DNA of 64,000 nt from an uncultured Actinomycetota bacterium. GTDB taxonomy: Bacteria; Actinomycetota; Actinomycetes; Mycobacteriales; Mycobacteriaceae. Shown here piece after piece: positions 1-64,000 of this stretch. Numbering within the stretch: position 1 is the first letter of the stretch; every line of letters starts with the position of its first letter. Under the pieces are notes generated by a model. That model ran no database searches. It was not told the origin of the DNA and saw only the letters and a program-made list of their open reading frames with translations. The stretch is taken from NCBI GenBank assembly GCA_963834615.1, contig CAWICO010000006.1:89158-153157 (forward strand), given 5' to 3'. The position numbers were made by a program, and so were the translations under genes.

Positions 1-24
1 GTCGAGGCCACCGCTGCGGTCTGA
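1..24 (+). CDS. 3' end of a gene entering the window (…VEATAAV*), by synteny possibly egtE
   Basis: Frame 1 reads gtc gag gcc acc gct gcg gtc tga; the M. tuberculosis egt operon (Rv3700c-3704c) converges on Rv3699. Confidence 0.3.
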   Translation, partial: VEATAAV

Positions 25-27
25 CGC

Positions 28-708
28 TCAGTCGGCCTTATGAGCGCTGAGCAGATAAGCCGGCAACTTCATCCGGCCCTTCTCATCCCGGTCATGCTCC
101 GGCATCGGGGTGTCCGATTCAGGCGGTGCCGGCGGGATGTGCGCGTGAATGAAGGCCGGCCGGATCTCATCGATTTCCCAGTGCTTACTCACCGCGTCGC
201 GCAGCTCGTCCTCGTCGACCTCGTTCGGCTTCTGCTCCCATTCGCCCGGGAACGCGCCCGCGGCGAATACCAGCACGAAGTAGCCGGCCCCGTCGGCTGC
301 CGCGCGGTGCACCGCACGCAGATAATCATCGCGGCCCTCGACCGGCAACGAGTGGAACAGCGTGCTGTCGATCACGGTGTTGAACCGGCCGTCGTGACCG
401 CCGAACGCGGTGATGTCGGCCTGCTCGAAGCTCGCGCTGCTCAAGCCGCGCTCCTCAGCGGCCTTGGTAGCGGCGGCGACCGCGGTCGGGGTCAGGTCGA
501 CTCCGTGCACGGTGTAACCCTCGGCGGCCAGTGCCAACGACAGCTCGGCGTACCCACAGCCGGCGTCGAGGACGTCGCTGCGAACCTTGCCGGCCCTGAT
601 CAACGTGGCCAATTCCGGCTGTGGCTCACCGATATTCCACGGTGGCGGACCCTCGAAGCGGCCCTGCTGGCGGTATGCGTTATCCCAGTCCATTACTTCA
701 TTTGCCAT
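28..708 (-). CDS. Class I SAM-dependent methyltransferase (Rv3699-like)
   Basis: VLDAGCGYAE motif I; start MANEVMDWD at 708, 10 nt after the upstream gene stop. Confidence 0.85.
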   Translation of the reverse strand: MANEVMDWDNAYRQQGRFEGPPPWNIGEPQPELATLIRAGKVRSDVLDAGCGYAELSLALAAEGYTVHGVDLTPTAVAAATKAAEERGLSSASFEQADITAFGGHDGRFNTVIDSTLFHSLPVEGRDDYLRAVHRAAADGAGYFVLVFAAGAFPGEWEQKPNEVDEDELRDAVSKHWEIDEIRPAFIHAHIPPAPPESDTPMPEHDRDEKGRMKLPAYLLSAHKAD

Positions 709-718
709 GTGTTTCAAC

Positions 719-2197
719 CTACTCCGGCACTTCCCAGGTGTGGACGGGCTCGTTGTGGTGCATGTGATCGCAGTACCGGCGCAGCATCTCGGCCAGTGCC
801 GCAGGCCGATCCAGACCGCGCCTCTCCAAGGCACGCACGGTGGACACCTGCCACGTCGCGCCATTGCGCCCGGCACGGGCACGGCCTTCGATCACGCCGA
901 GCACCCGGTCGCGAATCTCGGCGGCGACGCCCCAGCGATCCAGTCCCGCATACGCCATCGGCAGCAGGTGCCCGATCACCAGTTCTTCGGTGCTGACGGT
1001 ATCCAATCCCGGCCAGTACAGCTGCGCACGTATGCCGTGGCGAGCACCCTCATTGAAATTACGTTGCGCCGCGGCGAAATCCATCTTCGTCCAGACCGGA
1101 CGGTCCTCATCGGACAGCGTGCGCAGCATGCCGTAATAGAAGGCCGAGTTGGCCACCATGTCGATCACCGTGGGCCCGGCCGGCAACACCCGGTTTTCCA
1201 CCCGCAGGTGCGGCCTTCCCGCGACCACGTCGTACACCGGCCGGTTCCACCGGTAGACCGTCCCGTTGTGCAGGCGCAGTTCGGCTAGCTGGGGAATGCG
1301 GCCTGCGGCGAGTTCGGCGGCGGGATCCTCGTCGGACACCTCCGGCAGCAGCGACGGAAAATAGCGGACGTTCTCCTCGAACAGGTCGAAGATCGACGTG
1401 ATCCACCGCTCGCCGAACCACACCCGCGGGCGCACACCCTGGCTGATCAGCTCGTCGGGCCGGGTGTCGGTAGATTGGGCGAACAGCTCGATGCGGGTTT
1501 CGGCCCACAGTTGATGGCCGTAGAAGAACGGCGAGTTGGCCCCGAGCGCCAATTGCGGGCCGGCGATCACCTGGGCGGCGTTCCAATTGTCGGCGAAATC
1601 GTCCGGCGACACCTGTAGGTGCAATTGCATACTCGTGCAGGCAGATTCAGGAGCAATGGACGTCGAGGTGAGGGCGAGCGGCTCGGGTCCGTCGATGTCG
1701 ATATGGATATCCTCGCCGCGGGCGTCGAAGATGGAGTCGTTAAGCGCGGCGTAGCGAGCCGACGGACTCATCCATCCACTGCTGAGGTGTTCGGGCATCA
1801 GCGTCGGCAAGATTCCGACCATCACGATGTGGGCGCCACCCGCGCTGGCCTTGGTCTCGGCGGCATTCAGGCTGGCTCGGACTTCGTCTTCCAGTTGCAC
1901 ACTGGTGTCGCCGCCCAGCGCCCGGGGCGGAACGTTGAATTCGATGTTGTACGCGCCCAATTCGGTCTGGTAGGCCGGGTCGGCGATGGCGGCCAGCACG
2001 TCTTGGTTCTTCATCGCCGGCTGGTAGTCGTCGTCGACCAGGTTGCATTCGATCTCCATCCCGGTCAACGGGTGGTCGAGCTCGAAGCTGGATTGCGCGA
2101 GCATCGTCTCAAAGACGTCCAGGCACAGCTGCACCTTGCGTCGGTACTCCTGCCGGTCGACGCGTGCGTAGGTAGTCCGCTTGACGTCTTTGCCCAC
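719..2197 (-). CDS. Glutamate-cysteine ligase family 2 (GCS2)-like carboxylate-amine ligase (Rv3698-like)
   Basis: 492 aa; GMEIE, ELGAYNIEFN, SMQLHLQV and RVENRVL motifs. Confidence 0.8.
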   Translation of the reverse strand: MGKDVKRTTYARVDRQEYRRKVQLCLDVFETMLAQSSFELDHPLTGMEIECNLVDDDYQPAMKNQDVLAAIADPAYQTELGAYNIEFNVPPRALGGDTSVQLEDEVRASLNAAETKASAGGAHIVMVGILPTLMPEHLSSGWMSPSARYAALNDSIFDARGEDIHIDIDGPEPLALTSTSIAPESACTSMQLHLQVSPDDFADNWNAAQVIAGPQLALGANSPFFYGHQLWAETRIELFAQSTDTRPDELISQGVRPRVWFGERWITSIFDLFEENVRYFPSLLPEVSDEDPAAELAAGRIPQLAELRLHNGTVYRWNRPVYDVVAGRPHLRVENRVLPAGPTVIDMVANSAFYYGMLRTLSDEDRPVWTKMDFAAAQRNFNEGARHGIRAQLYWPGLDTVSTEELVIGHLLPMAYAGLDRWGVAAEIRDRVLGVIEGRARAGRNGATWQVSTVRALERRGLDRPAALAEMLRRYCDHMHHNEPVHTWEVPE

Positions 2198-2385
2198 TAG
2201 GCCGATGCAACCGCGTTATCGGCGGCCGCGCAACAGATCGACAGAATGAAGCGCCGCGGTGCCCATTTGACGGGTGGATGCACATTGTTGATTTACCGGC
2301 ACACGGTATTGACCCTGCTGTCGCGATCTTGAAACAATCTCAGCCTAGCCTCAGGGAAATCACAGGCAGCTCTGAAGGGTCAACA

Positions 2386-3105
2386 ATGCGTGACAGTCAG
2401 CGACGCACGGCAGGCATCGTCGGAACCGCACTGGGGGCGCTGCTGGCCTCTCCGGTCATCGCGCTGCTGGCGACCCCGGTCGCGAGCGCCGACTCGGGCG
2501 ATTTGGCGACTATCGGGCCGTACACGATTGACGGGTACACCGATACCTTCACCTATGACCCCGACACGTCCGCGTTCGACAACTTTCTGACGGGTTCGTT
2601 CGACTCATACCCGATCGATCTCGACATCTATTCCGGCGCTTCGGGTTCGGGTGATTCGGAAGTCCTTGTCACGATTCCGTTGTTGTTCCAGGGTGGGTAT
2701 GAGGACGTCGACGGGACGATCACGCCGATCTCCTCGGTCGATGCGGCTGACTTCGTCAGTCCCGACGTCGGCCTGGTGGACCTCGGCGGTGCGGTGGCCC
2801 CGGGCGAGGGGATCGTGACGGTCGGCCCGTTCGACCTAGGCGGGTACGCGGACACTTTCAGTATCAACCCAGACACCCTTGCGCTCGACAACTTCGTGAC
2901 CGGCACGTCCAACGCGTTGCCGTTCGACCTTGACTTGTTCGCGGGCGCACCGGGTTCGGACTCCTCGGAGTTCGTGCTCACAGTTCCGGCGCTGTTCCAG
3001 GTCGGTTTGGACGATGTCGCCGGCGCTTTGACTCCGATCTTCTCGCTAGACCCGAGTGACTTCGTCAGTCCCGACATCGGCCTGACTCTTCTCGGCAGTC
3101 TCTAA
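2386..3105 (+). CDS. Secreted acidic protein with two tandem ~90-aa domains, function unknown
   Basis: Signal peptide ending PVASA; internal repeat with 103-aa period. Confidence 0.8.
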   Translation: MRDSQRRTAGIVGTALGALLASPVIALLATPVASADSGDLATIGPYTIDGYTDTFTYDPDTSAFDNFLTGSFDSYPIDLDIYSGASGSGDSEVLVTIPLLFQGGYEDVDGTITPISSVDAADFVSPDVGLVDLGGAVAPGEGIVTVGPFDLGGYADTFSINPDTLALDNFVTGTSNALPFDLDLFAGAPGSDSSEFVLTVPALFQVGLDDVAGALTPIFSLDPSDFVSPDIGLTLLGSL

Positions 3106-3158
3106 CCGTCTGCTTCCCGCGTGGTCCATGATTGGACACAATCGCGGGAGGAATGCAG

Positions 3159-4676
3159 TTGGCGGATTTCGTCGCTTCGATCGACCAGGGCACCACCAGC
3201 ACCCGATGCATCATTTTCGACCGCTCCGGCGGCGAGGTGGGCAGCCACCAGTTGGAGCATGAGCAGATCATGCCTCAAGCCGGCTGGGTCGAGCACAACC
3301 CGATCGAGATCTGGGAACGCACCACTGCGGTGCTGATGTCGGCGCTCAACGCGACCAACCTTTCATCAAAAGACATTGCCGCGCTTGGAATCACAAACCA
3401 GCGCGAGACGACGCTGGTGTGGGACCGGCACACCGGCCGGCCGTATCACAACGCGATCGTCTGGCAAGACACCCGTACCGACCGCATCGCGACGGCGCTG
3501 GACCGCGACGGTCGCGGCGACGTGATCCGGCACAAAGCAGGGTTGCCGCCCGCGACGTATTTCGCCGGCGGAAAACTGCAGTGGGTTCTGGACAACGTCG
3601 ACGGGGTGCGCGCCGCCGCCGAGCGCGGCGACGCGGTGTTCGGCACGACGGACACCTGGCTGCTGTGGAACCTGACCGGTGGCTCCCGCGGCGGGGTGCA
3701 CGTCACCGACGTCACCAACGCCAGTCGCACCATGCTGATGAATCTGGAGACGTTGGACTGGGACGACGAGCTGTTGTCGTTCTTCGGTATCCCGCGGCAG
3801 ATGCTGCCGTCCATTGCGTCGTCCTCGCCGCTGCAGCCTTACGGCGTCACGGCCCAGACCGGGCCGCTGGGCGGGGAGGTGCCGATCACCGGGATCCTCG
3901 GTGATCAGCATGCGGCAATGGTCGGTCAAGTCTGCTTCAACCCCGGAGAGGCCAAAAACACCTACGGCACAGGCAATTTCCTGCTGCTGAATACCGGCGA
4001 GCAGATCGTCAGGTCCCGCAACGGCCTGTTGACCACGGTGTGCTACCAGTTCGGCGACGCTAAACCGGTGTACGCCCTTGAAGGTTCGATCGCCGTTACC
4101 GGTTCCGCGGTGCAGTGGCTACGCGACCAACTCGGCATCATCAGCGGCGCAGCGCAGAGCGAAGCACTGGCCCGACAGGTCGACGACAACGGCGGCGTCT
4201 ATTTCGTCCCGGCGTTTTCGGGTTTGTTTGCGCCGTACTGGCGTTCGGATGCGCGTGGCGCGATCGTCGGGCTGTCGCGGTACAACACCAACGCTCATCT
4301 GGCTCGCGCGACGCTGGAGTCGATCTGTTATCAGAGCCGTGACGTGGTAGACGCAATGCAGGCCGATTCGGGTGTACGCCTCGAGGTGCTCAAGGTCGAT
4401 GGCGGCATCACGGCCAACGACTTGTGTATGCAGATCCAGGCCGACGTACTGGGTGTCGACGCGGTGCGACCGGTGGTCGCCGAGACGACGGCGTTCGGGG
4501 CGGCCTACGCCGCGGGCCTGGCGGTCGGGTTCTGGGCCGACCCGGATGAACTGCGCGCCAATTGGCGAGAAGGCAAGCGGTGGACGCCGACGTGGAACGA
4601 CGACCAACGCGCCAGCGGATACGCGGGGTGGCGTAAAGCTGTTGAGCGGACGCTGGATTGGGTCGATGTGTCCTGA
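3159..4676 (+). CDS. glpK: Glycerol kinase
   Basis: [30 protein letters not shown] and LEGS FGGY motifs; GGAGGA RBS before TTG 3159. Confidence 0.97.
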
Positions 4677-4682
4677 CGCAAA

Positions 4683-4714
4683 CGGTGGGGACCAGCACGT
4701 GCCGGCCCCCACCG
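4683..4714. terminator. Inverted repeat between convergent glpK and padR
   Basis: cggtgggg…ccccaccg stem. Confidence 0.5.
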
Positions 4715-4726
4715 CTGCGGGTTCGA

Positions 4727-5448
4727 TCAGTCGTCTTCGCCGAGGATTCCGTAGATCTCGCGACGAGCATTGTTAACGATGTCGATGATGCGCTGCTGCT
4801 GCTCGGAGCTGGCAGCATGAGCGGATTGCGCCACGGCACCGAACAGTTGGCCGATTGCCGCGCGCAGATTGAGCTGCGCCGGGTCGACGCCGTCGGCGAT
4901 CTCGTCCCACGGCGGCGTCACGACCTTCTCCGCGACCTCTCTGCCTGCACCGGTCAACTCGAAGAGCTTTTTACTGCCTTCGCTTTCCGTTCCGACGATC
5001 AGTCCTTCGTCGACCAGCAGCTGCAGGGTCGGGTAGACCGAGCCGGGGCTGGGCTTCCACAGGTCCTGACTGCGCTCGGCGACCTCCTGGATGATCTCGT
5101 AGCCGTGCATCGGTCGCTCGGCGAGCAGCACCAGGATGGCCGCACGGACATCGCCGCGGCGACCGCGCCGGTTGTGACCGCCGCGGCGTCCGCCGCGCTG
5201 GGCGGGTCCGAAACCGGGTCCGAAACCGGGTCCGAAGGCACCGGGACCGAAGCCCCTACCGAAACCACGTCCGAAGCCGGGGCCGAACGGGCCCTCATGA
5301 CCAGGTCGTTGCCGCGGATGTAGTCGCGAAATTCGCGGCGGGCTTGCCTGCGGTGCTCCCGCACTCGTTCATGTAGGCCGAAGCCGAAGTTCGCGGGCCC
5401 AGGCCCGCCGGCGAATGGCCCGTCCACATGGGGAAATGGGTTGTTCAT
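4727..5448 (-). pseudogene. PadR-family regulator with G/F/P-rich N-terminus; one apparent frameshift near 5300 (likely sequence error)
   Basis: MHGYEIIQE…PSPGSVYPTLQLL wHTH; N-terminal part MNNPFPH… lies in a different frame. Confidence 0.8.
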
Positions 5449-5586
5449 GGGGTGATCTCGTTTCTGGAAAGGTAACGCCCTGTGCGCTACCGATAAGGTA
5501 ACGATATATCGGAAGCTATCGTTTAGCAAGGCGGGATTCTGCCGAGACGGTTTGCCGCCCCGAAGAGAGCGGGTAGAAGCCACCTG

Positions 5587-5969
5587 ATGAGCCAGGAAAA
5601 AACTGACGTGAAAGTCGACGAATTGGACCGACTGGTGCAGGTGCACACGCGAGCCGCACCAAGCGAATCCGGTTGTGGGTGAACTGGGCGCTGGCGCTGC
5701 TGACGGTGGTCGGCGCCGGAATCGTGATGGCGGTGGCGCTGGGCGCCGTCATGAGCACTGCGGCGTGCAGCGATAAGGCCTGCCCGAATATCGGGCCTGC
5801 CGGAATCGGCTTCAACGCGCTGTTCTACGGCGCTCCGGCGCTGGCGGTGCTGACGGTCGTCGTGTCATTCTTCACCGCAAAACGACGATGGGGATTCGTG
5901 ATCCCTGTCTCGGCGTTGGCGCTGCTGATCGCCGACATCGCCATCCTCGCTGTCACCGTCGCGCAATAG
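5587..5969 (+). CDS. Small membrane protein (3 TM); 5' part from ATG 5587 is out of frame, alternative start 5673
   Basis: Hydrophobic segments with a C-x4-C loop (ACSDKAC). Confidence 0.65.
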
Positions 5970-6740
5970 CTAACTGGGCGGCGCCCACGGCGCTTTGGGC
6001 CACGATCGCAATCGGGCCAGTTCTCTACGGTGCCGTTCGGCGAGCACTGCGGCCAGTACCAGTTGCGGCGGAGTTCCGGGCGGAGGCGGCGGAGCCACCC
6101 GGCTCAGCACATCCCTGGCGATCCGGTAGGCCATCTGATCCCGTACTTCCGGGTCCAATTGTTCTGCGCGCGTGAGAAATTGGCGTGCCACCTCAGCTTG
6201 GTCGACGCTGAGGCCGGAGAGCTGTAGTGACCCCGCCCACCAGGCGAGATAAGGTGGCATAGTCGGCGGTGGACCCAGCCTCGGTCCGCGCTCGCTGATC
6301 ACCACCGTGCCGGCGAAGATGTCGCCGATCCGCTTGGCTTTTGGCGAGAGCATGCCGCAGATGACCGCGGGGCTGCCCACCAGCATCCAGATCTCCACGA
6401 TCGACGCCAGTGCGCGAAACAGGGCTTGGCGGAAGCGCTCCGGTCCGCCGTCGTCGGACACTACCCGCAGGCCCATCGCCATCTTGCCGAGTGTTCGCCC
6501 GCGGGTGGCCGTCTCGAAGATCAGCGGGTATCCGACGAGCACCAGCACGGTGAAGATCACCATGATCGCCGCGCTCAGCGCTTCGTCGAATTGACTCAAC
6601 GCGGCGGCCCACAGCACCAGCGAGATCAGATATCCGACCAAAATGACTGAGATGTCGATGAGGGCACTCACGGCCCGCACCGGTAACTGGGCGACCCGCA
6701 CGTCGAGGACAACGGCGTCCCCGGTCACCACCTCCGACAT
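5970..6740 (-). CDS. RDD-family membrane protein (Rv3695-like)
   Basis: R-x3-A-x2-D, GRTLGK and KRIGDIFAGTVV motifs. Confidence 0.9.
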   Translation of the reverse strand: MSEVVTGDAVVLDVRVAQLPVRAVSALIDISVILVGYLISLVLWAAALSQFDEALSAAIMVIFTVLVLVGYPLIFETATRGRTLGKMAMGLRVVSDDGGPERFRQALFRALASIVEIWMLVGSPAVICGMLSPKAKRIGDIFAGTVVISERGPRLGPPPTMPPYLAWWAGSLQLSGLSVDQAEVARQFLTRAEQLDPEVRDQMAYRIARDVLSRVAPPPPPGTPPQLVLAAVLAERHRRELARLRSWPKAPWAPPS

Positions 6741-6771
6741 ACCGCGAACGCTACCCGGCTAGCCTTGCGGG

Positions 6772-7764
6772 GTGGACGTCGATGCGTTCGTGCTCACACA
6801 CCGCGACACCTGGGATCGCCTCGACCACTTGGTGAAAAATCGCCGTCGGCTGACCGGAGATGAGGTCGACGAACTCGTCGAGCTCTACCAACGGGTGTCG
6901 ACGCACTTGTCGATGCTGCGTTCCGGGTCCTCGGATTCGGTGCTGGTCGGCCGACTGTCGAGCTTGGTCGCGCGCGCCCGGGCCGCCGTCACCGGAGCTC
7001 ATGCACCCGTGTCTCGGGAGTTCACCCGGTTCTGGACGGTGTCCTTCCCCGTGGTGGCCTACCGGGCCCGGTGGTGGTGGCTGGCGACGGCAGTGGTGTT
7101 CTTCGCAGTCACGGCAGTGATCTCGATCTGGGTCATCGGCAGCCCGGAAGTGCAGTCCACGATCGGAACACCCAGTGAGATAGACGAATTGGTGAATCAC
7201 GACTTCGCCTCTTATTACAGCAAGCACTCGGCGGCCGCGTTCGGCTTGCATGTGTGGGTGAACAATTCCTGGGTGGCCGCCAAGTGCATCGCGTTCTCCA
7301 TCTTGCTGGGCGCCCCGATTCCGTTCGTGCTGTTCGCAAACGCCGCCAACCTCGGTGTGGTGTCCGGTCTGATGATGTCAGCCGGAAAGGCTGACGTCAT
7401 GCTGGGCTTGCTGATTCCGCATGGCTTGTTGGAGATGACGGCGGTCTTCCTGGCCGGCGCCGCCGGCATGCGACTGGGCTGGTCGGTGATCGCACCGGGT
7501 GACCGCCCGCGCGGCCAGGTGCTTGCCGAGCAGGGCCGCGCTGTCGTGTCGGTCGCCGTGGGTCTGTCGGTGGTGCTGCTCGTCTCAGGGGCCATCGAAG
7601 CGTTCGTCACCCCGTCGCCGCTGCCGACCTTCGTGCGGATCGGCATCGGAATCTTCGCCGAGGCAGGCTTCTTGGGCTACGTCATGTTCTTCGGCATGCG
7701 CGCCGTCAAGGCCGGCGACACCGGGGACATCGCCGACGCACCCGACGTGGTGCCGACCAGGTGA
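6772..7764 (+). CDS. SpoIIM-family membrane protein (Rv3694c-like)
   Basis: MDVDAFV start, NNSWVA and PHGLLE motifs. Confidence 0.9.
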   Translation: MDVDAFVLTHRDTWDRLDHLVKNRRRLTGDEVDELVELYQRVSTHLSMLRSGSSDSVLVGRLSSLVARARAAVTGAHAPVSREFTRFWTVSFPVVAYRARWWWLATAVVFFAVTAVISIWVIGSPEVQSTIGTPSEIDELVNHDFASYYSKHSAAAFGLHVWVNNSWVAAKCIAFSILLGAPIPFVLFANAANLGVVSGLMMSAGKADVMLGLLIPHGLLEMTAVFLAGAAGMRLGWSVIAPGDRPRGQVLAEQGRAVVSVAVGLSVVLLVSGAIEAFVTPSPLPTFVRIGIGIFAEAGFLGYVMFFGMRAVKAGDTGDIADAPDVVPTR

Positions 7765-7782
7765 GCCACTCGACGGGCTGAG

Positions 7783-9105
7783 CTACAGCCGCCCCGCGGC
7801 TTTCATCGCCAGATAGCGGTCGGCCAGCGCGGGCGCGAGCTCGGTGGGCGGGGCGTCGATCACCTCGACTCCGCTGTGGCGCAGCCTGGAAGCGACTGCC
7901 GAGCGGTCGTTTCGGGATCGCTCAGCGGCGGCCGCGTCATACACCGCGGCGGCGTCGACGCGGCCCGCGGCCAATTGGTCGACGCGGGGGTCGGTGACCG
8001 CGGCGACGACGACGCGGTGTTTGGCCGACAGTTGAGGAAGTACCGGCAGCAGGCCCTCGTCGAGGGCGCTGGGGTTGAGGTCGGTCAGCAAAATCACCAG
8101 CGCCCGGCGCCGCGTCCGCCGAAGGATCGCAGAAACCATTGCTGTGGAATCAGATTCGATGAGAGACGGCGTCAGTGGCGCCATCGCCTCGACCAGCCGA
8201 CTCAGTAACTCTGTGCGTGACGCGCCGAATACGCCGGCCCGGGTCACCCGGTCGTGAGCGAGGAAGTCGACGCGATCACCTGCCTTGGACGCCAGGGCCG
8301 CCAGCAGCAGGGCGGCGTCCATCGACCAGTCCAGCCGTGGCCAACCGTTCGGGTCGCTGACCGTCGGGTCGACACCGACACGTCCGGCGGCCGTTCGCCC
8401 GGTGTCGAGCACGATGACGACCCGGCGGTCGCGTTCCGGCCGCCACGTCCGGACCACCACGTCAGATCGGCGGGCCGTCGCGCGCCAGTCGATCGAACGC
8501 ACATCGTCACCAACCACGTACTCCCGCAGCGAGTCGAATTCGGTACCCTGGCCACGCGTCAATGTCGGTGACAAACCGTCGATTTCGCGGAGTCTCGCCA
8601 GCCGCGACGGCAGGTGCTTGCGGGACAGGAAAGGCGGCAGCACCCGCACCTGGCCGGGCACCGGGCGTGACTGTTGCCGCCCCGCCAACCCGAGCGGCCC
8701 GATCGAACGAGCGGTGACCGTCGCCGAGCGCTGATCGCCGCGGCGGACCGGCCGCAACCAGGTGTCTATCCGTTGCACCCGCCCGGCCGTGATGTCGACG
8801 GCATGGGCTGGTGGTTCGGCCTGAGCGCTGGGTGCCCAGGCATCGCGAACCTTTCCGTGAAACCGGCGCCGCCCGTCGTTGCGGACCATCAGGCCGAGGC
8901 TCACCAGCTCCCCGAGGCGAACGGAGTCGTTCGGCAGGCGGTTGTACTGCAGCTGAGCCGGGCTGGCCGCCAAACCGATATCAACGAGCACGGCGATCAC
9001 GAGCAGCGACAGCAGCATGACGAAAGTCGCTGCCGGCGTTGGAGATAACGCAACCGGCAACACGCACAACAACGCGAGCACACCGGTTCGCCCGGTCAGC
9101 ACCAC
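7783..9105 (-). CDS. DUF58 (vWA-like) protein (Rv3693-like)
   Basis: EFDSLREYVVGDDVRSIDWRATAR and VLDTGRT motifs; start overlaps moxR stop. Confidence 0.9.
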   Translation of the reverse strand: MVLTGRTGVLALLCVLPVALSPTPAATFVMLLSLLVIAVLVDIGLAASPAQLQYNRLPNDSVRLGELVSLGLMVRNDGRRRFHGKVRDAWAPSAQAEPPAHAVDITAGRVQRIDTWLRPVRRGDQRSATVTARSIGPLGLAGRQQSRPVPGQVRVLPPFLSRKHLPSRLARLREIDGLSPTLTRGQGTEFDSLREYVVGDDVRSIDWRATARRSDVVVRTWRPERDRRVVIVLDTGRTAAGRVGVDPTVSDPNGWPRLDWSMDAALLLAALASKAGDRVDFLAHDRVTRAGVFGASRTELLSRLVEAMAPLTPSLIESDSTAMVSAILRRTRRRALVILLTDLNPSALDEGLLPVLPQLSAKHRVVVAAVTDPRVDQLAAGRVDAAAVYDAAAAERSRNDRSAVASRLRHSGVEVIDAPPTELAPALADRYLAMKAAGRL

Positions 9106-10088
9106 TAGCGCGGCACCGCGACCGACGCCAGGATGCCGTCTAGTACCGCATCGGCGGTGGCGCCCTCCAGCTCGGCTTCCGGCCGCAGCAGCACCCGGTG
9201 TCGCAGCGTCGGACGGGCCATGGCTTTCACGTCGTCGGGAGTGACGTAGTTGCGACCGGACAGCCATGACCACGCCCGCGCTGTCGCCAGCAGAGCGGTT
9301 GCGCCGCGGGGTGAGACGCCAAGCTGCAATGCCGGCGAATGCCGGGTGGCGCCCGCGATGTCGACGATGTAGCCGAGCACCTCGTCGGCTACCAGGACCC
9401 GGCCAACCGCGTCACGGCCCGCGGCCAACTCGGCGGGCCCGGCGACCGGTCGGATCGCCGACAGGTCGCGGGGGTCGAAACCGTGCGCATGCCGGCCCAG
9501 GATGGCAATCTCGGCGTCCCGCGGCGGAAGCGGCACAGTGAGTTTCACCAAGAACCGGTCGAGCTGTGCTTCGGGCAACTGGTACGTGCCCTCGTATTCG
9601 ATCGGGTTCTGCGTGGCCGCGACGATGAACGGATCAGGCAGCGGCCTGGGTTCACCGTCCACGCTGACCTGACGTTCCTCCATCGCCTCCAGCAGGGAGG
9701 CCTGGGTCTTCGGCGGTGTCCGGTTGATCTCGTCGGCCAACAGAAGATTGGTGAACACCGGACCGTTACGGAATACGAACTCGGCGGTGCGGTTGTCGTA
9801 GACCAGCGATCCGGTGACGTCGCCAGGCATCAGATCCGGGGTGAACTGGACCCGCTTGAACTCCAATTGAAGAGCGGCCGCCAAAGATCTCACCAGCAAC
9901 GTCTTTGCCACGCCCGGAACGCCTTCGAGCAAAACGTGACCTCGGCACAGCAGCGCCACCACCAGACCGGTCACCGCCGCCTCCTGTCCCACGACGGCCT
10001 TGCCGATCTCGCCACGTAGTGCGAGCAACGCACTGCGGGTCGACTGCTCTGTCGGCGACTGACCGGAGCGGTGTGGCGAGTGGGTCAT
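9105..10088 (-). CDS. moxR2: MoxR-family AAA+ ATPase
   Basis: LLEGVPGVAKT Walker A, LADEINR Walker B, QFTPDLMPGD. Confidence 0.95.
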   Translation of the reverse strand: MTHSPHRSGQSPTEQSTRSALLALRGEIGKAVVGQEAAVTGLVVALLCRGHVLLEGVPGVAKTLLVRSLAAALQLEFKRVQFTPDLMPGDVTGSLVYDNRTAEFVFRNGPVFTNLLLADEINRTPPKTQASLLEAMEERQVSVDGEPRPLPDPFIVAATQNPIEYEGTYQLPEAQLDRFLVKLTVPLPPRDAEIAILGRHAHGFDPRDLSAIRPVAGPAELAAGRDAVGRVLVADEVLGYIVDIAGATRHSPALQLGVSPRGATALLATARAWSWLSGRNYVTPDDVKAMARPTLRHRVLLRPEAELEGATADAVLDGILASVAVPR

Positions 10089-11215
10089 GTACGTACGACC
10101 TGCCTTTCGATGTCATCGAGTGCACGAGCGAGATGGGTCAGGTCGGCATCGGTGTCTGGGGACGGACCAAAAAGCATATGCTGCAACGACTCCGGTCCAA
10201 TGTTGCTGCGTTGGGCAGCGGCGATGACCACCGTGTGTGGCGGGCTGTCCACGCCCAGCCCGAGCCGGGGTAACATCCGCAGCAGCGTCGCGGCCCGGAG
10301 CGCCTGCGCGGCCCGACCTCGCGCTCGGCGCGATCGGTAGAGCCGGCCGCGGCCCTCGACCGTCTCCGATGCCCGGACGACGACGGGCAGGTTCTCGGCG
10401 ACCAGAGGGCCGATCCGACGGCCCTTCCACAACGCAACCAGCAGCACGGTCAACGCCAGCTGCAGGACAACCCAGGTGACGCTGGCCGGCATCAGGTCGA
10501 AAATCGTTGCCGAACCGGATGATCCACCTTCGAGCCGCTGCGGCGCGTACCACACCAGCCGGGAGTGCCGGCCGGCCAAATTCATCGCCAGTGCGGCATT
10601 GCCGGTCCGCAAGAGATTTCCGTTGGTCATGAAATCGGTGCTGCCGACCACCGTCACCAGACGTTCGCCGTCACGGTAGCGAACCAGGGCCCCGCCGTAG
10701 CAGCTGCTGACCGTTCGGTCGCCTACGGCGCGAAAAGTGTTGGACGGCCCGAAATCAACCGATCCCGCCTGAGTCGCTTCGTGCAGCGCACAGTCCGGGT
10801 TGGTGTCCTGCACGCTGGTGCCGACATTGCGGATACCCGGGGCGAGCGCGGCACGGGCATGAGAGGTCGGTTCCACCAGCAGTAGATCACCTGGAGTGTC
10901 GGCGAGCCGGGTGAGCAGCGACTCATCGGTGACACGCTGGGTCTGCGCGAACAGCAGCAGCGTGCCGGGACCCGCGTCGCTCTCCACCTCGTCGAGGCTG
11001 TGGGCGGTGACAACGGTGACGCCACGGTCCCGTAACAGCTCCACCAACGCGTGCGCGCCGTGCGGACCGGTCGATTCGGGGTCCATCTGTCCGCCCGGTC
11101 GCGGCGCGGTGAAATAGGTCGCCACGGCGGCGACAGCGCAGATGGCGATCAGCGCAAGCACCATCGACGTCCATGGCCGGCGTCGCACGGCGGTCGGCGT
11201 TCCGGCGACTCTCAT
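10085..11215 (-). CDS. DUF4350 membrane protein (Rv3691-like)
   Basis: N-terminal TM, G-x2-ALVELL, GNAALAMNL; ATGA overlaps at both ends. Confidence 0.8.
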   Translation of the reverse strand: MRVAGTPTAVRRRPWTSMVLALIAICAVAAVATYFTAPRPGGQMDPESTGPHGAHALVELLRDRGVTVVTAHSLDEVESDAGPGTLLLFAQTQRVTDESLLTRLADTPGDLLLVEPTSHARAALAPGIRNVGTSVQDTNPDCALHEATQAGSVDFGPSNTFRAVGDRTVSSCYGGALVRYRDGERLVTVVGSTDFMTNGNLLRTGNAALAMNLAGRHSRLVWYAPQRLEGGSSGSATIFDLMPASVTWVVLQLALTVLLVALWKGRRIGPLVAENLPVVVRASETVEGRGRLYRSRRARGRAAQALRAATLLRMLPRLGLGVDSPPHTVVIAAAQRSNIGPESLQHMLFGPSPDTDADLTHLARALDDIERQVVRT

Positions 11216-11866
11216 CGGATGGGGGCCCACGCGTCGACTGCGGGGTGCTCGGTGGGGCCGGATTGACCTGCCGCAGAATGGAATCGCACATGGTTGTCGA
11301 GGTCCGCGATCATCTGGTAGGCGGCGGGCGTGCCCGGACTTTCGCCGTAGGTGACGTCGTTGAACGCGTTGGCCGCGCCGGATAATTCGGAGCCCAGCTG
11401 GGGTAGATGTTCGGCGGCGGCGCGGGCCAGCTCATTGGCCGTACGACCGGGAGCGGGGTCCACGGTTCCGTCCTCCTCGAGGGCGCGGGCCACCGCACGC
11501 AGCCGGTGCCGGACCGCCGCAGTCCAATTGCCCTCAGCGGCACATCGTTCCGCAATGGCACGATGCTCGCTGGCGCTGAGTTGACCGGCATCGAAGAGCT
11601 GATAGTCACCGTCGCGACGGGTGCGGATGGTGCGTCGCGCGATGCGGATCGCGACGACGACCGCGACGGTCAACAGGGTGATCAGCACGCCGGCAGTGAA
11701 CCATCCGCCCGGTAGCGACGAACCTTGTTCCAGAATGCGATAGGAGCAACTCATGCAGCCACTCTTGTACGCGCTCAGAGATCGAACCCTTGGGATAGAT
11801 CGGCTTGTCGAGTTCTCGCTGCGCGGCCTCGCGCGCGGTGTCGCGGTCGATATCGATTCCGGGCAT
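11212..11866 (-). pseudogene. DUF4129 protein (Rv3690-like); one apparent frameshift near 11745
   Basis: MPGIDIDRDTAREAAQREL then GRTANELA…FNDVTYG in another frame. Confidence 0.8.
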
Positions 11867-11879
11867 CCCTAGCGTGTTC

Positions 11880-13028
11880 CTAAACCGGCCGCGTCAGCCA
11901 GAGGTGATCGGTCGACCCAGCTGCGGCCGGGCCGGCGGCGGCACCGGATTGCAGAACCAGATCGAATGCCTCAGAACGAATCCGGCGGTCGGCATAGAGC
12001 AAGACGACGACCCCTGCGCTGAACGGGGCGGTGACGATCCGGCCGATGGCCGCTCCGACCGCCGCGACGGTCGCGGCGACGAGTACGGGGCCGCCGGCAA
12101 AAAGACCGAGGAAGTCGAACGGGACAGCGATCGCGCCGGCGATAAAGGTGACCACCAGCCAGGTCAGCATCCGGATGCCGAGTACACGCCAGAAGCTGTT
12201 GCGTATCAAGGCAAGCGATCTGGTGATCGAGTTAATGACCGGCAGCCGTTCCAGCACTATCAACACCGGTGCGAACGAGAGAGCCGTGTACAAATAGACC
12301 ACCGTGGCGACCGACATCAGCACCAGCGGGAGCCCGAGGAGCACGGTGGCCCCAGCGTCGCCGGAGGCGGCGATCGCCGCGACGATCAGCCCCACCGCGC
12401 CGGCCAGCAGTACCAGCCCGGCGCATTCCAGCGCCACCAGTCCGACCAGCGCGAGAAGGCGCCCGCGCACCCTGGCCCACGTTTCGCCGGCACTGATCGT
12501 CGAGCCGAATATCGCGCGGCCGGCGAGCACCGTGAGCATGCCCGTCAGCAGAATGCCGGCCAGCCAGCCGACAACCCCGCTCAGTGCTGATGAGAGCATC
12601 CAGGCGCCGACCTCCCTGCCGGTGAGTTCGGCGGACGAGGCGGTGTTCAGGCGGCCGGCTGCGGTCAGCGGTCCGGTCGCGGCGAGCAACGTGATGATCT
12701 CCGTGATGACCACGACGACGGTAGTCAGCCCCAAAACGGCTTTCGGGTTCGCCCGGATGTAGACGGCCGCACCGTTGAAGATGTCGCTGAGGCTCAATGG
12801 CCGCAGCGGGATGATGCCCGGCGCGAAGGCCGAGCGAACCTGTGGCGGCGGCATGCCATAACCCGTCTGCGCCGGGTAGCCCGGATAACTCGGATATGGA
12901 TAGGCGTAACCCGGGTCGGGGTAGCCGGGAGGTGGGTATCCGGGCGCCTGATATGCGGGTGGGCCGTAACCGGGTGGCGGGTAACCCCACGCCGGGTAAT
13001 GCGGGTAATCGGGAGGCGGCGTGCTCAC
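11880..13028 (-). CDS. Membrane protein with Pro/Tyr/Gly-rich N-terminus (Rv3689-like)
   Basis: PPPGYGPP repeats, PGIIPLRPLSLSDIF, YADRRIRSEAFDL. Confidence 0.85.
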   Translation of the reverse strand: MSTPPPDYPHYPAWGYPPPGYGPPAYQAPGYPPPGYPDPGYAYPYPSYPGYPAQTGYGMPPPQVRSAFAPGIIPLRPLSLSDIFNGAAVYIRANPKAVLGLTTVVVVITEIITLLAATGPLTAAGRLNTASSAELTGREVGAWMLSSALSGVVGWLAGILLTGMLTVLAGRAIFGSTISAGETWARVRGRLLALVGLVALECAGLVLLAGAVGLIVAAIAASGDAGATVLLGLPLVLMSVATVVYLYTALSFAPVLIVLERLPVINSITRSLALIRNSFWRVLGIRMLTWLVVTFIAGAIAVPFDFLGLFAGGPVLVAATVAAVGAAIGRIVTAPFSAGVVVLLYADRRIRSEAFDLVLQSGAAAGPAAAGSTDHLWLTRPV

Positions 13029-13149
13029 CAGTCGGAGCCGTCGTCGCGCGTCATGGCTTCCATACTGTCGAGCACCCAGGCATTTCTCAACGTGCCGCGA
13101 CGCTTGCGGGCCTGGCGTCTGACCAGGGTGCAGCCGTAACGTCTCGTTC

Positions 13150-13614
13150 ATGGCGGAACTCAAGGCCCGGTTGCGGGCGGATCTGACCGATGCGATGAAG
13201 GCGAAAGACAAGCTGCGCACCGCGACACTGCGGATGCTGCTGGCCGCGATCCAGACTGAGGAAGTCTCCGGCAAGGCGTCGCGCGAGCTCTCCGATGACG
13301 ATGTGCTCAAGGTGTTGGGCAAAGAGGCTAGAAAGCGCAGCGAGGCCGCCGAGATCTACACCCAGAACGGCCGCGGCGAGTTGGCAGCGAACGAGCACGC
13401 CGAAGCACGGGTGATCGACGAGTACCTCCCGACCCCGCTTACCGAGGCGGAGGTGGCCGACGCCGTCGACACCGCGATCGCGCAGGTGGCCGAGGAGTTG
13501 GGCGAGCGTCCGGGCATGAAGCAGATGGGCCAGGTGATGAAGGCGGCCACAGCGTTGGCGGCGGGCAAAGCCGACGGGTCCCGATTGTCAGCGGCGGTCA
13601 AGGCGCGGCTCTAG
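13150..13614 (+). CDS. GatB/YqeY domain protein (Rv3688c-like)
   Basis: MAELKARL…AMKAKDK…; TAACGT -10 lies 7 nt upstream (leaderless). Confidence 0.92.
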   Translation: MAELKARLRADLTDAMKAKDKLRTATLRMLLAAIQTEEVSGKASRELSDDDVLKVLGKEARKRSEAAEIYTQNGRGELAANEHAEARVIDEYLPTPLTEAEVADAVDTAIAQVAEELGERPGMKQMGQVMKAATALAAGKADGSRLSAAVKARL

Positions 13615-13676
13615 CCCGGTGAGCCGGAACGGGTTCAGGAGCAGCTGGGCAATCGGGCTTAGCCCGGCGCAAGGTC

Positions 13677-13701
13677 GTTTGCCTCGGCCGTGCACGGGTA
13701 T
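13677..13701 (+). promoter_or_regulatory. SigF-type promoter GTTT-N15-GGGTAT
   Basis: Matches mycobacterial SigF consensus GTTT-N15-17-GGGTA; GTG start 9 nt downstream. Confidence 0.75.
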
Positions 13702-13710
13702 CCGAGACGG

Positions 13711-14727
13711 GTGACACGTTTCGGATACACCCTCATGACAGAACAGAACAACCCCAAAGATCTTGTCCAGTATGCGATTTCGGCAGAGCGACGAGGGTTT
13801 GACTTCGAGGTCAGCAGCGACCACTTTTCGCCGTGGCTGACATCGCAGGGGCACGCGCCCAATGCTTGGACGATGCTGGGCGCCGTCGCGCAGGCCACCG
13901 AGCGCGTTGGCCTTTACACCTATGTGACCTGCCCGACCATGCGTTATCACCCTGCAATCGTCGCGCAGCAGGCGGCGACGCTGCAGATCCTCGCCGACGG
14001 GCGCTTCACCTTGGGCCTGGGCAGCGGCGAAAACCTCAACGAGCACGTCGTCGGCAAGGGCTGGCCTGCCATCACGCAACGGCAGGACATGCTGCGTGAG
14101 GCGATCGACATCATTCGCGCCCTGTTCAGCGGCGACCTGGTCGATTGGCGGGGCGACTACTTCCAGGTGGATTCCGCGCGATTGTGGGACGTCCCGGACG
14201 TTCCGGTCGGCATCGGAATCGCGGTAGGTGGGAAAAAGGCGATCGACAAGTTCGGCCTTCTCGCCGATCACCTGATCGCGGTCGAACCAGACGGTGAGCT
14301 TGTGCGCGACTGGCATACGTTGCGGCAGGGCAACGGCTTGGCCGGCGGTGGCCGGGTCGTCGGGCAGATCCCGATTTGTTGGGACCCCGATCGGGACGCG
14401 GCCGTGCAGCGCGCACACGATCAATTTCGTTGGTTCGGCGGCGGATGGAGTGTCAACGCCGACCTGCCGACCCCTGCGGGCTTCGCCGGCGCCACACAAT
14501 TCGTCCGTCCTGACGATGTCGCCGAAGGTATCCCCTGCGGCCCGGACATCGACGCGATCGTCGATAAGGTGCGCCCCTACTGGGAAGCGGGGTTCACCGA
14601 CATCGCGGTGGTGCAAGTCGGCGGCGACAGCCAGGAACAATTTCTGAAGGAAGCCGCCGAGCCGTTACTGGACGCACTACGGTCGGCCGCCCCGAGCGAC
14701 AGCAATACCCGACCGAAGAAGGATTGA
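13711..14727 (+). CDS. F420-dependent LLM-class oxidoreductase (TIGR03557-like)
   Basis: MTRFGYTLMTEQ, SDHFSPW, LGLGSGENLNEH. Confidence 0.9.
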   Translation: MTRFGYTLMTEQNNPKDLVQYAISAERRGFDFEVSSDHFSPWLTSQGHAPNAWTMLGAVAQATERVGLYTYVTCPTMRYHPAIVAQQAATLQILADGRFTLGLGSGENLNEHVVGKGWPAITQRQDMLREAIDIIRALFSGDLVDWRGDYFQVDSARLWDVPDVPVGIGIAVGGKKAIDKFGLLADHLIAVEPDGELVRDWHTLRQGNGLAGGGRVVGQIPICWDPDRDAAVQRAHDQFRWFGGGWSVNADLPTPAGFAGATQFVRPDDVAEGIPCGPDIDAIVDKVRPYWEAGFTDIAVVQVGGDSQEQFLKEAAEPLLDALRSAAPSDSNTRPKKD

Positions 14728-14728
14728 A

Positions 14729-15286
14729 ATGTCGAATTCATTGCACGGCAAGAGGGTTGCGATCTTGGCTGCCGACGGCGTGGAGAAGGTCGAACTGGAG
14801 CAGCCCCGCGCGGAGCTCACTGAGAAGGGTGCCCACGTCGCGGTCCTCTCGCTGAAAGCCGGTGAGATCCAAGCACGGAACCACGATCTCGAGCCGGCAG
14901 GAACGATTGCTGTCGATCGAACGGTGTCAGATGCATCGGTCGAGGACTACGACGCCCTTGTCCTTCCCGGCGGCACGGTGAATCCGGACAAGCTCCGCGT
15001 CGACGACTCGGCTGTCTCGTTCGTGCGTGATTTCGTGATGTCCGGCAAGCCGGTCGCCGCGATCTGTCACGGGCCGTGGACGCTGGTTGAGGCGGGCGTG
15101 GTCGCGGGCCGGACCCTTACGTCGTATCCGAGCATCCGTACCGATCTACGGAATGCCGGCGCGAACGTCGTCGACGAAGAAGTCGCTGTCGACGGGAATG
15201 TCATCACCAGCCGGTCACCGGGTGACCTGCCGGCGTTCTGCGCGGCGCTTGTCAAGCAACTCGAGCAAGCTTCGGTGGGCGCCTAA
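14729..15286 (+). CDS. DJ-1/PfpI-family general stress protein (YhbO-like)
   Basis: GVEKVE glutamate, LPGG, AICHGP nucleophile elbow. Confidence 0.92.
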   Translation: MSNSLHGKRVAILAADGVEKVELEQPRAELTEKGAHVAVLSLKAGEIQARNHDLEPAGTIAVDRTVSDASVEDYDALVLPGGTVNPDKLRVDDSAVSFVRDFVMSGKPVAAICHGPWTLVEAGVVAGRTLTSYPSIRTDLRNAGANVVDEEVAVDGNVITSRSPGDLPAFCAALVKQLEQASVGA

Positions 15287-15301
15287 AAATATTACGCGGA
15301 A

Positions 15302-15327
15302 GTTTCGCGCTTTTGGTTTGTGGGCAT
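15302..15327 (+). promoter_or_regulatory. SigF-type promoter GTTT-N16-GGGCAT
   Basis: One mismatch to GGGTA(T); upstream of the methyltransferase. Confidence 0.55.
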
Positions 15328-15381
15328 GAGTGAGCGAAAGGTCGTGAATCCCACGGCCTTCACGTAGCTCGAAAGGCCGCC

Positions 15382-16074
15382 GTGACCATCTCCTACTCTC
15401 CGCTGTCTGATTCGCTGGATGTCGACGGTGTCTACCCGCCGCAACATGACTCGATGTTGTTGATCGAGGCTTTAGAGCGGGCCGGATTGGCGCCGGGGCG
15501 ACGGGTACTGGACCTGTGTACCGGCAGCGGAGTTGTCGCACTCGCTGCGGCCGCGATGGGAGCCTCCAGCGTGACCGCGTTCGACATCTGCCCGCACGCG
15601 GTCCGGTGTTCGCGCGATAATGCTGCTGGTGCCGGTGTCCATGTCGAAGTGCGCGAAGGATCATGGACAGGTGCCCTGGACTACGCTCCGTTCGAGGTCA
15701 TCGTCTCCAATCCGCCTTATGTGCCAACGCCATCAGACGGTGATATGGAGTGGATCCCGCCGGCGGCCGGCCCCGCGCGGGCATGGAATGCGGGTCTGGA
15801 TGGCCGGGCGGTGCTCGATCCGCTGTGCACCTCGGCGGCTGAATTATTGGCCGACGGTGGCTCGCTGCTCTTGGTGCATTCGGCACTCGCCGGTGCCGAG
15901 CGGTCACTGGATCTCTTGCGCTTCAACGGCTTGGATGCAAACGTCGTTGCCTCACAATGGATTCCCTTCGGGCCGGTGTTATCAGCGCGGGCTACTTGGT
16001 TGGAGCGCACGGGTCAGATCGAGCCGGGCTGTCGCACAGAGGAATTGATAGTCATCCGGGCGGACAAGCCGTGA
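15382..16074 (+). CDS. HemK2/MTQ2-like SAM methyltransferase
   Basis: VLDLCTGSG motif I, SNPPYVP amine-methylation motif, AWNAGLDGR. Confidence 0.9.
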   Translation: MTISYSPLSDSLDVDGVYPPQHDSMLLIEALERAGLAPGRRVLDLCTGSGVVALAAAAMGASSVTAFDICPHAVRCSRDNAAGAGVHVEVREGSWTGALDYAPFEVIVSNPPYVPTPSDGDMEWIPPAAGPARAWNAGLDGRAVLDPLCTSAAELLADGGSLLLVHSALAGAERSLDLLRFNGLDANVVASQWIPFGPVLSARATWLERTGQIEPGCRTEELIVIRADKP

Positions 16075-16316
16075 CCGCCCGGACCCGAGTGCAGGTGATT
16101 CCGAATGGCCCGGTGTTGATACCGGGGCCGGTGCGCATCGAGACACCCGGTGGCGCCGTCGTCGAATCCGACCGATTTATGGTTGCCGTGTGTACGTGTC
16201 GGCGCAGCAAGAACTATCCGATGTGCGACACCAGCCATCGGCGGTGTCGCCCGGCCCGCGTTGATCTTTCGGACGACAATGCCGGACAACAAGATTCAGA
16301 CAAGGGGTCGTCGTAA
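16071..16316 (+). CDS. CDGSH 2Fe-2S protein
   Basis: CTCRRSKNYPMCDTSH; GTGA overlap with the methyltransferase stop. Confidence 0.9.
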   Translation: MTARTRVQVIPNGPVLIPGPVRIETPGGAVVESDRFMVAVCTCRRSKNYPMCDTSHRRCRPARVDLSDDNAGQQDSDKGSS

Positions 16317-17315
16317 CGACGACTTTCCTGCTTCCCACGAGGCCATGATCGCATCGGCAAGCCGATCCTCGACCGCAGCGTGAGCCCGGATCCCGAATAC
16401 CACGTCGCGGTCCAGATGGGGCTCCCGCGCCACAAGATTGCCGACTACATCGATGCGCACTACTTGCTCGTGCACCGCGTCGGCCTCGACGTGCTCACGG
16501 TAGAACGCGATGCATGCCGGCGGCGCGGCCAGTCGCTGCAACGCTTCGACGAATCGGCGGGAACCCGGTGGCGAGGTGATCTCCGTTGAGGCGAAATGTC
16601 CGATCGCAGAACCACGGAACTGCCGGTGCAAGCCGAATAGCGACATCACGTTGACCACCGCCAGGGATTCGGCGGAAATGATGTCGAGATAGGCCAGATA
16701 GGTCGCGTCCAGACCGGCGGCGGTCAGCAGGTCGGCAAAAAGCTGCTGGTGGATGTTCGGGCCGTGCCCGGCGCCGTACTCGTCATATTCGATCGCGACA
16801 AATGACGCCTTGGCTTGGCCCACCAGTCGGGGGATGGCCCAGGCATGCGGGTCACCTTCCTTGAGGTGATACAGCGATCGATGCACGAAGTATTCGCGCA
16901 TCTGCTCCCATGTCCCGTGATCGCGTAGCCAATAGGACGGTCCAGTTCCGTCGCCAGATTCGATTGCGAGGCGGTCCATTTCGGCTTCCGCAGTGTCGCC
17001 CGGATCGATGGGGCCGACTTCACGGCGTAGCGCGGACAAAAAAGTACGCTCCATCTGGCCGCGTAGATGCAGTAGTCCGGGATTCCACTCCCAGGCGGGG
17101 TCGACCCCGTGGAAGCCGCGGTAGTGCAACTCGTAGCACATGTAGAGAGCGAGCTGCAGATCCAGGCCGTACGGATCGGAGTCGAGTACCGAACCGTCGA
17201 TGCGATTCAGGTAATCGCGGGGCGCCGATTCGGTGAGACTGCGTCGAACGGCCATCGACAGCGGCCCGCGCGCGGTGGGCAACTGAGGTTCGATTGTCGT
17301 TCGTAGTTGAGGCAC
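16296..17315 (-). CDS. Heme-oxygenase-like diiron oxidase (iron-containing redox enzyme family)
   Basis: HLKEGDPH, DEYGAGHGPNIH, STEITS and EHVEADAVHE metal-ligand motifs. Confidence 0.88.
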   Translation of the reverse strand: MPQLRTTIEPQLPTARGPLSMAVRRSLTESAPRDYLNRIDGSVLDSDPYGLDLQLALYMCYELHYRGFHGVDPAWEWNPGLLHLRGQMERTFLSALRREVGPIDPGDTAEAEMDRLAIESGDGTGPSYWLRDHGTWEQMREYFVHRSLYHLKEGDPHAWAIPRLVGQAKASFVAIEYDEYGAGHGPNIHQQLFADLLTAAGLDATYLAYLDIISAESLAVVNVMSLFGLHRQFRGSAIGHFASTEITSPPGSRRFVEALQRLAAPPACIAFYREHVEADAVHEQVVRIDVVGNLVAREPHLDRDVVFGIRAHAAVEDRLADAIMASWEAGKSSLRRPLV

Positions 17316-17323
17316 GCGGTTGT

Positions 17324-17350
17324 GTACCCGCCGATCGGTGGTCGTCAAAC
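17324..17350 (-). promoter_or_regulatory. SigF-type promoter GTTT-N17-GGGTAC
   Basis: Consensus match 8 nt before GTG 17315, implying a leaderless mRNA. Confidence 0.75.
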
Positions 17351-18441
17351 TGGCCATTCGCACCCGGTCAGCTCGACGGAGACGTCCCAAGGCCGGCGGG
17401 CCATCGCCGCGTCGCGGGCGTTTTTTGCGCGGCCGGGTCACCTTCGGCCTGCCCACTCGCTGAACCGCGGTGCCAGGTAACTGCCGGTCGTCACGCTGGG
17501 ACCAGCATCGTCTCGACCTGCACCGACCTGTTGCCAAGCGTGCCCGGTTGGCGGAGAAACGGGCTTAGGGATCGACGAGTGGACCGCCGAAGGGGGGTAG
17601 CCGCGGCCGAAAAGAACCTGCACATCGTCGTCGGCGAAATCCAAACGGGGAACGCTGCAGCACTGCGGATCATCATCAACGGACGCAGCCGCGCGACCGA
17701 CCTGATCCCTTTCATTCAGTACGGATTCGTCACGATGGACGGGCAGCCCGACCGGGTCGCAACCCACCGGGGTGGCGCGTGCGGCTGCCCTTGCTCGCGG
17801 CCCACGTCCCGTCGATGGGCAAGGAGCTACGCCCGTGGGTCATCTGGGTCCGTTGACTCGCAAGGTCATGCAGTATCAGCACCTCATGAAACAGTTCGTG
17901 CCGACCGCACACGGAGCACAGGACTGGGCGCTGCTCGCCAATTCGTATCGTTTACCACTTCGAACGCATCGGAAAGTCCCTTTAAGTCCACGATTGGTAC
18001 CAGTATACGGAGATGCTCAGTCAGTGGGCACGTTCAATCGACCCTTTCGAGACCACGGTAAAGCGTTCCGAGCAGCCCGACCTCGTGCACTTCGAAATTG
18101 CAGAGCGACACATCTGAAACCACGTGCGCACATCATGAACTCGATGAGTTTGACGCTGACGCGAAGTTCGCCGCCTCACTCGAATACCTGCAAAAGCCCT
18201 GGTAAGGGGGCTGCCTGAGCCCTTATTGAGCTGGGCAAAGTCCGAATAACGGCAAGTCCGCAGCGCTTTGGCGAACCGCAATGTCACGGCAACAAATCAG
18301 CGGAATAGGTGGCCCGGGCCTTTTGTACTCGTAAATATATTCTGTTTCCGGGTACTTCATGGTCGCGGTCGGGTTAACATCTTCAAATTCCGCGCTTGTT
18401 GCGCTTGATTGCAGTGACCATAGGGGGCTCCAGTGGTTTTA

Positions 18442-19098
18442 ATGTCTCGTGTCGTTTGGGCTGGGTTGGGTGCCGCTGCTGCGGCCGCGTTGATCCCGCT
18501 GGCATTGGCGCACGCCGATGACCAAGTCACCTTGGGGTCCGCTGGCCCAGACGTGCCCAACACGGCACTCGGCCCCGACGGGTATGTGGGGTTCCAGCCG
18601 TACTTCACCGAGTGGCAGCAGGACCAGCCGACCGATGTATACATAGATGGTTCGAAAGTCGCCGCCGGCAGCTATGACGTGTCCGAGACTGATCGCGCAA
18701 CCCCGTGGGTTGATCAGTCGGTCTATGACTTCGGCACAGCCACTAGTGGTGGTACCGACCCGGGTGGCCTGGAAGGCGCGACGGTGAGTGACTTCGCGTT
18801 GTACCCCAGCTTCAACGCCGCCACCGAGCAGGAGCCGCCGCCCGACGTGACCGCCGCGGTCGATAACATCTACGTGACGTTCAGCAACGGTAACGAGGAA
18901 GATGTCCTCACCACCGCCTCGGGTATCAACTTTTACGTGGATAACCCAGCGTCTGGCTCAGCTGACTGGTTCGAAGCACCGGGTTCTACCGTCCCTACCG
19001 AGCTATTTAGTAACCTGCCTGACACGTCAGCGGCGCTAGCGGCCGTCGAGGGTATTTCCAGCCTGTTGCCGCCCGACGTGTGGTTCCCCGGCATATGA
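18442..19098 (+). CDS. Secreted acidic protein of unknown function
   Basis: Signal peptide ending LALAHA; mature part has 1 K and 1 R. Confidence 0.8.
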   Translation: MSRVVWAGLGAAAAAALIPLALAHADDQVTLGSAGPDVPNTALGPDGYVGFQPYFTEWQQDQPTDVYIDGSKVAAGSYDVSETDRATPWVDQSVYDFGTATSGGTDPGGLEGATVSDFALYPSFNAATEQEPPPDVTAAVDNIYVTFSNGNEEDVLTTASGINFYVDNPASGSADWFEAPGSTVPTELFSNLPDTSAALAAVEGISSLLPPDVWFPGI

Positions 19099-19220
19099 CG
19101 TGGCCGAGCTGGACGGTTCGAACCTGGATTGAGTTCGGCGGCTCGGATCTTCTCTCTGGCGTGACGCTAGGGCGCAGCGGCGCCTGAACGTCGCTCAATA
19201 GTGGCTGTACGAGCCATTCA

Positions 19221-19297
19221 TGGTCGGGGTGGCGGGATTCGAACCCACGACCTCTTCGTCCCGAACGAAGCACGCTACCAAGCTGCGCCACACCCCG
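19221..19297 (-). tRNA. tRNA-Pro(CGG)
   Basis: CGGGGTGTGGCGCAGCTTGGTAGC…TTCGGGA loop…GGTTCGAATCC…CCA. Confidence 0.97.
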
Positions 19298-19495
19298 CGT
19301 GAAGCCACGACAGCGTATCGCACCAACCCGGCAAGCGGCCAAAGGGGATTGCCGGACCTGCCGTCGTTTGCCGTCGGTGCCACGCCAAACACAGCTGCCG
19401 TCAGGTTCGCGCAACATCCGGCGTGGAATAACCGGGTCCGCGGCGCCATTAACTAAACTAATGACTTCGCACATTGCAATGGAAGCGAGTGAATC

Positions 19496-19657
19496 ATGAC
19501 GGTGTTAGGCGCCGTGGTGTTCGGCGGATTCCTGGTCCTCGGGGTGCTGTGGCTGCTGTTCACCGCCCCGGATAGCGACGTCGATCAAGCGTGGGATCGA
19601 GCCTCGGGTGCAACCAGCGCTGCCGAAGGCGCTCTGGTGCTAACCAACTCGTCGTAG
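19496..19657 (+). CDS. 53-aa single-TM small protein
   Basis: [26 protein letters not shown]…; TAAACT -10 at 19454. Confidence 0.5.
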
Positions 19658-19691
19658 AACTAGCAGGCCGCGCAAAGGCCGCCAACCGGCT

Positions 19692-20651
19692 CTAGCGGGC
19701 CGAGTATGTCGGTTGCGACCGCCCCCGGATGCGCTGCGGATCGCGGCCCCCGGTCGGTGCGGCGATCAACGTCAGCAAGGTGGCTTCAGGCCTGCAGCAG
19801 AACCGCACCGGCGCGAACGGCGACGTGCCGATCCCAGCGGAGACGTGCAATTGCATGGTGGAACCCCAGCGCGACGGGCCTTTGGCGCGGGAGCGATCCA
19901 GACCCGAGTTGGTCACCAGGGCCCCGTAGAACGGCACGCACAACTGGCCGCCGTGCGTGTGGCCGGCCATCACCAGCTGGTACCCGTCTGCGGCGAAGCG
20001 GTCCAACACTCGCGGTTCCGGCGAATGGGTCAGACCCAGCCGCAGGTTGGCGGCCGGGCTGGCCGGACCCGCGATCGCGTCGTAACGGTCGCGCTTGATG
20101 TGCGGGTCGTCAACGCCGGTGGCGGCGATGTGCAGCCCCGCCACCTCCAACTCGCGCCGATTGTGAGTCAAGTCCAGCCAACCGCGCTCGGTGAATGCCG
20201 CTCGCAGGTCCTGCCACGGCAGCGGCTGGCCCTGCACCCGGTGGCCCGGGTTGGTCAGGTAGTTCAGCGGGTTCTTCGGTCGCGGCCCGAAGTAGTCGTT
20301 GCTGCCGAACACGAAAATACCGGGCACCGAGAGCAGGTCACCGAGGCTCTGAACGACTGACGGGACCGCCTTGGGGTGCGCCAGGTTGTCGCCGGTGTTG
20401 ACCACCAGGTCCGGCTCCAGGCCCGCGAGTTCACGCAGCCAAGCCTGCTTGCGGCGCTGTCCGGGGCGCATATGCAGGTCGCTGATGTGCAGCACCCGCA
20501 GCGGCGACGAGCCGGGCGTCAAGACCGGCATGGTCAGCTCTCGCAGCGCGAAGGCATTGCGCTCGATGATGGAGGCGTAGCCGATGCCGGCAACAGCCGA
20601 TCCGAGCGCGGCGACGCCGGTACTTTTCAGAGCGGTGACGGCGGAGGGCAT
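19692..20651 (-). CDS. Metallophosphoesterase (Rv3683-like)
   Basis: SDLH, TGD, GSND, THSP and GHTHGGQ motifs. Confidence 0.92.
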   Translation of the reverse strand: MPSAVTALKSTGVAALGSAVAGIGYASIIERNAFALRELTMPVLTPGSSPLRVLHISDLHMRPGQRRKQAWLRELAGLEPDLVVNTGDNLAHPKAVPSVVQSLGDLLSVPGIFVFGSNDYFGPRPKNPLNYLTNPGHRVQGQPLPWQDLRAAFTERGWLDLTHNRRELEVAGLHIAATGVDDPHIKRDRYDAIAGPASPAANLRLGLTHSPEPRVLDRFAADGYQLVMAGHTHGGQLCVPFYGALVTNSGLDRSRAKGPSRWGSTMQLHVSAGIGTSPFAPVRFCCRPEATLLTLIAAPTGGRDPQRIRGRSQPTYSAR

Positions 20652-20708
20652 GCACGCCAGAATACTGCCGCTTGCCGAGTGGGCGCGCTGCACGCACCCG
20701 CAGACCCG

Positions 20709-23129
20709 CTACGGGGGCGGCGGGGGCGCCAGGATCGGGATGGTGATCGGCGGGAGACCGGGAATCTCGATCACCTGCGAGCCCATTGGCGCAGGGGGGA
20801 ATCCATCCGATGGCGGGGGCGGCGCGGGCGGAATGCCGTTGCTTGTCTGGATCGTGATGACCGCGCCGGGGATCGTCTGGCCGTTGGGTGTGGTTCCGAC
20901 CACCTCGCCGTACTTCGCACTGCTGTTGATCGACTGTGGCTGGTCCGCTACCTGGAACCCGACATCCTTCAGGCGCTGCCGCGCGGCGTCGACGTCGAGG
21001 CCCGCGACGCTGGGCACTTTGGACCCGGGGCCGCCTTCGACGTATTGCGGGTCGGTCGGCGGCAGTTTGATGTCGCCGAAGCTGGTGGCGATCGGCTTCA
21101 TCGCGGTGAACCAGGTCCGGGCCGGTTCATTACCGCCGTAGAGGTTGCCGTCACCGCAGCGGCGCAGCGGCGACGAGCACAGGTCCGACGGCGAGGTGGA
21201 GTCGTCGTAGATGTAGTTGGCCGCCGCGTACTGGCTGGTGAAGCCGACGAAGCCCGATGACCGGTGAGCCTCGGTGGTGCCGGTCTTTCCGGAGACCGGC
21301 AGACTCCATCCGGCCGCGCCGGCAGAGCCGGCCGCGGTACCGCCGCCCAGCGCGTCCTTGCTCATCGCGTTGGCCAGCGTATTGGCGAGTCCCTCGGGAA
21401 CCACCTGGTCACAGGTTTCGGTAGTGACGGCCACCGCGTTCCCGTTGCGGTCGATCAGCTTGTCGACGGGGCTCGGTGGGCACCAGGTGCCGCCTGACGC
21501 CAACGTCGCTGCGACGTTCGACAGTTCCAGTGCGTTCAGTGCGAACGGGCCCAGGGTGAATGACCCGAGGTTCTGCCGCTTGATGAAATCGGCCAGGCTC
21601 TCGTTGCTGTCCGGGTCGTAGTCGCGGGCGCTGCCCGGTTCGGCGTACGACCGCAGGCCGAGCTTGATTGCCATGTCGACCGCCCGCGGAACCCCGATCA
21701 GTTGGATCAGCCTCGCGAACGCGGTGTTGGGTGAAGTGGCCAGCGCGTCGGTGACATTCATCGATCCGCGATAGTTGCCGGCGTTGATCACGCACCACTG
21801 TTCCTTGGGACAGCCCTTGGCCCCACCGCTGCCCATGCCCTTGGCCTGGAACCTGCCCGGCACCTCGAGATTGGTGTTGATGCCCATGCCCATTTGCATC
21901 GCGGCGGCGGTGGTGAAGATCTTGAAGATGGATCCGGCGCCGTCGCCGACCAGAGAGAACGGCTGTGCCCGCATGGTTTCGCCGGCCTCGGAGTTCAAGC
22001 CGTAGGTGCGGTTGCTGGCCATTGCAACGACCTTGTGCGCGTTCTTGCCGGGCCTGATCACGCTCATCACGCTGGCGATGCCCTCGAGGGTGGGGCTCGC
22101 GAAGGTGTCGATCGCGTGCTTGACCGGCTCCTGCACCTCTGGATCGAGATTGGTGCGGATCAAGTAGCCGCCGCGGGCGAGTTGCTCCTTGCTGATCCCG
22201 GCGCGGGACAAGTAGGACTGCACGTAGTCGCAGAAGAAGGCACGGTCGCCTGCCGCGATGCAGCCACGCGGAAGTTCCTTGGGCTGCGGGAGAATTCCCA
22301 GCGGTTCGGCCTTGGCAGCGCGCAATGCGTCGGCCTCGCTGGGCAGGTTCTCGATCATGGTGTCCAACACCAGGTTTCGGCGGGCCAATGCGCCGTCCGG
22401 GTTGACGTACGGATTCAGCGAACTGGTCGACTGGACCAACCCGGCCAGCAGCGCGGACTGTTGCCAGTTCAGATCGGACGCGTTGACGCCGAAGTACGTC
22501 TGCGCCGCGTCCTGCACGCCGAACGCGTTGTTGCCGAAGGACACCAAGTTCAGATAGCGGGTCAAGATCTCCGGCTTGGTGAAGGTCTTGTCCAGGGTGA
22601 GTGCCATCCGGATCTCGCGCAGCTTGCGAGCCGGCGTGGTCTCGATGGCCGCGCGCTTCTCGGCGTCGCTCTGCGCGATCACCAACAGCTGATAGTTCTT
22701 GACGTACTGCTGCTCGATCGTCGAACCGCCGCGGGTATCGACGTCGCCCGATGCGTAACCGGCCAACCCGGTCAGGGTGCCCTTCCAGTCCACGCCGTTG
22801 TGCTCGGCGAATCGCTTGTCTTCGATCGAGACAATGGCCAACTTCATCGTGTTGGCGACCTTGTCGCTGGGCACTTCGAACCGGCGCTGATCGTAAAGCC
22901 AGGCGATGGTGTTGCCCTTGGCATCCACCATGGTGGTGACCGCCGGGACCTCGCCATCGAGGAGCTGGGCTGAAGCGTTGCCGACGACCTCGGAGGCGCG
23001 GTTTGACATCAACCCAATGCCGCCGGCGACGGGAAACAGCAACGCGGCGACAACGACGCTGGCCAGCAGACAGCACCCGGCGAGCTTGGCGATAGTGACC
23101 GTGGTCGCGGAGCGCTCTGGCATGGCCAC
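20709..23129 (-). CDS. ponA2: Class A penicillin-binding protein with PASTA domain
   Basis: IEDKRF, GGSTIEQQYVKN, GSIFK (SxxK), KTGT, PASTA and Pro tail. Confidence 0.96.
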   Translation of the reverse strand: MAMPERSATTVTIAKLAGCCLLASVVVAALLFPVAGGIGLMSNRASEVVGNASAQLLDGEVPAVTTMVDAKGNTIAWLYDQRRFEVPSDKVANTMKLAIVSIEDKRFAEHNGVDWKGTLTGLAGYASGDVDTRGGSTIEQQYVKNYQLLVIAQSDAEKRAAIETTPARKLREIRMALTLDKTFTKPEILTRYLNLVSFGNNAFGVQDAAQTYFGVNASDLNWQQSALLAGLVQSTSSLNPYVNPDGALARRNLVLDTMIENLPSEADALRAAKAEPLGILPQPKELPRGCIAAGDRAFFCDYVQSYLSRAGISKEQLARGGYLIRTNLDPEVQEPVKHAIDTFASPTLEGIASVMSVIRPGKNAHKVVAMASNRTYGLNSEAGETMRAQPFSLVGDGAGSIFKIFTTAAAMQMGMGINTNLEVPGRFQAKGMGSGGAKGCPKEQWCVINAGNYRGSMNVTDALATSPNTAFARLIQLIGVPRAVDMAIKLGLRSYAEPGSARDYDPDSNESLADFIKRQNLGSFTLGPFALNALELSNVAATLASGGTWCPPSPVDKLIDRNGNAVAVTTETCDQVVPEGLANTLANAMSKDALGGGTAAGSAGAAGWSLPVSGKTGTTEAHRSSGFVGFTSQYAAANYIYDDSTSPSDLCSSPLRRCGDGNLYGGNEPARTWFTAMKPIATSFGDIKLPPTDPQYVEGGPGSKVPSVAGLDVDAARQRLKDVGFQVADQPQSINSSAKYGEVVGTTPNGQTIPGAVITIQTSNGIPPAPPPPSDGFPPAPMGSQVIEIPGLPPITIPILAPPPPP

Positions 23130-23341
23130 TACACTAGCGGCGCTGCAACCACAGTCGTCGCGAGTGGCCGGTCAGAACGGATTCCGCCGCGCACTTGCCT
23201 CAGGTTCCTCTCAGCCGCAGCTCAGGCCGCTATTAGCCGCCTCGATCACCGGCCTCCGGCTCACCTTCATGATCGGACTGCACGGTCGTCCCAAAAAAGT
23301 GGGTCGGGCACTGTTGCGCAATTGGTACCTGACCACGTAGC

Positions 23342-23350
23342 TTATCCACA
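23342..23350 (+). promoter_or_regulatory. DnaA-box-like 9-mer TTATCCACA in the ponA2-whiB4 intergenic region
   Basis: Exact canonical box sequence. Confidence 0.35.
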
Positions 23351-23436
23351 CAATGAGATACAGGTAACACCGATAGGCACAGTGTGGCATAGGTCGCATC
23401 GGTGGAACCGGTGGCAAGAGCGAAGGGGAATCGCTG

Positions 23437-23790
23437 GTGTCAGAAATAGGAATCGCGGCGCAGAAGTCGATCGCAGCGCCGTCCAATGTCGTTCTTTGCG
23501 GTCCCGACTCGGAGTCGAGAATCGCCTGGGTTTCGAAGGCGCTGTGCCGGGCCGCCGATCCCGACGAGTTGTTTGTCCGAGGGGCCGCACAACGCAAGGC
23601 CGCGGTGATCTGCCGGCACTGCCCGGTAATGCTGGAGTGCGGAGCAGATGCATTGGACAACCGCGTGGAGTTCGGTGTCTGGGGTGGGATGACCGAACGT
23701 CAGCGCCGCGCGCTGCTCAAGCAGCACCCCGAGGTGGTGTCCTGGGCGGAGTTCTTCAGCGCCCAGCGCAAGCACCGCAGCGTCGGATAA
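23437..23790 (+). CDS. whiB4: WhiB-family Fe-S regulator
   Basis: Four Cys and GVWGG; divergent from ponA2. Confidence 0.95.
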   Translation: MSEIGIAAQKSIAAPSNVVLCGPDSESRIAWVSKALCRAADPDELFVRGAAQRKAAVICRHCPVMLECGADALDNRVEFGVWGGMTERQRRALLKQHPEVVSWAEFFSAQRKHRSVG

Positions 23791-23864
23791 GTAGCTAGAA
23801 GCAAGTCAGCGGTCGGCTGCTCAGCCGGCCGCTGTTTATTGCCCCGCCGCGCTGAATTGGCCTT

Positions 23865-23973
23865 CTCCTCAGCTGGCCGTTACCCGGCCCGCATCGTCGC
23901 CGGCCGCACTCATCTGGCCGGCTCCTCAGTGGGCCGTTACCCGGCCCGCATCGTCGCCGGCCGCCGTCATCTG
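23865..23973 (-). repeat. Two tandem MIRU-like units, 57-nt period
   Basis: ggccgttacccggcccgcatcgtcgccggccgc repeated exactly; ATG…GACGATGC…TGAGGAG layout. Confidence 0.8.
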
Positions 23974-25095
23974 ATCTGCGATCGCACGCAACGCCTCCAG
24001 ATCAGAGACGTCGAACGGTAGCGATGGCACCCCGACGATGGCGACCTGCGGGTTGGCCCCAGTGAATCGGGACAGCAGCCGGATCTCCCGTTTGGACGTG
24101 GAGGCGCGATCGGCGTGAATCTCCAGGATGGCCTTGGTCAAGTCGTTGCCTTCGATGACGTCGTTGCCGTAGGCCCCGTTTCCGAATGCCTTGGCGCCGT
24201 CAATGGCGCGCTCGAGCGGCAGCGAGCACAGCATCGGATGGGTTCGGTTCAGGATCAGCCCGGCCAGCGGCATATGTTCCTCGGACAGCCGGTCGACGAA
24301 GAAGGACGCCTCCCGAAGCGCATCCGGTTCGGCCGCCGACACCACGACGAACTGCGTGCCGCGCCGCTTGAGCAACGCATAGGTGCGGTCGGCCTTCTCC
24401 CGGAAACCGCCGAAGGTGGCATCCAGCGACTGCACGAAGCTCGCGGCGTCGGAGAGCATCTGCGAGCCCAGCACGGTCGACAGCGCCTTCATCGCCAAGC
24501 CGACCGCGCCGGTGACCAATCGTCCGATGCCGCGGCCAGGCCCAAGCAGCAGTTTCCACAACCGGCTGTCCATGAAGCTGCCGAGCCGTTCCGGCGCGTC
24601 GAGGAAATCCAATGCGTTGCGTGACGGCGGGGTGTCCACCACGACCAGGTCCCAGCGATCCTCGCCCAGCAGCTGGCCGAGCTTTTCCATCGCCATGTAT
24701 TCCTGTGTGCCGGCCAGCGATGTGGCGACCGTTTGATAAAACTGGTTGTCCAGAATCGCTTGTGCGCGATCGCCGCCCGAATACTGGATCACCATTTCGT
24801 CGAAGGTGCGGCGCATGTCGAGCATCATCGCGTAGAGCTCGCCGGGCACCTCAGGCGCGAGCGGCACGCGTTGCGGCGAGTTGCCAAGGTCGTTGATGCC
24901 CAACGCCTGTGCCAGCCGCTTGGCCGGGTCGATCGTCAGCACGACAACGGTGCGGCCGTATTCCGCCGCCCGCAGCGCCATGGCCGCAGCGGTCGTCGTC
25001 TTACCGACCCCGCCTGCGCCGCAGCACACCACGACGCGGTTGGAGGTATCGGCCAGGATGCCCGCGATATCCAGAGTCTGCGGTGTGATGCTCAT
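23926..25095 (-). CDS. ArsA/GET3-like ATPase (Rv3680-like)
   Basis: [21 protein letters not shown] motifs. Confidence 0.93.
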
Positions 25096-26114
25096 CGAAC
25101 TCCCTGCTGTGCAAGCGATTCCGACAATTCGTAGAGACTGCCGAGATCCACGCCGTCGGCAATCGTCGGCAGCTCGAGCCGCGGCACCTTGAGCTCGCCG
25201 AGCTGCTCCACCGTCGACGCCCGGGCAGTGATCCGGGTGGCGTGCTGAATGGTCTCGGTCAGCAAGCCGGCGAAGTCGTCGTCGCTCAACGTGATTCCGG
25301 CCGCGGTCAACCCCGCTCGCACCGCGTCCGCGTCGACGTCGCCCTCGGCGGCTTTGGTGAGATCGTTGGGCTGCAGATAGGCCTCGATGTTGCGGTTGAC
25401 GATCACACTGCCGATCGGCAGGCCCATCTCTTGCAACTCGTCGAGCGCTTCGATTGTCTCCTGCATCGGCAGCGCCTCCAGCAGCGTGACCAGATGGATG
25501 ACGGTCTGGTCGGAGTGCAGGATCTTCACCACACCCTCGGCTTGCGAATACACCGGGCCACCCTTGGCGAGGTCGGACACCGCGCGGGTGACGTCGAGGA
25601 AGCGGGCGATCCGGCCGGTTGGCGGTGCGTCGACGACGATCGCGTCGTACACCGGTTTCTTAGTCCCCTTGTCGGTGCGGATCACGGATTCCTTGATCTT
25701 GCCGGTGAGCAAGACGTCGCGCAGACCGGGCGCGATCGTGGTCGCGAACTCGATCGCCCCGATGCGGCGCATCGCGCGGCCGGCGATGCCGAGGTTGTAG
25801 AACATGTCGAGGTACTCCAGGAACGCCGCCTCGATGTCGATTGCCAGGGCGTTGACCTGCCCGCCGCGCTCCGCGCTGGCGATCTTGAGTTCTTTGTAGG
25901 GCAGCGGTGGCACATCGAACAGCTGCGCGATCCCTTGGCGCCCTTCGACTTCCACGAGTAGGACCTTGCGGCCACCGGACGCGAGCGTCAGCGCCAGCGC
26001 GGCAGCAACGGTGGACTTGCCGGTACCGCCTTTGCCGGTGACGAAATGCAGACGGGCCTTGGACAGTCGCGATGGCCAGCCGACGGGGCTGCCGCCGCTC
26101 GATGAGGTCCCCAC
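25092..26114 (-). CDS. ArsA/GET3-like ATPase (Rv3679-like)
   Basis: [15 protein letters not shown]; 4-nt overlap with partner. Confidence 0.93.
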
Positions 26115-26164
26115 CCCTGCATGCTAGCCAGGGGGCCTCGATGCGCTGTCGATAAGCTCGGGAT

Positions 26165-26326
26165 ATGACTCAACCCACCACCTGGGAGTACGCCACCATC
26201 CCGCTGTTGACCCACGCCACCAAGCAGATCCTCGACCAGTGGGGCGCTGACGGCTGGGAGCTGGTCGCCGTGCTGCCCGGGCCGACCGGTGAGCAGCACG
26301 TCGCGTATCTGAAGCGCCCTAAATGA
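26165..26326 (+). CDS. DUF4177 small protein (Rv3678A-like)
   Basis: [34 protein letters not shown]…YLKRPK; ATGA overlap with next gene. Confidence 0.88.
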
Positions 26327-26772
26327 CCGCATCGGCCCGGCTCGCCGAGCTGGGCATCGAGTTGCCCGCGGTGGCCAAGCCGCTGGCCTCGTATGTGCCG
26401 GCGGTGCGCACCGGCAACCTCGTGTACACGTCAGGGCAGTTGCCGACCCGGGCCGGCACGCTGGCTCAGGCCGGCAAGATCGGCGTCGCTGTCACGCCCG
26501 AGGAGGCAAGGAACTCGCCCGGATCTGCACGCTCAACGCGCTGGCCGCGGTCGACGCGCTGGTCGGTATCGACTCGGTGGTCCAGGTCGTCAAGGTAGTC
26601 GGATTCGTCGCGTCCGCAGCCGGATTCAACGGCCAGCCGGGCGTGGTCAACGGCGCCTCGGATCTGCTCGGCCGAGGTGTTCGGCGGCAGCCACGCCCGT
26701 TCGGCCGTCGGCGTATCCGAGCTACCGCTGGACTCGCCGGTCGAGGTCGAGCTGGTGGTCGAGGTCGGGTAG
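26323..26772 (+). pseudogene. RidA-family protein (Rv3678c-like); two apparent frameshifts
   Basis: [18 protein letters not shown]; [10 protein letters not shown]; [11 protein letters not shown]…VEVE in three frames. Confidence 0.85.
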
Positions 26773-26777
26773 CGGTC

Positions 26778-27563
26778 GTGACGGGCAGCGCGCTAACGCA
26801 TCCCGCTTACGGCCAGCTGCGCCCGGTCACCGACACCGCGTCGGTGCTGCTGGCCAACAATCCCGGCCTGATGACGCTGGAGGGCACCAACACCTGGGTG
26901 CTGCGTGGTCCACGCAGCGACGAGGTCGTGGTGGTCGATCCCGGTCCTGATGACGACGACCACATCGCGAACCTCGTCGACGTCGGCCATATCGCTCTGG
27001 TGCTGATCAGTCACCGGCACGGCGATCACACCGACGCCATCGACAAGCTGGTCGACCTGACCGGGCGCCGGTGCGTTCGGCGGGTAGCGGATTTCTGCGC
27101 GGCATGTCCGGCGAGCTGATCGACGGCGAAGTCATCGACGCCGCGGGCCTGCGGATCACGGTGCTGGCGACACCGGGCCACACCGCCGATTCGCTGTCGT
27201 TCGTTCTCGACGATGCCGTGCTGACCGCGGACACCGTGCTGGGCCGCGGAACCACGGTGATCGACAACGAAGACGGCAGCCTGGCCGATTATCTCGAGTC
27301 ACTGCAGCGGTTACGCGGGCTCGGCGAGCGGACCGTGTTGCCCGGCCACGGGCCGGACCTGCCGAATCTGGTAGCCGTGACGTCGGAATACCTGGCGCAT
27401 CGTGAGCAGCGACTCGAGCAGGTTCGCTCGGCGCTGCAGCGCACTTGGCGACGATGCCACGACGCGACAGGTCGTCGAGCACGTCTACGTCGACGTCGAC
27501 AAGGAGCTGTGGGACGTCGCGGAATGGTCCGTCCAGGCTCAGCTGGACTACCTGCGCCGCTAG
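26778..27563 (+). pseudogene. MBL-fold hydrolase (Rv3677c-like); two apparent frameshifts
   Basis: SHRHGDH, PGHTADS, LPGHGP; breaks near 27068 and 27440. Confidence 0.85.
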
Positions 27564-27614
27564 CTGGCGCGGGCGCTTGATGCTCGCTCGGTTGCGCCCC
27601 CGCTTCGCGCGCGC

Positions 27615-28289
27615 TTACCTCGCTCGGCGGGCCAGCCGTTCGGAGTCCGAGATCAGCACGCTCTTGCCCTCCAGGCGAATCCAGCCGCGGTGGGCGAAGT
27701 CGGCGAGCGCCTTATTCACGGTCTCGCGTGAGGCGCCGACCAGCTGGGCGATCTCTTCCTGAGTCAGGTCGTGGGTCACCCGCATGGCGCCACCCTCTTG
27801 GGTGCCGAACCGCTGGGCGAGCTGCAACAGCTGCTTGGCGACCCGGCCGGGCACGTCGGTGAAGATGAGATCGGCGAGATTGTTGTTGGTGCGGCGCAGC
27901 CGGCGGGCCAGCACGCGCAGCAGCTGCTCCGCGATCTCGGGGCGGTCAGCGATCCAGGCCCGCAGCGCGTCGCGGTCCATGGAGACCGCCCGCACCTCGG
28001 TAATAGTGGTCGCACTGGAAGTCCGCGGGCCGGGGTCGAAGATCGACAACTCACCGAACATGTCGGACGGGCCCATGATGGTCAGCAGGTTCTCTCTGCC
28101 GTCCGGCGAACGGCGACCGATCTTCACCTTGCCGGAAATGATGATGTACAGCCGATCGCCCGGCTCACCCTCCGCGAAAACGGTATGGCCGCGCGGGAAG
28201 TCGACGGGCTGCAGTTGTTTGGTCAGCGCAGCGACCGCGCTCGGTTCAACCCCCTGGAAGATTCCGGCCCTCGCCAGGATCTCGTCCAC
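27615..28289 (-). CDS. crp: cAMP receptor protein
   Basis: [16 protein letters not shown] cNMP site; [23 protein letters not shown]. Confidence 0.97.
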
Positions 28290-28420
28290 GTTGCCCCTTT
28301 AGCTGTTCAGATCACTGGTCGGTGGTTTCCGGCCCGCAAGGGGATCTCCACACCCACCCGCCCGCGGGCGCGCACCAGTCTAATAAGTCTAGAGGTCGCC
28401 ATCGACTCGACGTGCCAACG

Positions 28421-28798
28421 CTACACACGATTGGCATGCTCACGCGGCTCAAATTGCCGATTCGCCCGCGAATGTTTGTGCGGCTGCGGGGGGCGGTCGG
28501 GGTGTTCGGGCGCGGGAACCCCGGTGCCCGCCCTGAACTCATCAGTCGCCCACTCGCCGCTACTGGGCAAATACGCCTCGTCGGCGATGCGGCGGTGCAG
28601 GCCCTCCAGCGCCTCGGGCATCCCGGTCCGGGCCAGAATGCGCACATCTCTCGGCTCGGCCTGATCGAGAAATTCCGCTACATCACGTGCGGTGAGCGTG
28701 TCGTTTTCCAAGCCTGCTTCCAGCCGTTCAAGCCCGAAAGTTGCAAGCATCAGCAAACCCGGGATGAAAGCGACGAGCAACCAAGACACAAGCAGCAA
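28421..28798 (-). CDS. Membrane-anchored hypothetical protein (Rv3675-like)
   Basis: SWLLVAFIPGLLMLATFGLERLE N-terminus; synteny. Confidence 0.7.
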   Translation of the reverse strand: MLLVSWLLVAFIPGLLMLATFGLERLEAGLENDTLTARDVAEFLDQAEPRDVRILARTGMPEALEGLHRRIADEAYLPSSGEWATDEFRAGTGVPAPEHPDRPPQPHKHSRANRQFEPREHANRV

Positions 28799-28848
28799 GT
28801 AAACACGGCTAATGTCTCAGCGGGATCACGAATCAGTACTCTGTCGGG

Positions 28849-29646
28849 GTGATAATGGGCAAACCTTCCCGCGCTGCCGCCAAGGCCGCCGGCGGGGCCA
28901 GTGGCGCCGAGGCCCGCCGCTGGGCAACGGAAACTCCGCTGGGTCTGGTGCGTCGGGCTCGTCGCATGAATCGCAAACTGGCAGAAGCGTTTCCACTTGC
29001 TCACTGCGAGCTGGACTTCACCTCGCCGCTGGAGTTGACGGTGGCGACGATCCTGTCGGCACAGAGCACCGACAAACGGGTAAATCTCACCACCCCGGCA
29101 CTGTTTGTCCGTTACCGCTCCGCCGTGGACTTCGCGCAAGCGGATCGCGAAGAACTCGAAACACTTATTCGCCCGACCGGTTTCTATCGCAATAAAGCGT
29201 CATCCTTGATCGGCCTTGGACAAGCATTGGTCGAACGCTTCGACGGCGAGGTGCCCGACACCATGGAAGAACTCGTGACGCTGCCCGGCGTCGGTCGCAA
29301 GACCGCCAACGTCGTCTTGGGCAACGCCTTCGACGTCCCCGGTATCACGGTCGACACCCACTTCGGCCGGTTGGTTCGGCGATGGCGATGGACGGCCGAG
29401 GAGGATCCGGTCAAGGTCGAGCACGCCGTCGGCGAGCTCATCGAGCGCAACGAGTGGACGCTGCTCAGCCACCGGGTGATCTTCCACGGCCGCCGGGTGT
29501 GCCACGCCCGCAAACCGGCATGCGGGGTATGCGTGTTGGCCAAAGACTGCCCGTCGTTCGGCACCGGCCCCACCGAACCGTTGATCGCCGCCGCGTTGGT
29601 GCAAGGCCCGGAAACCGAGCACCTTCTGGCGATGGCCGGCTTGTAA
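28849..29646 (+). CDS. nth: Endonuclease III
   Basis: [16 protein letters not shown] HhH, VDTH, C-x6-C-x2-C-x5-C. Confidence 0.96.
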
Positions 29647-29647
29647 T

Positions 29648-30298
29648 TTGATCTCGTCCACCGCTCGAACCACTCGCTGGACCGTTGCGATCCTGGCGGT
29701 CGTCGCGGCTTTGATCGTCGGGTTACTGATCCAGCTGAGGCACACGTCGGAGTCGCCGACCGCTCTGCCGACCGGTTCCGCCCGCGAGCACCGTGACGCC
29801 GATACCGCCGCAGCACTGGCCGGCCCACGGCAACGTGCTGACCTGCCGCCGTGCCCGCACCCAGGCGGGCAGCCCGGCCCGGCGGAGTTGCGCGGTGTGA
29901 CAGCCGAATGTGCGGCCGACGGCTCGGTTGTCGACGTCGGGCCGGCGTTGGCCGGACACCGCGTCATCCTCAACCTATGGGCGTACTGGTGCGGGCCATG
30001 CGCGACCGAACTTCCCGCGATGGCGGAATATCAACGGCGGGTTGGCGCTGAGGTGATGGTGGTGACGGTGCATCAGGACGAGAACGAGACGGCCGCGTTA
30101 TTGCGGCTGGCCGAGCTCGGGGTCCGGCTGCCGACGCTGCAGGACGGCGACCGTCGGGTCGGCGCCGCGCTGCGGGTGCCCAACGTCATGCCCGCGACAG
30201 TGGTACTGAACTCGGACGGTAGCGTTGCCAAGACGCTGCCGCGCGCTTTCGCCAGCGCCGATGAGATTTCAGCCGCAGTCGGGGTTCAGACACGATGA
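29648..30298 (+). CDS. Membrane-anchored TlpA-type thioredoxin (Rv3673c-like)
   Basis: WAYWCGPC. Confidence 0.9.
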   Translation: MISSTARTTRWTVAILAVVAALIVGLLIQLRHTSESPTALPTGSAREHRDADTAAALAGPRQRADLPPCPHPGGQPGPAELRGVTAECAADGSVVDVGPALAGHRVILNLWAYWCGPCATELPAMAEYQRRVGAEVMVVTVHQDENETAALLRLAELGVRLPTLQDGDRRVGAALRVPNVMPATVVLNSDGSVAKTLPRAFASADEISAAVGVQTR

Positions 30299-30349
30299 TG
30301 CTTGTGCGCCGCGGCCAGGGGGCAGTGGGATGAACAGAGGAGGGCGCCG
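30295..30349 (+). repeat. MIRU-like spacer with mini-ORF MMLVRRGQGAVG*
   Basis: ATG overlaps upstream TGA; GAGGAG RBS for next gene. Confidence 0.45.
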
Positions 30350-31123
30350 GTGAGTGGTGGCGGCACTCCCCAACACGTCGGCGAGACGGTGTTGACGCCC
30401 GAGCTCAGCCCGGCCTGGTTGAAGCCGCTGGTCGACAATGTCGCCGACATGCCCGACGCCTTCCGGCGGCGGCTGCCCCCTGACGTGTTGGCGATGGTGA
30501 CCGACGCCGAGGCCACGGCGACGGCCCGCAACAGCGGGCGCGACGCGGCGGTGCTGATCTTGTTTTCGGGTCCGCCGTCCGACTCACTTCCCGATGACGC
30601 CGACCTGCTGGTGATCGTGCGGGCCGCGACGTTGCGTCATCACGCCGGCCAAGCCGCTTTTCCCGGCGGCGCATCCGATCCCGGCGATGACGGCCCGGTT
30701 GCCACTGCGCTGCGCGAGGCGCGCGAAGAGACCGGTATCGACACCACCCGACTACATCCGCTGGCCACGATGGACCGAACGTTCATCGCACCCTCGGGAT
30801 TTCACGTCGTCCCGGTGCTGGCGTACTCGCCGGATCCAGGGCAGGTGGCCGTCGTGGATCAGGCCGAGACTGCAGCGGTGGCCCGGGTTCCGGTCCGGGC
30901 CTTCGTCAATCCTGCCAACCGGTTGATGGTTTACCGCCGCACCCTCAGCCGCCGCTTCGCCGGGCCGGCATTCCTGTTGAATGAAATGTTGGTGTGGGGT
31001 TTCACCGGTCAGGTAATTTCGGCGATGCTGGATGTCGCTGGGTGGGCAAAACCGTGGGACACCAGCGATCTCCGCGAACTGGACGAAGCGATGGCGATGG
31101 TCGGCGACAAGGATGATGCCTGA
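30350..31123 (+). CDS. NUDIX CoA pyrophosphatase (Rv3672c-like)
   Basis: HAGQAAFPGG…ALREAREETG Nudix box, VWGFTG. Confidence 0.92.
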   Translation: MSGGGTPQHVGETVLTPELSPAWLKPLVDNVADMPDAFRRRLPPDVLAMVTDAEATATARNSGRDAAVLILFSGPPSDSLPDDADLLVIVRAATLRHHAGQAAFPGGASDPGDDGPVATALREAREETGIDTTRLHPLATMDRTFIAPSGFHVVPVLAYSPDPGQVAVVDQAETAAVARVPVRAFVNPANRLMVYRRTLSRRFAGPAFLLNEMLVWGFTGQVISAMLDVAGWAKPWDTSDLRELDEAMAMVGDKDDA

Positions 31124-32313
31124 TGACCTCCTCACAGTGGTTGGACATCGCCGTGTTGGCGGTTGCCTTCATCGCGGCGATCTCGGGATGGCGTTCGGGC
31201 GCGCTCGGTTCTCTGCTGTCGTTCATCGGCGTCCTACTGGGGGCGATCGCGGGCGTCCTATTGGCCCCACACCTCGTCGCGCACGTCGCGGCACCCCGCG
31301 CCAAACTTTTCGCCGCATTGTTCTTGATCCTCGCGCTGGTCGTGGTCGGCGAAGTCGCCGGTGTGGTGCTGGGCCGCGCGGTTCGCGGCGCGATCCACAG
31401 CAACTCGGTCCGATTCTTCGATTCGCTGGTCGGGGTGGCGGTGCAACTGGTTGTGGTGCTCACGGCGGCATGGCTGCTGGCGACTCCGCTGACGTCATCG
31501 GCCGGTCAGCCGAGTTTGGCTGCCGCAGTACGTGGTTCGCGGGTATTGGCGCAAGTCAACGATTACGCGCCGGAGTGGCTCAAGACGGTGCCTAAGCGGT
31601 TGTCGGCGCTGCTGGACACTTCGGGTCTGCCTGCGGTGCTGGAGCCGTTCAGTCGTACGCCGGTGGTGGCGGTCGCGGCGCCCGACTCGGCGTTGTCCAA
31701 CAATCCGGTGGTCGCCAACACCGAACCGAGCGTCGTGAAGATCCGTGCGATCGCGCCCAGCTGTCAGAAAGTGTTGGAGGGCAGCGGATTTGTGCTGTCG
31801 CCGGACCGGGTGATGACCAACGCCCACGTGGTGGCAGGTGCGAACAGTGTCACCGTCGAGGCCAGTGGTAATCCCTTCGATGCCACCGTGGTGTCCTACG
31901 ACCCGACCGTCGATATCGCGATTCTCGCGGTGCCGCACCTGCCCCCCGGACCGTTGGCCTTCGCCAGCGCGCCGGTCACGTCGGGCACCGAAGCGATCGT
32001 GATGGGCTACCCGGGCGGTGGCGGTTTCATGGCGACGCCAGCCAGAATCCGCGAGCTCATCGAACTCAACGGACCCGACATTTACCGGAATGCGACGATC
32101 AACCGTGAGGTCTACACGGTCAGATCCAATGTGGAGCAAGGGAATTCGGGTGGTCCGCTGATCGACCTCAACGGCCAGGTGATCGGTGTGGTCTTCGGTG
32201 CGGCCGTCGACGACACCGACACCGGCTTCGTGCTCACCGCCAAAGAGGTAGCCGCGCAACTCGCCCACATCGGCGACACGACGGCGGTCCCCACTGGCGC
32301 GTGTGTCAGCTGA
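31123..32313 (+). CDS. marP: Acid-resistance membrane serine protease
   Basis: 4 TM plus trypsin-like domain (TNAHVV, D, GNSGGP). Confidence 0.93.
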   Translation: MTSSQWLDIAVLAVAFIAAISGWRSGALGSLLSFIGVLLGAIAGVLLAPHLVAHVAAPRAKLFAALFLILALVVVGEVAGVVLGRAVRGAIHSNSVRFFDSLVGVAVQLVVVLTAAWLLATPLTSSAGQPSLAAAVRGSRVLAQVNDYAPEWLKTVPKRLSALLDTSGLPAVLEPFSRTPVVAVAAPDSALSNNPVVANTEPSVVKIRAIAPSCQKVLEGSGFVLSPDRVMTNAHVVAGANSVTVEASGNPFDATVVSYDPTVDIAILAVPHLPPGPLAFASAPVTSGTEAIVMGYPGGGGFMATPARIRELIELNGPDIYRNATINREVYTVRSNVEQGNSGGPLIDLNGQVIGVVFGAAVDDTDTGFVLTAKEVAAQLAHIGDTTAVPTGACVS

Positions 32314-33271
32314 GTGGAGAGCGGTAAACCCTGTCGAGGAACCGCGACAGGTGGCCGTTGACTTCGTCTGGCTTCTCTTCGTGACTGAAATGCCCTGCCC
32401 CAGCTATTGATACGTAGCGGCCGTGTGGCGCGTAACGCTGTGTTCGTTCCACCGGATCGTCCAGTACGTACGGGTCGGCGTCACCGTGGATGTGCAGCAT
32501 CGGGATACCGAATGGCCGGTTCATCGAGCGCATGAAGCGCCGGCCTTCTTCGCGCAACTGACTGCGCACCGCCCAACGCTGATATTCCAGCGCGCTGTGT
32601 GCCGCTGACCGGATCTGGACGGCCTGCCGCAGATGTCCGATGGTCTCGGAAAAGTCTTCGGAGGCAACCCATTTAGCACTGGCGCGGCTGCGCACCAAAC
32701 GTTCGATTTCGCCGCCGTTGTGCCGGGTCAGCATGCGTTCGGGCCAAATCGGCGCCTGGTAACGCAGTAGCGAGGGCAGCAGCGCACGCCGTTGATCGCG
32801 ACGGGTCAGCACCGACCGGCGCAAAGCGGCCGGATGCGGCGAGCTCACTACTGCGATGGCACGCACCAGGCGTGAGTGCAGCACCGAGGTCGCCCAGCAC
32901 ACCAGTCCGCCGTCCGCGTGGCCGACCAGCGTTGCCGACGTGTGCCCCAGCGCCCGGATCAGCCCCGCGGTGTCCCCGGCCAACGTCCAGCCGTCATAGC
33001 CGCGCGGGGGTTTGTCGCTGCCGCCATAGCCGCGCAGATCCACCGCGACAACGCGGGCTCCTGTCAAACCGCGCAGCTGGTGACGCCATGACCACCAGAA
33101 CGAGCCGAAGCCGTGCAGCATGATCACCAGCGGCTGCGCTGTCGACGGGGTGGATGCGACCCCCTCGGCGGGTGTCGCTTCGACGACGTGGAAGCGAATG
33201 CCGTTGGCGTGCACGTCCAGATGCGTCCACGGCCCGTCGATGCGGGTTACCGACGGATCTGGTGGCGACAT
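32306..33271 (-). CDS. ephE: Alpha/beta hydrolase (epoxide hydrolase family)
   Basis: LHGF, DLRGYGGSD, GHADGG, GAGHF. Confidence 0.85.
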   Translation of the reverse strand: MSPPDPSVTRIDGPWTHLDVHANGIRFHVVEATPAEGVASTPSTAQPLVIMLHGFGSFWWSWRHQLRGLTGARVVAVDLRGYGGSDKPPRGYDGWTLAGDTAGLIRALGHTSATLVGHADGGLVCWATSVLHSRLVRAIAVVSSPHPAALRRSVLTRRDQRRALLPSLLRYQAPIWPERMLTRHNGGEIERLVRSRASAKWVASEDFSETIGHLRQAVQIRSAAHSALEYQRWAVRSQLREEGRRFMRSMNRPFGIPMLHIHGDADPYVLDDPVERTQRYAPHGRYVSIAGAGHFSHEEKPDEVNGHLSRFLDRVYRSPLS

Positions 33272-33802
33272 TCACCAACCCGAAGGATCGGTGGGCGTCC
33301 CGCCCGGCGGCGACTCGAGCGCCGGCGCCGATGGCTTGTCATGGCCCGGTGTGAACGCCGAACGCGTCTCCTTGACCGATTCGATGGTCTGCTGCGGCCC
33401 GCGGATACGGCGGACTTTCAGATAGCCGAACAGGGCCAGCAGCGCAGTGACCACCACCATGATCCCGAACACGATCAGGAACGCCGCCCAGCGCCACAGC
33501 CAGGTGTCGAGCAGTTCGGCCAGGAAGAAGAAGAAAAAGAAGGTCGAATAGAACAGCACCACCAGCGCCGCGATGAAGAACACGCTGCCGGTGAGGCCCT
33601 TCTTGACGTCGCGGGTGATCTCCGCGCGGGCCAGTTCGACCTCCGCTCGCACCAACGTCGACATCTGCGACGTGGCGTCCTTGACCAGCGCGCCGATCGA
33701 GGGTTCGGCGGACAGCGCGTGCGGGTCGGTCAACGGGATCGAGGTCAGCGTGCCGGGAACCTCGTCCTTGCGGTCGGCGCTCTTTCGATCTGACTTGCTC
33801 AC
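33272..33802 (-). CDS. Holin-like (Actinobacterial holin-X) membrane protein (Rv3669-like)
   Basis: SIGALVKDATSQMSTLVRAEVELARAE plus 2 TM. Confidence 0.85.
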   Translation of the reverse strand: MSKSDRKSADRKDEVPGTLTSIPLTDPHALSAEPSIGALVKDATSQMSTLVRAEVELARAEITRDVKKGLTGSVFFIAALVVLFYSTFFFFFFLAELLDTWLWRWAAFLIVFGIMVVVTALLALFGYLKVRRIRGPQQTIESVKETRSAFTPGHDKPSAPALESPPGGTPTDPSGW

Positions 33803-34023
33803 AGACGGTCCTCCACGTTTCCTGCCCAGTCGTCGCGGTTCATGTTGCCATGCAGTCCGAAGTCAGACGAGGCCAACTCGACACCACGCCCGGCGACGGT
33901 GCGCTCCGGGGAGAGACAGGCCGACGCACGAGCGGTTTGAGGATCGACGCCAGAGGCGACGGGTCAGGCTAGACTGGCGCCGCCATTTTGGTGTGCGTTG
34001 ATTTTGCCGACAGGGGTACCGCT

Positions 34024-34722
34024 TTGCCGACCAAGCGCCGCCGGTTCATCCTCGTCGCAGCGGCCATGGTCATGACAGCGACAGCGACAGCGAGCGTGCC
34101 CGCGGGAGCCGACGATCGGGTGCCGCTCGGCGGCGGTGCCGGGATCGTCGTCAACGGCGACACCCTGTGCACGCTGACCACGATCGGCACCGATCCCAAA
34201 GGCGAGCTGATGGGCCTCACCTCCGCGCACTGCGGCGGCCCGGGCGCGCAGGTGGCGTCCGAGGAGGCGAAAGCCCGCGGGGTGCTGGGCACTATGGTGT
34301 CGGGCAACGACGGACTCGATTACGCGGTCATCCAGTTCGATCGGGCCAAGGTCGCACCGGTCGCCAGTGTCGCCGGTTTCGTGATCAACGGCATCGGACC
34401 AGATCCGGCTTTCGGTCAGATCGCGTGCAAGCAGGGCCGCACCACCGGCAATTCCTGCGGCGTCACCTGGGGGCCGGGCCAGGACCCGGGCACCATCCTC
34501 ATGCAGGTGTGCGGGCAGCCGGGCGACTCGGGTGGCCCAGTGACCGTCGACAATCAATTGGTCGGGATGATTCACGGCGCCTTCAGTGAGAACTTGCCGG
34601 TCTGCGTCACCAAATACATTCCACTGCACACTCCGGCCGTGGTGCAGTCGATCAACGCGATCCTGGCCGACCTGAATAGCAAGGGCCGCCCCGGCGCCGG
34701 GTTCGTGCCCGTCCCTGTCTGA
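34024..34722 (+). CDS. Secreted S1-type serine protease (Rv3668c-like)
   Basis: TSAHC, DYAVI, GDSGGP; signal peptide. Confidence 0.9.
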   Translation: MPTKRRRFILVAAAMVMTATATASVPAGADDRVPLGGGAGIVVNGDTLCTLTTIGTDPKGELMGLTSAHCGGPGAQVASEEAKARGVLGTMVSGNDGLDYAVIQFDRAKVAPVASVAGFVINGIGPDPAFGQIACKQGRTTGNSCGVTWGPGQDPGTILMQVCGQPGDSGGPVTVDNQLVGMIHGAFSENLPVCVTKYIPLHTPAVVQSINAILADLNSKGRPGAGFVPVPV

Positions 34723-34752
34723 CGGCTACGTTCCTGCCTGCTTGCCGCCTCG

Positions 34753-34835
34753 CGGCTGGGAGGGTACCCCCACTCATTGCGCGTCGCGTCCCCCTCGCCG
34801 CTGGGCGGCTGGAGGCACCCCCACTGCATCGTCAC
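34753..34835 (-). repeat. Two MIRU-like units (53-nt period) after the acs stop
   Basis: cggctgg(g)agg…acccccact twice; ATGA overlap with acs TGA. Confidence 0.7.
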
Positions 34836-36784
34836 TGGGCGGAGCGGATCGCGTCGAAGACGCCGGGGTCGAGCAGCGTCGAGGTGTCTCCTAGATCCCG
34901 CTTTTCGGCGATGTCGCGCAACAGGCGTCGCATGATCTTGCCGCTGCGGGTCTTCGGCAATTCGGGAACCACATGCAGTTCACGGGGCCGCGCGATCGGC
35001 GAGATGACCCGGGCCACTTCGGCGCGCAGCTCGTCGATGATCTCCGCACCCGTCGTCTCGGCGTGATCGGCCTGCAGGACAACGAAGGCGCAGATCGCCT
35101 GACCGGTGGTGTCGTCGGTGGCGCCCACCACCGCGGCCTCGGCCACCCCTGAGTGGCCGACCAACGCCGACTCCACCTCCGCGGTGGAGATGCGATGCCC
35201 GGAAACGTTCATCACGTCGTCGATGCGGCCCAAGATCCAGATCGCGCCGTCGGAGTCGTAGCGAGCGCCGTCACCGGCGAAATACCAACCCTGCTCGGCG
35301 AACTTCGACCAGTACGTCTCACGGAAGCGGTCCGGATCACCCCAGATGCCGCGCAGCATCGACGGCCAGGGTTGGTCGAGCACGAGGTAGCCGCTGGTGT
35401 GCTCGCCTTCGTCGGACGACGGCGGCGCCAGATGGTTGCCGTCGTCGTCGACAATCTTCGCCGAGATACCTGGCAGCGGCGCCATCGCCGAGCCCGGCTT
35501 GGTCGCCGCGACGCCGGGCAGCGGTGAGATCATCGCGGCCCCGGTTTCGGTTTGCCACCAGGTGTCGACGATCGGAATGCTGTCGCCGCCGATGACCTTG
35601 CGGTACCAGAGCCAGGCCTGCGGGTTGATCGGCTCGCCGACCGTGCCCAGCAGCCGCAGGCTGGACAGGTCATGGGCGTCCGGAATGTCGCGACCCCACT
35701 TCATGAATGTTCGGACCATCGTCGGCGCCGTGTAATAGATTGTCGCCCGGTACTTTTCGATGATCTGGAAATGCCGGTGCTGGTCAGGGGTGTCTGGCGT
35801 GCCTTCGTAGATGATCTGGGTGACGCCGTTGGACAGCGGCCCGTACACGCCGTAGGTGTGCCCGGTGACCCAGCCGATGTCGGCGGTGCACCAGAACACA
35901 TCGGTGTCCGGCTTGATGTCGAAGATGTTGTGGTGGGTGTAGGACGCCTGGGTGAGGTAGCCGCCACTGGTGTGCACGATGCCTTTGGGCTTGCCGGTGG
36001 TGCCCGAGGTGTACAGCAGGAACAGCGGATGCTCGGCGTCGAACGCCTCGGCCCGGTGTTCTGCCGACGCGGCGCCGACGACGTCGTGCCACCACACGTC
36101 GCGGCCCTCGGTCCACGGCACGTCGGCGCCGGTGCGCTTGACCACCAGCACGTGCTCGATCGTGTCGGCGTCGGCGACCGCTTGGTCGGCGGCTTCTTTC
36201 AGCGGCGCTGGCTTGCCGCGGCGGAACTGCCCATCGGCGGTGATCAGCAGCTTGGCCTCGGCGTCGGCGATCCGGGCGCCCAGCGCGGTCGCGGTGAAGC
36301 CGGCGAAGACCACGCTGTGCATCACGCCAAGTCGTGCGCAGGCCAGCATCGCGACGATGGCCTCCGGGATCATCGGCAGGTAGATCGCGACGCGGTCACC
36401 GGCGACCAACCCCAGATCCGTCAACGCGTTGGCGGCTTTGCTCACCTCGGCCTGCAGATCGCTGTAGCTGAGGGTGCGCTCGTCGCCGACCCGCTCGCCC
36501 TCCCAGTGGATGGCCACCCGATCGCCGTTGCCGGCCTCGACGTGGCGGTCCACGCAGTTGTAGGTGACGTTGAGCTTGCCGCCAGTGAACCATTTGGCAA
36601 ACGGCGCGTCCGACCAGTCCAGCACCTGGGAAAACGGTGTCTCCCAACACAGTCGGTTGGCCTGGGCGGCCCAGAACGCCTCCCGGTCTTGCTCGGCATC
36701 TTGGTACAAGTCGTCACCTGCGTTGGCCTGCGCGGCGAACTCGTCGTGCGGCGGATAGGACGACGGTGCGTGCGTCTCGGTCAC
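34832..36784 (-). CDS. acs: Acetyl-CoA synthetase
   Basis: YTSGTTGKPKG, DTWWQTETG, LPKTRSGKIMRR. Confidence 0.97.
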   Translation of the reverse strand: MTETHAPSSYPPHDEFAAQANAGDDLYQDAEQDREAFWAAQANRLCWETPFSQVLDWSDAPFAKWFTGGKLNVTYNCVDRHVEAGNGDRVAIHWEGERVGDERTLSYSDLQAEVSKAANALTDLGLVAGDRVAIYLPMIPEAIVAMLACARLGVMHSVVFAGFTATALGARIADAEAKLLITADGQFRRGKPAPLKEAADQAVADADTIEHVLVVKRTGADVPWTEGRDVWWHDVVGAASAEHRAEAFDAEHPLFLLYTSGTTGKPKGIVHTSGGYLTQASYTHHNIFDIKPDTDVFWCTADIGWVTGHTYGVYGPLSNGVTQIIYEGTPDTPDQHRHFQIIEKYRATIYYTAPTMVRTFMKWGRDIPDAHDLSSLRLLGTVGEPINPQAWLWYRKVIGGDSIPIVDTWWQTETGAAMISPLPGVAATKPGSAMAPLPGISAKIVDDDGNHLAPPSSDEGEHTSGYLVLDQPWPSMLRGIWGDPDRFRETYWSKFAEQGWYFAGDGARYDSDGAIWILGRIDDVMNVSGHRISTAEVESALVGHSGVAEAAVVGATDDTTGQAICAFVVLQADHAETTGAEIIDELRAEVARVISPIARPRELHVVPELPKTRSGKIMRRLLRDIAEKRDLGDTSTLLDPGVFDAIRSAQ

Positions 36785-36930
36785 GCGCACGAGCCTAGTC
36801 CGGCGACGATACAGCGACGTGGCCGTTGTGGACCCGGACAATGGAGCCGGGCAGGTTGAGTTAACTTTTGAGCGGCTGCAGGCGATAGAGCCGCGCCAGG
36901 ATGTGTACTGCGGGCCGGAGGAGGGACGAC

Positions 36931-38538
36931 GTGCGTCGGATCGCGGCCCTGGTGTGGTGCGTCGTGCTGGCAATCGCGTCGTTGGCCGGCTGCGGAGCGG
37001 GCAACGTTCGCACCGACGTCGTGATCGTCAACGCGGGCGAGCCGCAGAACCCGCTGATCCCGACGAACACCAACGACTCCAACGGCGGCCGGATCGTCGA
37101 CCGACTGTTCGCCGGTCTGATGTCCTACGACGTCAACGGCGCGCCGACGCTCGAGGTCGCTGAGTCGATCGAGAACACGGACGATATCAACTACCGGATC
37201 AGACTGAAGCCCGGCTGGACGTTCAGCGACGGCACGCCGGTGACCGCGCACTCCTTCGTCGACGCCTGGAATTACGGCGCGCTGGCCGCCAATGCTCAAC
37301 TGCAACAAAGCTTCTTCGGCCCGATCGCCGGCTTCAGCGAGGTCGCAGCGGCCAAGCCCACGGCGACGTCGATGTCGGGACTTCGGGTGGTCAACGACCG
37401 GGAGTTCAACGTACGGCTCAACAATCCCGTTGTCGATTTCACACTGCGACTGGGCTTTTCGCCGTTCTACCCACTGCCTGCCGCGGCGTTCAAAGATATG
37501 GCTGGTTATGGTCAACACCCGATCGGCAACGGCCCCTACCAGCTCGCGGACGAGCGACGCATCCCCGCCTGGCAGCACAACGTCAAACTCGACCTGGTGA
37601 CCAACCCCGGCTATCGCGGCAATCGGAAGTCGCAGAACAAGGGCCTGCGGTTCGTCTTCTACGCCAATCTGGATACCGCCTACGCGGACTTACTGTCCAG
37701 CAATCTCGATGTGCTGGACACGATTCCGCCCAGCGTGCTCACCGTCTACCGCCGAGACCTCGGCGACCGCGCAGTCACCGCGCCCGCCGCCGTCAATCAG
37801 ACGCTGGATACGCCGCTACGGCTGCCGCACTTCGCCGGCGAGGAAGGCCGGCTACGCCGATCGGCGCTGTCCGCCGCCATCAACAGACCGCAGATCTGCC
37901 AGAAGATCTTCTCCGGCGCACGCGCACCGGCCCGCGATTTCACTGCCAGCTCACTACCCGGATATGACGCCGACATCGACGGCACCAATGCGCTGAACTT
38001 CGACCCAGACCGCGCGCGGCGGCTCTGGTCCCAGGCCGATGCCATCGCGAAATGGGCTGGGCAGTATGCGATTGCCTACAACGCTGACGGGTCGCATCAG
38101 GAGTGGGTCGACGCGGTGGCCAACAGCATCAAGAACACTCTCGGTATCGACGCCGTCGGCGTGCCGCAGCCAACCTTCGCCGGCTTCCGGACCCAGATCA
38201 CCACTCGCACAATCGACACCGCATTCCGGGCCGGATGGCAGGGTGACTTCCCCTCGCTGCTGGAGTTCCTGGCGCCGCTGTTCGGCACCGGCGCGAGCGC
38301 CAACGACGTGGGCTACTCGAACCCGCGGTTCGACGCCGCGATCGCCACCGCCGAGGCCGCGCCCGACTTGCCGCAATCATTTACCCTCGGCAATGACGCG
38401 CAGCGAATCTTATTGGTGGACATGCCCGTTGTGCCGCTCTGGTACACCGTCGCCGTGGCCGGCCACTCACCGGCCGTCGGTCATGTCAAGCTGACCTGGA
38501 ACGGACTGCCCGACTACGAACACATCGTGAAGGCCTGA
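36931..38538 (+). CDS. dppA: Dipeptide ABC transporter lipoprotein
   Basis: Lipobox LAGC; family 5 solute-binding features; GGAGGAGG RBS. Confidence 0.93.
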   Translation: MRRIAALVWCVVLAIASLAGCGAGNVRTDVVIVNAGEPQNPLIPTNTNDSNGGRIVDRLFAGLMSYDVNGAPTLEVAESIENTDDINYRIRLKPGWTFSDGTPVTAHSFVDAWNYGALAANAQLQQSFFGPIAGFSEVAAAKPTATSMSGLRVVNDREFNVRLNNPVVDFTLRLGFSPFYPLPAAAFKDMAGYGQHPIGNGPYQLADERRIPAWQHNVKLDLVTNPGYRGNRKSQNKGLRFVFYANLDTAYADLLSSNLDVLDTIPPSVLTVYRRDLGDRAVTAPAAVNQTLDTPLRLPHFAGEEGRLRRSALSAAINRPQICQKIFSGARAPARDFTASSLPGYDADIDGTNALNFDPDRARRLWSQADAIAKWAGQYAIAYNADGSHQEWVDAVANSIKNTLGIDAVGVPQPTFAGFRTQITTRTIDTAFRAGWQGDFPSLLEFLAPLFGTGASANDVGYSNPRFDAAIATAEAAPDLPQSFTLGNDAQRILLVDMPVVPLWYTVAVAGHSPAVGHVKLTWNGLPDYEHIVKA

Positions 38539-38539
38539 C

Positions 38540-39466
38540 ATGGGGTGGTACATCGCCCGACGTGTCGCGGCAATGATCCCGGTGTTCGTCGGAGCGACGC
38601 TGCTGATCTACGGCATGGTCTTCCTGTTGCCCGGCGACCCGATCGCGGCACTGGGTGGCGACCGCCCCTTGAGTCCGGCGGTGGCCGCGCAATTGCGTGC
38701 CCAGTACCACCTGAACGACCCGTTTTGGCTGCAGTATCTGCACTATCTCGGCGGCATCCTGCACGGTGACCTCGGCCATGCCTACTCCGGTCTGCCTGTC
38801 AGCACCGTTCTGGCACAGGCATTTCCGGTCACTTTCAGACTGGCGATGATCGCGCTGGCGGTGGAGGCGTTGTTCGGAATCGGATTCGGGGTGATCGCCG
38901 GTCTGCGGCAAGGCGGCGTTTTCGACGGCGCAGTGCTGATCGCCAGCCTGATCATCATCGCGGTCCCGATCTTCGTGCTGGGTTTCCTCGCACAATTCAT
39001 CTTCGGGGTCCGGCTTGGTATCGCCGCGGTGACGGTCGGCGATCAGCCGACTTTCGCCCGGCTGCTGTTGCCCGGAATCGTATTGGGCGCGGTGTCATTC
39101 GCCTACGTGGTGCGGTTGACCCGCTCCGCGGTCGCCGATAATGCGCACGCCGACTATGTGCGGACTGCGACCGCCAAGGGCTTGTCGCGGCGCCGCGTGG
39201 TGACGGTGCACATCCTGCGTAATTCGCTGATCCCGGTGGTGACCTTCCTCGGTGCGGATCTGGGTGCGCTGCTGGGTGGGGCGATCGTCACAGAAGGGAT
39301 CTTCAACATCCACGGCGTCGGTGGCGTGCTCTATCAAGCTGTCACCAGACAGGAGGCGCCGACCGTGGTGTCCATCGTGACCGTGCTCGTCATCGTCTAC
39401 CTGGTGACCAACCTCGCCGTGGATCTGCTGTACGCCGCGCTCGATCCGAGGATTCGCTATGGCTGA
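38540..39466 (+). CDS. dppB: Dipeptide ABC permease
   Basis: PGDP, YVRTATAKGL EAA loop. Confidence 0.95.
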   Translation: MGWYIARRVAAMIPVFVGATLLIYGMVFLLPGDPIAALGGDRPLSPAVAAQLRAQYHLNDPFWLQYLHYLGGILHGDLGHAYSGLPVSTVLAQAFPVTFRLAMIALAVEALFGIGFGVIAGLRQGGVFDGAVLIASLIIIAVPIFVLGFLAQFIFGVRLGIAAVTVGDQPTFARLLLPGIVLGAVSFAYVVRLTRSAVADNAHADYVRTATAKGLSRRRVVTVHILRNSLIPVVTFLGADLGALLGGAIVTEGIFNIHGVGGVLYQAVTRQEAPTVVSIVTVLVIVYLVTNLAVDLLYAALDPRIRYG

Positions 39467-40320
39467 CGCCGACTGCCGGTGGCGGACTCCTGCGCGAGAC
39501 GTGGCGAGGGTTGCGCCGCCGCCCGAAGTTCATCATCGCCGCCGTACTGATCGGCTTCGTCCTGGTCGTCGCCGCGTTTCCGGGGTTGTTCACCGCCGCC
39601 GACCCCGGTTACGCCGATCCAAATGAGAGCTTGCTGGCACCGTCGGCCGCCCACTGGTTCGGCACTGATCTGCAAGGCCACGACATCTACGCCCGCACTG
39701 TTTACGGCGCCCGCGCCTCGATCACCGTCGGTCTGGGTGCCACCCTGGCGGTGTTCGTCGTCGGCGGTGCACTCGGTGCGCTGGCTGGCTTCTACGGCGG
39801 CTGGCTCGACGCGGTGATTTCCCGGGTCGCCGATGTGTTCTTCGCGATTCCGTTACTGCTGGCGGCGATCGTGCTGATGCAGGTCATGCATCACCGCACG
39901 GTGTGGACGGTGATCGCAATCCTCGCGTTATTCGGGTGGCCGCAGGTGGCCCGGATCGCGCGCGGCGGCGTGCTGACGGTCCGCGGTAGCGATTACGTGC
40001 TGGCCGCGAAAGCTTTGGGGCTGAGCAGGTTCGGGATACTGGTGCGTCACGCGGTGCCCAACGCCATCGGTCCGGTGATCGCGGTATCCACCATCGCGCT
40101 CGGGCTGTTCATCGTCACCGAGGCCACGCTGTCTTATCTCGGGGTCGGGCTGCCGCCGACGGTGGTGTCGTGGGGCGGAGACATCAATGTCGACCAGATC
40201 CGGCTACGCGCCGGCTCACCCATCCTGTTCTATCCCGCTGGGGCGCTGGCGATCACGGTGCTGGCTTTCATGATCATGGGCGACGTCCTGCGCGACGCAC
40301 TGGACCTGCGTCAGCGGTGA
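39459..40320 (+). CDS. dppC: Dipeptide ABC permease; apparent frameshift in first ~15 codons
   Basis: HWFGTDLQGHD, YVLAAKALG. Confidence 0.88.
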
Positions 40321-40329
40321 GCGGCGCAG

Positions 40330-41976
40330 ATGAGCGCACCCGGATGTTCCGCTGCTGAGCGTCACCGGCCTGGAAGTCAGATTCGGCGACGACATCCGGC
40401 GGTGCGCGGGTCGACCTTGCCGTGCGCGCCGGTCAGACCGTGGCGATCGTCGGCGAATCGGGATCGGGGAAGTCCACCACCGCCGCGGCGATCCTGGGAC
40501 TGCTGCCGCCTGGTGGACGAATCACCGCCGGCCGCATCATCTTCGACGGTATCGACCTCACCGCCGCCGACCGTCGCCGGCTGCGCTCCATCCGCGGCTC
40601 GGGCATCGGCTACGTGCCGCAGGACCCGATGGCCAACCTCAACCCGGTATGGAGGGTGGGCTTTCAGGTGCGAGAAGCATTGCGTGCCAACAACATCGAC
40701 CGACAGCCGGCCCAACTGCTAGCCGATGCAGGTATGCCCGATCCGACGCTGCGGGCCAGACAGTACCCCCACCAGCTGTCCGGCGGGATGTGCCAGCGCG
40801 CCCTGATCGCAATCGGGCTGGCCGGCCGGCCACAGCTACTGATCGCCGACGAGCCGACCTCGGCGCTGGACGTCACGGTGCAGCGCCAGGTGCTCGATCA
40901 CCTGCAGCAGCTCACCGGCGAACTGGGCACCGCCGTGCTGCTGATCACCCACGATCTCGCGCTGGCCGCTGAACGGGCCGAGCAACTGGTCGTTATGCAC
41001 CGAAGGCTCAGTCGTGGAAACCGGTGCCGGCACAGTCTGATTCTGCGTAATCCACAGCATCCCTACACTCGACGCCTGGTAGCAGCGGCGCCGTCGCTGC
41101 GGAACGTCACGACCGCCGCGCGCACGCGAAGGCAGGTCAAGCGGCGGCGGCCACCCGTGCCGGGCGCGACGCGGCGCAGGACGTGATCGTGGCGTCCGAA
41201 CTGACCAAGGTCTATCGGGCCTCGCGCGGCGTGCCGTGGCGGAAGGTGGACCTGCACGCCGTCGACAACGTGTCGTTCCGGTTGCGACGGGCGACCACCC
41301 TGGCCATCGCGGGGGAGTCGGGCTCCGGCAAGTCGACATTGGCCCGGATGGTCCTCGGTCTGCTGCAACCCAGCTCGGGCACAGTGATTTTCGACGGCCA
41401 GGATGTTTCCGACACCGCCTCGATGAGCCGCGGCGAGACGCTGGCATTCCGTCGACGGAGTGCAGCCGGTGTTTCAAAACCCTTACGGCAGCTTGGATCC
41501 GATGTACTCGGTGCTGCACACCATCGAAGAACCGCTGCGAATACATCGGATCGGTGATCGTCGGCAGCGCCAGCAGGCCGTGCGCGAGCTCGCCGACCAG
41601 GTCGCATTGCCCTCGTCGCTGCTGCAGCCGCCGCCCTCGAGAACTGTCCGGTGGTCAACGGCAGCGGGTGGCCATCGCCCGAGCACTGGCGCTGCGACCG
41701 GAGGTGCTGGTGTGCGACGAGGCGGTCTCGGCGCTCGACGTCGTCGTGCAGGCGCAGATCCTGGACTTGCTTGCCGAACTGCAAGCGGAACTGGGCCTGA
41801 CGTATCTGTTCATCAGCCACGATCTGGCGGTGATACGGCAGATCGCCGACGAGGTCATGGTGATGCGCGCGGGCCGGGTCGTCGAACGCGGAGCAACGAA
41901 AGCCCTGTTCACCCGACCGAGCCACGAGTACACCCGGCAACTACTGGCCGCGATTCCGGGGGCTGGCGCTGGCTAA
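40330..41976 (+). pseudogene. dppD: Fused double ABC ATPase; at least four apparent frameshifts
   Basis: Two GESGSGKS Walker A motifs, LSGG and DE motifs across frames. Confidence 0.88.
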
Positions 41977-42016
41977 GCTGCAGATCGTGACGTGCGCCGC
42001 CACGAATTGACAGTGA

Positions 42017-42062
42017 GCGATGAGGTGGGGGTACCTCCCGCTAGCGGGGGAGAGCGGCGCAA
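42017..42062 (+). repeat. MIRU-like unit
   Basis: gcgatgaggtgggggtacctcccgc, same core as the 34.8 kb units. Confidence 0.65.
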
Positions 42063-42823
42063 ATGAGTGCCGACCCGCTGGCTCCGCTGATGGAGCTGCC
42101 CGGTGTCGCCGCCGCGAGCGACCAGGCGCGTGAGGCGCTCGGCCGGGCCCACCGGCACCGCGCCAACCTGCGGCGCTGGCCGGTGACCGCCGCTGAGGCG
42201 GCGCTGCGGTCGGCGCGGGCCTCGGCGGTGCTCGATGGCGGCGGCGCGAAGCTCGACGACCAGATGGACGTGTCGGCGATGGACGACCCGGTTTTCGCCG
42301 GCGCGCTGCGCGTCGCGCAGGCACTGGAGGGCGGCGAGACCGAACCTGGTCGGCGTGTGGCAGCGCGCGCCGCTGCAGGCGCTGGCGCGGCTGCACATGC
42401 TGGCCGCCGCCGACCGCGATCGACGAGAGCCGGCTGGGCAGGCCGCGTGCGGACGCCGACGTCGGGCCGCGGTTGGAGTTGCTCGCCGACGATCGTGACC
42501 GGCGGTAGCCAGCGCGCCGGCCCCGGTGATCGCCGCGGTCGCGCACGGCGAATTGCTGACCCTGGCGCCGTTCGGCACCGCGGACGGCGTGGTCGCGCGC
42601 GCGGTGTCGCGACTGGTGACCATCGCGACCGGGCTCGACCCGCACGGGCTGGGCGTGCCGGAGGTGGGCTGGATGCGTCGCGCCGCCGACTATCGCGAGG
42701 CGGCGCGCAGGCTTCGCCGACGGAACGTCCGAAGGGATGACGGCGTGGCTGGTGCTGTCGTGCCGGGCTATGCGCACTGGTGCGCAGGAGGCGCTGTCGA
42801 TCGCCGAATCGCTGACGCAGTAG
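42063..42823 (+). pseudogene. Fic-like protein (Rv3662c-like); several apparent frameshifts
   Basis: MSADPLAPLMELPGV; APFGTADGVVAR degenerate Fic motif. Confidence 0.75.
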
Positions 42824-42857
42824 GTTGCCGGAAGCGCGACAGCGGCTGCAGATGCGG

Positions 42858-42902
42858 AATAAAGCGGGCGGCGTACCGAAGTGATTCGGCTCGCCGCCCG
42901 CT
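42858..42902 (-). terminator. Ms1 intrinsic terminator
   Basis: 11-bp stem agcgggcggcg/cgccgcccgct followed by TTATT on minus strand. Confidence 0.75.
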
Positions 42903-43158
42903 AGCACGGATCCCGGTTACCAAGCGTGCATCTGTGGGCTGCGTGGGATGGCCTCGGCGATCTTGCGACGCTTCCGGCTGCAGCCCCACCCAAAGGGCCG
43001 TCGACACCGTTCACTCTTCGCAATTACGCAGGCCCGCAACACTTCTGCCATTATCGCGGCTATGACTCCGCGTGGGTGCCGGGAACCGTGCTGGGTTGTC
43101 CTGATCGGGAGACCGGCCCTTCTCTTCCGGATCGATCTTGGCCTTACCGGGCTTCCGT
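42858..43158 (-). ncRNA. Ms1: Ms1 RNA (MTS2823 homologue, RNA-polymerase-binding sRNA)
   Basis: 5' ACGGAAGCCCGGTAAGGCCAAGATCGATCCGGAAGAGAAGG; ~300 nt to terminator; Rv3661-Rv3662c position. Confidence 0.88.
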
Positions 43159-43173
43159 AGCTCCTTTGTACTC

Positions 43174-43189
43174 CGTGACCCCGGTCACA
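43174..43189. promoter_or_regulatory. CRP-like site TGTGA-N6-TCACG in the Ms1 promoter
   Basis: 9/10 match to TGTGA-N6-TCACA. Confidence 0.6.
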
Positions 43190-43260
43190 TCAAGGGCCAA
43201 TCGTCGTTGAAATGCTGAAGTGATGCCGACCCGTGACACGATAGTTTGCTGGAGCGGCCG

Positions 43261-44123
43261 CTACAGCGAGAACCGGCGCAGCAGCGAGTAGGTCAGCGCT
43301 CCGGCGGCCAGCGCGCTGATCCCGACCGCGGCGGTCGTGGCGACCGCGGCGCCCGACGGCGCCGGGATGCGGTCGCGCAGCGACACCGGCCGGGAGAATG
43401 CCAGCACCGGCCAGTCGCGGGCGGTCGCTTCGCGCCGCAGGGCGCGATCCGGGATTGACCACGCTCGGGATGGCCGACGACCTCGAGCATCGGCATGTCG
43501 GTGATCGAATCGGAGTAGGCGTAGCAATGTTCGAGCGGGTAGCCCTCGCGAGCGGCCAACTCGCGGATCGCCTGGACCTTGCCTTCGCCGTAGCAGTAGA
43601 AGCCGATCTCGCCGGTGTATTTGCCGTCCTCGACAACCATGCGGGTCGCCATCGCGTGGGTGGCTCCCAGCGCCCGCGCGATGGGCGCCACCAATTCCTC
43701 ACCGGATGCCGAGACCACCACGACATCGCGCCCGCACAGCTTGTGGCTGGCGATCAGGTCGGCGGCCTCGGCAAACACCAGCGGCGTCACGATGTCGTGC
43801 AGCGTCTCGTTGACAATCGACTTGATCTGCTCGACATCCCAGCCGGTGCACATGTTCGTCAGGTGGACTCGCATCCGGTCCATCTGGTCATGGTCGGCGC
43901 CAGACAGCAGGAACAAAAACTGCGCGTAACTGGACTTCAGCACGGCTCGGCGGTTGATCAAGCCCTGCGCGAAGAAGGGTTTGCTGAATGCCAGCGTGCT
44001 GGATTTGGCGATGATGGTCTTGTCAAGATCGAAAAAAGCTGCCGTGCGTGGACTGGGGCCGCTGGGCGCCGACGATATTTGCTGGTCAGCGGCCGAGTCG
44101 TTGACCGTCACTGTCACCAGCAT
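43261..44123 (-). pseudogene. HAD-IB hydrolase (Rv3661-like); one apparent frameshift near 43460
   Basis: FFDLDKT, VVSAS, GEGK, YSDSITD. Confidence 0.88.
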
Positions 44124-44282
44124 AGGGCGGGGTCGCCGGCAAATCGCGACGCTGTCGGCAAAACCGCCGGTCAAGCGTGGATCTGATTGCCGCAGGGGCA
44201 GAAAACGTTGATGGTTCAGCTACTTGAAAGGTCTTACTAATCAGTCGCAAGCAACTCTTGCGCTGCGTAACACTGTCATGTG

Positions 44283-44288
44283 TATAGT
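44283..44288 (+). promoter_or_regulatory. SigA -10 element TATAGT of the 6C RNA
   Basis: TANNNT about 7 nt before the RNA. Confidence 0.7.
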
Positions 44289-44294
44289 AAGCAT

Positions 44295-44389
44295 CACTCG
44301 GCTTAGCCGAGGGTGTATCAGCCCGACCCCCCGGGGCTGATACACGACGACCCTCGCCTCCTCCCCCCCTGGCGGGGGTCGTCCCTTTT
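44295..44389 (+). ncRNA. 6C: 6C RNA (M. tuberculosis B11 homologue)
   Basis: Two hairpins with C-rich loops (44313-44345, 44346-44383) then CTTTT; Rv3660c-Rv3661 position. Confidence 0.92.
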
Positions 44390-44429
44390 GTCGGGCTAGA
44401 TCCTTAGCTCGGCGCGATCCCGCCGCAGT

Positions 44430-44456
44430 TTGTGCACAGAGCCGATGTTGTCCACA
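44430..44456 (+). promoter_or_regulatory. Two DnaA-box-like 9-mers upstream of ssd
   Basis: TTGTGCACA 44430-44438; TTGTCCACA 44448-44456. Confidence 0.5.
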
Positions 44457-44546
44457 AATTCTGCCTGTGTGACTGGCGGTGTCGTGCCGCCACGCCGCGG
44501 CACGGTGGGCCGATGACGATCTCCGAGCGCCGACGGGATTCTGGCC

Positions 44547-45606
44547 GTGCTTGCCGAGCCCGCGCTGCGCGACGAGCTGGACCGCGTTGCGGCCGCAGTC
44601 GGTGTCCGAGTTGTTCACGCCGGCAACGCATTACCGGTCAGCAGGAAAGCGTGGTCGGCGGCGTCGGCGGTCGTCCTCGACGAAGCCGCGGCGCAGGCAT
44701 GCGCAGGCGACCGGGTTGCCGCGCCGCCGCGCACGTGATCGTGGTGACCGGCGACGACCCGGCGCCCGCGACATGGGCCGCGGCCATCGAGGTGGGCGCC
44801 AGGCACGTGCTGAGATTGCCTGCCCAAGAACATGATCTGGTCCGCGAGCTCGCGGACGCCGGCGAAGTCAGCGCGCGACGACGGCAATCGCGGCGCGGTG
44901 GTAGCGGTTATCGGCGGGTGCGGCGGGGCGGGCGCGTCACTGTTCGCGGTCGCACTGGCGCAGCACGGCCAACGATGCGCTGCTGGTCGATGTCGATCCC
45001 TGGGCCGGCGGCATCGATCTGCTGGTCGGCGCCGAGACCGGCCCGGTGTGCGCTGGCCGGATCTGGCGTTGCAGGGCGGACGGCTGAACTGGTCGGCGGT
45101 GCGCGAAGCGTTGCCGCGGCATCGCGGGATCAGCATGCTGTCGGGCACGCGGCGCGACCGTGAATTGGACGCCGGCGCAGTGCAAGCGGTTCTCGACGCC
45201 GGCCGTCGCGGCGGGGCGACCGTGGTCTGCGATCTTCCGCGCCGGTTGACCGATGCCGTTCAGATCGCCTTGGACACAGCCGATCTCGTCGTGGTGGTCA
45301 GCCCATGCGACGTGCGGGCCTGTGCGGCCACCGCGACGATCGTCCCGGTGCTTGCCGCGATCAACCCCAACATCGGTCTGGTGGTACGGGGTCCGTCGCC
45401 GGGCGGTTTGCGGGCCGACGAGGTGGCTGCGATCGCCGCCGTGCCGCTGCTGGCGTCGATGAAGCCCGACCCGCGGTCTGGCCGAGCAGCTCGAGCACGG
45501 CGGTCTGCGGCTGGCGCGGCGCTCGGCGCTGGCGGCGGCGGCTCGCCGCGTGCTCGCGGTGCTACCGGCACCCGGTGGGCCCGACGCCGAGGCACGCGCG
45601 GCATGA
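44547..45606 (+). pseudogene. ssd: Septum site-determining / CpaE-like MinD ATPase; multiple apparent frameshifts
   Basis: LRDELDRVAAAVG, GGCGGAGAS, DVDPWAGGIDL, VCDLPR across frames. Confidence 0.85.
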
Positions 45607-46768
45607 CGGATTCGCTGATCGACCGGGTGCGGGAGCGGCTGGCCGACGGAATCCGCGCCGCTGCGACCCAAGGTGGTGGCCGACGCGATCAGGGCCGAAT
45701 CCGGCGGGGTGCTCGGCGACACCGAATTGCTGAGCAATCTTCGGATACTGCAGACCGAGCTGACCGGCGCGGGAATTCTCGAGCCGCTGTTGTGCGCGGA
45801 CGGGACGACCGACGTGCTGGTCAGTGCGCCGGACGCGGTGTGGGTCGACGACGGAAACGGGTTGCGGCGCACTGATATTCAGTTCGCCGACGAAGCCGCC
45901 GTGCGACGATTGGCGCAGCGGCTGGCGCTTGGCGCCGGTCGGCGACTCGACGACGCGCAACCGTGGGTCGACGGTCAGCTGACCGGGTTGGGCGCGGGCG
46001 AGTTCGCGGTCCGGCTGCACGCCGTGCTGCCGCCGGTCGCCGCTGGCGGCACCTGCTTGTCGCTGCGGGTGCTGCGGCCGGCCACCCAGGATCTGGCCGC
46101 GCTGATCGCAGCCGGCGCCATCGCACCCGCGGCCGTGGAGCTGATCGACGGCATCATCGCGGCCCGGCTGGCGTTCCTGGTGTCCGGGGGCACCGGCGCG
46201 GGCAAGACCACGTTGCTGTCGGCGATGCTGAACGCGGTGGCGCCCGACGAGCGGATCGTCTGCGTCGAGGACGCCGCCGAGTTGGCGCCACCGCATCCGC
46301 ACCTGGTCAGGCTGGTCGGCGCGGTGCGCCAACGTCGAGGGCGTCGGGGAGGTCACCGTGCGCCAACTGGTCCGCCAGGCGCTGCGGATGCGACCGGACC
46401 GCATCGTCGTCGGCGAGGTCCGCGGCGCCGAGGTGGTCGATCTGCTCGCCGCGCTGAACACCGGTCATGACGGTGGCGCGGGCACCGTGCACGCCAACAA
46501 TCCCGGCGAAGTCCCGGCGCGTCTGGAGGCACTGGGCGCGCTCGGTGGTCTGGATCGCGTTGCGCTGCACAGTCAATTGGCCGCCGCGGTTCAGGTGTTG
46601 CTGCACGTTGCCCGGGACCGCGACGGACGACGGCGTCTCAACGAAATCGCCGTGCTGCGCCAAACCGACGGTCGGGTGCGGGCGGTCACGGCGTGGCATG
46701 CCGACCGCGGATTGACCGACGAGGTCGCCGGCTTGCGCCGGCTGCTGCAAGGCCGGACGCGGTCATGA
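45603..46768 (+). pseudogene. tadA: TadA/CpaF pilus ATPase (Rv3659c-like); apparent frameshifts
   Basis: SGGTGAGKTT, VEDAAEL, RMRPDRIVVGEVRG, TVHAN. Confidence 0.9.
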
Positions 46769-47563
46769 CCGGACCGGTGCCGGCCGCGTTGGCGTTGTCA
46801 GCGGCGGTGCTGTCGCTTCCGTCGTCACCGCGGCGCCGACTTGGCACGCGCCGACCGTCGGACGTCCGGATCCCGCCGCGTGCCGCCGGCTGGGCTGACA
46901 GTGCGGTGCTGTTGCCGCCGGTGCCGTATTGCTGCCGTTGACAACGGTTTTGGCGGTCGCGTTGTTCGGCGCGAACGATCTCGCTGCGCTATCGCCGACG
47001 AAGGCGTGGCGGCCGGGCGATCGACGAGAGCCGGGAGCTGGAGACCGCGATCGACGTCCTGGTGGGCGAATTGCGGGTCGGCGCACACCCGGCACCGCCT
47101 TCGCCGTGGCGGCGGACGAAACCGTCCGGGCCGGTCTCCGGTCGCGTGTCGTGCGGTGGCCGCCCGCGCCCGGTTGGGCGCCGACGTGACCGCGGGCTTG
47201 CGCGGCGTGGCCGAGGCTTCGGCGCTGCCGGCGCAATGGGACCGGCTCGCGGTGTGCTGGCAACTGGCCGCCGAACACGGCCTGGCGATGTCTGCACTGA
47301 TGCACGCGGCGCAACGCGATATCGCTGAGCGACAACGGTTCTCCGGGCAGGTGCGGTCGGCTATGGCCGGCGCCCGTGCGACCGCCGCCATCCTCGCGGG
47401 CCTGCCGGTGCTGTCGGTGTTGATGGGCCAGCTCATCGGCGCCCACCCGGTGGCGTTCTTGCTCGGCGGACAGCTGGGCGGCTGGATGCTGGTCATCGGG
47501 CTGACGCTGGTCTGCGGTGGACTGCTGTGGTCGGACCACATCACCGATCGGGCGGCGGCGTGA
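46765..47563 (+). pseudogene. TadB-like membrane platform protein (Rv3658c-like); apparent frameshifts
   Basis: ELRVGAHP, SAMAGARATAAILAGLP, GLLWSDHI. Confidence 0.82.
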
Positions 47564-48166
47564 ATGCAGCGCCAACTGATCGGCCGACATTGCTGGCCGC
47601 GGCTGCATTGCTGAGCGGCCCGGGGCCGTCGAGTGGTGCGGGCGCGGGCCGCGCATGGCGGTCCGCGCGCCACGCACGGCGCGGCAGCCGGTGCGCGCGG
47701 CCGGATCCACTGGCCGTCGCGTCGAGCCTGGATGTGCTGGCGGTATGCCTGGCCGCGGGTATGGCGGTGTCGACCGCCGCGGCGGCGACGGCGCCGTCGG
47801 CGCCGCCGCTGCTGGCCCGGGTGCTGCGACGCGCCGCCGATCTGCTGGCGCTGGGAGCCGACCCGGCCGTCGCCTGGTCGGCGCCGGCGACTGGCATCGG
47901 TTCCCTCGACCCGCAGATCGATGCGCTGTTGCGGCTGGCGCGGCGGTCCTCGGTGTCGGGCGTGGCACTGGCCGAGGCGGTTGACCGCGCTCGCCGCGCA
48001 ATGCCGGCAGGACGCCGCGCACAGCGCCGCCGCGGCCGCCGAGCGCGCCGGGGTGCTGATCGCCGGTCCGCTCGGCCTGTGTTTCCTGCCGGCGTTCGTA
48101 TGCCTGGGCGTCGTCCCGGTGGTCGCCGGGCTGGCCGGTGACGTACTGCAGTCGGGCTTGTTGTGA
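47560..48166 (+). pseudogene. TadC-like protein (Rv3657c-like); apparent frameshifts
   Basis: SLDVLAVCLAAG, AERAGVLIAGPLGLCFLPAF. Confidence 0.82.
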
Positions 48167-48208
48167 CGGCGCCCGACGGTGCCGTCTGGGATAACCGAGG
48201 AAGGAAAC

Positions 48209-48415
48209 ATGAAGGCAGCAACATCGTTTCAGGTATTCAAAGCGCGCGTCGCGGTGTTGGCGGTGGACGAGTCAGGGATGTCGACGGTCGAGTACGCCAT
48301 CGGCACTATCGCGGCGGCGGCGTTCGCCGCGATCCTGTACACGGTCGTGACCGGCGATTCGATCGTCACGGCGCTGACCAACATCATCGCCCGCGCGCTC
48401 AACACCAAGGCCTAG
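48209..48415 (+). CDS. Flp-type pilin (DUF4244, Rv3656c-like)
   Basis: DESG|MSTVEYAIG prepilin motif plus TM. Confidence 0.9.
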   Translation: MKAATSFQVFKARVAVLAVDESGMSTVEYAIGTIAAAAFAAILYTVVTGDSIVTALTNIIARALNTKA

Positions 48416-48742
48416 CCGACGATGCCGGCGCGGCCACCGTGGAAGCGGCGTTCGGCGTCGCCATGCTGGTCGCGGTCTTGGTGCTGTGTCTGGCCGGCAT
48501 CACAGCGGTGTCGATGCAGGTCCGCTGCATCGACGCGGCCCGCGAGGCTGCCCGGCTGGCCGCGCGCGGTGACGAGCGCTCGGCCGTCGCCACCGCCCGC
48601 GGTGTCGCGCCCGGCGGCGCCGCGGTCGCAGCTGCGCCGGGACGGCGGATTCGTCGTCGCGACGGTCACCGCCCGGTCGAATCTGCTTCCCGTGCTGCAC
48701 ATCGCGGCGACCGGGGTCTCGGCGGTCGAGCCGCCGCGATGA
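48416..48742 (+). pseudogene. TadE-like pseudopilin (Rv3655c-like); start and frame disrupted
   Basis: DAGAATVEAA…RCIDAAREAARLAARG. Confidence 0.8.
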
Positions 48743-49075
48743 GCGCGGCTCGGCCACCGTCGTCGCCGCCGCGATGGTCGCCGTGCTGCTGGTCGGTCAC
48801 CGGCGGCAGCGGCTACCTGGGCGCCGCGGTGGTGGCGCGGCATCGGGCGCAGGCCGCGGCCGACCTGGCCGCGTTGGCCGCCGCGGCGCGGCTGCCCGCC
48901 GGGCCCGAGACGGCCTGCGCACAGGCCGGCGCGGTGGCTCGCGCGATGCGCGCCGGCACCGCCGACTGCGCGGTCGACGACCTGGACGTCGTCGTCACGT
49001 CGAGGTGGCCCTGGCGGTCAGCCGATGGGGCGGCGCCGGGCAGCCGCCCGCGCCGGCCCGGCCTAGTCGGCCAGA
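48739..49075 (+). pseudogene. TadE-like pseudopilin (Rv3654c-like); apparent frameshifts
   Basis: RHRAQAAADLAALAAA, C…DCAVDDLDVVV. Confidence 0.78.
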
Positions 49076-50085
49076 TCCGCGGCGGTGACCTCGCGCCGGC
49101 GTCGGCAATCGCAGCGAGACGAGCCCGGCGGAAGTCTCCTGGTCGATGACCACCCGGTTGACGGTCACATGCACCGGCACCCACCCGCCGTCGCGGCCGG
49201 CATCCGCAGCACCCCGCGGGTGGCCCCGTCGGCGAACTCCGTGTGCATCGCGGCCATCTTCGCCTCGTCGCTGGGATGAAGCTTCGGGCTGTCGGCCGCG
49301 ACACGACGCCAGTCGTAGAACGGGCACGGCTCGTCCAGCCACTTCAGCAGCGTCCAGGTGTGCGGGTCGAACAGCGCCCGATGCACTCCGGGCGGGGCCA
49401 GGCCCTGCAGGATCTGCTGGGCGAGCCGATCGGACGGTTGCGGCCGGGTCGGCGTCGTCGGCCCGCCAATTCATCCCCCGCGCGATCAGGTGATCGCGGC
49501 CGTTCGACGCCGGTTTCCAGACCATTGCGGGCGACGAAACTCACCCGGATGTAGTTGCCCTGCCAATCGGTGCCGTCCCAGGTGTCGCACACGGTGTGCC
49601 CCGGTTCGGATCTCACCGCGGCCGCCAGCGCCTTGCCCTCGTTCGGCTTGAGCTCACCGGCCGGCCAGCATTCGGCGAATGCGCGGTCCTCGGGGTCTTC
49701 GGTCTCGACGTTGCGGCCGATATTGGCCAGCGACTCCGGGGTGTCGGTGGCCACGCCCAGGGTCATGTCCCACTTCAGCGGACCGGCGATCGGCCGCTCC
49801 GGCGGTTCATCGTCCGCCGGTCCGATCCAGACGTGCACGCCGTGCATGCGGCCGTCGGGCATCAACACCGGCTCGGTGCGGATCACCCGGTCGTTTCTTG
49901 GGGGTCAGGCTGACCAGGCTCTGGCTGGTTTGCAACGACTCGGCGATCGCCGACTGGATCGCGGCGCGACGAGGATTCCGCCGCAGAAACGTGGCGATCG
50001 GAACGAGGTGTCGCAATTGGCGACCGAGCGCGACGACGGCCGGTTCCGTGCCCAGCGTCTCCACCAGCAGCCAGTCGTCGGTCAT
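49063..50085 (-). pseudogene. PAS/GAF sensor protein (Rv3651-like); several apparent frameshifts
   Basis: MTDDWLLVETLG, RMHGVHVW, LLKWLDEPCPFYDW, WVPVHVTVNR. Confidence 0.8.
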
Positions 50086-50390
50086 AGCTCGCTAGCTTAG
50101 CCGTCCGGCAAGGCGGATAACCCGTTGCCGTCCCTGTCGAATCCGCGCAAGTTTCGTCGGCGGTCAGCCTGACGGTGACTTGAACATCAGGCGGTGACTT
50201 GCACAGGTTACGTGGCCGGGTATTTTGCTGCTGCGCCCATTGGGATTGCGAACGGATTGTGCTGTCCGACGTTCGCCGCGTGTTTGTAATTTCGGCATGT
50301 GCGCGTTTCTTCAGCAGCGAGGAAATGCGTTTTCATGGCGGCTGCCGTGACGCAGACAACCTGAGACGACCGTCGAGGGGTCGGTCGTCA

Positions 50391-52734
50391 TCAAGATGTC
50401 CCGTCCTCGTGAGCCAGCGCCGTGAGCACCAAGCGCAAGACCCGCATAGCCCGGCCTTATCCAGTGGATCGTTGCCGTTTCCGCACTTCGGTGACTGCAC
50501 GCACGACGGGCATCCCGACGGGCATTCGCACGCCTCGATAGCGGCGGCGGTGGCACCCAGCCAGGTGCTCGCCCGGCGGAAACCCTGCTCGGCGAAGCCC
50601 GCTCCGCCCGGATAGCCGTCGTAGACGAAGACGCTCGGCAGCCCATCGGGCTCCGGGCCCACCGCGGTGGACAGTCCGCCGATGTCGCCGCGATCGCAGC
50701 TGGCCACCAGGGGCAGCAGTCCGATCGCGGCGTGCTCGGCGGCGTGCAGCGATCCGGGGATCTGCGGCGCGTCGATTCCGTTGCGGCTGCAGTGCTTCTG
50801 GCGTGATGGTATACATCACCGCAGTGGTGTCCAGGCGTCTGCGCCGGCATATCCAGTTCGACGAAGTCGATGACCTCGCCGGTCAGCCGGCGACGCAGAT
50901 AGCCGACGATCTGGCTGGTGACGCAGACCGGGACCAGGCCCAGCGTCACCGAACCGAATACCTGGCGTTCACCGGTCCCGGTGACCTCGATGTCGGTGAG
51001 TTCCCGTGCGAACGTGGCATATCCGGGATCCTCGGCGTGAACGAAAGCCATGCCCTCTTCGAAGTCCAGCGAATCGACCACATAACTCTCGCCCTGATGC
51101 AGATACACCGCGCCCGGGTGCACCGAAGCGGCGGCCTGGCCGGCATCCGGCGGTCCCCAGCAACCGTCCGGTTTCGCTCTCCACGATGACGATCTGGCCG
51201 CCGGTCGATCCCCGAATGTCCACTGCCGGATGGGGATCCACGCCCGGCGCCGGGTAGTACTTGCCGGATCGCCGCCGCAGCAGGCCGTCGTCGACCAGTC
51301 CGCTCGGCGACCTCTTCGGCGCCCAGCGTCCGCACCTCGGCATCATCGAGCGGTAATTCGGTTGCTGCACAGAGTAATTGCGGGCCAAGAATGTACGGGT
51401 TGGCCGGATCGATCACGACCCGCTCGATCGGCTTGTCCAGCAGCGCAGCCGGATGGTGCACCAGGTAGGTGTCCAGTGGATCGTCTCGGGCGACCAGCAA
51501 GACCAGCGCGCCCTGACCACGTCGCCCGGATCGGCCGGCCTGCTGCCAAAACGACGTCACCGTCCCGGGAAACCGGCCAGCACCACCGCGTCGAGTCCGG
51601 CGATATCGATACCCAATTCCAGCGCGTTGGTGGTGGCCAGACCTCGGAGCTGTCCGTCGAGCAGCGCCCGTTCGAGTGCGCTGCGGTCCTCGGGCAGATA
51701 ACCCGCCCGATAAGACGCCACCGACTCGGTCAGCTCCGGGGCGATGTCCTCCAGCCGCGCACGGGTTGCCAGCGCGGTCAATTCGGCCCCGCGCCGCGAC
51801 CGGACAAACGTCAGCGTGCGCGCGCCTTCAGCGATCAGGTCGGCCATCACTCGTGCCGCTTCGCTACCGGCGGACCGTCGTACCGGAGCGCCGTTTTCAC
51901 CGACGAGGTCGGTGCGCAGGGCCGGCTCCCACAACGCCACCGTGCGGGCGCCCTGCGGCGACCCGTCTTCGGTGATCTCCGCGACCGGCTGGCCGATGAG
52001 CTCGGCGGCAGTTGCGCCGGGCGCCGCCGTTGTCGCGCTGGCGAAGATCACAGTCGGCGTGATGGGCGCCGGGTCGGCCGAGTAGCGTGCGCACAACCGC
52101 AGCAGCCGACGCAGAACCATCGCCACGTTCGAGCCGAAAACACCGCGGTAGTAATGGCATTCGTCGACGACCACGAAGCGAAGACCGCGCAGAAATACCG
52201 CCCACCGGGCATGGTTGCGCAGCAGCGCCAGGTGCACCATATCGGGGTTGGAGAACATCCAGCGCGAGCGCTCGCGCGCGAAACGTCGCACCTCGGTGGG
52301 ACTGTCGCCGTCGTAAGCCGTGGGCGCAACGTCACCGAGCCGCGGTATCGCCGCGGTCAGCGCGTGCGCGGCCCGCAACTGGTCGTGGCCAAGAGCTTTC
52401 GTCGGCGAGAGGTACAGCGCCCGGGCCCGCGGATCGGTCGCCAGCGCATTGAGGATGGGAAGTTGATAGGCCAGCGACTTTCCCGACGCCGTGCCCGTGC
52501 TGATCACCACGTGCCGGCCGGCATGGGCCAGCTCTGCCGCCTCAACCTGATGTGCCCACGGCGAATTGATGCCGCGATCGGTGAAGGCGCGCACCACGTC
52601 CGGCTCGGCCCATGCGGCCAAGGACGCTGGCGGCCATGCCGTGCCGGCAGCTCGGCGACATGGCGTAGCGGATGTTCTCCCGGTTCGCTGCCGGCGACGG
52701 CGGCCGCGAGCAGTTCGCTGCCGAACGTCACCAC
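50391..52734 (-). pseudogene. DEAD/DEAH helicase with DUF1998 Cys cluster (SftH/MrfA-like, Rv3649-like); several apparent frameshifts
   Basis: GTASGKS, DECH, SAT, QQAGRSGR, CECPSGCPSCVQSPKC. Confidence 0.9.
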
Positions 52735-53072
52735 GTTTTGCGTTCCTCCTGATGTCGAGCTATTGACCGGATACCGCAACCCACGGCGGGCTCGCAGCCA
52801 GCGGTTTGGCCCTCGCACCTGAATTGTTTACCTCGTGGTGGCTGAATTGATCACCTTAGGCTGTCGCTGACGCGATGAACATGGTTGACTGTTTGCGGTC
52901 GCAGCTTCTGTGTTCGTGTCAAAGCTTTCGCAGGATCGACGTTGCGGCCGCGGTTCCTGCGAGGGTGTAGGTCGGGTGAAGTTCCGGCGACTCGGCAAGG
53001 TATAGCGGTCGGAACGGGCCCGGTGCATCGAGGCGGTGCGCCGCACCCGAGAAGTAAAGGAAAGATCAAGAA

Positions 53073-53276
53073 ATGCCACAGGGAACTGTGAAGTGGTTCA
53101 ACGCGGAGAAGGGATTCGGCTTCATCGCCCCCGAGGACGGTTCGGCCGACGTGTTCGTCCACTACACGGAGATCCAGGGTAGCGGCTTCCGCACCCTCGA
53201 GGAGAACCAGCGGGTTGAATTCGAGGTCGGCCAAAGCCCCAAGGGTCCTCAGGCCACTGGCGTCCGCTCCATCTGA
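53073..53276 (+). CDS. cspA: Cold-shock protein
   Basis: [17 protein letters not shown]. Confidence 0.97.
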
Positions 53277-53292
53277 GCAAGCCTTCAACGAC

Positions 53293-53337
53293 AACCCCCC
53301 GCACGGTCCGGAGTCACCGGTTTCGTTCGGGGGGTTT
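53293..53337 (+). terminator. cspA terminator hairpin
   Basis: aaccccccg…cggggggttt. Confidence 0.65.
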
Positions 53338-53461
53338 CTCGTTTGATGGCCCGCCTGCCCCGCATGGCTTCGCTCTGCGTCGTCGTCGGCTGCGGTGTTG
53401 ATGACCTGACGTTCCGCACGCCGTGGCGTGCATCGTTCCTCGGACGCTTACTGTCGTTGAC

Positions 53462-54041
53462 GTGAGCCAGCTGTCCTTCTTCTCGGCGGAGTCGGTGCCG
53501 CCTGCGGTCGGCGACCTCACCGGCGTGCTGGCGGCCGCGGGCCAGATCGTCACCGTCGGCAGCGGTGCCAGGCTGTCGGTGGTGGTCGACCAGCCCTGGC
53601 GTGCCGCCGCGCTGGCCCAGATGATCGACGAGGCCGGTATGACGGCTGAAATCACCGAAACGGACGAAAAGACGCCGCTGGTGCGTACCGCGGTCGACGC
53701 CAGGCTGCGTCCCATCGCCGGCGAATGGACCCGCGGCGCGGTGAAGACCGTGCCGCCGCTGTGGTTGCCCGGGCCGCGCGAACTGCGGGCCTGGATCCTT
53801 GCGGCCGGCAGCCCGGAAGCCGACCGCTATGTACTCGGACTGGATCCGCACGCGCCGGATACCCATTCGCCGCTGGCGTCGGCGTTGATGCGGGTCGGTA
53901 TAGCGCCGACCCTGATCGGTACTCGCGGTGCTCGGCCCGCGCTGCGGATCAGCGGTCGGCGGAGGCTATCGCGCCTGGTAGAGAATGTCGGGGAACCGCC
54001 AGACAGGAGTCGAGGCGTTTCAATACTGGCCGCACGTTTAG
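53462..54041 (+). CDS. Conserved hypothetical protein (Rv3647c-like); apparent frameshift near 54005
   Basis: MSQLSFFSAES…WTRGAVKTVP…RISGRRRLSRL. Confidence 0.8.
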
Positions 54042-54193
54042 CGGCAATTGGGCGACCGGTGAACGGGGGGTCGGTTTGCGTGGACCCATCCCGGGTGCCA
54101 CATTGTCAGTTGTCTAATGGGCCGATCGCACCGGAATTTTCTCTTTGGGACCGGCCCGAGCGCTGAAATAGCGGAAAGTGAGCGTAAGAACAG

Positions 54194-57020
<2,827 letters not shown>

Positions 57021-57171
57021 CGGGCTATTTTCCCGCGCGGCCGGGCCGCCTCGGCGATCCTGAGGAATCTTCCCAGAGTTTTTTGCTAAATAGGGGATGA
57101 TTCTCAGCCACTTCTCAGGTACAGTGCCCGTACACGTTGTGGAACCGCCGCTTCGCCGTCCGGAGAGAATC

Positions 57172-57585
57172 ATGCGATCCGTTGTCCGCTACTGCATCAC
57201 CGCTGGTGCTGCGCTCGGCGGTGTCAGCGTCATCATCGCAGCTCCCGCTGCGCCGCCGCTGAGTGACGTGCAAGTGCCCGCGGTGCAGCTCTCCGGCAAC
57301 ACGCACGAGAATCCCGATGCAAACAGCCCATCGGTGACCGACTTGCTGCAGATCATGAACGGCTCCGAAGCCCCGGTGGTGGTGCAGAACATCACCGAAT
57401 CCCAGACCGGAGTTTTCGAGGGAGAAACGCCTGCGACCGTGCCGGGCCTGAGTGACCTGCTGAACCTGGGTAGCGACCCGGCCAGCGTCACCGACTCGCA
57501 GGGCAAGGCGTACATCGATCTCGGGCCGCTGGTGCCGGGCGTTTTGACCCCGGCGCCGGCCGGTCCGCCACCTGCCGGCGGCTAA
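57172..57585 (+). CDS. Small secreted acidic, Pro-rich protein
   Basis: N-terminus YCITAGAALGGVSVIIAAPAAPPLSDVQVPAVQLS; GGAGAG RBS. Confidence 0.75.
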   Translation: MRSVVRYCITAGAALGGVSVIIAAPAAPPLSDVQVPAVQLSGNTHENPDANSPSVTDLLQIMNGSEAPVVVQNITESQTGVFEGETPATVPGLSDLLNLGSDPASVTDSQGKAYIDLGPLVPGVLTPAPAGPPPAGG

Positions 57586-57690
57586 TTCCGCGCGTCAGTT
57601 CTGCGGATCGAGGCCGCAATTTTTAGCTGCGAAGTGATTTTATGTCGCAGAACTGCGGCTTCGCCCGTTCAATATTCGCGGAATAACGTG

Positions 57691-59286
57691 CTACGGGGTT
57701 CTGCCAACCTTGCTGGACACGTGTTTCGGCGCGGCCAGATGAAGCGGCCGGGCCAGCTGGGTCGGGGCGGTGCGTCCGCGTAACGCGACGACCTCCGCGA
57801 CATCCCAGCACAGCGCCTCGGCATCCAGCGCGCAGCTGACTGCGACCGACGAGGCCAGCACGTGGCCGTCCTCCAGCTTGGCGAGCTCAGTCAGTCGCGC
57901 GGCCTCGTTGACCGGGTCGCCGATCACGGTGTACTCGAAGCGGGCCAGAGCGCCGATGTGGCCGGCGATGGCGCGGCCCGATGACACCCCGATGCCGAAC
58001 TCCGCCGAGCCGATCACCGGGAGCAGCTCGTCGTGCAGCTCGCGGGCCGCCGCCAGTGCGCCACCGGAGGCGTCCGGATGCTCGATCGGCGCGCCGAAGA
58101 TGGCCAACGCCGCGTCACCCTGGAACTTGTTGACGAAACCGCCATGCCGGCCGACGGTGTCCACCACCACGCGGAAGAACTCGTTGAGCATGCCGACCAC
58201 CTCGGCCGGTGGTCTCGTCGAGGCCAGTTTGGTCGAGCCGACCAGGTCGACGAACAGGACTGCGACGTCGCGTTCCTGGCCGCCCAACTCGGTGCCGCGC
58301 TCGAGCGCGCGACGGGCGACATCCTCGCCGACGTAGCGACCGAACAGGTCGCGCAGCCGCTGCCGCTCGGATAGCTCGCGGACCATGTCGTTGAAGCCGG
58401 CCTGCAGCAGGCCCAGCTCGCTGGCATCGTAGATCTGCATGTGGGCGTTGTAGTTACCGCGCTGCACCTCACCGAGCGCCCAGCGCAGCTGTCGCAGTGG
58501 GTCGGCGATCGACATGGCCACCAGCAGCGTGCTGGCGAACCCGATGCCCAACGCCAGCAACGCGAGCAACAGGATCGGGTTCAGTAGCTTCTCCGGCGGC
58601 CCGTGAAGATACGCAGCTTTATCGGCAACCACGGCCAGCACGATCGTCAAAACCGGCACGCCCGTCGACAACGCCCAGGCCAACAGCTGGCGCCCGATGA
58701 CACCCGAGGCCCGGATGTTGTCCGGCAGGCCGCCGCGCAGCGCGGCAACGGCGACTGGGCGCAGCACACGCTCGGATTGCAGGTAGCCGATGATGGCGGT
58801 GGCGGTGGCGCCCAGCGCAGTGGCGACGGCCACCACCGGCGCCGCGTGCTTGGCCACCGGCCAGCTGGCGATGATGAAGATCACGCCACCGATGCACCAC
58901 GACGACAGGTTGATCAGCGTGCGGTAGAACGGCGTCCGTAGCGCCCGGCTACGAGCCAACGCGGTGTCGGCGGGGTCGGTATCGGCGAGCAGGCCGTCAC
59001 GGCGTTGCCAGCGGAACACCGGCACCAGCAGCCGCGCGCTGATCGCGGTTCCGACGACGAACAGCAGCACAATCGAGCCGGCGAAGATTGCCAGGTTGGG
59101 ACCCGGCAGCTCTTGCAGCTCGATGCGGTCTTCTGGCGGCAGGCCGTACCGGAGGAATCCCAGTACCAGCAGCGCACCGATGATGTCGGCCTGCAGCTGG
59201 CTCAAGGTGAAGACCGGCCACGGCGTGCGCACAAACCATTGGACGAATCCACTGATTCGCCCTGGAAGTGCTGCTGCCGTGCTCAC
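57691..59286 (-). CDS. Membrane HAMP-class III adenylate cyclase (Rv3645-like)
   Basis: 6 TM, HAMP, LFVDLVGST, KFQGDA, IGDPVNEAARL. Confidence 0.93.
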   Translation of the reverse strand: MSTAAALPGRISGFVQWFVRTPWPVFTLSQLQADIIGALLVLGFLRYGLPPEDRIELQELPGPNLAIFAGSIVLLFVVGTAISARLLVPVFRWQRRDGLLADTDPADTALARSRALRTPFYRTLINLSSWCIGGVIFIIASWPVAKHAAPVVAVATALGATATAIIGYLQSERVLRPVAVAALRGGLPDNIRASGVIGRQLLAWALSTGVPVLTIVLAVVADKAAYLHGPPEKLLNPILLLALLALGIGFASTLLVAMSIADPLRQLRWALGEVQRGNYNAHMQIYDASELGLLQAGFNDMVRELSERQRLRDLFGRYVGEDVARRALERGTELGGQERDVAVLFVDLVGSTKLASTRPPAEVVGMLNEFFRVVVDTVGRHGGFVNKFQGDAALAIFGAPIEHPDASGGALAAARELHDELLPVIGSAEFGIGVSSGRAIAGHIGALARFEYTVIGDPVNEAARLTELAKLEDGHVLASSVAVSCALDAEALCWDVAEVVALRGRTAPTQLARPLHLAAPKHVSSKVGRTP

Positions 59287-59391
59287 CTGCCCACCGTATC
59301 GGTCGCCGGGGACCAAGAAGTAGCCAAAACATTCCGTGCGGGGCCGATTGTGTTGCAGTCGTGTCAGCGGCGGGCACTACTGTTTCAAATA

Positions 59392-60588
59392 ATGTCGCGG
59401 GTATTCACACGGCTGGTTGGCCAGGAGTCGGTCGAGACTGACCTGGTCGCTGCCGCTGCGGCGGCCCGTGGTGATTCGCCTCACACGGCCGCGATGACGC
59501 ACGCCTGGCTGATCACCGGCCCGCCCGGATCGGGCCGCTCGATCGCTGCGCTGTGCTTTGCCGCCGCCCTGCAGTGCACATCCGACGGCGTACCGGGCTG
59601 CGGAGAATGCCGGTCGTGCTCGACGACGATGGCCGGCACCCACGCCGACGTGCGGCGCGTCATCCCCGAAGGGCTCTCCATCGGTGTCGATGAGATGCGC
59701 GCGATCGTGCAGATCGCCTCGCGGCGGCCCAGCACCGGTCGCTGGCAGATTGTGCTGATCGAGGACGCCGACCGGCTGACCGAAGGCGCGGCGAACGCTT
59801 TGCTCAAGGTGGTCGAGGAGCCACCGACCCGCACGGTGTTCCTGCTGTGCGCGCCGTCGGTGGACCCCGAAGACATCGCGATCACGCTGCGGTCCCGCTG
59901 CCGGCACGTCGCGTTGGTCACCCCGCCGCCGGAGGCCATCGCCCAGGTATTGATCGACAACGACGGCCTGTCCGCGGAGACCGCGGGCTGGGCCGCATCG
60001 GTCAGCGGCGGTCATGTGGGCCGGGCGCGCCGACTGGCCACCGACCCGGACGCCCGGGATCGACGGCTGCAGGCGCTGGGGCTGGCCCGCGACGCGGCGA
60101 CCCGCTCGAAGGCTTACGCCGCGGGCGAAGCGCTGGTTGCCGCCGCGGAGACGGAAGCGACGGAGCTGACCGCCGGGCGGGCCGAGGCCGAGACCGAAGA
60201 ACTGCGCACCGCGCTGGGCGCGGGTGGCACCGGTAAGGGCACCGCCGGGGCGCTGCGTGGTTCCACCGGCGCGATCAAAGACCTTGAGCGACGGCAGAAG
60301 TCGCGTCAGACCCGGGCATCACGCGATTCGCTGGATCGCGCGCTGATCGACCTGGCGACGTACTTTCGGGACGCGCTGCTGGTCTCGGCCAGCGCGGGAG
60401 GCGTGCGACTCAACCATCCGGACATGGCAGAGCAGATCGCGGCGATGGCCGCCCACGCCCCACCCGAGCGATTGCTGCGCTGCATCGAAGCGGTGCTGGG
60501 CTGCCGCGAGGCGCTCGCCATCAACGTCAAGCCCAAGTTCGCCGTCGACGCCATGGTCGCGACGATCGGTCAGGCACTGCGCGACTAG
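59392..60588 (+). CDS. holB: DNA polymerase III delta' subunit
   Basis: HAWLITGPPGSGRS, CGECRSC, ANALLKVVEEP, TLRSRC. Confidence 0.95.
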   Translation: MSRVFTRLVGQESVETDLVAAAAAARGDSPHTAAMTHAWLITGPPGSGRSIAALCFAAALQCTSDGVPGCGECRSCSTTMAGTHADVRRVIPEGLSIGVDEMRAIVQIASRRPSTGRWQIVLIEDADRLTEGAANALLKVVEEPPTRTVFLLCAPSVDPEDIAITLRSRCRHVALVTPPPEAIAQVLIDNDGLSAETAGWAASVSGGHVGRARRLATDPDARDRRLQALGLARDAATRSKAYAAGEALVAAAETEATELTAGRAEAETEELRTALGAGGTGKGTAGALRGSTGAIKDLERRQKSRQTRASRDSLDRALIDLATYFRDALLVSASAGGVRLNHPDMAEQIAAMAAHAPPERLLRCIEAVLGCREALAINVKPKFAVDAMVATIGQALRD

Positions 60589-60641
60589 GAATTGGGCGGT
60601 TCCCGGGCCCTGTCGTAGACTCGTGCCGCCCGCCAGGGCAC

Positions 60642-60714
60642 GCCACCTTAGCTCAGTCGGTAGAGCGGCTCACTCGTAATGAGCAGGTCAGGAGTTCGAC
60701 TCTCCTAGGTGGCT
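60642..60714 (+). tRNA. tRNA-Thr(CGT)
   Basis: GCCACCTTAGCTCAGTCGGTAGAGC…CTCGTAA loop…GTTCGACTC; CCA not encoded. Confidence 0.96.
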
Positions 60715-60733
60715 CTCATTGTGTGTGTCTGGG

Positions 60734-63473
<2,740 letters not shown>

Positions 63474-63591
63474 GTACGCACCGACACCTGCGGTTAATTG
63501 ATCAGGTAGAGTCCAATCTCTTGCCTCGGCAACGCGAGCGGCAACATCCGGACAGTTTGGCGGCAAGGAGATCTAGAGATGACCGGTGAGC

Positions 63592-63729
63592 ATGGTCGCG
63601 ACGGAGCTGCGGATTCGACGGCCTGGCGAGCGCTGGGCCGGATCAGGCCTCGACTGGTGGGCCACAATTGTCGCCGGCGTCGTGGTGTTGTTGGCTGTGG
63701 CCGGGCTGCTGCCCAAGATTCCGTGGTGA
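63592..63729 (+). CDS. 45-aa single-TM protein; RBS fits ATG 63579 better, implying a frameshift
   Basis: …GLDWWATIVAGVVVLLAVAGLLPKIPW*. Confidence 0.6.
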   Translation: MVATELRIRRPGERWAGSGLDWWATIVAGVVVLLAVAGLLPKIPW

Positions 63730-63733
63730 CCCG

Positions 63734-64000
63734 GTGAGCACCGTCGTCGACGACCAGGCCGAACCGGACGAAGCAAGCTTGACCAGCGGGAACGTTGTTC
63801 GCGTATGTGCCTGGCGTGCTGCTGCTGATCGCAGTGGGACTGCTCGGCAAGTATTCTCAGACGTGGTGGAATTCGCTTGCCCGTCAGGAACATTGGGTCG
63901 TGCCGGACATCGAGTACGTGCTGTGGGCGATTCTGATCGGCCTGCTCGTGACCAACACCTCGGCGTGCACCGCGTCTTCCGGGCTGGCGTTCAGACCTAC
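63734..64000 (+). CDS. 5' part of a YeiH-like (putative sulfate exporter) transporter; apparent frameshifts; runs off the window
   Basis: [29 protein letters not shown]. Confidence 0.6.

What the first reader, a model, noticed from the sequence alone, without database searches (positions are those of the whole stretch)
15382..17315. Candidate undescribed pathway: NPPY methyltransferase + CDGSH 2Fe-2S protein + heme-oxygenase-like diiron enzyme
Seen: methyltransferase and CDGSH genes are translationally coupled (GTGA); the diiron enzyme converges with a 21-nt overlap and retains its E/H/E/H/D/H ligand motifs. Known: this fold performs N-oxygenation and C-C cleavage (SznF, BesC, UndA, CADD); SznF acts after the N-methyltransferase SznE; NPPY enzymes methylate amine or amide nitrogens; CDGSH clusters are labile redox centres. 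Inference: an N-methylate-then-oxidise module with its own electron donor, acting on an unknown small molecule or protein under SigF control.
Basis: partly seen in the sequence, partly recalled or inferred. Interest (0 to 1): 0.75.

Follow-up and report, generated by a model that had tools for sequence, protein, structure and literature searches.

The report
SigF-controlled diiron oxygenase, CDGSH, methyltransferase module
Three overlapping mycobacterial genes (an oxygen-activating diiron enzyme, a small iron-sulfur protein that probably feeds it electrons, and a HemK2-type methyltransferase) form a stress-induced module that is conserved across actinobacteria, matches M. smegmatis MSMEG_1771-1773, and has no known substrate.

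Summary
The window carries a 230-aa NPPY methyltransferase (15382-16074), an 81-aa CDGSH protein that starts inside the GTGA stop overlap (16071-16316), and a convergent 339-aa heme-oxygenase-like diiron enzyme (HDO, 16296-17315) with a 21-nt 3' overlap.

The trio is a real module. All three genes lie within 5 kb in 60 of 71 HDO-bearing Mycobacteriaceae genomes, and within 4 kb in 71 of 80 named actinomycete loci, although their order changes.

SigF control is supported. GTTT-N15-17-GGGYA promoters precede both transcription units here and in most Mycobacterium loci. sigF itself often lies nearby. The M. smegmatis orthologues MSMEG_1771-1773 drop about 60-fold in a sigF deletion mutant.

The HDO keeps all seven SznF iron ligands, including the extra "N-oxygenase" Glu. 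Its nearest structures are HrmI, SznF and RohS.

The "methylate, then oxidise a small molecule" reading is not supported as stated. The invariant core is HDO plus CDGSH. Other actinobacterial lineages have a membrane GT2-like gene in place of the methyltransferase. The methyltransferase is HemK2/MTQ2-type, a family that acts on proteins, but it is not the housekeeping PrmC.

Substrate and product remain unknown. This scan has met the same module before in other genomes.

The parts
15302..15326 (+). SigF-type promoter (GTTT-N16-GGGCA), 55 nt upstream of the MT start
   Evidence: Pattern scan. An equivalent motif precedes the MT gene in 35 of 36 Mycobacterium-like loci.
15382..16074 (+). HemK2/MTQ2-type SAM-dependent N-methyltransferase, 230 aa, with DLCTGSG and NPPYVP motifs
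   Evidence: TIGR00537 97.4 bits, cut-off 87. Best PDB match is human N6AMT1/HemK2, E 4e-13. The conserved motifs are listed. Public names are given.
16071..16074 (+). GTGA stop/start overlap that couples MT and CDGSH translation
   Evidence: Sequence. A 4-29 nt MT/CDGSH overlap occurs in 53 of 71 related loci; 27 of these are ATGA or GTGA.
16071..16316 (+). CDGSH-type [2Fe-2S] protein, 81 aa, with the variant motif C-x-C-x2-S-x3-P-x-C-D-T-S-H
   Evidence: PF09360 at 58.6 bits. Best PDB match is the bacterial CDGSH protein 3TBM, E 9e-7. C41, C43, C52 and H56 are at least 95% conserved.
16296..16316 (.). 21-nt convergent 3' overlap of the CDGSH and HDO genes
   Evidence: The same 21-nt overlap occurs in 18 related loci.
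16296..17315 (-). Heme-oxygenase-like diiron enzyme (HDO), 339 aa, with the SznF-type 3-His/4-carboxylate ligand set
   Evidence: PF14518 at 190.6 bits. Ligand alignment. Ligand invariance. AF2 model with pLDDT 91.7. Foldseek top matches are HrmI, SznF and RohS. The published MSMEG_1773 qPCR primer matches 17119-17138 at 18 of 20 bases.
17325..17350 (-). SigF-type promoter (GTTT-N17-GGGTA) ending 9 nt before the HDO start codon; the mRNA is probably leaderless or has a very short leader
   Evidence: The motif is at the equivalent place in 32 of 38 Mycobacterium-like loci.
13677..15286 (+). Context only. A third SigF-type promoter (13677-13700) precedes an F420-dependent LLM oxidoreductase (about 13700-14727) and a DJ-1/PfpI gene (14729-15286). 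These are co-regulated neighbours, not conserved partners.
   Evidence: LLM lies near the trio in only 5 of 41 loci and DJ-1 in only 4 of 41.

Best explanation
This is the local copy of a conserved actinobacterial stress module, orthologous to M. smegmatis MSMEG_1771 (MT), MSMEG_1772 (CDGSH) and MSMEG_1773 (HDO). It is transcribed from two converging SigF-dependent promoters. The core is the HDO plus the CDGSH protein. The HDO is a SznF/RohS-like 3-His/4-carboxylate diiron enzyme. It uses O2 to oxygenate a nucleophilic heteroatom, most likely an amine or guanidine nitrogen, on a substrate that is still unknown. The CDGSH [2Fe-2S] protein most likely re-reduces the diferric cluster one electron at a time; an upstream reductase has not been identified. 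The HemK2/MTQ2-type methyltransferase is co-translated with the CDGSH protein. It adds a methyl group to an amino or amide nitrogen of the same substrate or product. It is a lineage-specific tailoring partner, because other lineages carry a membrane GT2-like transferase in its place. Shown here: gene anatomy, module conservation, promoter conservation, ligand conservation and fold. Taken from the literature: SigF dependence of the orthologues. Inferred: the electron-donor role, N-oxygenation, and a substrate shared with the MT.
For: Module conservation. HDO, MT and CDGSH lie within 5 kb in 60 of 71 HDO-bearing Mycobacteriaceae genomes. HDO and CDGSH lie together in 68 of 71. In named loci from Mycobacterium to Streptomyces, Micromonospora and Actinopolymorpha, 71 of 80 carry all three within 4 kb, in three different arrangements. 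One genome, G099, has two complete paralogous trios. HDO+CDGSH adjacency persists in other actinobacterial classes: at least 22 of 44 HDO-bearing genomes outside the family.

Regulation. Three of the four SigF motifs in the window sit just upstream of the three transcription units at 13677-17350. The motif precedes the HDO in 32 of 38 and the MT in 35 of 36 Mycobacterium-like loci, against a background of about 0.2 per kb. An rsbW-sigF pair lies within 8 kb of the trio in 10 of 41 loci. MSMEG_1771/1772/1773 fall by log2 -4 to -6.4 in a sigF deletion mutant (PMC4694148). They rise by log2 3.9-5.0 in a phoH2 deletion mutant (PMC7390352 supplement).

Orthology to M. smegmatis. The MSMEG_1773 reverse qPCR primer encodes CYELHY, the family signature. 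It matches window 17119-17138 at 18 of 20 bases and matches the HDO gene in 74 of 80 loci. Reads-to-RPKM ratios give gene lengths of 222, about 71 and about 340 aa.

Enzyme type. All seven SznF ligands are invariant. The model has a helix break at E153. The nearest structures are three N-oxygenases. McBride 2021 predicts that HDOs with the extra Glu are N-oxygenases. Their largest such cluster is uncharacterised and rich in Streptomyces and Mycobacterium.

Need for a partner. HDO N-oxygenases are assayed with NADH/PMS, and their cofactor is unstable. MboA/MboB shows that an HDO can need a dedicated [2Fe-2S]-containing partner.
Against: There is no biochemical evidence for any step. The CDGSH protein has no reductase domain, and no NAD(P)H-linked reductase is conserved nearby. 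The 2026 review says the HDOs studied so far need no protein effector. HrmI, the closest structure, is a six-ligand enzyme, so the seventh Glu does not strictly mark N-oxygenation. About a third of HDO-bearing genomes outside the family show no nearby CDGSH. The MT-CDGSH pair stays together when separated from the HDO in three sampled genomes (G082, G098, G005). This could mean that the CDGSH protein serves the MT instead. I did not verify that this protein belongs to SSN cluster 1 of McBride 2021, because no supplement is held.
Confidence: 0.5

Rival explanations
1. This is a small-molecule pathway of the SznE/SznF type. The MT first N-methylates a free amine, for example on an amino acid. 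The HDO then N-oxygenates the methylated product, with electrons from the CDGSH protein.
For: The HDO's nearest characterised relatives all act on free amino acids or small amines: HrmI, SznF and RohS. The NPPY motif marks N-directed methyl transfer. The trio is tightly linked.
Against: The MT is absent from many HDO+CDGSH loci, where a GT2-like gene takes its place. An obligatory first step would not be replaceable in this way. The MT belongs to the HemK2/MTQ2 family, whose known substrates are proteins. The HDO has no cupin domain, and no conserved transporter or biosynthetic neighbours were found. Nothing bears on reaction order.
Confidence: 0.15
2. This is a protein- or peptide-directed modification module. 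In stationary phase or under stress, the MT methylates a Gln or Lys side chain of a protein. The HDO, with the CDGSH protein, oxidises a side-chain nitrogen of the same or a related macromolecule.
For: The MT scores above the HemK2/MTQ2 cut-off and aligns over residues 16-191 with human N6AMT1, including the VYxPxxD, NPPY and AWxGGxxGR motifs. An HDO acting on a peptide side chain now has a precedent, MboA on a tripeptide. There is no small-molecule pathway context. The module belongs to a general stress regulon.
Against: All the nearest HDO relatives use small substrates. No candidate target or precursor-peptide gene is conserved next to the trio. A GT2-like membrane transferase as the alternative partner fits a lipid or small-molecule acceptor better.
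Confidence: 0.2
3. The CDGSH protein is not an electron donor. It is an iron or cluster donor, or a redox/O2/NO sensor, that re-loads or gates the HDO's labile diiron site. Alternatively, it is a Trm112-like structural partner of the MT.
For: The HDO diferric cofactor disintegrates after turnover. CDGSH clusters are labile and transferable (established knowledge of mitoNEET, not tested here). MT and CDGSH are always adjacent and co-directional, are usually translationally coupled, and stay paired when the HDO lies elsewhere. Eukaryotic and archaeal Mtq2 needs the small metal-binding partner Trm112 (established knowledge).
Against: HDO+CDGSH pairs exist without any MT, so the CDGSH protein cannot be only an MT subunit. 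A Trm112 homologue is encoded elsewhere in this genome. Small [2Fe-2S] proteins next to diiron oxygenases are classically electron carriers. MboB is a redox partner.
Confidence: 0.15
4. The three genes are only co-regulated SigF stress genes with unrelated functions. The HDO might, for example, act as an O2, H2O2 or NO scavenging oxidase.
For: The surroundings hold other stress genes: DJ-1/PfpI and an F420 oxidoreductase here, and catalase, ChaB/Rho_N-type proteins and hemerythrin in relatives. Each transcription unit has its own promoter.
Against: Adjacency survives rearrangement of order and orientation. It extends to orders where the mycobacterial SigF motif is not detected. The trio duplicates as a unit in G099. 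Other neighbours are conserved in at most 10 of 41 loci.
Confidence: 0.08

Closest known systems
M. smegmatis MSMEG_1771 / MSMEG_1772 / MSMEG_1773 (SigF regulon genes annotated 'methylase, putative' and two 'conserved hypothetical' proteins)
   Same: They have the same three genes, sizes (222, about 71 and about 340 aa) and layout. SigF promoters sit upstream of the MT and the HDO. The published MSMEG_1773 primer encodes the HDO signature CYELHY.
   Different: They come from a different species. Orthology was inferred from the primer, the gene sizes and the layout, not from full sequences. No function has been published. A mutant lacking MSMEG_1771 is viable, and this MT is not the mycofactocin methyltransferase.
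SznF (HDO domain, PDB 6VZY) with the methyltransferase SznE, from the streptozotocin pathway
   Same: It has the seven-ligand 3-His/4-carboxylate site, including the aux-alpha2 Glu. TM-score is about 0.7. A methyltransferase gene is associated with it.
   Different: The window HDO has no cupin domain and no N-terminal dimerisation domain (339 aa against 471). Identity is about 17%. There is no biosynthetic gene cluster. The MT is HemK2-type and dispensable in other lineages. A CDGSH partner is present. That SznE acts first is recalled knowledge and was not tested here.
HrmI / BelK (L-lysine N6-oxygenase, PDB 9N1A, 9NH9) and RohS (2-aminoimidazole N-oxygenase, PDB 9PFX)
   Same: These are the best sequence match (E 2.8e-9) and the best structural matches (TM 0.70 for HrmI; TM normalised to target 0.82 for RohS). 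They are stand-alone HDOs of similar size.
   Different: Identity is 16-20%. HrmI is a six-ligand enzyme. Both belong to natural-product clusters and have no CDGSH partner. They are assayed with NADH/PMS.
MboA / MboB (mangotoxin acetylenase HDO with a dedicated flavin/[2Fe-2S] reductase)
   Same: An HDO gene lies beside a gene for a [2Fe-2S] protein that is needed for turnover. This is the only published dedicated HDO redox pair.
   Different: MboB is an NAD(P)H-flavin-[2Fe-2S] reductase, not a CDGSH protein. MboA is a six-ligand desaturase acting on a tripeptide. The system is from Pseudomonas and sits in a toxin gene cluster.
HemK2/N6AMT1-Trm112 (eukaryotic and archaeal Mtq2) and bacterial PrmC
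   Same: They share the Rossmann-fold MT with VYxPxxD, GxGxG and NPPY motifs. Like Mtq2, the window MT lacks the PrmC N-terminal domain. A small metal-binding protein is co-encoded.
   Different: The PrmC model scores 96 bits against a cut-off of 199. The housekeeping prfA-prmC locus lies elsewhere. The partner here is a CDGSH protein, not Trm112. The target is unknown.
Bacterial single-domain CDGSH proteins (for example PDB 3TBM)
   Same: They have the same NGP beta-cap and the same 3-Cys/1-His motif.
   Different: This clade has the signature CDTSH rather than CDGSH. It has a fixed genomic partner, the HDO, whereas the solved bacterial CDGSH proteins have no assigned function.

Membership tests
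Heme-oxygenase-like diiron oxidase/oxygenase (HDO) superfamily, Pfam PF14518 | Profile match above the curated cut-off, and the seven-helix HO-like fold | tested here: met
   The match is 190.6 bits against a cut-off of 28.9. The AF2 model has pLDDT 91.7 and is all-helical. Foldseek gives HrmI, SznF and RohS at TM about 0.7, with E values down to 1.5e-10.
Heme-oxygenase-like diiron oxidase/oxygenase (HDO) superfamily, Pfam PF14518 | Three His and three carboxylate metal ligands on the core helices | tested here: met
   E179, H189, E245, H275, D279 and H282 align with SznF E215, H225, E281, H311, D315 and H318. They are invariant in alignments A1 and A2.
SznF-like (3His/4carboxylate) predicted N-oxygenase subgroup of HDOs | An extra Glu ligand on an interrupted aux-alpha2 helix | tested here: met
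   E153 aligns with SznF E189 at identical spacing to the next ligand. The motif K-E-(A/G)-D-P-H is invariant. The model shows a helix break at residue 153. The criterion comes from PMC7848743.
SznF-like (3His/4carboxylate) predicted N-oxygenase subgroup of HDOs | Demonstrated N-oxygenation of a substrate | not testable with these tools
   This needs enzyme assays.
CDGSH iron-sulfur domain (PF09360) | The motif C-x-C-x2-(S/T)-x3-P-x-C-D-G-(S/A/T)-H with three Cys and one His ligand | tested here: met
   The match is 58.6 bits against a cut-off of 29.5. C41, C43, C52 and H56 are present and at least 95% conserved. Gly is replaced by Thr, giving CDTSH, across the clade.
HemK2/MTQ2 family protein methyltransferase (NCBIfam TIGR00537) | Score above the curated cut-off, NPPY and SAM motif I, and no PrmC N-terminal domain | tested here: met
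   The score is 97.4 bits against a cut-off of 87. NPPYVP at 110-115 and D44/G48/G50 are conserved. The protein is 230 aa and aligns from residue 16 to N6AMT1 residue 10.
HemK2/MTQ2 family protein methyltransferase (NCBIfam TIGR00537) | Methylates the GGQ glutamine of a release factor, working with Trm112 | not testable with these tools
   A Trm112 homologue exists elsewhere in the genome. No linkage or activity data are available.
Bacterial PrmC (release factor N5-glutamine methyltransferase, TIGR03534) | Score above the equivalog cut-off, and a position next to prfA | tested here: not met
   The score is 96.3 bits against a cut-off of 199.1. The gene beside prfA on contig C7 is a different MT, 32% identical.
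Mycobacterial SigF regulon | A GTTT-N14-19-GGGTA-type promoter directly upstream | tested here: met
   Motifs lie at 15302-15326(+) and 17325-17350(-). They are conserved in 35 of 36 MT and 32 of 38 HDO upstream regions. The consensus is taken from PMC4694148.
Mycobacterial SigF regulon | Expression depends on SigF | not testable with these tools
   This is shown only for the M. smegmatis orthologues, in the literature.
SznE/SznF-type 'methylate then N-oxygenate' pathway | The methyltransferase is an obligatory partner of the HDO, with a cupin domain or biosynthetic cluster context | tested here: not met
   HDO+CDGSH occurs without the MT in other lineages. The HDO has no cupin domain. No conserved biosynthetic neighbours were found.
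Dedicated HDO-redox-partner pair (MboA/MboB type) | An adjacent gene for an Fe-S electron-transfer protein that is needed for turnover | tested here: inconclusive
   Adjacency of a [2Fe-2S] protein gene is met: 68 of 71 genomes. The CDGSH protein lacks the flavin/NAD(P)H domains of MboB. Whether it is required has not been tested.

The most novel reading that the evidence does not exclude
The CDGSH protein is the dedicated physiological redox partner, or cofactor-repair partner, of the largest uncharacterised HDO clade. Together with the HemK2-type methyltransferase it installs a previously unknown stress-induced N-oxygenated and N-methylated modification. The target would be a protein or peptide side chain, or a cell-envelope-linked amine, in stationary-phase actinobacteria. 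This would give bacterial CDGSH proteins their first defined function and would define a new post-translational or metabolite modification.
Probability: 0.15. Interest if true: 0.85.

Novelty: new variant of a known kind. Interest (0 to 1): 0.6.

Why it matters
Bacterial CDGSH proteins have had solved structures for over a decade but no assigned function. HDOs are a fast-growing enzyme class, and their largest sequence cluster, rich in Streptomyces and Mycobacterium, is uncharacterised (PMC7848743). Only one dedicated HDO redox partner has been described, MboB in 2026.

This module links the two open questions. An SznF-type HDO is almost always encoded beside a CDGSH protein. In the model organism M. 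smegmatis the orthologues are strongly and specifically switched on by SigF, and one knock-out strain already exists.

That makes the function directly testable by genetics, metabolomics and proteomics. It also offers a way into what the mycobacterial general stress response does chemically.

Tried and rejected
1. I tried to fetch the M. smegmatis locus by scanning for the published MSMEG_1773 promoter sequence. The scans covered genome contigs, one neighbouring genus, and 400 genomes of the window's own genus. None matched, and this used 411 genomes of the quota. Approximate matching of both published promoter sequences against the 80 named loci also found nothing useful, because the spacers are not conserved. 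The link was finally made through the published qPCR primer and the reads-to-RPKM ratios.

There is therefore no read-level check of expression or of the prmC frameshifts.

3. The supplement of McBride 2021 is not held. Membership of SSN cluster 1 could not be verified.

4. I searched for further conserved neighbours in 41 loci of 17 kb each. Nothing beyond the trio exceeds 10 of 41 loci. The best are sigF at 10, a zinc alcohol dehydrogenase at 9, a short-chain dehydrogenase at 7 and an rsbW-like gene at 6. I therefore rejected the idea of a larger operon or biosynthetic cluster.

5. The GT2-like gene that replaces the MT in other lineages is absent from this genome.

6. No natural HDO-CDGSH or MT-CDGSH fusions were seen. 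The long open frames reported are overlaps in different reading frames.

7. Literature searches that combined CDGSH with heme-oxygenase-like returned nothing. Searches that combined CDGSH, or heme-oxygenase-like diiron, with Mycobacterium returned nothing on this module.
Full report
**Anatomy**

The window is high-GC mycobacterial DNA. The closest named relatives of its proteins are M. shimoidei, M. cookii, M. kyorinense and M. celatum.

- The methyltransferase (MT) is 15382-16074(+), 230 aa.
- The CDGSH gene is 16071-16316(+), 81 aa. Its GTG start overlaps the MT stop codon as GTGA.
- The heme-oxygenase-like diiron enzyme (HDO) is 16296-17315(-), 339 aa. Its last 21 nt overlap the end of the CDGSH gene.

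Pfam and NCBIfam assign them as follows:
- The MT hits MTS/PF05175 and TIGR00537 HemK2/MTQ2, at 97.4 bits against a cut-off of 87.
- The CDGSH protein hits PF09360 at 58.6 bits.
- The HDO hits PF14518 at 190.6 bits.

Each gene is single-copy in the 5.2-Mb genome.

The HDO start at GTG 17315 is supported by homologues. Their conserved LPxxRGPLS motif begins at residue 12.

**Is the trio a module?**

Yes.

In 101 genomes of the same GTDB family, the HDO occurs in 71, the MT in 68 and a CDGSH protein in 74. Comparing coordinates, all three lie within 5 kb in 60 of the 71 HDO-bearing genomes. HDO and CDGSH lie together in 68 of the 71.

A scan of species-representative genomes found at least 596 relatives. 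Of the 80 best named loci, 71 have all three genes within 4 kb. These loci span:
- Mycobacterium, Mycolicibacterium and Mycolicibacter
- Williamsia, Rhodococcus, Dietzia and Nocardia
- Streptomyces
- Prauserella, Amycolatopsis, Saccharomonospora, Actinokineospora, Actinosynnema and Kutzneria
- Micromonospora, Actinoallomurus and Actinopolymorpha

Gene order varies. The three arrangements are H> C< M<, H> M> C> and M> C> H>. In every case the MT lies directly upstream of the CDGSH gene on the same strand. In 53 of 71 loci the CDGSH start overlaps the MT 3' end by 4-29 nt.

One genome carries two complete paralogous trios (G099).

Linkage that survives rearrangement and duplication is strong evidence for a functional unit.

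**The core is HDO plus CDGSH**

In a 301-genome sample of the phylum, the HDO is found in 52 genomes and a CDGSH protein in 112. The MT orthologue (E <= 1e-20) is found in only 15, all from two families.

In the other lineages the HDO and CDGSH genes are still neighbours. This holds for at least 22 of 44 HDO-bearing genomes outside the family.

There, a protein of about 340 aa lies between them and is often start/stop-coupled to the HDO. It has a DDD motif, sub-threshold GT2/GT21 Pfam hits, and a weak match to a membrane GT2 mannosyltransferase, 6YV7. This gene is absent from the present genome.

The MT is therefore a lineage-specific partner. It is not an obligatory first step.

**Regulation**

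The pattern GTTT-N14-17-GGGYA occurs four times in the 64-kb window, against 1.7 expected. Three of the four lie at 13677-13700(+), 15302-15326(+) and 17325-17350(-). These positions are directly upstream of the LLM/DJ-1 gene pair, the MT and the HDO.

In Mycobacterium-like loci the motif precedes the HDO in 32 of 38 cases and the MT in 35 of 36, against a background of about 0.2 per kb. It is rarely detected in the Rhodococcus, Nocardia and Streptomyces loci (7 of 79 upstream regions). Their stress-sigma consensus may differ.

A SigF-type sigma factor gene lies within 8 kb of the trio in 10 of 41 loci from different genera, usually preceded by an rsbW-like kinase gene. It scores 273 bits on TIGR02980 against a cut-off of 234, and 352 bits on NF005514.

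**Link to published experiments**

In M. smegmatis, three genes are among the most strongly down-regulated in a sigF deletion mutant, by log2 -4.1 to -6.4. They are MSMEG_1771 ('methylase, putative', 222 aa), MSMEG_1772 and MSMEG_1773. SigF promoters lie 29 nt before MSMEG_1771 and 11 nt before MSMEG_1773 (PMC4694148; PMC5445863).

I could not fetch that locus. Two independent published items identify it instead.

First, the MSMEG_1773 reverse qPCR primer from PMC7390352 reverse-complements to codons for C-Y-E-L-H-Y. This is the invariant signature of this HDO family. The primer matches window 17119-17138 at 18 of 20 bases, with no chance matches. It matches the HDO gene in 74 of the 80 named loci.

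Second, the reads-to-RPKM ratios in the same supplement give gene lengths of 222, about 71 and about 340 aa.

So MSMEG_1771-1773 is the same trio. Other published data on it:
- It rises by log2 3.9-5.0 in a phoH2 deletion mutant.
- MSMEG_1773 protein rises in a pafBC deletion mutant.
- MSMEG_1771 is ethanol-induced. Its deletion mutant was made and is viable, and MSMEG_1771 did not prove to be the mycofactocin methyltransferase, which is MftM (PMC9679996).

No paper assigns a function to any of the three genes.

**The HDO**

By sequence the best solved relatives are HrmI (E 2.8e-9), SznF (2e-5) and RohS.

In the gap-free SznF alignment, E153, E179, H189, E245, H275, D279 and H282 match the seven SznF ligands. 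These include Glu189, the extra carboxylate. McBride et al. used that residue to predict N-oxygenases. Their largest predicted group, cluster 1, has 1,780 sequences, is rich in non-pathogenic Streptomyces and Mycobacterium, and is uncharacterised.

All seven residues are invariant in 16 sequences down to 35% identity and in 36 named sequences.

An AlphaFold2 model (pLDDT 91.7, pTM 0.90) shows a helix break exactly at E153, as in SznF. Its top Foldseek matches are the three N-oxygenases HrmI, SznF and RohS. These rank ahead of FlcD, CADD, PqqC, PolF and BesC.

One caveat applies. HrmI has six ligands, so the seventh Glu is suggestive but not diagnostic.

**The CDGSH protein**

It keeps the three Cys and one His ligands. 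It carries a clade-specific CDTSH signature.

HDO N-oxygenases are driven in vitro by NADH/PMS. Their diferric cofactor falls apart after turnover. In 2026 MboA/MboB was reported as possibly the first dedicated HDO-redox partner pair. MboB is a flavin/[2Fe-2S] reductase.

A small [2Fe-2S] protein encoded beside nearly every member of this HDO clade is therefore most simply read as its electron donor. Iron re-supply or gating remain possible. No upstream reductase is conserved nearby.

**The MT**

It is HemK2/MTQ2-like:
- Its best solved match is human N6AMT1.
- The motifs VYxPxxD, DxxxGxG, NPPYVP and AWxGxxGR are conserved.
- NCBI names its relatives 'HemK2/MTQ2 family protein methyltransferase', and JGI names them 'release factor glutamine methyltransferase'.

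It is not the housekeeping enzyme. The PrmC model scores well below its cut-off. A separate prmC gene follows prfA on contig C7.

Known members of this family methylate protein Gln or Lys. This weakens the small-molecule reading but does not exclude it.

**Verdict**

The best reading is a SigF-dependent module. Its core is an SznF-type HDO served by a CDGSH [2Fe-2S] protein. A co-translated HemK2-type N-methyltransferase acts as a lineage-specific tailoring partner. Substrate, product and reaction order are unknown.

The enzyme families are known, and the genes were already listed as anonymous SigF-regulon members. The HDO-CDGSH partnership and the module as a unit are not described in the literature I could search.

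Earlier notes of this scan describe the same module in other genomes and reach similar conclusions. I re-derived the shared points independently. I add the identification with MSMEG_1771-1773 and the proximity of sigF.

Noticed in passing
L003 about 1400-1510 (G000 contig C7, about 116700-116820): The canonical prmC gene downstream of prfA reads in three different frames. FGPLD is in one frame, VGPGVFIPRPETE in the next, and PVIVDVCTGSG...NPPY in a third. That implies two frameshifts within about 100 nt. It is either a pseudogene or an assembly error.
   Followed up: partly
L016-L025 (for example L016:4341-5333:+, L021:3443-4462:-): In other actinobacterial lineages, a GT2-like protein of about 340 aa lies between the HDO and CDGSH genes in place of the methyltransferase. 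It has an invariant DDD motif and a hydrophobic C-terminus, and is often start/stop-coupled to the HDO.
   Followed up: partly
L040:5047-5904:+, L044:4327-5549:+ and eight other loci: An rsbW-like anti-sigma kinase gene and a sigF gene lie within 8 kb of the trio in 10 of 41 loci from different Mycobacteriaceae genera. ChaB/Rho_N genes are nearby in some.
   Followed up: partly
window 13677-15286: A SigF-type promoter (GTTT-N15-GGGTA) overlaps the longest-ORF start of an F420-dependent LLM oxidoreductase (TIGR03557 family). The true start is therefore probably a few codons downstream. A DJ-1/PfpI gene follows after a 1-nt gap.
   Followed up: partly
window 17350-19700: A stretch of lower GC (about 59%) follows the HDO promoter. 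It holds ORFs without Pfam hits (18433-19098 +, 19007-19474 -) and a tRNA gene at 19224-19297(-). This may be the edge of the island.
   Followed up: no
window 42856-43158(-) and 44312-44387(+): Ms1 sRNA (240.9 bits) and a 6C RNA (92.3 bits) were found by Rfam at gathering threshold.
   Followed up: no
window 5550-5575(+): This is the fourth SigF-type motif in the window (GTTT-N17-GGGTA). It lies outside the island.
   Followed up: no
G099 contig C3 207177-209037 and contig C4 309310-311435: One family genome carries two complete HDO/CDGSH/MT trios whose HDOs differ markedly in identity to the window HDO (54% versus 40%). This shows duplication of the module as a unit and the existence of two HDO subclades in the family.
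   Followed up: no
L033:4074-5579:+ and L034:307-2520:+: Where no CDGSH gene is adjacent, the HDO neighbours include a divergent group II PLP-dependent decarboxylase in one genome and a large catalase in another. The first is a possible hint at an amine substrate and the second at a stress context.
   Followed up: no
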